In this document: piece by piece, positions 1 to 64,000 of the stretch
How the letters are laid out: each line of letters opens with the position of its first letter
How positions within the stretch are numbered: position 1 is the first letter of the stretch
Assembly: GCA_951406725.2 (NCBI GenBank)
Contig: OX597843.1
Location: 14,074,001 to 14,138,000, forward strand
Reading direction: 5' to 3'
From: Octopus vulgaris
Lineage: Eukaryota
Length of the DNA stretch: 64,000 bases
Made by a program: the position numbers and the translations under genes
The notes under the pieces: model-generated
What the model was told of the DNA's origin: nothing
Seen by the model: the letters and a program-made list of their open reading frames with translations, nothing else
Databases searched by the model: none

Positions 1-112
1 TCTAATTCAGAAACTCTCTTTCCACAAAAAGGTATCTAACCAACCTCCTCTCCTTTCATTTATCTCTAGCCCTATTATGTCAACACTTATCCTCTCTGTT
101 TATCTATTCTGT

Positions 113-268
113 TTGTTTGTCTCTCTCTCTCTTTCTTTCCCTCTCTCTTTCTTTCTCTCTCTCTTTCTTTCCCTCTTTCTCTTTCTCTCCCTCTCTCTCT
201 CCCCCCTCTCTCTCTCTCTCTCTCCCCTCTCTCTCTTTCTCCCACTTCTCTCTCTCTCTCTCTCTCTC
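113..268. repeat. (CT)n-rich microsatellite
   Basis: Visible CT/CTTT runs; source of the spurious Ser/Leu ORFs. Confidence 0.9.
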
Positions 269-307
269 ATTGCACATAGAATTATTTGTTGTTCCCTATC
301 TTATAAA

Positions 308-948
308 AGCTCTGATCAAAAAGTATCGGGAATGGTGCTATAAAAAGAAAACAACCAAACATCTCAATTTGGCATATAATCTCCTTCAAAGTAGACCCTT
401 TTTGAAGCCATACCCTTTATCCAGGATCATTTCCATTGACGGAAGCCTTCCAGGAACTCTGCTTTCGGCACAGCGAGCCGCTGCCTTATAGCATTCTCTT
501 GAAATTTTGTTGGGTTTTTCCACTGGGAAGACTGAGCCTTAGTTTAAGGATTGTAGCCATAAACCCATCATTTGTCACCCGTCATGACCGTTTTCAAAAA
601 GTTTCCCTTTTCCTCAACACAACTGAGACCCAATCTTTCAAATTTCATTTGATTTTTGCCTTGGTCTTGGGGTCATACCACAGACCCACGATTCATGATC
701 TGTCAACCGTTTTCAAAAAGTTTCCCTTTTCCTCAACACAAGGGATCCAGCACAGCTGAGACCTGATCTTCCTTTTGAAGTGACCACACTCTACACACTT
801 TCCTTCCAAGCATTGCTATAAACAGCGGAAGTGAGTGAGAATGTTATAACTCAATGAGCATGCAGTCAATCTGTGCCAAGTGGCTTCCCTCTACATACTT
901 TAGCTCTGTTACCATAGAAACAGTCCCAATAATTTTTGATCAGATCTT
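308..948 (-). mobile_element. Internally deleted mariner-like element
   Basis: Imperfect TIRs (tctgatcaaaaagtat / aatttttgatcaga). Decayed transposase pieces homologous to 5513-6004; internal duplication at about 580-640 / 690-760. Confidence 0.65.
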
Positions 949-978
949 GGAAACATTAGTCTCTCTTGTATTCTACAG

Positions 979-1055
979 AATCCTAGAATTCCTGGAAGCT
1001 TGACCATGACAGACGAACAATTCAATAAAATTTTTGGAGCTGATGTAAATAACTA
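979..1055 (+). CDS. HIP1: HIP1/HIP1R-family exon A (ANTH domain): NPRIPGSLTMTDEQFNKIFGADVNN(Y)
   Basis: ttctacag acceptor, gtaagt donor, 77 nt, phase 0-2. Matches human HIP1 NPRFPGNLQMSD...DVNNF as recalled. Upstream exons lie outside the window. Confidence 0.93.
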
Positions 1056-1198
1056 GTAAGTGTAAACAACAAATTTGTAATTAGTAACTTCTTGGCTTAA
1101 CCTTTGTTAACGAGGGTGAGTCAACCCTTGTACTTACATGGCTGAGTCAGAAGGTAGTGCAATTAAAAATTACATTACTTTCTAAATCACCATGTGTG

Positions 1199-1237
<39 letters not shown>

Positions 1238-1239
1238 TG

Positions 1240-2158
1240 GGTCATCCCATAAATAACACTTTTTTTTTTTTTTATACATCTCTTATTTTTCAAAATTCAG
1301 ATAAAGCTCTTTTTTAATCTAAAATATACTCTCCTTCGTTTTCTGCAATGCTCTTCCATTTATCTGGTAGACTTGCAAGGCCCCTCTTCCAAAATTCACT
1401 AGTCCTTGATGAAAAATACTCTGCTAGTTCTGTCCTGACTTCGTCTACAGAATTCATATTTTTTCCCACCAAATGATTTTGGAGACTGCGGAATAAATGA
1501 CAGTTAGATGGTGCAATGTCCGGCAAATATGGTGGGTGGGGCATCGTTTCCCATTCAAACTGCCCCTGCCTAAGGAATGTCATCCTTGCCATGTGTGGTC
1601 AAGCATTAGCCTAACGGAAGAACGCCTCTCATCTTGAAACCAAAGACGGTCATTTTCCTTCTAGCGCAGGTGTTGATGAATGGTTGAATGGTCAAATCCA
1701 AGCGTCTCTCTTAGTTCCTCAACAGTTATGATGGAATTTTGTTCAACCAGGGTTTGCAGGATGTCCTTGTTGAGCTCTACAGATCTTTCAGGACGAGGCT
1801 CATCTTGGAAGCCTGTAGTTTCCGGTTCAGAATATCTGGAACCACCATCGACACTGGCTTAATATTTATCGTCCAGTCCCCATATACAGCATTAATATTC
1901 CTTGTATCGTCCATTGTGTTGTTGCCTTTACTGAACTCATAAAGCAAAATATGCCGAATATGCTCCTTTGTCACTTCCATTATAGCTTTGAAAAAACAAC
2001 TACTAAAATTGAACTGCACTCTTCAAAACTTGCACTAAGAATAAGTACAAGCTAAAATTACTACCTGCTTTTATTGCAAGTTGATGCAGGTAGTTTATCC
2101 CATCCTCTTCCAACTTATAGTTCATGCAATTGAAAATACAGCATTGTATATGGGATGA

Positions 2159-2160
<2 letters not shown>
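1240..2160 (-). mobile_element. Defective mariner transposon
   Basis: TIRs ggtcatcccata / tatgggatgacc. Minus-strand ORF pieces KEHIRHILLYEF (N-terminal HTH) and HPPYLPDIAPSNCHLFRSLQNHL (mariner YSPDLAPSD motif). Central catalytic part deleted. Confidence 0.9.
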
Positions 2161-2193
<33 letters not shown>

Positions 2194-3647
2194 GACAGAC
2201 AGACAGATTAGTAGTTAGTTATAGAATTCATTAGAATCTGGGTACTTCAACACATAGAACACCAGAAATGGCTAGGTACAATAACATAGGATTCACATTG
2301 TGGGTTGAGGAAAGAAAACCCTAAAAGAGATTGAAATGCAATAGATCAATTCTAGGGTCATAATTATGGGTGACAATTTCATATGACACCGCTAGAAAAA
2401 ACTGCCGTTCAAACTGAAAAGATTCTAATTTGTTTGGTGAGTGCATGTTTATAAAACTCTCTCAAGAATAGGGGTATTAGGGACTTGGAAGTTGGGACTA
2501 TCTAGCCTTCATCAAATATATATATATATCTTGGCATAGCCTGCTTGAAGGCACATGATCCAGTGGTTAGGCAGCTGCACTCACAACTGCAAGATTGTGG
2601 TTTCAATCTCTAGATCTGGTGAGATGCACTGTGTTCTAGAGCAAAACACTTTCTTTCCTGTTGACCAAGTCCACTCAGCTGTAAACGAATTCCACCCCAA
2701 TGACAGACTGGCATCCAATTCTGGCAGGTAATGTTGTAATTTTGGTCATTTATACACTTGGAAACTTGGTGACCAGCCCAATGAGTCCCAGAACTTGAGA
2801 CAATGATGTCCAAGAGTTGATGAGGAGGAGGATGAGGTCAGTTTGTGTTAGAGAAGCATTGTGCTCCTGGAAACCTTTCCGAAATGCAGGGTTCTGGGGT
2901 AAGAAACATATTTTCCTACTTTCACTCTCTATTTAAAGTGAAAGTCAATGCAGATGTTTTGCAATATGGAACTTCATATCGGCGAAGGTTCTCTTGGTCA
3001 CAATGTGATTGTGACATGGGCAATGGTTGTGTGTGGGACCAGTCATCACAAGAAAACAGTTTCAGGCCTGTCAGCCCCAGGCTCGAAGAATGGTAACTGG
3101 TGTTTTACGGGTATTTATCACTGTTATCTGATGCCACACAAGTGACTCTTTATGGAGACTTCACACCCTGTTTGCCATTCCATCCACCGAGAATCCTAAG
3201 ACAATAGAAGGGTGATGACATGTGCAGACATTTACCAGTTGGAAGCACACAGTTACGAACCTTCAAATTGGTGGCAGGGATCTTAGCTTAACACCATTGT
3301 TGTGTCTTCTAGAGACAGGGACCAACTCTGGTAGAGATTCTTGCCACTTTGCAGACTTTTAGGGACAGCATTTCTCACCTAAATTTCTGGGAAGGTGCTA
3401 GATAAGTTAGAGTAAACATCACTTAGTCTCACTGTCATCCCTGACCACTTTGGCTACCACCATCAACTATTGCTATCAGCCCATTACAAACACAGAAAGG
3501 CTGAATGGTGTGTGTATGGCAGATATGGTAGCGATGGTGGTGGTACTGTTGTGTATCCTGAAGCTTTGCGAATGAGGTCCAAATTATATCATTATTCTGA
3601 TGAAAATTGTTCATTGCTTGAAAAATATTGGTCGAGTTTAAGCTAGT

Positions 3648-4153
3648 ATATATGTGTGTGTGTACATGTCTGTGTATACGTGTGTGTGTGTATGTATACA
3701 TATGTGTGTGTATATACATATGTGTTACATATGTGTGTATATACATGTGTGTGTGTATACATGTGTGTGTGTATACATGTGTGTGTGTGTATACATGTGT
3801 GTGTGTGTATACATGTGTGTGTGTGTATACATATGTGTGTGTGTATACATATGTGTGTGTATATACATATGTGTGTGTATATACATATGTGTGTGTATAC
3901 ATATGTGTGTGTATATACATATGTGTGAGTATATACATATGTGTGTGTGTATGTATACATATATGTGTGTGTGTGAGTGTATACATATATATATATATAT
4001 ATATGAATGTGTGTGTCTATGTATGTATATATAATATGAATTTGTGTATGCATATATGTGTGTGTATATGCACACACACACATGTATGCATTTGTGTAGA
4101 TATGCATGCATGCACATGTATATACGAGTGTATGTATGTATGTGTTTGTGTGT
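3648..4153. repeat. Compound (TG)/(TA) microsatellite with ~18-nt higher-order unit gtgtgtgtatacatatgt
   Basis: Direct inspection. Confidence 0.9.
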
Positions 4154-4223
4154 GAAATGTTGCTTTACCGAACATGAACTCCCATCAATTTGCCTCTTGT
4201 GACTCCTTTCTATTTTGTTGCAG

Positions 4224-4285
4224 TTTTGAAGTGTCATGTGACATGCTTGACTACCTGGATGAGATCCTTGTGTTGCAGGAAGCAG
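4224..4285 (+). CDS. HIP1: HIP1 exon B: FEVSCDMLDYLDEILVLQEA
   Basis: tttgttgcag / gtacgt, 62 nt, phase 2-1. Similar to HIP1 FQLTVEMFDYLECEL. Confidence 0.93.
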
Positions 4286-4337
4286 GTACGTAGGGGAAAT
4301 GGCAGGGCACTCACTGATCCTTCTTTATTTTTTTTAT

Positions 4338-4368
<31 letters not shown>

Positions 4369-4457
4369 GTATATCAAAACATAAGATTTGAGGAATTTGG
4401 TACATTTTCCAAATATATTATTTACCAAGTTTCAGAGTCTTTTGTTTTTATATGTAA

Positions 4458-4847
4458 CTAGCAGTATCACCCAGTGTTGCTTGGGTTTGTTTCGACCCTT
4501 TAGAATTGGAATTTTTGAAAAGTAAAAATTTTGCATTATGCAACTTGTTATTCTCTTCAAGTGAACATTTTTCCAGTTGAAATACACCGAAAAATGGTGA
4601 CACAGCAGTCAAAAGTCGTAAAAAAATAGGGATTTTCATAGAAAAAAAGCACCTTTTTGATGTAAATAACTTTTGGTGTTAACATGGTCCAATTTGAATT
4701 TTATCTTCTACAGAATGAAGAGCAAGCCTTCTTCTATCATACTTTCAATTTTGGTCAACTTGTGCCGCAGGGTCTCAGAGGAGATAGTGTTACTTGAAGG
4801 CTACCAAACCTGCCACACACAGACAACTTCAGCTTTATATATATAGA
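4458..4847 (-). mobile_element. Non-autonomous Helitron-like element
   Basis: On the minus strand: A|TCTATATATATAAAGCTGAAG...GATACTGCTAG|T, no TSD. Same ends as 43333-43644. Confidence 0.7.
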
Positions 4848-5512
4848 TTTGCTACACGCTACTTTCCATCCTTAATAATGAAACTTGGTAGATCCAAAAG
4901 TTAAACACACAGACACACAAGTTGAATTTTATATATATATAGATTATTCTGCAATTAGAATTCACCAGAAATTTCTAATGCTTTGTATTTTGCTTTATTT
5001 AAAATAAAACATCTAAATACATACATTTGATTAATGTGCTTCATAAGGACCCAAATTGAATTATGACCCCCTTATATACACTATATATATATATTTATAG
5101 TCTTGCAAGGTGATCGTGTCAGTGTAAGTGCCACTTAAAAAGCATCCAGTCCACACTGTAAAGTGGTTGGCATTTGGAAGGGCATCCAGCTTTGAAAATC
5201 CTGCCAAAACAGTTGCAAAAGTCTGGTGTAAGCTTCTCCCTGGCCAGCTTCTGTCAAACTGTCCCACCCATGCCAACATGGAAAGCGGATGTTAAATGAT
5301 GATGAGATACATATAATATAATGACCATAAAAATATGCTGCATAAAACTGTAAAATAGGAGGAAATAAATTTTGAGGATGAACAAGTCTCTTTCGTCTCC
5401 ACCGTTTTTATTTTGATGTTGATTCTATTGGATGTTAGTTCTATTTGAATGCTTTTGTATTTGATTGATGTCATTAACCAAGTTCGCTTAAACCCTGAGC
5501 TCCTTCTAGATT

Positions 5513-6004
5513 CGAGGTCTGATAAAAAATTACCAGGATTGGTCCCATGATAAGAAAACTGCTAAACATCTCAATTTGGTGTTTAATCTCTTTCAAAGTA
5601 GCCCCTTTCTGAAGCCACATACTTTATCCAGCATCATTTCCATTGATGGAAGCATTCCTGGATTTCCTTTTTTGGGGATAGCAAGCAAGGTGCCTCGTTG
5701 CGTTCTCTTCAGTTTTTCCATGACATCTTGAAATCTTGTTGTGGTCTTCCATTGCAGAGGCTGAGCCTTGGTTTCAGGGCCAAAGCCATAAACCCATGAT
5801 TTGTCACCTGTTATGACTGTTTTCAAACAATGTTTGTCCTCCTCGACACCATCAAGAAGATCCAGCCCAGCTGAAACTCGACTTTCTTTTCAAGATGACC
5901 CCACTCTGCTTCCGAGCACTTCTCTAAACAACGGCAGTGAGTGGGAACGTTGTCACTGAGTGTGTTACCAGGCACGAGTCCAAATACTTTTTGACCAGAC
6001 CTCA
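5513..6004 (-). mobile_element. Internally deleted mariner-like element
   Basis: TIRs cgaggtctgataaaaa / tttttgaccagacctc. Peptide VITGDKSWVYGFGPETKAQ is the mariner TGDE-W motif. Confidence 0.8.
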
Positions 6005-6536
6005 GATTCGCCTGGATTTATTGATCCCTTTTACCGCTTATTTGATATATTCATGGATTTTCTGTGTGTGAACCATTCTAGCCATCCATTACAATTAACC
6101 ATTGTAATTAGTTTTGGTCAAATATGTTGACCCCTGATGGTTTGCTATGCTTGAGCAGACATGACAATCTAAGTAAAATTGTGGTTGTCCTTGCATACAG
6201 GCGTGCCCCCTGCAACTTCTTTCAGCTGAGTCCCTAATCTTGCAGGCTTGTAAGGACTGATGCCATGTAAAAAGCACCCATACCAGTGTCACTTAAAGAT
6301 ACCCAGTGCACTTTGTAAAGTGGTTGGCAAAGGGCACGAAGCCATACAAACAGACATTCTGAAACAGATAGGGAGCGAGGGCAGCTCTTCAGTTGGCCAA
6401 CCCGTTCAACCCATGCCAGCATGGAAAACTGATGTTAAATGATGTTGTAGTGTGGTCCTCTGGCCAGTCATAGGGTCACCGCAATGGTCAAACATCTTCT
6501 TATGGTGACTGTACAGTCATCTTCTTCAAATGTATC

Positions 6537-6767
6537 CATTTGTTTACTACCCACAAGGGGCTAAACATAGAGAGGACAAACAAGGACAGACAAATAGATT
6601 AAGTCGATTATATCGACCCCAGTCCGTAACTGGTAGTTATTTAATCGACCCCAAAAGGATGAAAGGCAAAGTCGACCCTGGCAGAATTTGAACTCAGAAC
6701 GTAATGGCAGAGGAAATTCGGCTACGTATTTCGCCCGTCCTGCTAAGGGTTCTGCCAGCTCACCACC
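6537..6767 (-). mobile_element. tRNA-derived SINE (Meta-like core) with Tx1-like tail
   Basis: A/B-box head (TGGCAGAA, GTTCAAATT), core GCCTTTCATCCTTTTGGGGTCGAT, 12-bp TSD TTCAAATGTATC. Confidence 0.85.
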
Positions 6768-6912
6768 TTCAAATGTATCACAACTAAGGCCCTCATGAAA
6801 CCTGTCTAGTTTTAGAAACATTTCATGGTGTGACGTGAGGGGTTCTATGTAATAAAGACATTGCTTTCTATAATCTCTCTCTCTCTCTCTCTTTCTCTCT
6901 TCCCATCTGCAG

Positions 6913-7053
6913 TATTTGGCTCACTAGACATGTCTCGGTCAAACTCAATGACCAACTCAGGCCAGTGTCGACTCGCTCCACTCATACCCTGTATACTTGA
7001 CTCATGCCAGCTCTATGACTATTTGGTGAAGTCACTCTTCAAGCTTCACTCAA
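6913..7053 (+). CDS. HIP1: HIP1 exon C: VFGSLDMSRSNSMTNSGQCRLAPLIPCILDSCQLYDYLVKSLFKLHS
   Basis: CT tract + ctgcag / gtaagt, 141 nt, phase 1-1. Diagnostic HIP1 motif SLDMSRS..GQCRLAPLI..LYDY.VK.LFKLHS. Confidence 0.97.
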
Positions 7054-7308
7054 GTAAGTATGAGTAACAACTCCAGTTTCTTCATTGGAAAGATTTTGCT
7101 TTGATTTTTACTCATGTATTAAATTGCGTATGTGTGTGTATATACACACACACACACACACATATATAGACATATATACATGCATACACACACATACATA
7201 TATATACAATCATATATATACAGACACACACACACATATATATACATATAATGGCGGTGCCCCAGCATGGCCACAGCTTGTGAGCTGAAACTAGATAAAA
7301 TAAAATTA

Positions 7309-7370
<62 letters not shown>

Positions 7371-8029
7371 CACACACACATATATATGAAGTTTCAAATG
7401 GAGATAGGTTGCCCCTATCCAAGTGTACATATTAATTAATTAACTTGGATTTCATTAATTAGTGTTTGTATTAGTGTTAGCACTTATGAACTTCCCTTTG
7501 TCATTCGATTCCATATTAGGACATCAGAATCTTAATAACATAAAAGAAAAGGGAGAGTTTGAAGACAGAAAGATTGATTTACTTATATAATAGTCAATTT
7601 CTTACCTTCATTCCTATTTTGCAGTTAACATTGCATTATGTATTCAAAAGGTAAAACCCTCCTCAGGGCAGAAATTGACCAAAATTCACTCCCGTCCTCA
7701 ATGGATGGACAGCTGCTCACAGACTGAGCAAACAGCATGCTTTTGTGTGTTTGTTTGTGTCTTTTAGATTCCTTTCTAAAAAATAACTTGAGGTTCACCT
7801 ATGACCACAGTGGACAATGGATAGTTGTAGTTCTGTGGAAGTAGGTCATACGACCCTTCTCCTTAGATTGGTTTTTATAAAGGCTGCTTCCCATTCCTAT
7901 ATCTACTCACTTGTGAAAAGAATAAAAATAAAAGACAGATATTTGTAAGAATCTAAATCAATATGTTTATTTCACTTCAACTTATTCAGTTGTTAGAATT
8001 TCAATTTTTATTACCTTTTTTAGTGGCTA

Positions 8030-8478
8030 ACCGGCTTCCGTGCCAGTGGCACTTAAAGGGCGCCATTCGAGCCTGATCGTTACCAGCGTCGCCTTACTGG
8101 CACTTGTGCCCGTGCTAGTAGGGTGCCAAGAGCACCATCCGAGCATGATCGTTGCCAGAGCAGCCAACTGGCTTCCGTACCTGTGGCACGTAAAAGGGCA
8201 CCATTCGAGTGTGATCGTTACCAACATCGCCTTACTGGCACCTGTGCCAGTGGCATGAGGTCGTTGCCAGTACTGCCTGACTGGCCCCATGTCGGTGCCA
8301 CGTAAAAGCACCCACTACACTGTCAGAGTGGTTGGCGTTAGGAAGGGCATCCAGCTGTAGAAACACTGCCAAATCAAGATTGGAGCCTGGTGCAGCCATC
8401 TGGTTTGCCAGCCCTCAGTCGAAATCGTCCAACCCATGCTAGCATGGAAAGCGGACGTTAAACGATGATGAGGATGAT
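8030..8478 (+). mobile_element. RTE-tail non-autonomous element with internal tandem units
   Basis: Ends ...GCATGGAAAGCGGACGTTAAACGATGATG. Other copies at about 11395-11710(-), 17434-17937(+), 19515-19984(+), 24170-24440(-), 26665-26836(-), 31215-31535(+), 38030-38398(+), 63181-63525(-). Confidence 0.75.
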
Positions 8479-9761
8479 ATTAGTCTTATTTGTTGATAGT
8501 TTAGGTTATTATATATATTTTAGTTAAATTTATTTTTATATTTAATGGGGGTATGATTCATTATGTATCATGTGTGGAGCTAAACTATTTTCCAACAGTG
8601 AGGCTACATTTCATTTTAAGGTTACTTCCTATGTTTCATTGATTTTTTATCATTCATGGAGTGTTTATATGCACACACACACACATATACACACACACGC
8701 ACACACACACATATACATACGTAGCGTAATCCTTTGACTATTGGGGGTGTTACTTTCCAAAACCTCACACAGAAAATAATGAAAATCTAAAACAATATAA
8801 GTACCTATCGGCCACAGAAACCCGTGATATACTGGGGTGTCCGTGATATAAATTTACATATATTAGCCAGAAAAATTTGTAATGTACTGAGTGTGCGATA
8901 GGTGAACTACAATATGGCAAGGGATTACTGTGTGTGTGTGTATGTATGTATAGATATATGTATATATGTATAGATGTATGTATGTATAGATGTATGTATG
9001 TATATATATAGATATATGTGTGTATATAGACATGTGTATATGTATGTATATATAGATATATGTATGTATATAGATATGTGTATATGTATGCACATATGCA
9101 TATATATATATATATATATAATATAGGGATGGTATTATTAAAATACCATCACAAGTGGTAAGCGAAATATTAGCCGCACAGGCAAATTAATAGAATATAT
9201 ACATACAATATTAGATATGTACATATATACATAAGGGTACTACTACATGAGTACCTATATCGCCAATGATAGAAGTCGAAAAATACTTTTGTACCACCGA
9301 ATAGTCACAAATCTATTACAGACAAGATAGGGAAAAAAATAAAATATATGTATATATATTTATAGTAGATAAATGAATTATCTTATTACAGATAATTCAA
9401 ATGATAACCGATACCTGGGTAGCAAAAATCACAACAGAAAAAGCACGGTTGAGGTTACAACCATGGGGCCTAAAATCTGTGCCTTAGTGCGGAAATTTGA
9501 AGTTTTATCCTACACTAAATATATATATATTTATATGTATGTATATATATGTATTTCTCTTTCCTTGTGAATATAACAAGTTCTGTGTGTTCCTTTATTC
9601 GATATATTTAGAATTATTTGAGTGGTTGTATACTGTCAACTTAACGTAACAGTAAGGGAATTACACCACTGCTGTTTAGCCCTAGGAAGCATCGACGCTT
9701 CCTGTCGGCCTCAACACATTTCCTGTGTCCTTATATATTTACAAAGGGGAGACAAATAGGC

Positions 9762-9820
9762 CTGCATCTAGAGACATGCATGTTTCTGGGTCTTTGCCCC
9801 TCATCGGTCTAGAGTAGCAG
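9762..9820 (-). ncRNA. Degenerate type I hammerhead ribozyme motif (Penelope/retrozyme-like)
   Basis: Minus strand: CTGCtac TCTAGA CCGATGA GGGGcaaagaCCCA GAAAC ATGCAT GTC TCTAGA tGCAG. Stems I-III present, two core substitutions. Confidence 0.65.
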
Positions 9821-10149
9821 AAGCCTGCTAGCTGAAGATATCTGTCTAGACTTCGTAAATATATATATCTAATTTTCAGTGAAGTTTATTCACTGATCTT
9901 GTTCTAGATCTTTGTTTCTTCACAGAATCCCCATCTAATTATCTTCATTTGGAACTACCAGATGTATATATCCATTCCAATGTTGATTTAATTTTATATA
10001 TGTATGTGTATGTGTACCTTTTATCCTTTACTTATTTCAGTCATTGGTCCCTGGCCATTCTGGGGCATCGCTTGATGGTTCCAGTACTTTTCTTCTTTTT
10101 GAAATAGCCTGGCATTTATTCTATCAGTCACTTTTTGGTGAAATGTTAA

Positions 10150-12560
10150 GTTACAGGGGTGCAAACAGATCAATGCAAGCCTGAAATTGTGGGGTGGGTG
10201 CTCGTTGGCTACGTCAACCTTGGTGATCCTTGGGTATTTATCCAATCAACCCTGAAAGGAGGAAAGGTAAATTTGACCTTGGAGGAATTTGAACTCAGAA
10301 TGCTCCTAAGCATTTTGTCTAGTGTGCCAATGATTCCATCCACTTGCCGCCTTAATAATGATATTATAATAGTAATGAGTGGAAACTTTGCCAGTGTGTG
10401 TGTTAAGTAATAAGGGACTTTTCTCAGTGACAACAAAATATGCTTCAATACACGAACCCACATAAAGAATCTTGAAAACCAAATCCAGAAACGAAATAAT
10501 ATTCCTTTCTACTAAAGGCACAAGGCCTGAAATTTGTGGGGAGGGGTCTAGTTGATCATATCGACCCCAGTGATTCACTAGTTCTTAATTTATCAACTCC
10601 GAAAGGATGAAAAATGAAGTTGACCTCAATGGAATTTGGACACACAATATACAGACGGATGAAATGCCGTTAAGCATTTTTCCCAGCGTGCTAATGATTC
10701 TGTTGGTTTGCAGTCTTAATAATAATAATAATTGTTGCTACTATAGGCACAAGGCTTGAGATTTGTGGGGAGGTGACTAGTTGATCATATCAACCCCAGT
10801 AGTCAACTGGTACTTATTTTATGAAACCTGGAAGGATGAAAGGCAGTCAGAATTTGAACTCGAAACATGAAGATAGATGAAATGCCGCTAAGCATTTTGT
10901 CCAGTTCGCTAACGATTCTACCATCTCACCACCTTAATTAAGATGATAATAATAATAATATCGATGATGATGGTTTCTGATTGAGACACAAGGCCAGCAA
11001 TTTTGAAGGTACAGAGTTAGTCATTACCATTGACTTCCGCTTTTATTTTATTGCCCCTGGGGAGATGAATGGCAGAAGTGATGTCTGTGAGATTTGAACT
11101 GAGAATGTAGATAAGAAATAGTTTGTGAAAGGCGAAGCCAACCTCAGTGGAATTTGAACTCAGTGTAATGCTGCTTGGCACCTTGTCCGGCACACTCACG
11201 TTTCTGCCAGCTCCCCACCTCGCTGCTACTGCTGCTGATGATGTTGAGGATTTATGGAAACTGTCATGATTCTCCATCAAAGTAAATACGCAATAAGAAA
11301 AGTCTGACTGTTTATTGAACCATATTTTGGAAGTGTGTCGGTCTTTCTTGAAGAAGAAAGACACACACACTTCTGATTATGTAATGGTGATCATTATCAT
11401 CATCGCTTATTGTCCGCTTTCCATGCTGGCATGCGTTGCAACTGGGGTCTGGGAAGCCAGAAGGCTGCACCAGGCCCAGTCTGATCTGGCAGTGTTTCTA
11501 CGGCTGGATGCCCTTCCTAACGCCAACCACCCCGTGAGTGCAGTGGGTTCTTTTTACGTGCCAGATGGGGCTGGCAAACGGCCACGGTCGGATGGTGCTA
11601 TTTACGTGCCACCGGCACGGAAGCCAGGCGAGGCTGGCAATGGCCACGATCAGATGGTGCTTTTTACGTGCCACCGGCACGGAAGCCAGTCGGGGCGGCA
11701 CTGGCAATGGCCAAATAATAATAATAATAATATTGGTGTCAAATTTTGGCTCGAGGCTGGGAGATTTAGGGGAGAGGTAAGTTGCATTGAGCCTGAAAGG
11801 ATGAAAGGCGAAGTTTGACCTCAGTGGAATTTGAATTCAAAACATAAAGACAAACGAAATGCTGTGAAGCATTTTGCCCAGCATGCTAACAATTCTGCCA
11901 GCTCTCCGCCTTAATAATAATAATAATAATAATAATAATTTGATCAAGCCCTGGAAAGATGAACAGCAAAGTTGACTTTGGCAGAATTTGAACTCAAAAC
12001 GTAATGTGTCAGAAGAATTGCTGCTAAGCATTTTGCCCTACATGCTAATGTCTCTAACAGCTTGCTACCTTAATAATAATAATAATAATAATAATTATAT
12101 TAAATAACAATAATAATAACACTAATTACTCTAACTTTGGCAGGAGGTAATTGATACTCTCAACCCTGAAACTTGGCAGGTACCTTATTTTATTGACCTC
12201 AGAGGGATGAAAGGTTGTTGACCTTTGCAAAATCTGAACTCGGAATGTAAAACTAGAAGAAATACTGCTAAACATTTTGTTTGGTTTGCTAATGAGTCTA
12301 CAAGCTCGTTACAATAATAATAGTTTCAAATTTTGGCACAAGGCCAGCAAGTTTGGGGGAGGGAGTAAGTCAATTACATTGATCCCCAGTGCGTAACTGG
12401 TACTTATTTCATTGACTCCTAAAGGATGAAAGGCAAAGTTGACCTCAGCAGAAATTGACCTCAGAGCATGAAAAAGACAAAATCCTGCCCAGCATGCTAA
12501 CGAGTCTGTAATAACAATAATAATTGTTATTTGCAAACTAGGTGAAAGGTGTTCAATTTG
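10150..12560 (-). mobile_element. Head-to-tail array of decayed Meta-like tRNA SINEs separated by (AAT)n
   Basis: Repeated ggcacaaggcc...gaccccag...gaaaggatgaaagg...gaatttgaactc units. Similar arrays at 14180-15395, 31570-32700 and 59820-60290. Confidence 0.8.
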
Positions 12561-12795
12561 AGGTAAAGGAGCTAGTGATTATTTCGACCTTCCTCCCTTG
12601 TCTACCCCTGAAGAAGATTGACAAAAAAAAGAACAAAGGGCCATAGCTATATTGCAAAACATTTCTAGCAATGGTAAAAGGTGTTCCAGCCATGACCATC
12701 CACCTTTTAGTCTATTGGGGGATTCATTTTCACACTACTCAAAATATCCTTCGTTAGGTCAGAATTGTGGCTGTTATTTCTTGCTGGTCCGCTGA

Positions 12796-13426
12796 CCCTT
12801 TCGTTACTGTATTTCTGTTGAGATGCTCTGTGTTTCTTTCAATTACTTTAAATATAACAAAGAATTTAGTAAAATAACTTGGTTATCATTAAGCTAGTGT
12901 TAAGAACATAAATTGGGACTAAGGTTTGCTGGAAGATTTTAATCCAAAACTTTTGAAAACAAGACATTTGGGATCTTTTCGGTTTGAACGGCAGTTTTTT
13001 CTAGCGGTGTCATATGAAATTGTCACCCATAATTATGACCCTAGTATCGATCTATTGCATTTCAATCTGGGTTAGGGGTTGGGAGAAGGGTATCTTTTTT
13101 TTCTTCAGAAATGTAAATAAACCCAATCTGTTTCTTAAACGAGGGACATATTCATACGGCACAGAATGTTTTTTTACCTCAATAGACGTCATTGATTGGT
13201 TGAAATTGAAGAAATTGAAGAAAAAAACACAACAAATATCTTACAAACTATAGAATTTTCTCAATAAAGCCAAGAGAAAAAGATGTTTTATAAACACATT
13301 CTAGCAGAATACGAAGTTTAAAAGTGTTTAGTTACGTGGAAATTATTTTTAAAAACTGCCGGTCAAACCGAAAAGATTCGACATTTGTGGCCAGAGCCAG
13401 TTTCAGCTGGGTTGGTAACGAAAGGG
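12796..13426. mobile_element. piggyBac-like MITE, interrupted by a Merlin-like MITE
   Basis: TIR CCCTTTCGTTAC / GTAACGAAAGGG; TTAA on the right flank, degenerate on the left. Confidence 0.7.
12971..13379 (+). mobile_element. Merlin-like MITE
   Basis: TIR GGATCTTTTCGGTTTGAACGGCAGTTTTT, 8-bp TSD GACATTTG, GG terminus. Confidence 0.8.
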
Positions 13427-13572
13427 TTAAGGCTACTGCTTGGTGGTGATGGTCAGGGTAGGAATAGGGCTGATAATTGTTGGAGGTTTTTTATTTTTTT
13501 TATTAACTGTATTTATGTTTGTTATTGTAATTTTCCCATGATGCATTGCTGTTCCTGTTTCCTCCCCCTCAG

Positions 13573-13630
13573 GTCTACCGCCAGATACACTTTCTGGACA
13601 TAGAGATCGATTCCTTGCGGGATACAGGCA
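13573..13630 (+). CDS. HIP1: HIP1 exon D: SLPPDTLSGHRDRFLAGYR
   Basis: ccctcag / gtaagt, 58 nt, phase 1-2. Matches LPADTLQGHRDRF. Confidence 0.96.
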
Positions 13631-14859
13631 GTAAGTACATGCTTTCACTTACACTCAGCTTCTACTCACACTCATGCACACACTCATTCATATTTGTGCT
13701 CACAAAAGCTTTTTAACTCACACTCACATGTGCTTTCACTTACACAGTCTCTCCCTAGCACTCATGCGTGCTCTAACTCACTCACACTCAACACACGCTC
13801 ACTCACACTCAACACATGCTCACTCACACTCAACACACGCTAAACCCGTTCTCACTTGCATTCACTCAAACATGCTATACATGCTCTCACTTGCTCTCAA
13901 CACAATCTCTCACTCACGTTCACTATATACCCTCTCACTCACACTCAACACACATGCCATCACTCTCGTTCACTACACTTACTTTCACTCACACTCATGC
14001 ACGCTACACATGATCTCCCTTGCACTCATGCATGCTCACTCACACTCACACATGCTCTAAGTCTTACACTCATACAGATGAGTTGGGGGTGTGTATCTCA
14101 ACAGTAATGCATGACTGGGATAAGTTTGATCATTGGCCAACTGGATCAGGACTGACCTGGGGTTAAACAACTGGCTATTTAGTTATCAGTCCCAGAGGGG
14201 TCAAAGGCAAAGGGGACCTTACCAGGATATGATGTCTGGCATTTAGTCTAACCTCAACCACCACCATAATAATAATAAAGGCACAAAGCCCGAAATTTTA
14301 GAGGGAAGTAAGTCAGTTACATTGACCCTAGTACGCAACTGGTATTTCATTTATCAACCCCGAAAGGATGAAAGGGAAAGTTGACCTCGGTATAATAATA
14401 ATAATCCTATCTACTATAGACACAAGGCCTGAAATTTGGGGGAAGGGGATAGCTGATTAGATCGACCCAGTACATAACTGGTACTTAATTTATCGACCCC
14501 AGAAAAGATGAAAAGCAAAGTCGACCTCGGCAGAATTTGAACTCAAATCGTAAAGATGAACAAAATGCCGCTAAGTATTTTGCCTGATGTGCTAACAATG
14601 CTGTCAGCTTGCCACCTTAGTAATAAGGATAAAGAGGAGGATTATAATAATAATAATCGTTTTTACCATAGGCACAAGGCCTGAAATTTGGGGGGAGGGG
14701 ATGATTAATTACATCGACCCCCAGTACTTAACTGGTTCCTAATTTATCGACCCCGAAAGGGTGAAAGGCAGAATTTGAACTCAGAACATAATGACGGGTG
14801 AAATACAATAATAATAAGAAGAAGAATGATGATAATAATAATAATCCTTTTTACCATAG

Positions 14860-15188
14860 TTAGTTAGTTAATTATTTGGCTCAAAAAGCAAAAAGCAAGG
14901 CCATGTAGGGGGACAGGGAGTTATGTACAGGGTGGTGTTCATGCAAAGAGTTCAGGCCACTTGTGGTCAAGGGAGACTTTGAACCGAGTGGTCATCTGCA
15001 TCTTCACTATCTCGTCTGGCAGCTTATTCCACGGATCCGCAACCCGGACAGAGAAAGCCCCTCTCCTTCGATTGAGATGAAATCGTCGCAGATAGAGCTT
15101 TTCGGAGTGACCCCGCAGCCGACGCTCTGGAGCAGGAGTGAAGAACAGCTCTTTTGCAAGGTTACACCCTCTGCTTATGATGTTGTGA
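14860..15188 (-). mobile_element. 5'-truncated CR1-clade LINE fragment
   Basis: ORF2 C-terminus LRGHSEKL...RRGAFSVRVADPWNKLP, (TAAC)n tail, 6-bp TSD CCATAG inside a SINE. Confidence 0.85.
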
Positions 15189-15440
15189 CATGATGTAAAA
15201 GACACTTGCCCATAGGCACAAGGCCTTAAATTTGGTGGGAGGGGATGATTAATTACATCGACCCCCAGTACTTAACTGGTTCTTTATTTATTGACCCCGA
15301 AAGGGTGAAAGGCAGAATTTGAATTCAGAACATAGTGACGGGTGAAATACAATAATAAGAAGAAGAAGAAAAATAATGATAATAATAATAATAATCTTGT
15401 TAAATTGCTTCTCCTTTCTGATTTCTTTGTTGTTTTCCAG

Positions 15441-15516
15441 TTTGAAACAGTTCTATCACCAAAGTGGGACCCTGCAGTATTTCAAGAACTTGGTTCAAGT
15501 CCCTCTTCTACCAGAT
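15441..15516 (+). CDS. HIP1: HIP1 exon E: HLKQFYHQSGTLQYFKNLVQVPLLPD
   Basis: ttttccag / gtaagt, 76 nt, phase 2-0. Matches LQYFKRLIQIPQLPE. Confidence 0.96.
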
Positions 15517-18236
15517 GTAAGTATCTCAATCTTTATTTTTTGTCTTCTATTTGTTTCAATCATTGGGCTGTGGCCATGCTGGGGCACTACCTTCAACAGT
15601 TTTAGTCATACAAATTCAGCCCTGTGCTCCTTCCTGGATTTTCAAATCTGGTAATTATTTCGTTGCTATCTTTTTTGTCAGAGCGTTTAAGTTATAGGGA
15701 TGTAAACAAACAAACATTGGCTTTCACATGGTGGGCAGCCAAACAGATACACACATATATACTCTCTTTACTCTTATTTGTTTGTCATTTGACTGTGGCC
15801 ATACTGGAGCACTGCCTTTAGTCGATCAAATCGACCCTGGGCTTATTCTTTGTAAGCCTGGTACTTATTTTATCGGTCTCTTTTTTGCCGAGCCGCTAAG
15901 TTATGAGGCCGTAAACACACCAGCATCGGTTGTCAAGTGATGTTGGGGGGGACAAACACACACGCAAACACGCACATACATATATATATGTTGGCCTGCT
16001 CGCTTAGCCAGCGGGGTGGCGTCATTTGGAGGCTAAAACAATACGAAGCGCATTGTGACCAGCGATGTGTAACAACATCTGATAGCCTAGTCGGTCACAT
16101 GATCATATACATATATATACAATGGGCTTCTTTCAGTTTCTGTCTACCAAATCCACTCACAGGGCTTTGGTCGGCCTGAGGCTATAGTAAAAGACACTTG
16201 CCCAAGGTGCCACGCAGTGGGACTGAACCCAGAACCATGTGGTTCGTAAGCAAGCTACTTACCACACAGCCACTCCTATGCCTATATATATATAATTAGA
16301 AAATGGAGAAAACCACAGATCAACAGATACATTGATTGGACTACATTTATAGCATCACATAACAAAATAGGTGACGTAGCATATCTTCTGGCTGTTACTG
16401 ATCGGTTACCAGAATATTGTCTATAAATAAGCATGCGAATAAAGTTCTTCATCTTCATCGGGCATTGGAATTAAGGCAATGGATCTTCATCAGAGTGAAA
16501 AGCAAAAGCATACAATATAAATAAAAGGAAGATGGGAAAGGAAACTTGGCTTAGACAAATAGTCTAAAAGCCCAATATGTTAAGAGCAAATAATTTACCA
16601 TGAGGGGCTACAGGGTCCATATGTAAAAGAGTGAGCTAGTAATGGTCTAGGGACCATTATTAATGGGTAGCTTTAATTTGAAGGGTCGAAGAGGGTCAGG
16701 CTGTTTAAAAAAGAAGTTATCAAGGAACTCTATATAAGGGAAATACTAAGATGGTTATCAAAGGGCAGAACCTCTGCTGATGGAGTAAACTCAAGTACAA
16801 GTAAACAATTATTGTAGGGTGCTAAAGAGAAATCTATTCACAGATCTTAATACCGAGAGACCCACCTATGGTCCACAATGGGGCAAGTCTAAGTCCAGAG
16901 GTCTTTACAATTGGTCAGTTACAATTTGAACCGAGGTCACTAGTTAAGACCATTACAAAGGATTTGTTTATACATAAACAAGAAAAAGGAAAAAAGATAT
17001 GGAGGAGAATTCGATGAAAAGATAACATATTGAATCGCTGGAAGGTATATCAGCCGAAACGTTGTCTAAACAACAAACAAGATGAGGACAAATATCCATC
17101 AAATGTAAATAAAGTAAATAGTGTTTGTTCCAACTCATTACATTTTGAGATCAAATACCACTGAGGTCAATTTTTCCTTTCATCCCTTCAGGTACCAGTT
17201 GAGCAGAGTGGTCAATGGGTCAATGTAATTGACTAGTTCCCTTGCCCCTAAATTTCGGACCTTGTCCCTAAAGTAGAATTATTATTATTAAGGTGGTGCG
17301 CTGGCAGAATCGTTAGCATGTCGGACAAAATGCTTAATGGCATTTCATTTGTCTCTACATTCCGAGTTCAAATCCTGCCAAAGTCGGCCTTGCTTGTCAT
17401 CCTTTTGGGGTCGATAAAATAAAGTACCAGTCACAAATCAAAATCAAATCAAATCAAACCAAATAAAAATAGATGAACATCAATGAAATTGTGGGTGGCA
17501 CATAAGAAAACCATCCGAACGTGACCGTAGCCAGTACCGCATCGACTGGCCTCCGTGCTGTGGGCACGTAACAAACAACATCCGAGCGTGGCTGTTCGCC
17601 AGCCTCGTCTGGCACCTGTGTCGGTGGCACATACGAAAACACCATCTGAGCGTGGCCGTCTGCCAGCCTCGTCTGGCACCTGTGTCGGTGGCACATAAAA
17701 ACACCATCCGAGCGTGGCCGTTTGCCAACCTCGTCTGGCACCTGTGTCGGTGGCACATAAAATCACCCACTACACTCTCGGAGTGGTTGGCGTTAGGAAG
17801 GGCATCCAGCTGTAGAAACACTGCCAGATCTGACTGGCCTGGTGCAGCCTTCGAGCTTGCCAGACCCCAGTTGAACCGTCCAACCCATGCTAGCATGGAA
17901 AGCGGACGTTAAACGATGATGATGATGATGATGATGATTATTAAAGGTTACAAGTTGGCAGAACCATGAGCATGTTGGGCGAAATGCTTAGCAGCATTTT
18001 GTCTGCTGTTACGTTCTGAGTTCAAATTCCACCGAGGTCAAATTTGCCTTTCATCCTTTCGGGGTCGATAAAATAAGTATTAGTTGAAAACTGGGATCAA
18101 TTTAATCAACTCATCCTCTCCCACCAAAAATTGCTACCCTTGTGGTAAAATTTGGAACCGTTATTATTATTATTATCATTATTACTATTATTATTATTAT
18201 CATTGTTATTATTATTGTTACTGTTATACTTTACAG

Positions 18237-18377
18237 GATCCCCCAAACTTCACTATTGCCTCCGACTTTAGCAAACATGTCAAGCCTGTTGCAGTTGTAC
18301 CCGAAGAGATGGAACCAGAAGCAGAGACTCCAGAATTCGATGGAATCGGTTTCCTAATAGATACCTCTTCACCTATT
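18237..18377 (+). CDS. HIP1: HIP1 exon F: DPPNFTIASDFSKHVKPVAVVPEEMEPEAETPEFDGIGFLIDTSSPI
   Basis: tttacag / gtaagt, 141 nt, phase 0-0. Matches NPPNFLRASALSEHISPVVVIP. Confidence 0.95.
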
Positions 18378-18383
18378 GTAAGT

Positions 18384-18423
<40 letters not shown>

Positions 18424-20685
18424 CAAATAAGAAAATGAATTTGTTCCTCCATTTTCTTATTTGTATTATGAATTTACAGTAAAAATATATTTTTTACCTT
18501 CACTCATTCAATACAATAATTGAATTAATTGCATTGCAATTATAAGCATTTATGTATTTAGTATTTGGGTACTTTACCAGCAGTATATTGGATTACTGAA
18601 ATACCATAGTGGGTTACATTCATAACCCCTATCTCACTTTGTACTATATATATATATGTTTATTGAGATTTTCTCTTTTGAATTTGAAAGGGACATCAGA
18701 TGAGGGGTACATCAGCTGCCCCAAATTGTGGTGGGGTTACATAAAAAAGATGGGAAGAAAGGGAAGGGGAGAGCTTGTATATATATAGTATTTAATGTAT
18801 GTGATTCCATGCATAATGTTGTCCTCCCGATACAGGAGAATCCCTGCTTGGGCCAACCGAGGGATCCCACTGATCCACGATCACTCTAACCTCCCACGGC
18901 ACAAGCCCTTGCCCAGCTGTTGTTCTCTGATCTATAGATGCATGCTTACCGTAGGTCCACTTACCAGCATCATTATCATCATCATCATCATCAATTAACA
19001 TCTGTTCTCCATGATGGCATGGGTTGGATGGTTTGACAAGGAGCTGGCCAGCCAGGGAGCTATCCACACTCCAACTGTCTGTTGTGGCATGGTTTCTATG
19101 GCTGAATACCCTTCTTATTGCCAGCCACGTTCCATGGCACCAACACAAAAAGTGGCCAGTAAATCACCCCTGTGAATCGAACTCTGTTCCTCTCAGTTTC
19201 CAGCTGAGTGCTCTGAATCATTGAGCTTCAGGTAGAGCACTTTCTTCTCCATTCTCACTTTCTATTCCAAGTGGAACTCAAAGAAGTTGATAAGGGCTTC
19301 ATTGAAGGGGACAATGTCTTTCCTCTATTCCTTCAGTCTCGTCAACCAACAATTTTAAAGGGAGCAGCTTAGTTGGTACCATAAACCCTGGTACCTGATT
19401 GCTAATTTAGTCTCTTGAAAGGCAAAGCTGACCTCAGCTAATAATCATAATTAGTAGCTCCAATTCTCTGTAGGTACTGGATTTGTTGAGTTTATCTGCT
19501 GGTGTTTTGTAATTAGCACCTGTGCAGGTGGCACATAAAAAGAACTTTTGAGCATTGGGCCTCACAGAGGCAACGTGGCCGATGCTGGTGTCGCATAACT
19601 AGCACCCATGCCAGACGTTGGGCCTCACGGATGCTGGTGTTGCATAACCAGCATCTGTGCCAGTGGCACATAAAAAGCACTTTACAAGTGTTGGGCCTCA
19701 CAGAGGCAATGGCAAATGGCAATGTGCTGTGCTTGAGAAGACCCATCAAGCCTCGTGGAATCATAGCCGGGGCAGATATTGGTGCTGTGCAACTGGCATC
19801 CATTCTGGTGGCATGTAAAAGCACCCATTACACTCTTGGAGTGATTGGCGTTAGGAAGGGCATCCAGTCAGAGAAACTATTCCAAATCAGACTGGAGTCT
19901 GGTGCATCCCCTCAACTTACAAGCCCTGGTCAAACTGTCCAACCCAAGCCAGCATGGACAACGGACATTAAACGATGATGATGAAGTTGGTTGCTTGTTT
20001 CTCTTGGATTCTTCAAATTAACGTAGACGCCTCTGATGAGAATTCAGTAAGATTCAAAAATTGATTCAGAAAACAGGATTTGGAAGCTGGCATTCAATTA
20101 GAATTGAAAACTGAACAAAGCAGAAAGATCCTTCATTTAACAAACAGACATTGGGTTTTTTCATTTGCTTGGCACTTCACCTGTTTTCATGTTTTGATGG
20201 AAAATCTTGTCTCTTGATGAGATCTGGTTGAGATCTAGGTGCAACTTGTCTAAATTAAACGAAGCCGAAACATCAGAGCAACAATCTTTTCTACTTATTG
20301 GCACAAGGCCTGAAATTGTGAGGGGAGGGAGCTTTTCAATTCCATCAACCCCAACGCTCCAAAAAGAGGAAGTTCTAAGTCAGTCTTGACAGAATTGGTT
20401 ATCAGAATGTAAAGAGCCAGAAGAAATATCCTCGGAGTCTTTTGTCCGGCGCTTTGACAATTCTGCCAGCTTTTCACCTTAACGATAATAATTATGAAAG
20501 TGATTTCAAATTTTGGTGTAAGGCCAGCAATTTTGGGGAGGGGTTAAGTTGATTTCGTTGACCCCAGCACTTGACTGGCATTTATTTTATTGACCCTGAA
20601 AAGATTCAAGGCAAAGCCAACCCTTGGTGGGATTTGAACTCCTTAATTATAAAATGTAGCCAAGCATTTTGTCCAGCTCCCTACC

Positions 20686-20909
20686 TTTACTCTTTTACTT
20701 GTTTCAGTCATTTGACTGCGGCCATGCTGGAGCACCGCCTTTAGTTGAGCAACTCGACCCCGGGACTTATTCTTTGTAAGCCTAGTACTTATTCTATCGG
20801 TCTATTTTGCCGAACCGCTAAGTGACGGGGACGTAAACACACCAGCATCGGTTGTCAAGCAATGCTAGGGGGACAAACACAGACACACAAACATACACGC
20901 ACACACATA

Positions 20910-20954
<45 letters not shown>

Positions 20955-21141
20955 CACACACACACACACACATATATATGACGGTCTTCTTTCAGTTTCT
21001 GTCTACCAAATCCACTCACAAGGCTTTGTTCGGCCCGAGGCTATAGTAGAAGACATTTTCCCAAGGTGCCACGCAGTGGGACTGAACCGGTAACCATGTG
21101 GTTGGTAAACAAGCTACTTACCACACAGCCACTCCTGCACC
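20686..21141 (-). mobile_element. tRNA-derived SINE with CORE-like segment and internal (TA)/(CA) microsatellite
   Basis: Same family as 61201-61587. Further copies at about 15765-16283, 23515-23850, 28185-28601 and 39108-39507 (all minus). Confidence 0.85.
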
Positions 21142-21444
21142 TATGATGATGATAATGATATTTTTTCCCTCCCAAAAAGCGATGAGTAAGAGCACATTAC
21201 CTGGGCAAAATAGGGGTGGAGGTGATGGGTTTAAACAAAGAGTGGAAAACAGGTGAAAAGCCAAAATGCCGATAAATGGTCCCACTGACCCCAGATTTCT
21301 CTCTTTATAAACGGCAACAAATCTCTCTCTCTGTCCCTTTCCCCCCTTTTTCCTTCTCTTTCTCTCCCCTTGCCTCCTACTCCTCCTCCTCCTCCAGTAA
21401 TTACAGAAGCAATTAGTTTAATGATCTTTTCTTTCGTTTTCCAG

Positions 21445-21530
21445 CAAGAAACAGACAAATTTGATGAAACTTTTGGTGAAGGTAGTATGGATAGTTTTAA
21501 TTTCAATGGACAACCACAGATTGATGAAAG
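21445..21530 (+). CDS. HIP1: HIP1 exon G: QETDKFDETFGEGSMDSFNFNGQPQIDE(R)
   Basis: ttttccag / gtatgt, 86 nt, phase 0-2. Matches KFDDIFG...DPFNFN. Confidence 0.93.
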
Positions 21531-21608
21531 GTATGTACGTGCAGTTGTGTGTATTTTTTATTTGTTGCTTAACAAGGCAACCAATGGTTTCACGTGAAGA
21601 ACTCTTCA

Positions 21609-22007
21609 CGATCTTTTCAATTTGAACGGCAGTTTTTTCTAGCGGTGTTATATGAAATTGTCACCCATAATTATGACCCTAGTATCAATCCATTGCATTT
21701 CAATATGTTTTAGGGGTGAGGGTGGGGGGAAAGATATCTTTTTTCTTCAGAAATGTAAATAAACCAAATCTGTTTCTTAAACAAGGGACATACTCATACG
21801 GCACAGAATGTTTTCACCTCAATAGACATCATTGATTAGTTGAAATTGCAGAAAAAACAACAAATATCTTACAAACAATAGAATTTTCTCAATTAAGCCA
21901 AGAGAAAAAGATGTTTTATAAAGACATTCTACTAGTATACGAAGTTTAAAAGTGTTTAGTTACATGGAAATTATTTTAAAAAACTGCCGTTCAAACCGAA
22001 AAGATTC
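21609..22007 (+). mobile_element. Merlin-like MITE
   Basis: Same TIR and body as 12971-13379; 8-bp TSD ACTCTTCA. Confidence 0.8.
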
Positions 22008-22217
22008 ACTCTTCACGATTGTTCAAGTGTGCCCCACATGAAAGTGATGGTACTCATTTCCATTTTGTATTCCTGTCCAAAATGGATACGAGTATGAACA
22101 TTTACACATGACACACTTGAACAGGCATCTCAAAAGTAAATAAATATCATCATTTTTGAAATATTTGTTTCTTGAAACCAAATAATTTTATTTAGTGGTT
22201 TTTTTAATACTTAATCT

Positions 22218-22590
22218 GGATGGAAGCACTCTGTTGGTTACAACAACAAGGGTTCCGGTTGATCCGATCAATGGAACAGCCTGCTCGTGAAATTAACGTG
22301 TAAGTGGCTGAGCACTCCACAGACACGTGTATCCTTAACGTAGTTCTCGGGGATATTCAGCATGACACAGAGAGTGACAAGGCCGGCCCTTGAAATACAG
22401 GTACAACAGAAACAGGAAGTAAGAGTGAGAGAAAGTTGTGGTGAAAGAGTACAGCAGGGATCACCACCATCCCCTGCCGGAGCCTCGTGGAGCTTTTAGG
22501 TGTTTTCGCTCAATAAACACTCACAACGCCCGGTCTGGGAATCAAAACCGCGAGTCTGCTGCCCTAACCACTGGGCCATTGCGCCTCCAC
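22218..22590 (-). mobile_element. tRNA-derived SINE (GTGGAGGCGCAATGGCCCAGTGG head)
   Basis: A box TGGCCCAGTGG, B-box-like GTTTTGATTCC, 12-bp TSD AATACTTAATCT. Confidence 0.85.
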
Positions 22591-23089
22591 AATACTTAAT
22601 CTCGGTGCCAGTAGACATGACACATGCAGTTTTTAATGATTTAACTATTTAGGATATTGTACAAATGAATAGTGTCTGAACCGAAGTGCGTCTGTTTATG
22701 TTTGAGAACATAATGTAATTTGAGGGTAGACTTGACTGCTGTTTCTGCCAAGTCTAGCTAACATGTAGAGGCCTCTCTCATTGGCTCATACATACATATA
22801 TACATAGATAAGACATTATGGTGTGATTTGAGGGAGATTTGGCTGCTATTTCTAGCAGTCTCCTTTGTTAGCTTTGTAATCCAGTTGATTTATTGGTGAG
22901 GTGGTGTGTAGGAGGGGGTTTGGAGGAAGAGTGGCAGGTGAGGGGCTGGAAGGGGTTGACTTGTTGACGTTAAGGTGATGGTTGTGGCAGGGGCGAGTGG
23001 GGAGTGAAGGTTCGAGGTGGGTGTTGGTGAAGGGCCATGTTCTGTTGTCATGGTTACAGAGATAAAAGTGAATTTGCTGTCTGTTGCAG

Positions 23090-23162
23090 GGATATGATAA
23101 TAGAGCAACTACACAAAGAAATTCAACAACTCCGGGAGGAAATCGAGAGGCTGCAAACAGAG
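23090..23162 (+). CDS. HIP1: HIP1 exon H (start of coiled coil): DMIIEQLHKEIQQLREEIERLQTE
   Basis: ctgttgcag / gtaagg, 73 nt, phase 2-0. Matches DHLIERLYREISGLKAQLE. Confidence 0.93.
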
Positions 23163-23169
23163 GTAAGGA

Positions 23170-23507
23170 CTCACACACACACTCACTCACACACATACAC
23201 ATACACTCACACTCACTCACACACACACTCACTCACACACTCACACATACACTCACTCACACATACACTCACACTCACTCACTCACTCACACATACTCAC
23301 TCACTCACATACACATACACTCACACACACTCACACACACTGACACTCACTCACACACATACACATACACTCACACACACTCACACATACACTCACTCAC
23401 TCACTCACACATACTCACTCACTCACACACATACACTCACTCACACTCACACTCTCACTCACTCACACACACACTCACACGCACTCATTCACACACTCAC
23501 ACACACT
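23170..23507. repeat. (CA)/(CACT) compound microsatellite directly after exon H donor
   Basis: Direct inspection. Confidence 0.9.
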
Positions 23508-23869
23508 TCTCTCTCATCTTTTAATTGTTTCAGTTGTTAGACTGTGGCCATGCTGGGGCTCTGCCTTGAAGAATTTTCAGTCAAATGAATTGACTCTAGT
23601 ACTTTGTATTTTTTAATTTAAGCCTGGTACTCATTCTATCTGTTTCTTTTGCTGAACTGCTAAGTTACAGGGACATAACCACACCAACACTGGTTGCTAA
23701 GTGGTGGTGGACAAATGTACACACACACACATATGTGATGGACCCCTTCAAGTTTCCGTCTACCAAATCCACTCAGAAGTCTTTGGTCAATCCGAATCAA
23801 TAGTAGAAGACATTTGCCCAAAGCACCACACGGTGGGACTGAACCCAGAACCATTAGATCCTCACCTAC

Positions 23870-24165
23870 AGGTGCACATTGCTTATGACGGCCCATCAAA
23901 AATGATGACAGTGTTGATCCAAGACATTCATCCTGTTCTTCGTTTAGCTCAAAGTTTCTCATGGCAGCAGAGGGGATGCGGCTGACAAGGCTGATCCGAG
24001 ACGGGCAGATCCTGCGGTGCTGAGGGCACTGAAAATGACCCCAAACAACAGCCATAAGGGGTTGGTGCAGTTCTTTGTGTCCAAAGATCACAAGGAAGAA
24101 TGGCAAGCCCTCAAGAGATTATATAAACAGCTCCTTGGATGCCAGGCTCTGTCTGATCCATTTGG
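23870..24165 (-). mobile_element. Decayed RTE/BovB-like LINE 3' end
   Basis: Peptide CPQHRRICPSRISLVSRI resembles the RTE C-terminal Cys motif C..C.R...SRIGL.SH. Confidence 0.5.
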
Positions 24166-24862
24166 AGCATCATCATCATCATCGTCGTTTAGCGTCCGTT
24201 TTCCATGCTCGCATGGGTTGGACGGTTCAACTGGGGTCTGGGAAGCCCGAAGGCTGCACCAGGTCAGTCTGATCTGGCAGAGTTTCTACTGCTGGATGCC
24301 CTTCCTAACACCAACCACTCCGTGAGTGTAGTGGGTGTTTTTTATGTGCCACCGACACAGTTGCCAGACGAGGCTGGCGAATGGCCACACTTGGATGGTG
24401 ATTTTTACGTGCCACCGGCACGGAGGCCAGGCGGGGGCATATACATTGATTTTGTGCAAATGAGGTGTGTGATCTACAGACGAACATAACTTGGTACTGT
24501 TTGGGCAAAGATCCCTGTTGACAGACCCATGATATTGAATGAAGTGTTAACACTTATGGTGTGCAAATTAGGAGCGCCAATTCTCTGTAGATGCAGGATT
24601 TGTGGTGTATACAAACAGATTGGTTTCCTGTTTCTCTGGGGTTGGTCAAATTGGTGTAGAATCCAAAAGGGTCTGAGAATTGACTCGGGTTGTTCATCGC
24701 TTTTTTCAATCTGTGAAGAAATAACTAAGCCCTATCTCTAATGGTACTATATAGTTTTTGCATACACACGAGTATGTATATTCCACAACTATACATGCAC
24801 ATACATACATGAATACACATTGGTGTATATATAGATATATATTGTTATATTTGTTGTTTTAG

Positions 24863-24955
24863 GCACAAATGAAAATTCAGCCCCTCCTGGAGGAGAAGGA
24901 GCAACTAAAAAAGATCCTAACAGAGTTACAGTTAACCCTTGATAATACTTTGAAG
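24863..24955 (+). CDS. HIP1: HIP1 exon I: AQMKIQPLLEEKEQLKKILTELQLTLDNTLK
   Basis: ttgttttag / gtaagg, 93 nt, phase 0-0, heptad pattern. Not present in the supplied ORF track. Confidence 0.85.
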
Positions 24956-27123
24956 GTAAGGACCCTGCCCTCTGATACACATTTTTCTCTACCTTGAGGG
25001 TTTGCTTAAGCATCCCATCACTACCATCTTCTTCCCAGATACTCCCGCCAACCCTTATATAATGTGGGTGACCAAGCATCTCCTCTATAGCAAGAAGCTT
25101 ACCTTTCCATTATGTTTTAGCCCTGACAGTACCTGGAATTTTCCCACTTCCTCAAATACTTCCCTCACTTAGTCGAGGGAACTTTTTGTTTTCCCTCTTC
25201 CTGCAAGTTATTTGGTGTCCTCACTAGTGCCACATAAAAAAGCACCAGGAACACACTGTAAAGGGGTTGGTGCAAGGCACAGCATCCAGCCGTAGAAACC
25301 ATGCCAAAGTGAATAATGGAGTACAATGCAGTCCTGGGAACCATCAGATTCTGTCAAACTATCCAAAGTTTTACAGAGATCATCATCACCATTTAATGTC
25401 TGTTTTCCATGCTATGTCTCAGGCACACCTATTGAAGTAGGGTGGAGCAGAAGGGTACAGGAAGAAGGGGTGAAGTTCAGCCATACAAAGTTTGTGTCAT
25501 TTGTGTTATGTTGTAAGGAAAAGTGAAGCCTAAGAAATTTTCATGGGACCCATTGACGTAGATTTACTGGCATCACTATAATATTAGTCCTGGGTTTGGC
25601 TAAACTATCCAGTAGTGAGGCCCTTGTTGAGAAGTGTGGAACAACCTCTTAGTTACTGTTGTTCCCAGGTCTGCTCTGACCTGGGGAAGCAGCTCCTGCC
25701 TGGATCCTGGTTAGGGACCAATGAGCATATTAGGGACTGTACAGTTGGGTCTGGCAGAATCTGCAGAAGAAGCCTTCATAGTTCCACAGAATGGCAGGCA
25801 GCTGCAGCAGTGCATGGTGTTATGCAAAGAGCAAGACAGGGCAAGTAAGAGATAAATCCCTGCCATCTTCAGCACCAAAACCACCAGATCACATGATTTC
25901 GACCTTCCTTGCTCTCGTCAGTGACAGGCACTCGACCTCTAGATGTAGCAGCAACTCCTCTCTCTGTCAGTGATATATATAAAAAATTGGTGCCAGCACC
26001 GGTGCTGGTGTTGCAAAGTCATTTAAACAAGCATGTATTTTTGTACCAAAGCTGATCTGAGAGGTTCTTTCGTGGTATCTACTGCTGTAAAAAGTGCGTT
26101 CTAGCAGAACATCCACGTTTAAGTGGAGATCAAGATTATCTGTACATAATGAAATGCCTTAACTGAAGAATGTCTTAGATAATGGCTGTATTTTCCTATT
26201 ATATATTATCCAAACCTGAAAAAATACATATTAAACGATTTCAAAATATCACAAACGGCTGGATGCTGTGCCTTACACCAACCCCTTTACAGTGTGTTCC
26301 TGGTGCTTTTTTATGTGGCACCAGCACTAGTGGGGTCACCAAATAACTTGCAGGAAGAGGGAAAACAAAAAGCTCCCTCGACTAAGTGAGCGTGGATTCC
26401 AGATAACGGTCTAAGGGAGACAATCCCTTGGGCTTGACCTTTTTGTGTGTTAGTTAGTTAATTTTTTGGCTCAAAAAGCAAAAAGCAAGGCCAAAACTAG
26501 CCATGGGGCCGTTTCTCTCTCCACTTTGAAGACAGGTTATAGGCTGTTGGCCATTAAGGTCTGATGAGACGTGTGTAAAGCCTAGAGCTTTATGGACACA
26601 AAACTGTGGGTAACCCTATGAAGCGGCCATAACTTTCTATCTGTCTGTCTCTCTCTCTATGTATTTCATCATCATCATCGTTTAACGTCTGTTTTCCATG
26701 CTAGCATGGGTTGGACGGTTCCACCAGGGTCTGGGAAGCCAGAAGGCTGCACCAGGCCCAGTCTGATCTGGCAATGTTTCTACGGCTTGATGCCCTTCCT
26801 AATGCCAACCACTCCATGAGTGTAGTGGGTGCTTTTTAATCAGTTATATATAAGTTCACACAGCAGGCTTCATTTGGTTTCCTTCTACCAAATCCACACA
26901 CAAGGCTTTGGTTGGCCTGGGGTTATAGAATAAGATACTTGGCCACAGTGCCATGCAGTGGGATTGAACCCAAGACTTTATGCTTGGAATGCAAGCTTCC
27001 TGACCACACAACCACCCCTGTGACTACCTCTGTGTCGTTTTTAACTTTCCCTTTATTTGTTTTTCTTTTAATCTTTTTTTTTGTGTTTTATTTTTTAATT
27101 CTGCTGCTATTGTCTCTCGTTAG

Positions 27124-27202
27124 GAAAACGAGCTAATCAAGAAAGAACTCGAGGAAATGAAGACGGTCTTACCAGTAGCAGATAAACTAAATGATTCTGA
27201 AA
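27124..27202 (+). CDS. HIP1: HIP1 exon J: ENELIKKELEEMKTVLPVADKLNDSE
   Basis: ctctcgttag / gtaagt, 79 nt, phase 0-1. Similar to DCEFLRAELDELR. Confidence 0.88.
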
Positions 27203-27291
27203 GTAAGTCCACCTTGGAATCTTGTTGTTGTCGTCCAAGTGAACTGAAATGATACATGAATGCATACAAAACAAACGCTAAGAAGAAATAT

Positions 27292-27577
27292 CACGTGACC
27301 GACCAGACCATCAGATGTTGTTACACATCGCTGGTCACAATGCGCTTCCCATTGTTTTAGCCTTTGAATGACGCCACCCCGCTGGCTAAGCAAGCAGGCC
27401 AACAGAAGAAAGAGTGGTGAAAGAGTACAGCAGGGATCACCACCACCCCCTGCTGGAGCCTCGTGGAGCTTTTAGGTGTTTTCGCTCAATAAACACACAC
27501 AACGCCCGGTCTGGGAATCGAAACGGCAATCCTACGACCGCAAGTCCACTGCCCTAACCACTAGGCCATTGCCCCTC

Positions 27578-27657
<80 letters not shown>

Positions 27658-27941
27658 TGTGATCACCGTGACCGACTAGGCTATCAGATGTTGTTACACA
27701 TCGCTGGTCACAATGCATTCGCATTGTTTTAGCCTTCGAATGATGCCACCCCACTGGTTAAGCAAGCAGGCCAACAGAAGAAAGAGTACAGCAGGGGTCA
27801 CCACCACCCTCTGCCGGAGCATCGTGGGGCTTTTAGGTGTTTTCGCTCAATAAACACTCACAACACCTGGTCTGGGAATCGAAACTGCGATCCTACGACC
27901 GCGAGTCCGCTGCCCTAACCACTGGGCCATTGCGCCTCCAC
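27292..27941 (-). mobile_element. Tandem dimer of tRNA-derived SINE joined by (TA)n
   Basis: Two ~290-bp copies; a single 9-bp TSD AAGAAATAT flanks the whole dimer. Confidence 0.85.
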
Positions 27942-28847
27942 AAGAAATATAATATTCTAAAAAAAACCAGTTTTGTATTTCAACTTTTGACATCAGTCAG
28001 TAGAGAATAAATGAACATTCTATGCCACGATATTTGCTTATCCAGCTGTTTATGTATGCCATAAAGGAATTAGAAATATTTTGCTTATCACATCATTATA
28101 GTAAAAGCAATTATAATTAAGGTGTCATTTACTATTGAAATATTGAAATGTTTTTCTATATTTATACTCTTTACTCTCTTTTACTCATTTACTTGTTTCA
28201 GTCATTTGACTGGCCATGCTGGAGCACTGCCTTTAGTCAAGCAAATCGACCCCAGGACTTATTCTTTGTAAGCCTAGTACTTATTCTATCGGTCTCTTTT
28301 GCCAAACCGCTAAGTGATGGGGACGTAAACACACCAGCATCGGTTGTCAAGCGATGTTGGCGGATAAACACAGACATGCAAACATATACACACACACACA
28401 CGCACATATATATATATATACACATATGTACATATATACGACGGGCTTCTTTCAGTTTCCGTCTGCCAAATCCACTCACAAGGCTTTGATTGGCCCGAGG
28501 CTATAGTAGAAAACACTTGCCCAAGGTGCCACGCAGTGGGACTGAACCCGGAACGATGTGGTTGGTAAGCAAGGTACTTACCACACAGCCACTCCTATGC
28601 CTATGGGAATATTTCAACATAAGACTGGTTCTACAATGTAAGAATTTTACTTTTGAGATAATCGTATTTTACGTTTCCTCTTGGCCAAGATCACATTTAA
28701 AATTTCTTGAGAAATGCACGTTTCGTTGTTTAGCCCCGAGTCATTTCTTACTCCAGCTAATCCATCATCCGAGACATTCCTACCATGACCTCATACCACA
28801 CACACACGTTTCACCTATTTTCTAACTCGGTCCATTTCTTTCTTCAG

Positions 28848-28936
28848 AATTGGTGAAAGCAAATGAAGAAAAATTCAAGAAGATGAAGGATATTTATGGC
28901 AAACTACGAGAGGAACATGTCACCCTGTTGAGAGTC
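28848..28936 (+). CDS. HIP1: HIP1 exon K: KLVKANEEKFKKMKDIYGKLREEHVTLLRV
   Basis: tttcttcag / gtaagt, 89 nt, phase 1-0. Matches KAQANEQRYSKLKEKYSELVQNHADLLRK. Confidence 0.95.
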
Positions 28937-29048
28937 GTAAGTACTATGTTGTTGTTTAAGGGGGTCAAGGGGCATTCCAGCCATGACCATCTTGTCTTAT
29001 TAGAAATCTTTAGGAATATCACCTTATCCAGTAAGTCTATTTACTTAA

Positions 29049-29258
29049 CCCCTTAATGTTTAAACCGGCTCAAATATTCCAACTGTTTTATGTTCAAACT
29101 GGCAAGATTCAGCCTCTTACACCTACCCTACAATGTCATTCTAAAGCTAAGCAAACACACCATCGAAATCTCAAAGCTACAACATAATGCATGGTTAATT
29201 CAAAACAATATGAATCAATAAGCATTACATTTGACAGAGTAATCTGAATGCTAAAGGG
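29049..29258. mobile_element. piggyBac-like MITE
   Basis: TTAA|CCC...AAAGGG|TTAA; homologous to 57540-57761. Confidence 0.75.
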
Positions 29259-29769
29259 TTAAGGCATGTGGAAGGGGTAAACGAAATTTGACTGCTCTTT
29301 CTAGCAACTTCAGCTACCAATTCCCACCCTTTTTTTTGTTTACAAAGGAATTTTCCTGATGATGACGTGTCCTATTTAAGACTTTAGCCTGTGTGTGTGT
29401 GTATTATCATCACCATTTAAGATCCACTTTTTCATGCTTGCTTGAGTTGGATGGACTTAATTGAGATATTTTCTATGGCTGGATGCTCTTCCTGTCTCTA
29501 ATCCTTACCTGTTTCCAAAAACGGTAATATTTCCCCCATGGCCAGATGTTTTTTTACAGAAGTTTGGAAATGAACAACCTCTCTTGTATGACAGTGACAC
29601 TCATTTGAAATGAGCACACACATGCATATATGCAAAACAGGCTTCTTTCAGTTTCCCTCTACCATACACAAGGTTTTAGTTGACCCTCGCTCAAGTTGCC
29701 ATGAGTGGGACTGAACCCAGGACCATGTGGTTGGGAAGCAAACTTTTTATCCCACAGCCATGCCTATGC

Positions 29770-29807
<38 letters not shown>

Positions 29808-29939
29808 CACTGCCTTGTGAATGCCTTGGGAAAAGAAAAGGCTAGGGGTGTCTATCTGTTTCATGGCCAGATCCAGCCTCTCACACCTACGCCATGAGGT
29901 CATTCTCAAAATAGTCACATCACTGAAATCAAGCTGTAT

Positions 29940-30249
29940 TTTTTGTTTGTCCCTTCTCGAGCCATGCTTGGCTCATAAGGGCCGTTTTCCTGGTTTCCTT
30001 GGCGCATAGGTTCCCCACCTGGATGGGACGCCTGTCCGTCGCAGGTGAGCTGCAAGGTGCTGGGGGAAAGAGTGAGAGAAAGTTGTGGTGAAAGAGTCAG
30101 CAGAAGTTTCGTCATTACCTTCTGCTGGAGCCACGGGGAGCTTAGGTGTTTCGCTCATAAACACACACATCACCCGGTCTGAGATTCGAACCCGCGATCC
30201 CTTGACCGCGAGTCCGCTGCTCTAACCACTAGGCCATGTGCCTCCACAA
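29940..30249 (-). mobile_element. tRNA-derived SINE inserted in a piggyBac-like MITE remnant
   Basis: GTGGAGGCACATGGCCTAGTGG head, B box GGTTCGAATC, TSD AAATCAAGCTGTAT. Confidence 0.8.
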
Positions 30250-30559
30250 AAATCAAGCTGTATAATAATGCATGATTAATTAAAAGCAACATAAATAAAG
30301 AAAAGCCTTCCATTCGACAGAGTGGTCCGAATGCTACCAGGTTAAGCATTTATAAAGATAAAATATCATAGTTTAAAAGGCATTCCTGGTTTTTTCTCTC
30401 TCTAAATCCTTGATCTTTAATTGTTCAGCAAAATGAAAAAAGAGAGGGGAAAGGATTTCTTCCAAATAGGTTAAACATCTCCAAGACAAGTCTGCCTTTG
30501 TAAAAAGATACGTTCATCATCATCGGCTCACAATTGAGGTTTCATCATTTGTCTTGTAG

Positions 30560-30628
30560 CATGCCGAAGTAAGCAAACAGTTGAAAGATGAAAAGAAGTT
30601 AACAGAAGAAAAAGACATGTTATTAAAG
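30560..30628 (+). CDS. HIP1: HIP1 exon L: HAEVSKQLKDEKKLTEEKDMLLK
   Basis: gtcttgtag / gtacga, 69 nt, phase 0-0. Matches NAEVTKQV. Confidence 0.9.
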
Positions 30629-30860
30629 GTACGACCCAAATCATCATCATCATCATCATTATTATTATTGTCGTTGTTATTATTGTTGTTGTTTCAAGTC
30701 CAAATCCTTCCAGCATATAATCTGCTTTCCACTATCCCCTGCCCCCTCTGTCAATAACAAAACCCTTTCTCAGTCTGTAAATAGTTGGGGGGGGGGTCTA
30801 CCTAATGTACTGTTCTCTGTGAGGAGTGGAATAATATGTAGCCTTGTGTCTCTGTTACAA

Positions 30861-30865
<5 letters not shown>

Positions 30866-30892
<27 letters not shown>

Positions 30893-31215
30893 CATTATTA
30901 TTATTATTATCGTCATTATTATTATTATCATTATTATTATTATCATTATTATTATCATTATTATTATTATTATTATCATTATTATTATCATTATTATTAT
31001 TATTATTATCATTATTATTATTATCATTATTATTATTATCATTATTATTATCATTATTATTATTATTATTATCATTATTATTATTATTATCATCATTATT
31101 ATTATTATCATTATTATTATTATCATTATTATTATCATTATTATTATTATTATTATCATTATTATTATTATTATCATCATCATCATCACCATTATTATTA
31201 TTATTATTATTATTA
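30866..31215. repeat. (ATT)n/(ATC) trinucleotide microsatellite, ~350 bp
   Basis: Direct inspection; source of the poly-Ile and poly-Asn ORFs. Confidence 0.95.
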
Positions 31216-31859
31216 TGGAAATTGCAGCTGTGATACCAGTGCCGGTGGTACGTAAGAGAACCATCCGAACGTGGCCGTTGCCAGCGCCGCCCCAGCTGGC
31301 CTCGTACCGGTGGCACATAAAAAGCACCATCCAATCATGGCCGTTTGCCAGCCCCGTCTGGCATGTAAAAAGCACCCACTACACTCAGAGTGGTTGGCAT
31401 TAGGAAGGGCATCAAATTGTAGAAACACTGCCAGATCAGACTGGAGCCTGGTGCAGCCCTCTGGCTTCCCAGACCCCAGTTGAACCGTCCAACCCATGCT
31501 AGCATGGAAAACGGACGCTAAACGAAGATGATGATGAAGAAGATTATTATTATTATTATTATTATTATTTAAGGTGGCAAACTGACAGAGCCATTCGCAC
31601 GCCAGGCAAAATGCTTCGCTGCGTTTTGTCCGTCTTTATATTCTGTCTTCAGATTCTGCCAAAGTTGACTTTACCTTTCATACTTTTGGGGGTTGATTAA
31701 ATAAGTACCAGTGAAACAAGGGTCGATGTAATCGAATTGACCCCCTCCCCCAAAATTTCAGGTTTTGTGCCTTTTGTAGGAAGGATTATTCTTATGAAGG
31801 CAGTGAGCAGCCAGAACTGTTAGCGTGTCGGACAGAATGCTTAGTGGCATTTGTTCTGC

Positions 31860-32084
31860 GAGATGGCAGAATCAGTAGCACACCGGGCGAAATGCTTAGC
31901 TGTATTTCGTCTGCTGTTACGTTCTGAGTTCAAATTCCGCCGAGGTCGACTTTGTCTTTCATCCTTTCAGGGTCGATAACTTAAGTACCAGTTACGCACT
32001 GGGGTCGATGTAATCGACTTAATACCTTTGTCTGTCCTTGTTTGTCCCCTCTCTGTGTAGCCCCTTCTGGATAGTAAAGAAATA
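31860..32084 (+). mobile_element. Meta-like SINE with Tx1-like tail, nested in a related SINE
   Basis: 14-bp TSD GGCATTT(G/C)TTCTGC with one mismatch. Confidence 0.8.
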
Positions 32085-32458
32085 GGCATTTCTTCTGCTT
32101 TTATGTTCTGAGTTCATGTGCCACCCAGATCAACTTTGCTTTCATCCGTCTGGGTTTCATCACGGGGCTTCATGGAATCGACAAGCCCCTTTCCCCTAAA
32201 TTTCAAGCCTTGTACCTATAGTAGAAAGGATTCTTCTTCTTATCAACAGTAGTGGTAAGATGGTGTGAGCTGGCAGAATCCAAAATGCTAACAGAATTTC
32301 ACCCGTCGCTAAGTTCTGAGTTCAAATTCCCTCCAGGTTGACTTTGCTCTTGCATCTTTTCAGGGTCGATAAAATAAGTGCCAGTTAAACACGGGGTTGA
32401 TGTAACTGACTCATTCCCCTCCCCCAAAATTATGGCCCTTGTGGCAAAATTTGAAACC

Positions 32459-32506
<48 letters not shown>

Positions 32507-32771
32507 GTTGTTGTTAGCACTCTGGATAAAATGCTTAGCAGCATTCCATCCATCTTGACATTCTGAGTTCAAATTCTGCCAAGATCAACTTTGCCTTTCA
32601 TCCTTTCAGGGTCAATAAAATAGGTACCAGTCAAGCACTGGGGTCGACTTAGCCTCCTCTCCAAAAATTACTGGCCTTGTGCTAAAATTTAAATCATTAT
32701 TATTATTATTACGGAGATGTACTTGCATAGCGAGTGACCTGATCTGAGATTGTGTGCTGGAACGAAAACAG

Positions 32772-32979
32772 TTGCAGTGTGGAAGGTGTTTATAAGCCAT
32801 TTAAGAAACACACAAAAACCGTGAGATTCACTTCAACATTTAAATTTAATTTGTCAAAATATTTTCGTCGCTTTGAGACTGTGACGAAAATATTTTGACA
32901 AATTAAATTTAAATGTTGAAGTGAATCTAACGGCTTTGTGTGTTTCTTAAATGTCTTATAAACACCTTCCACGCTGCAA
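32772..32979. repeat. ~100-bp-arm inverted repeat with 9-nt loop
   Basis: ttgcagtgtggaaggtgtttataag...attttcgtcgc mirrors gtgacgaaaat...cttataaacaccttccacgctgcaa. Confidence 0.9.
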
Positions 32980-35694
32980 TTATTATTATTGTTATTATTA
33001 AAAAGGTAAGTGTGAGAGGTCCCACCTTCTGTATAAATCATAATATTTCTGTTATAATTTACAATGGGGTTATAAGAGAACTACAAAACCAGAGCCTTTA
33101 ACCCTAATGAAATCATAGGATATTCTGAATACTGAACCCCTTTTTCATTGTGCCACCAGGTGAGATCCATCACAAACTAGGATTCATACAGAAGGTGGGA
33201 TCTGTAGCACTTTCCTTTTTCTCTCCTTTTTTTTTTGTTTTGTTTTCTATGTTGTTGTTTCTTACCCACATGGCTCCCTTTTACACAGCTGTTATATTTG
33301 AGTTAAATTTCTAAATTAGTTTGTCTGCATATATGTATATAAATATGTATGTATATATATAAATTTAAGCCACAATATATGAATTCATTTAATCTGGTGA
33401 AACTCATTAAAAAAATGCTCCTGAATGTATCTTTCAACAAAACACATACAAAAGAAAAACATGAGAAATGTATAAAATTGTAAATAACGAGAGAAATATA
33501 CCTATATAAAAGAGGAAAAAACTTGCATGCTTTGGCTTTGGTAAGGATTCAATGGCACTAGACATGCTAGGATCAAGCTAAAAATTTACACACCTATAGA
33601 AGGCGTGGTGTTGTTGCGGCCAGAGTAGGTTTCAAGTCTCTATCTCGATAACAAAGGCCCGAAACAAGGCATTTTCTGTGAGTGAGTGGATGTCATACAC
33701 TATTGCCTTGAGTTGTGTTCACGCAACATGTTGGATTCTACATGTGACTGTGTTTACGCGAATGCAACGGAAACATTCAATTTTTGAGTTTTTTGAAAAA
33801 CAAAATATGAGCATATACGTATAAAAATTTCCTGAATCGATTGGAGCAAGTTTGAATTCTCTAGCTTGAAAAATGCAAATTCTAGCAGTTTTGAGTGTGC
33901 CTTTTTAAGGAGTTCTCAGTTGAAAATGGTGTCAAAAAATAGCTCAAAATGAGAGAATTATTTTGCAGATCGAATCACCTCAAAAATCGAACGGGAAGTG
34001 CTCTTAACCTATATATATAAAGCTGAAGTTGTCTGTGTGTGAGGGGCGAAACAAACCCGAGCAACGCCAGGTGATACTGCTAGTATACTACTATAAAAGA
34101 AATAAATTTTATAAAAGTATATTTCATATACATGTATATCTATATACTCACATACACACACATATATATACATGCAGTATAAAAAGGAAGAATGAAAGGC
34201 AAACAATTGGTATTAATTTAGAGTCTGGAATTTATCTTCCTCATTTAACGTCCATTGTCCATTCTAGCATGGGTTGGATGGTGTGACCAGAGCTAGCAAG
34301 CTGGAGAGCTGCACCAAACTCCAGTCTGTTTTGGCATGGCTTTTATGTCTGGGTGCCCTTCCTAACATGCCAACCACTTCACAATGTGTGTCGGGTGCTC
34401 TTTTAGATGGCCCTGCATGGACACTTTTATGTGACACTGGCTCAGGACTTGCAGGGCAATCCTGTCCAGCAGGGAGACTGGTTTTAATACTTCTGCATGG
34501 GTCTTCTCAAGTACCACAAGGAGCCGGGCATCTTGGCCCTTTGTATCTCACCCAAAAGATTCAGCCTTCTGAGGTCATTCTTCAGTACTTTCTTCCACAT
34601 CTTCCTGGGTCTCCTACTTTCACATGTCCCATCCACTTTCAGAGATTGGCGCTTCTTTAAGGAGCTGTTGACATCCATCCACATCACATGACCAAACCAA
34701 CACAACCTTCACTCTTGCACACAGCATATATTTAATAATTGCAGGGTTGTTAGAATAGTGTATCATAGAAATAAGGGTATAAGATGTGCAGACAGTCTTT
34801 TACAGCTGTTTCCTGAACAGACGTACATATGGTGCATTTCTCTGTGGTTGAAGATCAGCATTCCATATAATAGCAAAGGGAAAAAAGAAGTGGATCCCTA
34901 GTTGAGGATTTTAGTAGTTAGTAGTTTCCTTGTTGAAGGGAGAGTGAGGTAGGTCATTAGTGGAATGGCCTGTGTTTTTTTGGGGTTTTTTTTCAGTTCA
35001 AGTTGGAGTTTTAGGTGGTAAATCAACAGGAAAACTTATTGTGTATATTTATTTGATTATGTCATTAGCCACAATTTCACCTGAACACTATATTGCCACC
35101 ACCATCATCATCATCATCATCATCAGTCTGTTTTCCATGCTGGCATGGGTTGGATGGTTTGACAGGAACTGGTAAATCGGGGGACTTCACCAAACCCTAC
35201 TGTCTGCTTTGACCTGATTTCTTCAGCTGGATGCCCTTCCTAACGCCCCCGCTTCACCCCCGGAAATCTCTTGCATTATGGATGCTTCACATTCCAGTAA
35301 GTTCTTTAGCATAATGTAGGATTCTACAACACAAAAACCTGTTTTCCCTTTGAGTTCTGTTGAAAATGAAAGTTGCAGACAAAACTAGGTTTTTCTTGCG
35401 GATCTTTCCAGAATTTTCAGGACATAACAGTGGACATATGTATGTATGTGCCATCACCATCATCATCATCATCATCATCATCATATTAACCATTTAATGT
35501 CCGTTTGGCTTATGATTTTTAGATCATGACTACAATATCCGACAGCACATTGAACTGGCAAAAGTGAGGTGTACCAGTAATTTCAAAGGGCTCAGCCTTG
35601 TTACATTCTGTTTCAAGCTGAATCTCCCTGAGAACTACATTAGGGGTCCACCTGTATCTGTCCAGTGCTCAGCTCCTTGTACATTAATTTGGTC

Positions 35695-36121
35695 TCAAGC
35701 ATTTGTCTTATGAAGAAAGGCTGAAGACGCTCGACCTTTATTCTCTAGAAAAACTACGACACCGTGGTGATCTCATTCTTGCTCACAACATCATAAGCGG
35801 AAAGTGTAACCTCTTGAAAGAGCTGTTCTTCACTCCTGCTCCAGAGCGTCAGCTGCGGGGTCATTCCGAAAAGCTCTATCTGCAACGATTTCATCTCAAT
35901 CGAAGGAGAGGGGCTTTCTCCATCCGGGTTGCAGATCCGTGGAATAAGCTGCCGGACGAGATAGTGAAGATGCCGACGACCGCTCGGTTCAAAGTCTCTC
36001 TTGACCAGAAATGGCCTGAACTCTTTGCATGAACACCACCCTGTACATAACTCCATGTCCCCCTACGTGGCCTTGCTTTTTGCTTTTTGAGCCAAAAAAT
36101 TAACTTAACTTAACTTAACTA
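35695..36121 (+). mobile_element. 5'-truncated CR1-clade LINE fragment
   Basis: SYEERLKTLDLYSLE..RGDLI..RGHSEKL..WNKLP peptide and (TAACT)n tail. Confidence 0.9.
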
Positions 36122-36364
36122 ATTTCACAACCAAGCAATTCCATTGATTGGAACCCTTGTTATCATAACTGACTGAGTATCTGTGCATTACACTTGTATA
36201 TAAATGACATCCTTAATTTAGTATTAAATATTTGTACAAAATTATTTTTTGCCTCCATGGTTATTTTCGCCTTGTCCCATGGCGGATAAGTTGTAGCATC
36301 CCAGTTTTTCTTTCACTTAAAATCGTGTGAAAAATAATCTGACTTATACACAATAGTGTATCCT

Positions 36365-37992
36365 CATCATTTAATGTCCGCACAAGTGGGCTGGTTACAC
36401 CCCTGGCATAGCCCACAGGTTATGGTCTCACTTGGCTTGCCGGGTCTTCTCACGCACTGCATATTTCCAAAGGTCTCAGTCATTAGTCATTACCTCAGTG
36501 AAGCCTCATGTTCGGAGGTCGTGCTTCACCACCTAATCCCAGGTCTTCCTGGGTCTACCTCTTCCACAGGTTCCCTCAACCGCTAGGGTGTGGCACTTTT
36601 TCACACAGCTATCCTCATCCATTCTCGCCACATGACCATACAAACACAGTCGTCTCTCTTGCACACTGCAACTGATGTTTCTTAGGTTCAACTTTTCTCT
36701 CATAGTACTTACACTCTGTCGAGTATGCACACTGACATTACACATCCATCAGAGCATACTGGCTTCATTCCTTGTGAGCTTACGTATGTCCTCAGCAGTC
36801 AAAGCCCATGTTTCACTGCCATGTAGCATGGCTGTTCGTACACATACGTCATACAGTCTACCTTTTACTCTGAGTGAGAGGCCCTTTGTCACCAGCAGAG
36901 GTAAGAGCTCTCTGAACTTTGCCCAGGCTATTCTTACTCTAGCAGTTACACTTTCGGCACACCCACCCCCGCTATTGACTTGGTCACCTACGTAACGGAA
37001 ACTATCAACTATTTCAAGTTTTTCTCCCTGGAATGTGGCGCAAGTTGGTCTCTGCGCATTTTCAGTGTTTATTGCTCTTGAGCATCTGCCACATACAAAA
37101 ACCGTCTTCCTAGTTAGCCTTCCTTTGATATTGCTGCACCTCTTATGTGTCCATAGCTTACACTTGGTGCATCTTATAGAGTTTCTACCTACACCTTTTC
37201 TACAGATTGAGCAGGGCCATCTACCTGAAGGGATTTGTGGTTTGCCTGCCTTCCTACTTCTTAGGACTTTGGTTTTAGGTAGGTTGATTCTAAGGCTCTT
37301 CGATTAGAATCCTTGCTTCCACACCTGAAACTTCTCCTTTGGTTCTGATAGTGACTCAGCAATTAGAGCAAGGTTGTCAGCATAGAGGAGCTCCCAGGGA
37401 CATCCTGTCTTGAATTCCTCTATTATTGCCTGGAGGACTATGATAAATAGGAGGGGTCTGAGGACTGAACCTTGGTGGACCCCTACCTCCACCCGGAATT
37501 CTTCACTGTGCTCATTGCCAACCCTCACCTTACTAACAGCGTCCCTGTACATGGCACGCACAGCTTACACTAAACATTCATCTATCCCTAGTTTCCTCAT
37601 TGACCACCAGATAAGGGATCGGGGAACCCTGTCAAAGGCTTTCCCCATGTCAACGAAAGCCAAGTACAGAGGTTTATCTTTGGCTAGGTATTTCTCCTGC
37701 AGCTGTCTCACCAGAAATATGGCATCAGTGGTGCTTTTCCCTGGCACGAAACCAAACTTTATCTCATCCAAGCTGACTCTCTCCCTAATCAGTTGGGCTA
37801 TGACCCTCTCCGTGACCTTCATTACCTGATCCAACAACTTGATACCTCTGTAATTATTTGTATCTAATGTGTCACCATTTCTTTTGTAGCAGTTGACTTT
37901 GGTGCTGCTACACCAGTCATTGGGTAGGACTCCTTCGTGTATCACCTGGTTAATGATGCGGGTGACCAGGCTACAGCCAACGCTGCCAGATA
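36365..37992 (-). mobile_element. RTE-clade LINE fragment with disrupted reverse transcriptase
   Basis: NYRGIKLL, FGFVPGKSTTDAIF, AFVDMGKAFDRV, GVHQGSVL.PLLF, LLYADN, GRGRPRKTW motifs with frameshifts. Shorter related pieces at about 34480-34725 and 50650-51060. Confidence 0.93.
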
Positions 37993-38812
37993 TTTATATG
38001 CATATTGAAATCACAGTGGTTGATACTAGTGTTGCCTGACTAGCACCCATGCTGCTGGCACATAAGTGCCATTCAAGCATGAATCAATGCATGTAAAAAG
38101 CGCAATCCGAATATGGTGGATGCCAGTGACCCCTGACTAGCTCCTGTGCCGGTGGCACGTAAAAAGCACCATTGAAACATGGTCAATTCAAGTGCCCCCC
38201 CACCAACTCGCTCCTAGGCTGATGGCACATAAAAAGCGCTCCCCACACACTCGGAGTGGTTGGTGTTAGGAAGGGCATCCAGCAGCAGAAACCCTGACAA
38301 ATCAGATTGGGGCCTGGTGCAGCCTCCTGGCTTGCCAGTCCCCCGTCAGACTGTTCCACCCATGCCAGCATGGAAAGCAGATTTTAAACGATGATGATAT
38401 GCATATGCTTATATAAATTGGTCTCTTAGATCTCTGAGGAGGTAAGTATTAAGGTGAGCAACATTTTTCTGTTTTCCATATTTTAACTATTCTTCTTGTT
38501 GTTGTAATCAACTACGTATGCTCGTTAGTAAAATCCAATTTAGACTTCTGTTCATTTTCCAATTTCCTTGCATCTTGTTGTTGTTTGATGTTTGTTGTCA
38601 CAGACTGCACCCTCCCTCCCTACATGACCCCTACACGATGTCTGTACTGTCCTTTGTAATTCCTCCCCCGACCACGTTTTCACACTGGCTTTCTGTTCCG
38701 CCATAACCTGGTAGAAATAGCAGCCAAATCTCCCTCACATCACATTCCATGGAATGTTTTTTTTTTTTTGGTGTCATAGGATGGTTCCTTCAGGGTTGAC
38801 TTGGACCTAAAC

Positions 38813-39013
38813 CAGTGCTTTTCAAACTTTTTGCTGGAGCGGAACCCCAAGGAAGCGTTCCACTGGCCAGAGGAACCCCTGTGCAATAATTTAATAGTTT
38901 TATGCACACATATCTGCACAGGAGAATTAAAAATTACTGCCGATTTTAGCAGTTTTGTAACTTCTTGCGGAACCCCTGGATTGTACTGGTGGAACCCTGG
39001 TTGAAAACCACTG
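38813..39013. mobile_element. hAT (Charlie-like) MITE
   Basis: TIR CAGTGCTTTTCAA / TTGAAAACCACTG, 8-bp TSD ACCTAAAC. Confidence 0.85.
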
Positions 39014-39304
39014 ACCTAAACACTAGCCAACATTACTCACCACTGAAAGCAACATAAATAGAACCTGCTAGAAACAACAGTCAAACCACCTGCAAGTATC
39101 ACCTTATCTTTTACTTGGTTCAGTCACTTGACTAAGGCACAGCCTTGAAGGCTTTTTAGTTGGACAAACTGACCCCAGGACTTAATGTTCTTAAGCCTAG
39201 TACTCATCTTATTAGTCGCTTTTGCTGAACCGCTAAGTTACAGGTACCTCAACACACCAATACCAGTTGCCAAGTGGTGATGGAGGACAAACACAGCTCC
39301 AAAG

Positions 39305-39335
<31 letters not shown>

Positions 39336-40057
39336 TACATACATATATATTATAATATGACAGGCTTCTTTCAGTTTCCGTCATTGACCAAATCCACTCG
39401 CAAGGCTTTGGTCGGCCCGAGGCTATAGTAGAAGACACTTGCCCAAGGTGCCACGCAGTGGAACTGAACCCAGAACCATGTGGCTGGGAAGCAAACTTCT
39501 TACCACACTTGCCATGGTCATCTTTTAAACGGACAGATTTGGGATGAAGAGAAAGCTGGAATGGTCATGGCAGGCTGACCTTTAGCCATAGGTCTCCTCA
39601 ATCAAGTATCAAATTTTCTACATGCATATTCAGCCTTTTAGAAATAGCAGCTAAAATCTCCTTCAAATTTTAAAAAGGACTCCTTCTTTGAATGATGTGA
39701 TTCCTTGCACATAACAACAGGGTGGTCATGGTTGGTACAGTATTGATCATAGCTCTACTGGATCATGACTAACCTAGGGCTAAACAACCTCCTCCACTTC
39801 TCATTCCCTTCTCTTCCGACTTCATTTTTGTTTTTTGTTTGTGATATTTTGTTAAAAAATTTTTTTAATTTGTTGTTTTTATTTTGTTTTTCTTTTTTTC
39901 TACCCTTCACCCCCCCACCACCACCACCACTCGCCTCCCGATTTTGCCATTGTGGCCTGAAATTGACCTCTGGGTCCACCTTGCATGCTTTGACCCACTG
40001 CGTTCTACCCTGGGTGTGGGTTGGCTGGGCTGTGATTTGAAACCTTGAACCTAGTAG

Positions 40058-40195
40058 AAGACAACCAGTGAGCTGGACAGTGTCCGTGAAGAGCAGAAAC
40101 AGCTTGAGGTGGCCACCCAGGCCAAGACTGACCAAGTCTCCCTCCAACTGCAATCCTCCACTCAACAATGTTCACAACTGGAGAAATCTTGTCAG
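40058..40195 (+). CDS. HIP1: HIP1 exon M: KTTSELDSVREEQKQLEVATQAKTDQVSLQLQSSTQQCSQLEKSCQ
   Basis: Open coiled-coil-like frame, donor CAG|gtttgt, 138 nt, phase 0-0. The acceptor is a tandem ctag-tag-aag, so the exact start (40058 vs 40061) is uncertain. Confidence 0.82.
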
Positions 40196-41057
40196 GTTTG
40201 TTATTCCTTTTTTTTTTTGGTCCTGTTTCTTCTCCCTCCTCCCTACTGGTCCCCCACTTTGCCCTCCATCCACTCCTTCACCACTCCATCCCCATCTCAT
40301 TCCTCCCTGACCTCTATCGCCTCTGACCTCCATCCTCCTGTCATTCATTCGGCCTCCAGTTGTCCATCTACCCCTCCCCTAATCTCCATCTCCCACTCCC
40401 TCTTCCATCCACCCCTGCCACCCGGTTAACACCGAAATCCTCCCTACCCCCCTCCCCTGACCACCATCCCTCTGTCATCCATCCATGCCCCTCCCCCAAG
40501 CCTCCATCCACCCGACAGCTTAGCCGTGCCTCTGTTTACCAATTATTGAGGGTAGACATCATTTGGGCTTCTTTAGGCCATCATTGATGACGTGGGATCA
40601 TGTGACTGGGTGGGTGCTGGGAAGTGTTTCTTCAGAATCGCTGCTTTCAGTTTCGGATACAGAAATATCCTATTCATTCTCGTACACCACGTGCTTTTGT
40701 ACCTCATTCATTCTTTCTCTCAATATTTCCATATTTTCCATTGAAAGACCTTCAAATTCGGAGTTATTGCTTGATAGCATGAAACTTCTGTCCATTTTCA
40801 AAGTTGAAAAAAAAAATTAATGCCGTAAAAATGTGGAAAAAAAATCTCCCAAAATTCACTGAGTTCAGATATTGGGTCAAGCAATGTCGGGTACTATAAC
40901 TCAACTATTTGCAAAGTGAAATCACGTATTTTCACAAATGTACTAATGAGATTTGTGCTTAAATTCACATTTAAATAACAGTGGGTACTCGCGGCCTGGT
41001 TGGAACCAAGAAATTTTTCAGCCAGCTACAGCCGGGTTAGTATCAAAAGTGTTAACA

Positions 41058-41824
41058 GACAAACATGGACATCTGGTAGAAAAATATGACAAATGTGGAG
41101 ATCTCGTAGAACAATATGATGAACTGGGACATCTGGTAGAACAATATGATGAACTGGGACATCTGGTAGAACAATATGATGAACTGGGACATCTGGTAGA
41201 ACAATATGACAAATGTGGACATCTGGTAGAACAATATGACAAATGTTGAGATCTCGTAGAACAATATGACAAACATGGACATCTGGTAGAACAATATGAC
41301 AAATGTGGACATCTGGTAGAACAATATGACAAATGTGGACATCTGGTAGAACAATATGACAAATGTGGACATCTGGTAGAACAATATGACAAATGTGGAC
41401 ATCTGGTAGAACAATATGACAAATGTGGACATCTGGTAGAACAATATGACAAATGTGGACATCTGGTAGAACAATATGACAAATGTAGACATCTGGTAGA
41501 ACAATATGACAAACGTGGACATCTGGTAGAACAATATGACAAATGTGGAGATCTCGTAGAACAATATAACAAACGTGGACATCTGGTAGAATAATATAAC
41601 AAATGTGGACATCTGGTAGAACAATATGACAAACGTGGACATCTGGTAGAACAATATGACAAACGTGGACATCTGGTAGAACAATATGACAAATGTGGAC
41701 ATCTGGTAGAACAATATGACAAACGTGGACATCTGGTAGAACAATATGACAAATGTGGACATCTGGTAGAACAATATAACAAATGTGGACATCTGGTAGA
41801 ACAATATGACAAATGTGGACATCT
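41058..41824. repeat. 30-bp minisatellite, ~25 units of GGACATCTGGTAGAACAATATGACAAATGT
   Basis: Exact 30-nt period visible in the 60-column layout. Confidence 0.97.
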
Positions 41825-42324
41825 AACTGGACGGACAGGCATGAGCGTTTGGTTGAACAGAGACACAAAAATATTTGACTGGACACATGGATATCTGATA
41901 GAGAGACACAGACTGGACATCTGACTGGACAGACAGACATGTAGACATGAGGTTGCTTGCCCGATTGTCCAGGACCTCCAACCGGTGATGGTCAATGATA
42001 AGTAATCAAAATTAATCCCAGCGCCACCAGAAACCAAAAAAAAAAAGTCAAAAAAAGAAATGAAGACATTCTTTTTGAAAACGAAACCCCAAAAAGTCTT
42101 TTGTATTTTTCCTTGTTGATGTTATCGTTGTTGTCATTTCCTTTCAGTAGAAAATCTTGGAGTCTTCTGCAATGTCCCGATTTGCATCTTGCATGGGTGT
42201 CTTCTCTCCGTTCTCTCTTATTCTTGTCTCTTTGTTGCTCGTCGCATGCCCCAAAACACCGTCTTGTGGAGCATGCATTCTTCATTGTAGTTGATAATGC
42301 CATCATCATCATTATTATTATAAC

Positions 42325-42360
<36 letters not shown>

Positions 42361-42619
42361 GGTTGTTGTTGTTGTTGTCGTTGTCTCCAGGCTAGTTAGT
42401 GTCTGTCATAGCAGAGTAACAAAATGCTTAACAACTGATATTATTCTCTCTTTTGGGGGCCATGTGTACTTTAACATACATGTCTGTCCGTATGTCTGTA
42501 TACATATTTATTGCATTCACTCTTTACCTCCCTCTCCTCCCCTCTATCTATTTATCTCTCTTTCTCTCTCTTTGTGAGTAATGTATGTATGTGCCCCCCA
42601 TTTCTCTCTCTGTATATAT

Positions 42620-42838
42620 CAGTGCTTTTCAAACTTTTTGCTGGAGCGGAACCCCAAGGAAACATTCCACTGGCTCGAGGAACCCCTGTGCAATAATTTC
42701 ATAGTCTTATGCACACATATCTGCACAGGAGACTTAAAAATTACTGCTGATTTTAGCAGTTTTGAAACTTCTTGCGGAACCCCTGCACTGTACTGGCGGA
42801 ACCCTAAGGTTCAGAGGAACCCTGGTTGAAAATCACTG
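42620..42838. mobile_element. hAT (Charlie-like) MITE, second copy
   Basis: Same body as 38813-39013; TSD GTATAT(A/G)T. Confidence 0.85.
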
Positions 42839-43332
42839 GTATATGTATATATGTGTGTGTGTGTGTGGTGGGGTATGGATTAGCTCACCTTGTCAAAAAA
42901 TACTAACAGAGGAAAGGGTGTCCGTTTTATCTTATTGACCATTTTAACCAGCACCAGGGTTTAATAGTGTGTGTGTGTGTGTGTGTATACATACTTGGTT
43001 CTGGAAATGTATACACCCCCAATGGATGTAGTAATAAAATACCAGAAAATACTGTAAACACCAAATATATTACAAGGTGGATGTGCTAAGCAGTGACATG
43101 TACAAATGCAATGCTATTCCCGGTTTGACTATGCCAGGGGCAAGTTTGAATTTGTAAACCAGCGGTTCTTCACTGTGTTTTGTCATGGAGAAAATTTCTT
43201 GCTTTTGACAAATGGTGTAGAAACATACATGCACACACACACACACACATACATTAGTAGTTGTCATTGTTGCATTGATGTGAGGTAAATATTTGGGTTG
43301 AAAATCCTGGAAATGTTGTCTGAAAAGTTATA

Positions 43333-43644
43333 TCTTTATATATAAAACTGAAGTTGTGTGTGTGAGACTCTGTCTCCTCCAATTTAGATTCCTAACTACT
43401 CCCACATTTTGCGGTGCAGTTTAACCAAAAGCAGGTATCTTATAGTCGTGATTCATTTTGAGCCCTTCTCGGTATTAGCACGCTTCTACGATGAGTCTAC
43501 GATTTAAAAAAAAAATTTACCATCATTTTTTGGTTTTTTTTAATGCATTTTTTACTCGGTTTTATATAAGGGAAGTAACTCTCTAAAAATGCTTATATAG
43601 TTATTTCCCTTACAAACCCAAGCAACGCCGGGCGATACTGCTAG
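43333..43644 (+). mobile_element. Non-autonomous Helitron-like element
   Basis: A|TC start, subterminal CCC..GGG hairpin, CTAG|T end, no TSD. Confidence 0.75.
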
Positions 43645-44734
43645 TATAACATAACGAATTTGGAGGAAAATTAATTCACCATTACACATTTGCTATTAGG
43701 AATTACAAAAATATACATGCCGGATAAACATGAAAGAAATTTTCAGTTAGAAATTCTTTTGACAGAGAATCAAATAATCCAAAATTTATTTTTGGATGAG
43801 GCATTTATATGTAGTAATCTGGAGTCATATAAAAAGATGGAAGGATAGATAATAGGAAAAAGATAAATGAACACAAGTAGACCAAATGAGTATATTTGCA
43901 GAGTTCAAATGAACAGAGAGGATTATATAATGGTCTTATCTTTACAGCTGTTTCAGGTGAAGCAGAGCTTATGCCATAACCATGTCTATGGCTCAGAATA
44001 TCCTGATGAGAGTAAGGTGACTTGCCTCACAGATCTATAAATATTTCTTATTCCATACACTTTTTATAATGTAAAAGATATGGTTACAGCATCAACTCTG
44101 GCTTTCATGAAAGAGCGAGAACAGCCAAACGGAACAAGAGCAGAGTTTTGCTCATTGTCGGAATCAACCAGACAGATCACTTCAGCTAGAATAGCTATGC
44201 ACCACCACCACTCACAGTGGGAGATGCATGGCTTAGTGGTTAGGGTGTTAAGTTCATGATTGTAAGGTTTTGGTTTCGGTTCCTGGACTGGATGATGCAT
44301 TGTGTTCTTGAACAAAATACTTCAGTCCACCTAGCTGACAGAAGTGAGTAACCCTGCTAGGGACTGGCGTCCCATCCAGTGGGGGAATATATACACCACA
44401 TGGAAACTGGGGAACTGGCCCTTTTGAATCAGTATGTCTCTGAGAAGGTAATCTTTACCGTTGCCACCATTCATGGAATCGAGAAAGAGTTACTAATCTG
44501 TCAACCCTGCAGTTGTCTGGCCCAGGAGGGTTGTCTTAGGTTGAGTCAAATTTAGCTGCAAATTCCACTCAATTGTGGTCCCCTCCAATTGGTTTCTAGG
44601 AGTTTCTGTTTTGCAACCCTAACACCATCTCCTCATTTCTTGGAACTAATGGGTTCCTGTGCAGGTCAGCCACAAACTAGACTTTAGCTGTAATGGCTAC
44701 ACTAATTTGCATAATGTCAGTTGACTGATTGAAT

Positions 44735-45435
44735 AATAAAAATAATAATAATTAATTCATGTATTGGCCACAAGGGCTAACAAAAATCAATTAAAACATA
44801 AAGGGACAAAACACAGGACGAAAGTTACAAAGGGTTTTGTCCATTTGAAAATGGCCGTGTACAAAATCAGGATAACAACGAAATATAAGTAACAATTAAA
44901 ACTGCCAATAGGGGGAGGCGCTTCGAAAGGTTACTTGTGGAAAAACCCATAAAAGCCACGGGAGCCTGGTCAAAAGGCGGAGTAGAGAACCCCTTTCTCC
45001 TTTTATATTTCCTTTTAATTTTTCACAGGTGTATCCTCAGAATTGGTCCATTCATACTGGCCATTCTTCCGACATTCACCCAGCTTTCAATAAACTTGCT
45101 ACCAGCCATCACTTCCCTCTCTACTCTCACCTTCCTTTGAAAAAGTTGATGAGGCCTTGGCCAAAGAGGAAAGTGTCTGACCGTAGCCCTTTCAAACGGG
45201 TCCACCATATCGCCTCTGTCGCTACAGCCACTAGGCAAAGGAAAACTGCCTTGCCCTCCCGGTTAAAGGAGGTCGGCGGGGAAATCCTCACTATGGATTC
45301 AGCTGATAGCCAGATCCGTCCTATACACGACAGTAGCTGTTCGATATAAACCCATAGTTCAGCAATACTCGGGCTCTGGACGAGTGCATGCAGAACGGTT
45401 TTGTCGTGCTGGGCGCACCTTGGGCAGGCCCGTCG
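44735..45435 (-). mobile_element. L1/Tx1-clade LINE 3' fragment
   Basis: Minus strand CPRCAQHDKTVLHALVQSPSIAELW (decayed CCHC knuckle), then AIWWTRLK, a 3' UTR and an (ATT)n tail. Confidence 0.75.
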
Positions 45436-45684
45436 TGTGTGTTATGCCTCTGGCTCCCACTCTCTTCCACTATGCGTGTGTGTGTGTCTGGCTCTCTTTT
45501 TCTTCTTCACCCTCTCTCCCCCTTATTTTTCTCTCTCTTTCACTCTCTCTCTATTTCTCTCCTTCACTCTCTCTCTCTCTCTCTCTGTATATATATGTCT
45601 ATATCTACATATCTATATACCTATATGCATATATGTATCTTTTTCTCTCTCTCTCTCCTTTGTCATGCACACTCTCGGGGACAG

Positions 45685-45822
45685 GCTGCTACTGCCGCTG
45701 CTGCTGCTTCCCAAGGCAACCACCCATCCTCCACGACAGCAGCAGCCTCATCACCACCGCTTCCGCCATTACCATCACCACCACCGCCACCACCAGCCCA
45801 ACACACCAACGATGATTATGAG
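45685..45822 (+). CDS. HIP1: Candidate alternative cassette exon, Ala/Pro-rich: AATAAAAASQGNHPSSTTAAASSPPLPPLPSPPPPPPAQHTNDDYE
   Basis: First AG after about 255 nt of AG-free pyrimidine-rich sequence, donor GAG|gtaaag, 138 nt, stop-free, phase 0-0 like the host intron. No homology support. Confidence 0.45.
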
Positions 45823-48347
45823 GTAAAGCAGTGTAGCAGGGGGCAGGCAGTGGGGGGCAAGGGACAGGGAGGAGGGATTTTTTTTTTACCCTTACCCCCA
45901 CCCCCACCCTTCCACTCATTCAGTGCACTCCAGCACCCTTCACTTTTACATTCCATTTCTGACCCCTTGGGCTGTTTATTAAGATGCTAACCACCACCAC
46001 CACTCCTCCCAAGCTAAACCCATTAAACTCATTTAGGCTTCATTAAAGGTTTTTCCATCTTTGTGACCCTTGATACAGTCTGTCCTTAGCCTTAGTTCCT
46101 CTCGTGTACAGTTGGCCCCTACATCAAGCAGTGAGACCTCTTCAATCTCTGGTTTTCAGTATAGCTGCCAGTATCTTCCCAACTGATACAATTTGGTGCT
46201 ACAACTCTTTTTAGGGGGGTTTTTTTTTTTCATACCCGTCTTGGGTCTTCATTTTTCTCACAACCTCCTGCATCTTCCCAAGTGCTTCTAAGTTGCTTCT
46301 GATCTTCGTAGGTGGTGTACCCTGTCTCTTTGGGGTTTCCCTTTCTTTCTTTTTAGCCCTCTACCCATTCCTTCTGTAAAGCTATCTTCGGTCTTCATTC
46401 TTCTCTTAGTCCCAGCATCTTCCCAAGTGCTGCTACGTTGCTTCAGATCTTCGAAGGTCTTCTTGAGTTTCCCTCTTTTCCTTTGTCCCTCTAGTGGTAC
46501 CCATGTTTCACTCTTCTTTCCCTCACACCCTCCCCCTCGACCTGCTCAGTCTGGCCCTCCCAGCTCTTCACAGTTTCTGGTTCTGTCCCTGTCGGTGATT
46601 TTCAGTATTTTGTGTATTTTCACTATTGGTAGAACACATTTGACCCCTGATGAATTATTTTCAAATCTTTGTCTTCATTAAATGCTTATTTTTGTGATCC
46701 TTAGATAATCGAACCATTAAGGCTTAATTGAAGGGTCTCCCTCTTTGTGATCTGCATCCTAAATCCTTCAGTGATGATGGCAGTTTCTTCATGTTCAAAG
46801 ATCCTGTGGAAGAGCAGTGACCTGTCAACCAGCCCTTGATGCCCCTGAGCTTTCTTCCTGCTTATGCTTAAGTTTTAAGTTGAGAGTCACTTTGCTCAAT
46901 CTGTTCCCATTCTTTAGACTTTGATGTCTGGCTAAAGTGGCTCAGTGATTTCAGATGGCTGCAGTGCTCAGCAAGTTGTAGGTTTTACATTAGAGTGGCC
47001 TTCTGTTAGGTGGACTGTGTTACGGGGCTGGAGTTACTGGAAGGGTGTCAAAAATGGCAACCAGACCCCTTGAGGAACTTCACTCCTTGATTCGCTGTCC
47101 AGGTTGATTCCTCAACTCGTTTCCTTTCCCAAGGCACTCACAAAGCAGTGAGGGTTTGTGCCCAGAGTTTCTTCCATAACCTGCTAATCAGCCCCTAGCT
47201 GGGGCCCTGACAGTTGCTACTACTAAGGGTCAGAGAAGAGCTGGGTTCCAAATGAGTTAAAGCATGGTACCACACTCCTTAAAACCCTGGAACTCCCAAA
47301 TCAGGGTTCTGCTGCCAGAAGAAGTTTAAAATCATACCGTGGATTAAACCCTTCAATAATAATTCATTAAAAGATTAGGGATGTTGGGTGTGTTGTGGGG
47401 AGGTTTGCTTCTCTCAACAAAGGGTTTATTTGGGGTCGGGGTGCAGAGGGTAAGGCATTAGTCTTTATGATCTTTGACCGCTTTGGACCTTGGGTCACCA
47501 CTGAAGCTTTTATCTGCTCTCCTCCTATAACCCCATCTCCACAATGTCCACCACAGCCTTCACTTCACCATCAACTGATGATGAGGAGGAGGATTCATTC
47601 ATGTGAGGAAGGATGTGCACAGGTATCAGAAAGGCATGAATGTCACAACGCAGCACCCGATTTCCTTACCTCCCTTTCCCTCTTCACTTTGAAAACCTTT
47701 GTCCTTTAATACTAGACTAACAGACCATGTCATCATCATCATTCTCATTGTCGTCATCATCAACATCATATTTGTTATCAGCGTTGCCATCATCACCACC
47801 ACCATCATCATCATTGTTGCTGTCATGGCTATATATGAAAGGGTTTGAAAAAAAAATGGTTTAAAGCCTTCATTGTCACCATCATCTTCCCCACCACCAT
47901 CGCAATCATCATCATTATTTGCAATTAAAAAAAGAGAAAAAAAGGCACTAATTATAAGAGTCGGACAAAATGCCTTGCAGCAGTCGAGTTTAGGTTTGTC
48001 ATGTTCTGGGATCAAATCCTGCCAAGGTCATGCTTTACTGTTCATGCTGTCATACAAAGCACCTGTAAAATACTGGACTTGATCTAATCAACAAACCTCC
48101 CCCCCTCCGGTGCCATGGTGGAATTAACAATCACGTCATTGAAATATCTCAAAGCTATAAGATAATGCATAATTAAGAACAAAGTGAATGAACAAGCGTT
48201 ATATTTAAGAGAGAGAAAGCTGAATGTTACAGGGTTAAGCATCAACCATTTGCAATTTGTGAATTTTCAATAGAATCAGGAATATGCGTTGGTGTTGTTT
48301 GACCATATTGCTGTAATATTGTGAATGGCATTGCGAGGATCTTCATG

Positions 48348-48769
48348 GGATCTTTTCGGTTTGAACGGCAGTTTTTAAAAATAATTTCCACGTAACTAAA
48401 CACTTTTAAACTTCGTATACTGGTAGAATGTATTTATAAAACATCTTTTTCTCTTGGCTTTATTGAGAAAATTCTATAGTTTCTAAGATATTTGTTGTTT
48501 TTTTTCTTCAATTTCTGCAATTTCAAACAATCAATGACGTCTATTGAGGTAAAAAAACATTCTGTGCCGTTTGAATATGTCCCTCGTTTAAGAAACAGAT
48601 TGGGTTTGTTTACATTTGTGAAGAAAAAAAGATACCCTTCCCCCACCCCTAACTAACCCTGACCCTAAAAGAGATTGAAATGCAATAGATCGATACTAGG
48701 GTCATAATTATGGGTGACAATTTCATATGACACTGCTAGAAAAAACTGCCGTTCAAACCGAAAAGATCC
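48348..48769 (-). mobile_element. Merlin-like MITE (inverted relative to 12971 and 21609)
   Basis: TIR GGATCTTTTCGGTTTGAACGGCAG, 8-bp TSD TCTTCATG. Confidence 0.85.
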
Positions 48770-49227
48770 TCTTCATGTACTTTGGCTCTTAAAATATTCT
48801 TTCTTGTTGGGCAAAAATTCATTATCAATGGGAAATACCTAAGAACGGTGATATTTCAATAGATTCCATGACTGGCAGTCCACTGGCACAAATCAGTCAA
48901 TGTTGTATTTTAGGTAAACCTTTATAAGATCTGTTTAAAGTTGTCTCCCGTAGGTATTTCTCACTGACAAAAGCTAAGGAGCTACAAACATCGATGTTGG
49001 GAATCCTGATAGAGGGCGACACTGAACAGATATGGTTGTTTCTTAACACCTTTTTGCTTTAAGAGAAAAGTTTCACCACAGTAAAAGCAGTGAATTTATT
49101 TTTTAGTAGTTGAAATATGTCACAAACAGACTTTAACTAACCTAAACTTTGCCTAAACACTGCTTGGAGATAATATTTCAGTTACATATATATATATATA
49201 GATAGATAGATATATATATATATATAT

Positions 49228-50212
49228 ACACACTCAAAATAAGCAACAAGAATAACTTTGGTAATTTGGTACGATTGTTTCACGCTACATCATTTTATTA
49301 AATGTTGTAAGTATTACAACAGTTTTAAAATGTTGAGCAATCATCAGCCTTTAAAAGAGGTTTTCCATTAATACATAATTTTCATATCTTGTTGCTTATT
49401 TTGATTATAATCAACCCATGGATTTATATGGATAACACCATACAAAATTCTGGTGCATCTAACTTAAGTACCATATTCATTTGAATCTAAATTTTGCTGA
49501 ACATATATATATATATATATATTTTCTGTTGTGTCTGGGGAGAGTCTTTCTCTTTTGGTGCCTTATAATTTAACACACTCAGCAGTAAAATTTCCACTTA
49601 TTTCTTTTTTTATTTTTCTATATAGATATAGATATATATATATCTATATATAGATAGATATATATATATCTATATATATAGATAGATATATATATATCTA
49701 TATATATAGATAGATAGATATATATCTATATATATAGATAGATAGATGTATTTTTATATATATATTTCATTTTCAAAGACTACTGAAGAAGTTGCAAGAA
49801 GCAACGAAAATTTTAGAAAAATAAAAAAAGAAATAAGTGGAAATTTTACTGCTGAGTGTTAAATTATAAGGCACCAAAAGAGAAAGACTCTCCCCAGACA
49901 CAACAGAATATGCTTCAAGACATATATATATATATATGTTCAGCAAAATTTAGATTCAAATGAATATAGTACTTAAGTTAGATGGACCAGAATTTTGTAT
50001 GGTGTTATCCATATAAATCCATGGGGTGATTATAATCAAAATAAGCAACAAGATATGAAAATTATGTATTAATGGAAAACCTCTATTAAAGGCTGATGAT
50101 TGCTCAACATTTTAAAACTGTTGTAATACTTACAACATTTAATAAAATGATGTAGCGTGAAACAATCGTACCAAATTACCAAAGTTATTCTTGTTGCTTA
50201 TTTTGAGTGTGT
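49228..50212. repeat. ~1-kb foldback: ~390-bp near-identical inverted arms (49228-49620, 49814-50212)
   Basis: Arms are reverse complements with a few substitutions and small indels; the spacer is mostly TA/TAGA microsatellite. Confidence 0.95.
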
Positions 50213-51961
50213 GTATATATATATATAAGCACCATTTGAGCATGATCATTGCCAGTACCGGTTGGCTGGTCCCATACCAGTAGCACAGGTGCTATGCCAA
50301 TGACTTCACTTGCCACTCAATAGGTTTTATATATATATATATATATGCCAGTGCAGCATAACCAACCCGTTTAAGAGCAGCCTTCAATCATTGGACAATA
50401 AACTGCGCTTGCAAAGACCTGTTGAGGCAAGTGAAGTCCTTGTCTTGGCACCTGTGCTACTTGCATGGGACCAGTGAACCGAATCTGGCAATGATCATGC
50501 TCAAATTGTGCTTATTACATTCCACTGGCACGGGTGCCAATCAGGCGGTACTGTCATTGGCCACGATAACGACTTCACTTGACTCAACAGGTCTTTGTAA
50601 GTGCAGTTTATTGCCCAGTGATTGAAAGGTTTTGCTGCACTGGCACCATGGTTATGGGCCCACTTGGCTTGCTGAGTCTTCTCAAGCACAGCTTATCTCC
50701 AAAAGTCTCGGTCACTTGTCATCGCCTCAGTGAGGCCCAACGTTCAAAGGTCGTGCTTCACCACCTCATCCCAGGTCTTCCTGGGTCTACCTCTTCCACA
50801 AGTTCCCTTCACTGTTAGGGTGTGACACTTTTGCACACGGCTGTCCTCATCCATACGCAGCACATGACCATACCTGCACAGTCATCTCTCTTGCACACTG
50901 CATCTAAAGCTTCTTATGTCCAACTTTTCTCTCAGGGTGCTTACACTCTGTTGAGCATGCACACTGACATTACACATCCAGTGGAACATGCTAGCTTCAT
51001 TCTTTGCAAGCTTATGCATGTCCTCAGCAGTCATGGCCCATGTTTCACTGCCATGTTGCTTTTGATGAACTACTAAGTTATGGGGACATAAGCCAGTGCC
51101 AGTTTGTGTTGGGGTGGGTGGTGGGGCAAAAATAAAGACACACACATATATTATGATATATATGTGTGTGTGTGCATATATATATATGTATATATATATG
51201 TGTGTGTGTGTATATGATGAGCTTCCACACAGTCTCTGCCTTCCAAATCCATTCACAAGTCATTGATCAGCCTGGGACTATCGTAGAAGACCCTTGGCCA
51301 AGATGCTGTTCTGAGGGGCTGAACCTGACAGCACATGGTTGCAGAATGAGCCTCCTAACCACACTGCCACACCTGCACCTCTGTAAGTATTCCACCAACA
51401 CTGTGGGCCCTAAATATAATTCCCAGGGAAGCTCAACATGACACAGCCTCTAAAACCGTTCCTCAATGTATTTCAAAGACATGGCACAGTCACACATTGA
51501 AGAATACTTGAGTGTTGAGGGATCAAGATCTTTACTCAGGCCTTCTTTTGATGTAATTAGTTAGAACTGCTTGAGATATACGAGGTGAAGGCATTGTGGC
51601 CTTGTGGTTAAGGCATTGCACTCACAATTTCAGCGTCTTGATTTCAATTCCTGGACTGGGTTGTGCATTGTGTTCTTGAGCAAGACACTTCATTTCACAT
51701 TGCTCTGCAATCAATCACTTTGATACCTGATGTATGGCACAGTGTGCCTGTTCAGGCAATGTCAATTTGATGGAGAAAATGAGCTAATGGACGGCACAAG
51801 TGTTTAATCACTACGAAACCGATCATTTGTGCCGGAGGAGGTTGTTCAGCAAGAACTAGCAGGACCTTCTTCTGTCCCCTATGACAGGAGAGTCGATCAG
51901 GTTTGTGATGGAATCCATAGCAGGAATCATCAAGTAATGACAAATGAACACTGCTTTGTTG

Positions 51962-52655
51962 GGAGCTTTTCCGTTTGACCGGCAGTTTTTTAAAAATAAT
52001 TTCCACGTAACTAAACACATTTAAACTTTGTATACTGGAAGAATGTGTTTATAAAACATCTTTTTCTCTTGGCTTTATTGAGAAAATTCTATAGTTTGTA
52101 AGGTATTTTCTTCAATTTTGGCAATTTCAACCAGTCAATGACGTCTATTGAGGTGAAAACATTATCTACCGTAAAATTTTCTGGCGGTGAAATATGAAAA
52201 TGTCCATCGTTTAAGAAACAGATTGGGTTTATTTACATTTCTGAAGGAAAAAAGATACCCTTCCCCCCCCCCCCCCTAACCCTAACCCTAACAGATTGAA
52301 ATGCAATAGATCGATACTAGGATCGATACTGGACACATAAAGAGGGAACGATTTTGTTATCCAGCTCTGTTTACGTGTGATCCCTCAATTTATGGCCACA
52401 GGGTATCTTTTTTCTCATAAAAAACAGACGTTTTCATATGACACCACCAGAAAATGTTACGGCAGAAATCGTTTTCACCTCAATAGACGTCATTGATTGG
52501 TTGAAATTGCCGAAATGCAAGAAATATAGAATTTTCTCAAGAAAGCCAAGAGAAGATGCTGCTTTATAAACACATTCTACCATTATACGAAGTTTAAAAC
52601 TGTTTAGTTACGTGAAAATTATTTTTAAAAACTGCCGGTCAAACGGAAAAGATCC
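51962..52655. mobile_element. Merlin-like MITE variant with ~250-bp inverted ends
   Basis: GG..CC termini, 8-bp TSD (C/G)TTTGTTG; both ends resemble one end of the 400-bp family; internal CCCTAA repeats. Confidence 0.75.
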
Positions 52656-52766
52656 GTTTGTTGCATTGAGTGCTCTTTCTGTTTATGCTCTTCACTGTCA
52701 AAACGAAAATCTCTGTTTCTGTATCTCTCTCTCTCTCTCTCTCTCTCTCTGCACTCTGACCGACAG

Positions 52767-53172
52767 GAATTGACCAAGGAAATCGAATTAATCAAAGCCC
52801 AGAAGCTCCAGCTGGAGACGGATCTGAATGACGTCCGTTCCAGCAGCCTTGCATTGGAGGAAAGCCTTCAGGTGACGAAGACGGAGAAAGAGGAAACGGC
52901 GGAAAAACTGCAGAAGCAAGTGAACTGTTTACAGAATGAACTGGAAGAGAAGACCAAGGAGATGGTGGTTGCTAAGGAGACGCTGCAGAAGGAGATGGAA
53001 GGGGTTCAAAGCCAACTGAAGAGCAGCCAAAGTACACAGCAGACAGCAGAGGAGAATTATACCAAAAATAAAGAGGAGATGGAGAGGAAATACGAAGATT
53101 TATTGACGGAAAAGAAAACCAGCGACAATGAACGTGAAGAGGCCCTCAAGAAACTCTACCAATTACTTATCG
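52767..53172 (+). CDS. HIP1: HIP1 exon N (long coiled-coil exon): ELTKEIELIKAQKLQLETDL...EEALKKLYQLLI
   Basis: CT tract + gacag / gtaaga, 406 nt, phase 0-1, E/K/Q-rich heptads. Confidence 0.93.
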
Positions 53173-54279
53173 GTAAGATGGAATTATTGGTTTGTTCTAA
53201 TGTTTGCTCTCTCTCTCTCTCTTGCCCAACTTCTCTTTCTCCCTACCTCTCTTTCTCTCCCTCCCTCCCTCTCTCTCTCTCCCCCTCTCTCTCCCCTTCT
53301 CTTCCTCCCTCTCTCTCTCCCCTTCTCTTCCTATTTCTCTCTCCCTCTATCTCCCTCCCTCTCTCTCTCCCTCCTCTCTCTCTCCCTCCTCTCTCTCTCT
53401 CCCTCCATCGCTCTCTCTCCCTCTCTCTCCCTCCCTCCTCTCTCTCTCCCTCCTCTCTCTCCCTCCATTCTCTTTTTTCTCCCTCTTCTCCCATTGTTCT
53501 CTCTTTCATCTTCTCACTTTATTTTTCAGATCCCTGACTCTATTGTAACAAAACCTGGCTTAGTGACCGGGATATTGAACTCCTGATCATAAAGCCTTTG
53601 GTGGTTCTATTCTCAGCCCCAGCAACACATTTTGCTCCTTGAGCAGAACCCTTCATTTCATGTTGGTCCAGTCTATTGAGTAGTAAAAGGAAATATCATT
53701 GCAGAGGACTAGCAACCTATCTTGGGGGAAATCTTGTATTTCTACCCAATCACGCATAAAAATATTTTAAAAACTGGGATAAGTTTGTGTTGGATGAGCA
53801 TGTGTGGCTGTCTGGTAAGAAGTTTTCTCTCCAACCACAAGGTTCTGGGATCATTCCTACTGTGTGGTACTTTGAGCAAGTGTCATGTGCTACAGCTCTG
53901 GGTCAACCAAAGATTTGTGAGTGGATCTGGTAGATGGAAACTGTGGAAGCCTGTAATGTGTGTGTGTGTGTGTGAGTATGCATGTCTGTGTGTATATGTT
54001 TCTATGTGTCTGTGTTACCATCTCCTTGCCTTGACATTGTGTAATAGTCGTAAACAAGTGTCCCTGTCATACAGGCAGTGTCCTTTGTTTCCTATCTTCC
54101 ATGAAGAACGTGTCTGGTCATGAGGAAAGCTTACCTTCGTTGGAAACAGGTTGACAGGAAGAGCCATCTGACTGTAGAAAACCTGTCTCAAGGAATTCCT
54201 TCCGACCCATGCAAGCATGATTATAGCATAGTGGGGGTCGGGGGATAGGGTAAATATCTGGATTAACTAAAACTAATTG

Positions 54280-55467
54280 CAGTGGTTGGACAAAATAATG
54301 GAAACACCTTAAAATTTATTTTAATATGGGGTAGGACTGCCTTTGCCAGTAATTACACCTTGAATTCTACAAGGTGTGGACTTGTACAAAGTTTGAATTG
54401 TTTCCAAAGGAATTTTAGTCCATTCTTCAGCTAAAACAGTCTCCAGTTCTTGTAGTGATGATGGTGGAGGATATCGACTCCTTACTTGTTTTTCTAAAAT
54501 GTGTCATTAATGTTCAATAATATTGAGATCTGGGGACTGTGGTGGCCAGATAAGATGTTCAGCTTCACTAGAATGTTCCTCGTGTCATTCAGTAACAACT
54601 TTAGCTGTGTGAATTGGTGCATTATCATCCTGAAAGATTATGTTTCCCTCTGGAAACAGTTCTGCAACCATAGGATGAATTTGATCAGTTAAAATGCTTA
54701 AATAGTCTTGACTATTAATTCTGCCATGAAGGGAAACCATTAGGCCGGTGGATTTCCATGATATAGCCCCTCTGATCATCACAGGTCCTCCTCCGTATTT
54801 AACAGTTGGAAGTAGGCAGTCTGGGTCAAATGCTTCTTTTGGCTGTCTCCACGCGTATACTCGACCTGTGATCGGAAATACGGTAAAGGATGACTTGTCC
54901 GAGAAAATAACATTCTTCCACTATTCTAGGGACCAATTCTGTAGATTTTTACTCTACTCTAAACGCTTAGTTTATGGAAGTAGTAGTTTTCTGATTGCAG
55001 CCCACCCGGTTTTGTGCAGCTCCCAGTGAGCAGTTTTGTGGAAACTGGGTTCTCGATGTGGTCATTAAGCTCTGCCGTAATTTTGGGAGCTGTACTTTTG
55101 TGATCATTTCTAACAATTCAGGTGAGAGTCTGAGGTCCCTATCTGACAGTTTTTGTTTTCTTCCGGAGTTTTGTTTCGACGAGGAGGTTTTTTTCTTCCT
55201 TTCTCAAAGGCTGTCATTACGTTCCAGACAGTACTCTTTGATACACCAAACATACGAGCACCAACAATTTGACCTCTTTGAAAGTCCGATAGATTTGTCA
55301 TTTTAATTACCTTTTTCTGATATCTGAAAGGAAACAGTAATTTTAGCAAAACATTAAGCAACACTAATAATAAATTTTTTTTAAAAAATATAATAAAGAA
55401 GCTTTTGACGGTTTTAGAGATATTTCAGAATTATGCTAGGTGTTTCCATTATTTTGTCCAACCCCTG
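54280..55467 (-). mobile_element. Defective Tc1-like transposon
   Basis: ~30-bp TIR CAG(T/G)GGTTGGACAAAATAATGGAAACACCT. Peptides LSDFQRGQIVGAR, IFQDDNAPIH, WPPQSPDLNIIE with stops and frameshifts. Confidence 0.92.
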
Positions 55468-56103
55468 CATATGAAAACTTAACTCAATGGTTCTCAACCT
55501 TTTTTTTGCATTGGCCCCATTTTAAGTAGTTGCTATGCCTGACTCCCACCAAAGAGGTGAGTGAGGTATCACAATTCAACTAACTTACAATAGATGACAA
55601 TTTATAAATTTTCCTCTCAGAATGGATTCTCTAAGCTTAACAGTGAAATGATTAAAAAATTCAGAAAGACAAAAGTTGTAATTTTTACATAATACATTGC
55701 AAGTTGATGACTTCCGTGTGCCTGATGAGATCCCATTTCATTTTAATAACTGTCACTAGTCTTAATCATGTATAATTACTGCTATAGGTAAAATTTAGTA
55801 TGTTATATTACCTAACTACCTACTAAGACCTAACGTCCCCTTTGACATGCTCAGTTGAGAACCTCTGTCTTATTTTGTCATCTTTATTTTCCAAATGTAA
55901 AAAGCACCCAGCAGACACTCCGTGGAGTGGTTGGCATTAGGAAGGGCATCCGGCTGTAGAAACCTGGCCAAAACAGACAATTGGAGCCAACTCCTGTCAA
56001 ACCATTCAACTGATACCATCAGTGAAAACAGACGTTAAGTGATGATGATGATGCTGATGATGGTAACCATAACCCTTATTCTTCTGCTGTTTTTCATTTT
56101 CAG

Positions 56104-56193
56104 AAAGCTGTGTAAAGCAATGCAACTCAATTCTCTTGGATGCCACAGAACAATCGGACAATCTTCTCCACCTTACTGTAGGTTGCTCAGCAG
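56104..56193 (+). CDS. HIP1: HIP1 exon O: ESCVKQCNSILLDATEQSDNLLHLTVGCSA
   Basis: ttttcag / gtaagt, 90 nt, phase 1-1. Similar to AAEQVIQDALNQLEEPPLISCAGSA. Confidence 0.9.
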
Positions 56194-56380
56194 GTAAGTG
56201 ACCAACGAGAGAGGACTATGTGTATGTGTGGTGGTGGTGAGGGCTTGCAGATCTCTAAAAGGAAAGACAGAGGGTGGGACATTTTGAAAGTCTGTTTCAC
56301 CTTTGCAGAGCGAGAGTATAGGGATCAAAGGGTCTGAATGGGGCCATTGGAGATTTGCTTGCAGATTTTCTAAAGGACTA

Positions 56381-56690
56381 AGTGCGGGCTTTGTCAAGTC
56401 TGAGTGCGGGCTTTGGCAGGTCTGAGTGCGGGCTTTGGCAGGTCTGAGTGCAGGCTTTGGCAGGTCTGAGTGTGGGCTTTGGCAGGTCTGAGTGTGGGCT
56501 TTGGCAGGTCTTTGTGCGAGCATTGGCAGGTCTGAGTGTGGGCTTTGGCAGGTCTGAGTGCGAGCTTTGGCAGGTCTGAGTGTGGGCTTTGGCGGGTTTG
56601 AGTGCGGGCGTTGGCAGGTCTGAGTACGGGCTTTGCCAGGTCTGAGTGCGGGCTTTGGCAGGTCTGAGTGCAGGTCTTGTAAAGGACTGA
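56381..56690. repeat. 22-bp minisatellite GGCAGGTCTGAGTGCGGGCTTT, ~14 units
   Basis: Direct inspection. Confidence 0.92.
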
Positions 56691-56907
56691 GTGTGGTCTT
56701 TCTGAGGGATTTGAGTGCAGTTTTCAGATGAACTCTGTGTGGCTTTCTAAAAATACAATATTTGTGAGAAAAATCATCAAATCTATTGGATTTTGTTGAT
56801 TGGGGTACATATTGATGGCCATGGTTGGAAGAGCATAAATTTGCATGCTGTTACTACTACTACTATTACTAATGAATATGCTTAATTACATTTTCCTTGT
56901 ATTTTAG

Positions 56908-56994
56908 ATTATTTATTGGACCGAATATTACCTGTTTACGAGTGTTTGGAGAAATTAGGGAACTCATTTCAGAATTACAAATCTAATCCAATTT
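56908..56994 (+). CDS. HIP1: HIP1 exon P: DYLLDRILPVYECLEKLGNSFQNYKSNPI
   Basis: attttag / gtaagt, 87 nt, phase 1-1. Similar to DHLLSTV..CIEQLEKSWSQY. Confidence 0.92.
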
Positions 56995-57097
56995 GTAAGT
57001 TCTTTAATACTTTTCTCCCCTTTGTTGCTTGCATCCATATCTTCAGACATCATACATTTTATATACATACATATATGTGTGTGTGTGTGTATATATA

Positions 57098-57483
57098 TCT
57101 CTCTCTATATAAACGGCAGTTTGTCTGTGCGTGTTTCTGTGTGTCTGTTTTCTCGTACCCTCACTCTGACCACGGCTTTCAACTGATTCTGATGAAACTT
57201 GACACACACATAGCCCAATGTCATAATTCAAAACTAACGCAGCGAAAATTTTGAAAAGTTCCCCCAGTTCTGAAAAAAATCGATAAATTCGACATGGGGT
57301 CGAGAATCAAAAAAAATAAACCACAGACTGTCTAGGGGACGCAACTCAACCTTTTTTTACTCTCAAAAAAAAATTTACCATCATTTTTTTCTATTTTTTT
57401 GCTATTTTTTGGCTATAACTCTCTAAAAATGCTTTATAGTTATTTCCCTTACAAACCTGAGCAACGCCGGGCGATACTGCTAG
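57098..57483 (+). mobile_element. Non-autonomous Helitron-like element
   Basis: A|TC...GCAACGCCGGGCGATACTGCTAG|T; 3' part shared with 43333-43644. Confidence 0.7.
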
Positions 57484-57539
57484 TATATATATAAATGGTT
57501 GTTTTCATGTTCAGTTACAAAAAACTAGTTTTACATTAA

Positions 57540-57761
57540 CCCTTTAGCATTTAAACCGGCCAAATCCGGCCAAAAGTATTCTGCCTGTTTTATGTTCAAA
57601 CTGGCCAGATCTGGTCTCTCACACCAACCCTACAACATCGTTTTAAAAATTAACAGCTACCTCATCAAAATCTCATAGCTACAAGATTAATGAATGATTA
57701 GTTCAAAATAATGTGGATAAAAAAGGATTAATTTGGGTAGAATAATGTGAACACTAAAGGG
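57540..57761. mobile_element. piggyBac-like MITE
   Basis: TTAA|CCCTTTAG...CTAAAGGG|TTAA. Confidence 0.8.
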
Positions 57762-57919
57762 TTAATCTGATGGGTTACTCTACGCTTTTGTAGAGTAGAA
57801 ATTTATTTATTAACTTCAAAGTCATCCTCAATAACATTCTTGTATAAGAATTATATATATATATATACACACGCACACACACATGCATAAAATGTATATT
57901 GCCCATCTATCTCAACTTT

Positions 57920-58870
57920 CCTGTTCCCTTTTACCCTCCTGTCCTTTTTGCCCCCTCTTTCCCCCTCTTACCTTCCTGACCCTTTTGTCCCCTCTTATCC
58001 TCCCATCCCTCTTACTCTTCCATCCCTCTTACCCTCTTGTCCCCCCTTTACCTCCCATCCCTCTTACTCTCCCATCCCTCTTACCCTCTTGTCCCCCCTT
58101 TACCTCCCATCCCTCTTACCCTCCTGACCCTCTTGTCCCCTCTTACCCTCCCATCCCTCTTGTTCCCTCTTACTCTCCCGTCCCTCTTGTCCCCTCTTAC
58201 CTCCTGACCCTTTTGTCCCCTCTTACCCTCCCATCCCTCTTACCCTCCTGTCCCTCCTACCCTCCCATCCCTCTTGTCCCCTCTTACCCTCCCGTCCCTC
58301 TTGTCCCCTCTTACCTGCTGACCCTTTTGTCCCCTCTTACCCTCCCATCCCTCTTACCCTCCTGTCCCTCTTGCCCTCCCATCCCTCTTGTCCCCTCTTT
58401 ACCTCCCATCCCTCTTACCCTCCTGTCCCTCCTACCCTCCCATCCCTCTTGTCCCCTCTTACCCTCCTTCCCTCTTGTCCCCTCTTACCTCCCATCCCTC
58501 TTACCCTCCTGTCCCTCCTACCCTCCCATCCCTCTTACCCTCCTGTCCCTCTTGCCCTCCCATCCCTCTTGTCCCCTCTTTACCTCCCATCCCTCTTGTC
58601 CCCTCTCCTGTCCCTCTTGTCCCCTCTTACCTCCTGACCCTCTTGTCCCCTCTTTACCTCCCATCCCTCTTACCCTCCTACCCTCCCATCCCTCTTGTCC
58701 CCTCTTACCCTCCCGTCCCTCTTGTCCCCTCTTACCTTCCTGTCCCCTTTTACCCTCCCATCCCTCTTGTCCCCTTTTACCCTCCCGTCCCTCTTACCCT
58801 CCCGTCCCTCTTACCCACCTGTCCCTCTTGTCCCCTCTTACTCACCCGTCACTCTTGTCCCCTGTTTCTC
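57920..58870. repeat. Pyrimidine-rich cryptic minisatellite of 9-10-nt modules (CCCTCTTAC, CCTCCCAT, CCCTCTTGTC)
   Basis: Direct inspection; source of the Pro/Leu/Ser ORFs. Confidence 0.9.
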
Positions 58871-59635
58871 TTGCCTCCAATTGCTATCCTGTTCCTCTTT
58901 CTACTACTTATCTCCTTTAACTCTCTTGGTCCCCTTTGCCATCCTCGACCCTTTTCTCCCCTTTTAATCTCTTGTCCCCTCTGGTCTCCTGTCGATCCTG
59001 TTCTCTCTACAAACCAACCAAAGACCAAAATGTTTCAAGGCTGGAATCGTTTAGGGTCTGGCTGTACAGGACCAGGGACCAGGCCTGTTCACCTCTCCCT
59101 TCTTAAAACAACAACTGTTGCCTTATTGCTTTTACTCTCTCTCTCATCCTCTTCTTTCACACATGGAAAGCACCCCCTCCTCTTCTGCTCCCATTTTACC
59201 AAGAAACTGGGTTTCTCCATGACCATCTCTTCTTATTTAGACCCTCCACAGTTACACTCTCATGTGTGCATTTTCTTTTTTGCCCCCCCCCCCCCCCGAC
59301 AATAAGCTGGGTTTTCCACCCTTCTTTCTCCCTCATATTCTCTCCCTCCCTCTCTTACACATTCTTTCATTGTCCCTCCTTTTTATTCTCTCTCCTTTCT
59401 CTTTCTCTCTCACCCTCTCACTTTCTCTTTCTCTCTCCCTTCATTACCACATCCCTCCCTCTTTCTTCTTCTCTCTCACCTCCATCCCTCTCTTCCACCT
59501 CTCTCAGTCTCTCCCTCCCCCTCCTCCTCCCTTCTCTCCAACCTTTTTCCTTATCTTCCTCTTTCCCACCTCACTCAGTTTCTCTCTCTCCCACCTCACT
59601 CTCTCACAGTCTCTCTCTCTTTCTCTCTCTTTCAG

Positions 59636-59743
59636 CTATACAAGACTTAATCACTTCAATGGTTGATTTTTCACACCGACTCTCCGACTCTGTCCAGTAT
59701 GGTTTAGCAACGTCACACTCGGCCCAGCTAAGTGCTGGTGAAG
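59636..59743 (+). CDS. HIP1: HIP1 exon Q: SIQDLITSMVDFSHRLSDSVQYGLATSHSAQLSAGE
   Basis: CT tract + ttcag / gtaaga, 108 nt, phase 1-1. Similar to ISGLLHSITLLAHLTSDAIAHGATT. Confidence 0.92.
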
Positions 59744-59999
59744 GTAAGATGCTGTGTGGTGGTGTTCATGCTGTGTCTCTGTATTTCGACATGGCGGAAT
59801 AGACCAATCCTCTGCACTCTTTAGTAGTAATAATAATAATTCTTTCTACTAAAGGCACAAGGTCTGAAATATGTAGGGAACATGTAAATCGATTTCATTG
59901 ACCCCAGTGTATAACTGGTACTCACTTTATTTAAAGGAACAAAGGCAAAGTTGGCCTTGGTGGAATTTGAACTCAAAACGTAACGGCAGACAAAATACC

Positions 60000-60231
60000 T
60001 ATTTCTTTACTACCCACAAGGGGCTAAACATAGAGGGGACAGATAAGGACAGACAAAGGGATTAAGTCGATTAGATTGACCCCAGTGCGTAACTGGTACT
60101 TAATTTATTGACCCCGAAAGGATGAAAGGCAAAGTCGACCTCGGCGGAATTTGAACTCAGAATGTAACGGCAGATGAAATACCGTTAGGCATTTCGCCCG
60201 GCGTGCTAACGTTTCTGCCAGCTCACTGCCC
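60000..60231 (-). mobile_element. Meta-like SINE with Tx1-like tail, nested in a related SINE
   Basis: Short TSD ATACC; the host SINE resumes on both sides. Confidence 0.8.
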
Positions 60232-60994
60232 TATACCACTAAGCATTTTGCTTGGGTTGCTAACAATTCTGCCAGCTTACCACCAAAGTAGTAGTAATAA
60301 TAATAATGATAATGTGTGTAAAATTTGTCTCTATACATCATCATCTATTGTCCATGCTTCATGTTGGACAGTTTAACAAGATCGAATGGCATGAACAACT
60401 GCATCCAACTGCAGTTGGCAGGGTTTCTACAACTGGATGCCCTTCCTTATGCCAACCACTTCAGTGTGTCTTGGGTGCTTTTTACGTGGCACTGACAGTG
60501 GTGAGGTTGTCATGTGGCTTGCAAGGCTACAAAATGTTTGAGGGGGAGTGCCTATGTTCAGAGACTAAGGAGTAAAGGAGTAGAGAGGGATAAAGTGTGG
60601 GGGAAAAAAAGGCCGGGGCAGAAGGGGTTTGTGAGGGAGGCCTCTACATGGTTGTTAGACCTGCTAGAAATAGCAATCAAATCTCTCTCAAGGAATCATT
60701 GAGAGGTGCTGGGAAGTGATAGAAATAGGGGAAATGAGGTGTCAGGATGGTTGGTCATAGTCGGCAGGGAGCAGAAGAGTGGTAATGATGATGTAGTAGA
60801 CAGGGAGAATGGTGAAAGAAAAAAATAATGAGTTGTTTGGGTGGGTTTTGCAGGAGTGGGCCAGGAAGGGAGAGGGGAAAGATGGTGGTGTAGGGGGAGG
60901 GGGACCAAGGATCAGTTTTATTAAAAATGAATTTGATTTTTCTGTATTTTTTTTGTTTCTATTTTGTATTTTCATTTGTTTCTTTCTTCTCCAG

Positions 60995-61060
60995 AATTAA
61001 ACACGACCTGTAAGAACACAATTGACGAAAGCATGAAGGCGTTAACCCAAATAGAGAAAG
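60995..61060 (+). CDS. HIP1: HIP1 exon R: ELNTTCKNTIDESMKALTQIEK
   Basis: ttctccag / gtaatt, 66 nt, phase 1-1. Similar to SLTEACKQYGRETLAYL. Confidence 0.87.
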
Positions 61061-61200
61061 GTAATTGAAGGGTTTCTGTTGGGGCTGGTAGTTGAACGCC
61101 TTCCACCCGCTCTCTCCGAGGGCAGCTCTGATTATGGCATGCCAGCCATGACTATCCTGTCTTTATTTGGTTTTTTTGGGGGTTTTTTTTCCTTTTTTCA

Positions 61201-61587
61201 AGTGGCTGAGTGGTAAGTAGCTTGCTTACCAACCACATGGTTCTGGGTTCAGTCCCACTGCGTGGCACCTTGGGCAATTGTCTTCTACTATAGCCTCGGG
61301 CTGACCAAAGCCTTGTGAGTGGATTTGGTAGACGGAAACTGAAAGAAGCCCGTCGTATATATATATGTGTGCATGTATGTTTGTGTGTCTGTGTTTGTCC
61401 CCCTAGCATTGCTTGACAATCGATGCTGGTGTGTTTACGTCCCCGTCACTTAGCGGTTCGGCAAAAGAGACCGATAGAATAAGTACTGGGCTTAGAAAAA
61501 GAATAAGTACCAGGGTCGAGTTGCTCGACTAAAGGCGGTGCTCCAGCATGGCCGCAGTCAAATGACTGAAACAAGTAAAAGAGAGAG
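61201..61587 (+). mobile_element. tRNA-derived SINE with CORE-like segment
   Basis: A box TGGCTGAGTGG, B-box-like GGTTCAGTCCC, GCACCTTGGGCAA core, ...GAAACAAGTAAAAGAG tail. Confidence 0.85.
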
Positions 61588-62929
61588 TAAATAGCAGCAT
61601 GGCTCTACGGTTAAGAAGCTTACCCTACACCCACATGGTTCCTGGTTCAGTCCCACTGCATGACACCTTGGGCAAGTGTCTTTTCCTATAGCCTTAGGCT
61701 GGCTAATGCCTTGTGAGTGAATTTGGTAGATGGAAACTGTGTGGAAGCCTGTCACACACACGCACACATATATGTGGCTGTGTGGTTAGGAAGCTTGATT
61801 CTCAACTACATGGTTCCAGGTTCAGTCTCATATGTAGCACTTTGTGTCTTCACCTGTGACTTGGCCACCGAAGCCTTGTGTGTGACTTTGGTAGGCAGAA
61901 GTTCTGTTGTGTGTATATGTTTGTGAAAGTGCTTGTGACTCCTTCAATGTGTGTGTGTGTGACAACCAGCCCTCTTTCACATGCACACATGCACCTTCAT
62001 GTTGGGGCGAGGTCACTTGACCCTGTTATCTCCCCTACTATCCCTCTAGCGTTTAACGTCTGACCTCTGACTTCTGCCTGAAATCAGAACGCCATGATGG
62101 ACCGTTATCTCCTACACGCATTTTTTTGTCTCCCTTGTTTCTTTTCTGTGTATCTTTCTGTCGAAGAGCGTAGGCTCGAAACATAAAAGACTTTCTCTAT
62201 TTCTATTCCTGAATGCTATACTAATACATTTGTTTGTTTGTACTCCACCTGCCTTCGTCTTTTGTTTATTTTTGTAAACCTTCCCGTTATATATATATAT
62301 ATATATATATTATTTAATACCAACACTCATCAAACAAGCCTAGTTTGTCAAGTTTGAATATGCTTCTACAAATATGTGAACTACTAATACAAACATACAT
62401 GTGCACACACACACACAAATGTATAATATTTAGCAGTTTTCACACATTGTGAAGCATAATGAAGGCTGTTGTTCACTGAGGAGGTCAGAATATGGCTGAA
62501 ACCTATCTGATGTTGCCTCCCCTTATATATCAGAAGATTGAAATTAATGATGTACACTATCATTATTCACCTGTAAAAACAACTCCTCTGCTTGGCCATG
62601 TGGTTAAGACATTCACTTCAGCCCTGTGACAAATTGGACCCAGGTTCAATCTCAATGATTGAGTGGCTGCTGTCATACATTCTAGTGAATCCAAATCGTA
62701 TATAAGAGAAAGAAGGAAACTGTATTGAAGCCTGTTCGATGGAACAGACTGTATTTGTTCTTGTGCAACAGATCTAACTCATTGTCATGTTTCACACCAT
62801 CCCCTTGACCCTTGGGAAGACCACGTTTTTTGATTCAAGGACCACTCCCTCCTCCTCCCTTGCCAGCCATGGGACTCTATCCTCCAACTACTTCCCTTTA
62901 GATTGAACTTACTTCAGTGCTCCCATATT

Positions 62930-63895
62930 GGGTGACCCCTGAGGCAGTCAAAGTACCCCAGCTGGGTCATTTGACAGCCTCCTTCAGTGCAAGTTCCCTG
63001 TCCATCATTTGATGCCAGTTCCTCTTAGGATGTCCCCTGTACTGTTGCCTCTAAGGGTTCCACTTAAGGATTTGATCAATGAGTGTGATAGTTGGAAATC
63101 TTACATGTTCCAGCCAACTCTGTTGGCACTTGCAGATGGTGATGGTCGCTAGGCATTGGGCTGATCTTCTCGTGACCTCTTCATCATCATCACTGTTTAA
63201 TGTCCACTTTCCATGCTGGCATGGGTTGGGCAGTTTGACTGGAGACTGACAAGCCAGAAGGCTCCAGTCTGATCTGGCAGTGTTTCTACAGCTGGATGCC
63301 TTTCCTAATGCCAACCACTCCAAGAGTGTAGTGGGTACCTTTTATGTGCCACCAGCACAGGAACCTGTCAGGCGAGCCTGGCATTGTTCACGTTTGGATA
63401 ATCCTTTTTACATGCCACCGGCACGGAAGCTAGTCATGGGTTATTGGCATTGGCCACATTCAAATGGTGCTTTTAACGTGCCACCGGCATGGGGGGGCCA
63501 GTCAGGTGGTCCTGGCATCAATCACGTACTAATAAAGTCCTTATATTTGATGCTTAGTATTTTCCAGAAGCCTTTACTTCCAACTGCATCCAGTTTCTTT
63601 TTCTGGGGATGCTTTTCACCTGCCTTGTTTCACAGCCATATGCGAGAGGAGAGAGTTTGTTGGATTTGCAGAACCACAATATGGCTTTTAGAGAAGATTT
63701 CTTGCTCTTCCAGGTTTTACTAAACTAGTTGAATTCTGCTGATATGTTTCCCATTCTGCAATTAAGCACCTTCACCCTGTCTTGTTTGCAGTGAATCAAG
63801 CTGCCAAGATAGATGAAGGTGTCTACGACCCGTGCTTTCTTCTGGTCAGGAAATGTGTCTCAGTATATGTTTTTGCTCTCCCTCAAGGCCACGCA
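62930..63895 (-). mobile_element. Decayed RTE-like LINE fragment interrupted by an RTE-tail element
   Basis: Minus-strand remnants VVDTFIYLGS and RGHPKRNW. Confidence 0.55.
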
Positions 63896-63928
63896 TTAAA
63901 TCCTATCCACTTTGTGTGCTTGTTGCAG

Positions 63929-64000
63929 ATGAGAACTCTGTGTTGGCACAGTTTGATGTAGTCTTAGAAAACGTCAAGAAGATGCAGTCTTGTGCTGAGA
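63929..64000 (+). CDS. HIP1: HIP1 exon S (runs off the window): DENSVLAQFDVVLENVKKMQSCAE
   Basis: ttgttgcag acceptor, phase 1 in frame with exon R, open to the window end. Similar to NCLSKIKAIGE. Confidence 0.8.

Follow-up and report, generated by a model that had tools for sequence, protein, structure and literature searches.

How does the octopus HIP1 gene splice an exon whose acceptor offers three AG dinucleotides in a row, TAG TAG AAG, the first of which would make a stop codon the opening codon of the exon, and what is the meaning of the roughly 275 nt free of AG that precede it? The preliminary description of this locus proposed a switch in which acceptor choice would toggle between full-length HIP1 and either a target of nonsense-mediated decay (NMD) or a truncated protein. 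We analysed the whole 64,000-nt stretch of Octopus vulgaris DNA concerned (hereafter, the window), which covers the middle of the HIP1 gene (contig C30 of the 2.8-Gb genome). Protein searches supported the gene and exon identity initially suggested, named matches of the exon, called here M, being HIP1 of Octopus sinensis (100%) and Octopus bimaculoides (91%), and the window agrees with O. vulgaris wherever its proteins and those of O. sinensis diverge. Pfam and PDB matches include the ANTH and I/LWEQ domains diagnostic of the HIP1/Sla2 family. As in other members of the HIP1/HIP1R/Sla2 family, an ANTH domain, a coiled coil, and a talin-like domain are all present; the octopus gene differs in carrying a pair of cassette exons, M and N, within the coiled coil, a feature absent from the literature surveyed. 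On a different contig of the genome, a further but incomplete ANTH match has a TAG inside it (G000:C27:7793721-7793849), and is either a gene piece or the exon of a paralogue. Several Octopus HIP1 proteins (P0001, P0002, P0004, and P0006-P0008) also show a further optional exon of 15 aa and alternative ends near the C-terminus, outside the window.

All exons of interest lie on the forward strand. Exon L (30560-30628, 69 nt, encoding HAEV...DMLLK) ends with a phase-0 donor, AAG/GTACGA, and its end is matched by the loose ends of two spliced contigs (X13 and X15, see below). Exon M (40058-40195, 138 nt) is a cassette exon that encodes 46 aa resembling a coiled coil (KTTSE...SCQ). Exon N (45685-45822), also of 138 nt and 46 aa (AATAAAA...PPLPPLP...DDYE), is Ala/Pro-rich and is used as an alternative to M or added after it, and exon O (52767-53172, ELTKE...) is the common downstream exon, to which M is directly joined in both spliced contigs. 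Exon N combines an alanine run with a proline-rich stretch, SPPLPPLPSPPPPPP, inside the coiled coil; this stretch resembles an SH3-binding motif. Various repeats surround exon M. It is flanked by two direct copies of a short element (38808-38998 and 42615-42805, 191 nt, 93% alike) whose ends look by eye like inverted repeats, and about 0.9 kb downstream there is a 30-nt tandem repeat (41058-41830, 25 overlapping windows in register) with long open frames containing GHLVEQYDKC units. The L-M intron also contains an open frame of 114 aa (35688-36029) that resembles the tail of a LINE-type reverse-transcriptase protein.

The sequence features reported in the preliminary description are all at the positions given: a GACTAAC motif at 39767-39773, a TGCATG at 39982-39987, an AG-free zone between 39778 and 40052, and then TAG TAG AAG. 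The AG preceding the zone is at 39776-39777, and those following it are at 40053-40054, 40056-40057, and 40059-40060, the last one belonging to AAG, the first codon of exon M. Over the tandem acceptor the frame reads stop-stop-K-T-T-S-E and, since exon L ends with AAG/GT in phase 0, splicing at the first AG would indeed bring the first TAG (40052-40054) in frame, as had been claimed. It would be codon 493 of a 1075-aa protein, just after ...DMLLK and upstream of many exon junctions.

To identify the acceptor in use we compared four sequencing runs over the acceptor and exon M, out of 23 listed; all were available as contigs, and their kind (RNA or DNA) was guessed. Acceptors were read from the loose ends of the contigs, predicted at 40053, 40056, or 40058 for the first, second, and third AG, respectively. 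Contig X13 (organism A, depth 74) and contig X15 (organism B, from a different study, depth 44) both have a loose end at 40056 continued by letters of exon L, namely, the second AG, and both join M to O. All seven octopus proteins that contain M read LLK-KT[TN]SE, also the product of the second AG. The second TAG (40055-40057), with an exon start at 40058, is thus the acceptor in use in every RNA or protein record seen, and the postulated toggle has no counterpart in these two contigs and seven proteins, in which no first-AG junction occurs, with the limit that both kinds of record are blind to minor or degraded forms, contigs losing the minor ones and gene models leaving NMD targets out. Steady-state RNA can also conceal the use of an upstream AG (PMC1431707). 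The TAGTAG itself is neither an assembly error nor a private variant, two possibilities that had been raised against it: contig X1, unspliced, shows zero differences there, and X19, from a very close relative (organism D), covers 39975-40204 without any difference over 230 nt. Contig X1 (depth 6.7; it may be DNA) shows no A-to-G change at the TAGs, weak evidence against A-to-I editing, and the eight matches from 1903 candidates included no short protein terminating at DMLLK, likewise weak evidence.

Comparison with other animals shows which AG is the older one. We examined 68 lophotrochozoan HIP1 proteins and retained 65 after dropping three fragments, five distant (P0030-34) and eight short matches having been excluded beforehand; these are protein models, some of them derived from RNA contigs, and related species share them, so they do not count as independent events. 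Between L and O, according to alignment scores, 36 proteins have only M, 20 have M followed by N, nine have only N, and none lacks both. M is 46 residues long in all 36 M-only proteins, from octopus to bivalves and Lingula, and the same length follows by subtraction in the M+N proteins for which an N-only partner exists. E is the opening residue in 33 of 56 cases, K being confined to the seven Octopus rows. The constant 46-codon length in the 36 M-only homologues indicates that the second AG is the ancestral acceptor; from this register, the first TAG appears to be intronic, at -6 to -4, and the third AG merely part of the first codon.

The same proteins reveal that exon M is alternatively spliced. 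The nine of 65 that skip it, known from gene models rather than junction counts, belong to species of three mollusc classes (O. vulgaris, Pomacea, two Mytilus, Ostrea, Mizuhopecten, Mercenaria, Ruditapes, and Mactra). Six of the nine are RefSeq isoform models, which usually rest on RNA-seq. For O. vulgaris itself, skipping is represented by a single submitter's gene model (P0003), both spliced contigs being L-M-O. One M+N protein (P0025) carries extra residues that resemble a modelling error, and the Mactra HIP1 (P0021) is labelled 'histidine permease' by its source, apparently wrongly. N is far more variable than M: it measures 13-15 aa in snails and bivalves, where the Pomacea and Mercenaria versions are clearly alike, 46-48 aa in Octopus (48 in O. 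sinensis), and 31 aa in a protein derived from a contig and clustering with one of Sepia. Both cephalopod forms begin with AATAAAA. Given that its sequence varies between mollusc groups, the homology of N rests on position. The equal length of M and N in O. vulgaris looks like chance, since the two are dissimilar and N has 48 aa in O. sinensis. A duplicated exon pair was rejected (the local DNA score was matched by 9% of 500 shuffles), as was a strictly mutually exclusive pair, both exons being present together in 20 of the 65 proteins. Inverted repeats of the docking type near M and N, among the 25 longest of 76, consisted only of microsatellite or poly-T/poly-A pairs. Three metagenome matches examined as possible cephalopod DNA at the locus were all due to chance (31-32 of 118 flanking bases alike).

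The AG-free zone upstream of M (39778-40052, 275 nt) is the longest among the 20 acceptors of the window. Measured over all of them, AG-free zones reach 280 nt for M and 257 nt for N, the other 18 ranging from 21 to 153 nt (six of the 20 surveyed acceptor positions deviated by 1-2 bases, with no material effect on these lengths). The M zone contains no AG for nine GA, and base shuffles gave a probability of 0.0003-0.0013 for the absence of AG in two runs, for an interval bounded by AGs that were picked post hoc. Its last 113 nt are complex sequence with no AG and seven GA (P = 0.003), and the pyrimidine part taken alone gave P = 0.20. AG is not depleted in the window as a whole (observed/expected 1.01). 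Six AG-free runs on the forward strand are longer than the M zone, all of them of lower 4-mer complexity. One C/T-rich run of low complexity extends for 1175 nt (57847-59022) and adjoins no acceptor. The zone before N (45428-45682, 255 nt) is largely a CT/TA microsatellite (shuffle P = 0.02). The proximal pyrimidine tract, described at the outset as lacking, is indeed weak: the pyrimidine share at -25 to -4 of exon M is 0.50, tied for the lowest among the 20 acceptors.

A distal pyrimidine-rich tract (39789-39939, 119 C or T out of 151) instead occupies the 5' part of the zone. The preliminary description had pointed to GACTAAC, immediately upstream, as branch-like. This motif, together with the AG that bounds the zone, lies within a dispersed repeat (39717-39788, forward strand) that has at least 59 other matches in the genome, most of them over this part; a CTRAC occurs at the motif position in 18 of 20 aligned copies covering it (counted by eye; one further alignment stopped short). 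Because the motif is repeat-borne, its presence carries little weight and is in itself no evidence of a branch point, though it could be used, and it is one of 14 branch-like YTNA motifs within 39761-40056. Two others, TTCTCAT at 39803 and TTTTAAT at 39868, followed by 22 and 21 pyrimidines, respectively, in the next 25 bases, would be better placed as candidate branch points. A distant branch upstream of M is likely, and little weight attaches to GACTAAC as its specific site. Near the exon there is a weak candidate, ATTTGAA (40035-40041), with its A at 40040, 15 nt before the first AG and 18 nt before the second. TGCATG, an Rbfox-type motif, does not exceed chance (0.10 expected per 275 nt, 24 occurrences on the forward strand of the window) and counts for little as the signal it was taken for. 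A hairpin joining the distal tract to the AG was also discarded (fold z 0.36, 125 of 200 shuffles folding equally well).

We infer from these data that M is probably a cassette exon with a distant branch point: it is spliced at the second AG, and the AG-free zone would mark a weak acceptor that enables skipping of M or its exchange with N, as happens elsewhere among molluscs. Three parts of this reading are established: which acceptor is used, the register of 46 codons, and the isoform sets found in molluscs (M, M+N, and N). The branch point and its pyrimidine tract would lie 150-280 nt upstream of the exon, and the spliceosome would scan from there down to TAGTAG, where the second TAG may win owing to its G at -4, the first site having a C there and lacking an adjoining tract. 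If some splicing did leak to the first TAG, codon 492 would be followed by a stop and NMD would probably remove the transcript; such a leak would be noise and not regulation. Long AG exclusion zones mark distant branch points, and the verified cases are alternatively spliced (Gooding 2006, PMC1431707); the octopus zone, at about 275-280 nt, exceeds the 100-nt threshold of this class and has branch consensus motifs with an adjoining pyrimidine tract near its 5' end. Cassette exons are over-represented in this class, in which AGs separated by less than 12 nt compete with one another (PMC1431707). With TAG TAG and a pyrimidine at both -3 positions, the acceptor is a NAGNAG, for which a pyrimidine at -4 plus a short or distal tract goes with distal use (Bradley 2012, PMC3250501) and a G at -4 of the distal site confers distal bias (bioRxiv 10.64898/2026.08.05.741260). 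Conversely, among human zones of at least 100 nt the share attributed to distant branch points is estimated at just one half to one fifth (PMC1431707), human NAGNAGs are on average biased towards the proximal site by about 1 bit (PMC3250501), and, besides this average bias in the NAGNAG sources, pathogenic stop-creating sites are used proximally in minigenes (PMC3250501; bioRxiv 10.64898/2026.08.05.741260). Octopus introns are, moreover, rich in pyrimidine microsatellites, of which the N zone mostly consists, and the splicing rules applied here derive from mammals.

Other explanations share part of this evidence. The first TAG might take a steady 5-30% of splicing, cleared by NMD and devoid of selected function, a possibility that we find somewhat unlikely. 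Such a leak agrees with the proximal bias of NAGNAGs, with the pyrimidine at both -3 positions (PMC3250501), and with a noise model of tandem acceptors (PMC1449888), but it was not seen in X13 or X15, and the purging of AG from the rest of the zone suggests that a costly AG would not persist. It is compatible with the distant-branch-point reading, the two differing only in how large the leak is. More doubtful is an ordinary proximal acceptor, with a branch at about 40040 too close for the first AG to be used and an AG-free zone that is a by-product of low-complexity sequence. The position of ATTTGAA at -15/-18 fits this view, since a short branch-to-AG distance favours the distal site (PMC3250501), as do the repeat-borne GACTAAC and the pyrimidine part, AG-free with a probability as high as 0.20; against it, the last 113 nt are complex and lack AG despite seven GA, and 40040 is not followed by a pyrimidine tract (share 0.40).

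A regulated choice between the first and second TAG, setting the share of HIP1 that is sent to NMD or made as a 492-aa truncated form, appears very unlikely. Admittedly, the first TAG holds the AG that comes first once the long AG-free zone ends, it is in phase, and runs X1 and X19 both carry it without change. Scanning also gives the first AG an advantage, and its use may be masked by NMD (PMC1431707); proximal sites that are weak and have C or U at -4 rely on exon-ligation factors, which might allow tuning (bioRxiv 10.64898/2026.08.05.741260). Nevertheless, its junction is missing from both spliced contigs and all seven octopus proteins (sources blind to minor or degraded forms), the conservation of TAGTAG is known from one very close relative (0 differences, 230 nt), and noise together with NMD largely accounts for the small shifts seen at tandem acceptors (PMC1449888). 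We give as little credit to a more elaborate version, in which an old mollusc M/N cassette would retune the HIP1 coiled coil beside the clathrin-light-chain site and the octopus would have added a three-base kill switch, a cell-type-dependent stop at the first TAG degrading M transcripts so that N-only ones survive. By analogy with Drosophila Sex-lethal exon 3 and its two close AGs (PMC1431707), the tandem AG might also aid the skipping of M, and M is indeed skippable across molluscs; we hold this analogy to be highly improbable as the explanation here.

Set against known systems, the feature is real but its explanation is for the most part ordinary, and every element belongs to a known class. 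Like PTB exon 11, alpha-tropomyosin exon 3, and GABBR1 exon 23 (PMC1431707), exon M combines an AG-free zone of similar size, a 5' tract with branch candidates, a weak proximal tract, and alternative splicing. Unlike those distant-branch-point exons, it belongs to an invertebrate gene, its branch point is a candidate only, its zone ends in TAGTAG, and M and N can co-occur instead of being strictly exclusive. It shares with distal-major YAGYAG acceptors (PMC3250501) the pyrimidine at both -3 positions, the C at -4, the short or distal tract, and the distal use, and differs from them in its long zone and in a proximal form that contains a stop, a class omitted as NMD targets from the coding table of that study. 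The CFTR allele E831X (PMC2951375) also has a phase-0 NAG-TAG in which splicing at the proximal site makes TAG the first codon. In CFTR, however, TAG arose by mutation of the first codon, and one residue is lost when the distal site is used, whereas the octopus distal site is ancestral and yields the full 46 codons, its first TAG rather resembling the gain of an intronic AG. Among the literature surveyed, the printed cases of such stop-carrying tandem acceptors are disease alleles and a reporter. Our literature search found no publication on octopus NAGNAG acceptors and, among the titles and abstract beginnings of the best matches listed for HIP1 splicing, molluscs, cephalopods, and coiled coils (subscription journals being outside its coverage), nothing on the M/N exon pair of HIP1. 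The M and N isoforms themselves are already in public annotations.

At the protein level, we take the TLLRVH of octopus HIP1 to correspond to human DLLRKN; a comparison of the coiled coil with solved structures did not recover this link, giving three chance matches (E about 3). Replacement of M by N would take away some 6.5 heptads of coiled coil immediately following TLLRVH and add a non-helical linker. The coiled coil of HIP1 is bound by clathrin light chain, which lowers the binding of actin (PMC8712872). Were the first TAG regulated, which nothing here shows, the tandem acceptor would be a natural minimal poison switch and would matter more. If the distant-branch-point reading is true, exon M would be a candidate invertebrate distant-branch-point exon, and the choice of M, M+N, or N in the coiled coil of a clathrin-actin adaptor would be common to cephalopods, snails, and bivalves, which would be of modest interest for the evolution of splicing and for endocytosis.

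Follow-up and report, generated by a model that had tools for sequence, protein, structure and literature searches.

Sla2 and HIP1R form the load-bearing link from the endocytic coat to actin, and their rod is regarded as a fixed dimeric spacer. The HIP1 locus of Octopus vulgaris raises the question of whether this rod can be exchanged in part by splicing. An initial annotation of the window, by which we mean the whole stretch of 64,000 nucleotides analysed here, had suggested that an intron within the coiled-coil region conceals a proline-rich cassette exon, which would break the rod and add a docking site for regulators of actin. Here, we ask whether this segment, exon X, is spliced into RNA, how it relates to the neighboring exon M, and what its inclusion might do to the protein.

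The octopus HIP1 gene

The window covers residues 135-814 of a HIP1-family protein, in a genome of 2.8 Gb and 227 contigs, and the exon map was built by matching peptides exactly to two annotated Octopus vulgaris proteins. The protein contains an N-terminal ANTH domain (PF07651, residues 29-293, E 3.3e-63) and a C-terminal I/LWEQ (THATCH) domain (PF01608, residues 911-1059, E 1.9e-47), both scoring over the Pfam cut-off. Matches in the PDB comprise the HIP1R ANTH domain (7ost), THATCH (1r0d), the HIP1 coil (3i00/2qa7), and Sla2 (9hdd). The central coiled coil is represented by the 3i00/2qa7 matches and by a weak profile match to 2no2 (462-551, E 0.0017), and single-sequence searches of the PDB with exon M or with the L-M-N segment gave no matches. 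The octopus protein shares its ANTH - coiled coil - THATCH/I-LWEQ layout and its light-chain motif with the Sla2/HIP1/HIP1R family, from which it differs in having an isoform that swaps part of the coil for a predicted disordered segment.

A genome search for I/LWEQ returned three matches, which fall into two loci: one lies a short way downstream of the window, and the other, likely talin, is on a different contig. Given that I/LWEQ occurs at these two loci and that the ANTH exon matched the genome once, the octopus genome likely contains one HIP1-type gene, as judged from sequence. Beyond the window, the C-termini of proteins P0005, P0007, P0008, and P0003 display more alternative splicing in O. 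sinensis and O. bimaculoides (a 15-aa insert and alternative tails). The features on which the following sections draw are:

28848..28936, + strand: exon K, most of the segment matching the clathrin-light-chain site, in both isoforms
30560..30628, + strand: exon L, common upstream exon, the last 30 nt of which precede X in RNA contigs
39778..40052, + strand: AG-free zone before M, 275 nt (278 by a 12-nt convention), the longest such zone among 20 acceptors, with a weak tract (50% pyrimidine) proximally
40058..40195, + strand: exon M, 46-aa helical rod segment replaced by X, acceptor TAGTAG/AAG
45428..45682, + strand: AG-free zone before X, 255 nt, pyrimidine-rich, made up of CT/TA repeats, its proximal tract being weak (55% pyrimidine in -25..-4)
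45685..45822, + strand: exon X, optional phase 0-0 exon encoding 46 aa, or 48 aa in the allele of the RNA runs, residues 493-538 of L-X-N
45839..45876, + strand: G-runs after the X donor, five runs
52767..53172, + strand: exon N, common downstream exon in which the rod continues

Splice signals of exon X

The AG-free zone that had first drawn attention to X is 255 nt long and 77% pyrimidine, which makes it the eighth longest gap among the 3471 AG positions on the + strand of the window. The borders and reading frame are as originally described, with the acceptor GACAG/GCT at 45685, 138 stop-free nt, and the donor GAG/gtaaag at 45822, which matches the consensus at six of nine places. The G-runs noticed beyond this donor are also present: five runs with 20 G, the most of 19 donors. 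They are probably splicing-enhancer sites of the hnRNP F/H type. When the + strand of the window was scanned for exon-like units (30-300 nt long and in frame, without stops, preceded by an AG-free zone of at least 100 nt and followed by a GT[AG]A donor), three matches were obtained: X, a known exon, and one further unit. The peptide encoded by X has an Ala-rich start, a Ser/Thr/Pro-rich middle, and an acidic end (DDYE).

Two further proposals held in part. The flanking exons are in phase 0, which agrees with the suggested phase 0-0, but X does not lie between M and N in RNA contigs, where it replaces M. Likewise, the suggested equality in length of M and X applies to the assembly (138 nt each) and not to the contigs of all four RNA runs described below, in which six additional letters, read as two further Ala codons in both runs inspected at this level, bring X to 144 nt; since equal length is allele-dependent, we dropped it as an argument. 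The Ala codon run at 45685-45708 is a length polymorphism: the assembly and DNA run X20 have two codons fewer than the aligned RNA runs and the O. sinensis proteins. Run X20 comes from another organism and keeps the donor, and its contig stops at the acceptor; DNA run X19 contributes a 31-nt piece only.

Exon X is joined to exons L and N in RNA

Twenty of the 24 listed runs contain part of 45400-45900 (all but X21-X24), none of them on record as RNA, and seven of the 24 were aligned. Alignment of four RNA-type runs (X2, X7, X10, and X14; four studies, two organisms) to 41900-53200 revealed spliced contigs carrying X in all four. In run X14, a contig of 1329 nt (record 12) reads through X straight into N, and runs X10, X2, and X7 provide one 202-nt contig each, exactly covering X plus ~30 foreign letters per side. 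In X10 and X7, the letters before X are those of the L end (30599-30626) and the letters after X those of the N start, and these contigs therefore represent the form L-X-N. In X2 and X14, the alignment start at 45683 fits the L end (AAG) but not the M end (CAG). L upstream of X is thus read directly in two runs, while in X2 and X14 it is implied by where the alignments start. The contigs cross introns of 15056 nt (L-X) and 6944 nt (X-N) at canonical borders.

These contigs also bear on the junctions by which the exon was to be recognized. The L-X junction (30628-45685), expected if M and X are mutually exclusive, was found in contigs of X10 and X7, and the X-N junction (45822-52767) in contigs of X10, X7, and X14. 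The M-X junction (40195-45685) did not appear: the contigs show L before X, and M combined with X was seen only in O. sinensis RefSeq proteins and other molluscs. An M+X form was not among the contigs of the four RNA runs, and contigs drop rare forms. Because the contigs share 30 letters and then diverge at the first X base, the path competing with X would start with a non-G base, which is true of M but not of N; we base the L-M-N form on annotation and on this contig geometry. Depth of X relative to N amounted to 0.42, 0.43, 0.36, and 0.55 in the four runs, which are rough values, contig depth being a poor measure. At 52904 in exon N, the RNA runs differ between A and G, either as an allele or through editing: X14 shows both letters, X2 and X7 have G, and X10 has A.

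It had been cautioned that decay of a microsatellite could mimic an exon, and contigs might in principle also stem from a retrocopy. The core of X indeed has 54 further matches at repeat-like sites elsewhere in the genome, yet over partial lengths; the only full-length match among the 55 is the locus itself, and a retrocopy origin of the contigs is therefore unlikely, as far as sequence comparison can tell. X is also present in the annotations of two species, and the contigs join L, X, and N in frame across both introns. The L-X-N contigs refute the reading of X as a non-exon, which we consider hardly credible. The microsatellite caveat, set aside for the exon, likely does apply to the origin of its proline core (see below). 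We conclude that X is almost certainly a real exon that replaces M.

The exon is not hidden, as had been thought, given that both Octopus annotations (O. vulgaris and O. sinensis) already contain it. In O. vulgaris, CAI9744434.1 corresponds to L-X-N and CAI9744435.1 to L-M-N; in O. sinensis, XP_036370809.1 and XP_036370811.1 correspond to L-M-X-N; and all four O. bimaculoides proteins contain M only. The three entries with X (CAI9744434.1, XP_036370809.1, and XP_036370811.1) are automatic isoform entries without an account of the switch or of its spread in molluscs, and a search among shorter protein fragments gave one match to X in 5295 candidates. The full-text literature, apart from supplements and most subscription journals, yielded no account of exon X or of the switch, which might still be listed in genome-wide tables of splicing events. 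Exon X itself is annotated; its either-or use with M and the slot shared among molluscs are apparently undescribed.

The choice between M and X

Among the 20 acceptors in the window, those of M and X have the longest AG-free zones (278 and 255 nt, followed by 151 nt), and their proximal pyrimidine tracts are among the three weakest. The probability for M and X to take the top two ranks is 1 in 190, a figure noted post hoc. Both zones exceed the length of at least 150 nt that serves as the criterion for a distant branch point, and human exons with long AG-free zones are enriched for alternative splicing (PMC1431707). Weak YTNAY matches lie at -179 to -122 relative to X, and the 320 nt before X contain no CTRAY-type branch-point match. 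X would be expected to use a distant branch point. We infer that M and X are oppositely regulated through their AG-free zones and weak acceptors of the distant-branch-point type, and that exclusion would be leaky.

Since both exons are in phase 0-0 and 5489 nt apart, neither decay of frameshifted RNA nor steric block enforces the choice, and both mechanisms were ruled out. When 30560-46300 was scanned for inverted repeats that could serve docking/selector pairing, 189 pairs were obtained, the 25 longest of which are dispersed or simple repeats, and none was credible. Similar to mutually exclusive exon pairs with distant branch points, of the alpha-tropomyosin/alpha-actinin type, M and X are both preceded by long AG-free zones and are used in an either-or manner. 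In contrast to these pairs, M and X are not duplicates, their distance of 5489 nt precludes a steric block, their exclusion is leaky, and their branch points are putative. Strict mutual exclusivity fails in O. sinensis (P0002, P0005), a cuttlefish-like protein (P0034), Pomacea, scallops, and Ostrea, all of which have M together with the optional segment; judged from these protein sequences, exclusion is common and not strict. No L-N form skipping both exons was present among the mollusc proteins examined, annotations and contigs being weak ground for absence.

Several other features of these introns were recorded. At 40053-40060, M has a tandem acceptor, TAGTAGAAG, of which the first AG would introduce an in-frame stop and the third would remove one Lys. 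The M-X intron contains 25.6 copies of a 30-bp unit (41058-41824), one frame of which stays open over long stretches as a 10-aa repeat. A near-perfect palindrome of ~218 bp at 32767-32984 has arms that are 92-96% complementary and is MITE-like, and open stretches in the L-M intron (35688-36029 and 37386-37826) resemble LINE fragments by eye.

A predicted hinge next to the light-chain site

AlphaFold2 models (monomer, pTM 0.33-0.34) predict one unbroken helix at 435-690 (256 residues) for L-M-N, whereas L-X-N is modeled as a helix at 432-498, a coil at 499-546 (48 residues), and a second helix at 547-692. The models thereby agree with the earlier suggestion of an isoform that breaks the rod. 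As 46 helical residues measure ~6.8 nm, the use of X in place of helical M by regular alternative splicing of the HIP1 gene would turn ~7 nm of rigid coiled-coil rod into a flexible hinge that follows closely on the clathrin-light-chain site.

The conserved light-chain site of Sla2 (site 2) spans 478-505 (10.1101/2024.11.14.623549). By motif offset, it corresponds to octopus 449-476, and the site-2 residues to Y456, R460, H463, L466, and L467; this candidate light-chain site is kept in both isoforms. The M/X swap starts at 493, that is, 17 residues past the site. A second Sla2 site (515-546) is described in the same source as fungal-only and unconserved in animals; it would map to octopus 486-517, overlapping M.

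Light-chain binding reduces the actin binding of HIP1/HIP1R (PMC8712872), and fission-yeast End4p/Sla2 passes piconewton forces from actin to the membrane (PMC11476202). Given that the light chain lowers actin binding and that a homologue transmits force, a hinge that separates the light-chain site from the actin end would likely change reach, stiffness, or regulation of the molecule. We therefore favor, with a probability of roughly 0.6, the reading that X is a swappable hinge which would retune the coupling of the clathrin coat to actin.

Proline motifs and docking

The proline-rich character of X had been taken as a sign of docking. By matching of motif patterns, we counted seven PxxP, two PPLP, one EVH1-like motif, and one run of six Pro, and YEEL is formed across the X/N junction. 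Sequence patterns for EVH1 ([FYWL]PPxP), WW group II (PPLP), and profilin (five or more Pro) are present in X; class I/II SH3 and PPxY patterns are absent from O. vulgaris X, which has no Arg/Lys. In a docking cassette, PPLP/LPPLP/P6 and YEEL would recruit SH3, WW, EVH1, profilin, or SH2 partners, which may coexist with a hinge, and X would be a single octopus gene's optional counterpart of the cortactin site of HIP1R. The cortactin-binding proline-rich domain of HIP1R is C-terminal. The octopus HIP1 C-terminus lacks a proline-rich tail, which, along with the single ANTH exon match and the two I/LWEQ loci (one of them the gene of X), speaks for such a role.

The family also offers precedents: the proline-rich domain of HIP1R binds the cortactin SH3 domain (PMC6912373), and the Sla2 linker 274-312 binds the Sla1 SH3 domain through a motif that depends on its Arg in AF3 models (10.1101/2024.11.14.623549). 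Like X, these are proline-rich segments in endocytic actin linkers of the family; in contrast to X, which is optional and inside the rod, they are constitutive and outside it, and the Sla2 motif has the Arg that X lacks. RPLPPLP is a ligand of the Fyn SH3 domain (PMC7703624), and the PLPPLP of X is one residue short of it, yet without Arg/Lys the class I/II SH3 and PPxY patterns fail.

Other observations weigh against docking as the reason for X. X is built of GCT, GCA, and CCA repeats, and the codons of its proline core are mostly CCA. Similar motifs arise often from such sequence: 45 CCA-rich 16-codon windows at seven look-alike loci gave PxxP in 43, at least five Pro in 26, an EVH1-like motif in 13, and PPLP in 12, in a biased sample chosen for likeness to X, at loci that may or may not be coding. 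A codon-position test of the proline core gave deviations of 4/2/5 against a background of 192/154/122, a number of sites too small to reveal selection. Of 151 further family proteins, 65 bear the light-chain motif, and none of these has a proline run of more than two within 110 residues after it; six family proteins have proline runs elsewhere, which precede the coil in four and are C-terminal in two. The cuttlefish-like counterpart of X has one Pro and no Tyr at that place, and the proline motif is absent from it and from all other mollusc segments, so that only Octopus has the run and the tyrosine. By this comparison, the proline run was likely added within Octopus. The docking cassette thus appears rather unlikely to us. 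Under the hinge reading, the conserved point would be the hinge and not the proline run, the core of which likely grew by slippage of CCA repeats inside an already disordered exon.

The same slot in other molluscs

We compared 25 homologues together with members of 10 of their clusters (for Mytilus, 15 of 32); three short proteins without the anchor motif were left unclassified, and exon borders outside Octopus were deduced from protein differences, not genomes. M measures 46 aa throughout the compared molluscs, and optional segments occur at the M/N boundary. P0034, which clusters with Acanthosepion pharaonis HIP1, has a segment of 31 aa; the segment measures 15 aa in Pomacea, Mya, and Mercenaria, 14 aa in Mytilus, and 13 aa in two scallops and Ostrea. 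It is found without M in one of ten proteins of Pomacea, one of two of Mya, one of three of Mercenaria, one of seven of Mizuhopecten, and in Mytilus, and together with M in seven of the ten Pomacea proteins, scallops, Ostrea, and the cuttlefish-like protein. Argonauta (2/2) and several single proteins have M only. Two Mytilus models carry odd extra inserts. Given that cuttlefish, snail, and bivalve versions carry optional segments at the same spot, a splice switch at the M/N boundary is likely old in molluscs.

The segments differ in sequence and length (13-48 aa), and position is their common feature. Octopus X and its cuttlefish-like counterpart share the Ala-rich start and acidic end and are more similar than shuffled sequences (0/5000), a result inflated by low complexity. 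Snail-clam and mussel-oyster segments are each similar above shuffles (0/2000 each). Between the groups (cephalopod, snail and clam, scallop, mussel and oyster), similarity did not exceed shuffles, and it is therefore possible that segments arose independently in one intron. The snail/clam segment has an acidic-aromatic motif ending in GW that is conserved across two classes (P0016, P0020, P0044, P0048). In snails and clams, this candidate short binding motif speaks for binding more than for a plain hinge, and its retention also lends some support to docking.

Alternatively, the rod might be dispensable at this place and admit in-frame exonisations, giving near-equivalent isoforms with independently acquired segments. 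The missing similarity across groups, the repeat composition of X, the difference in its Ala run between assembly and RNA runs, and the wide variation in rod length across the family are compatible with such tolerated variation. However, X reaches 0.36-0.55 of the contig depth of N (a poor measure) in the four runs, long AG-free zones are paired before M and X and accompanied by G-runs, octopus and cuttlefish-like segments resemble each other in spite of the reservation made above, the segment is conserved between snail and clam, and M skipping is coupled to use of the segment in five genera beyond Octopus. We judge tolerated variation to be distinctly unlikely and retain the swappable hinge.

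A broader reading would join these observations: one regulated splice slot in the force-bearing HIP1 rod, directly behind the clathrin-light-chain site and kept since the split of snails, bivalves, and cephalopods, would exchange a helix for a docking cassette that differs by lineage, with an acidic-aromatic motif in snails and clams and polyproline plus YEEL in Octopus. Taken as a whole, this proposal is doubtful. If true, a single gene would yield a rigid tether as well as a hinged form that recruits partners, a division for which vertebrates use two paralogues. The picture of the pathway is unchanged by X unless a function is shown. Under the sequence of events favored here, X would be a clean case of microsatellite slippage adding binding-like motifs to an older alternative exon. 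Octopus HIP1 offers a natural pair of isoforms whose only difference would be whether 46 residues beside the light-chain site are rigid or flexible, and which may be used to test the role of rod continuity in light-chain regulation and force transfer.
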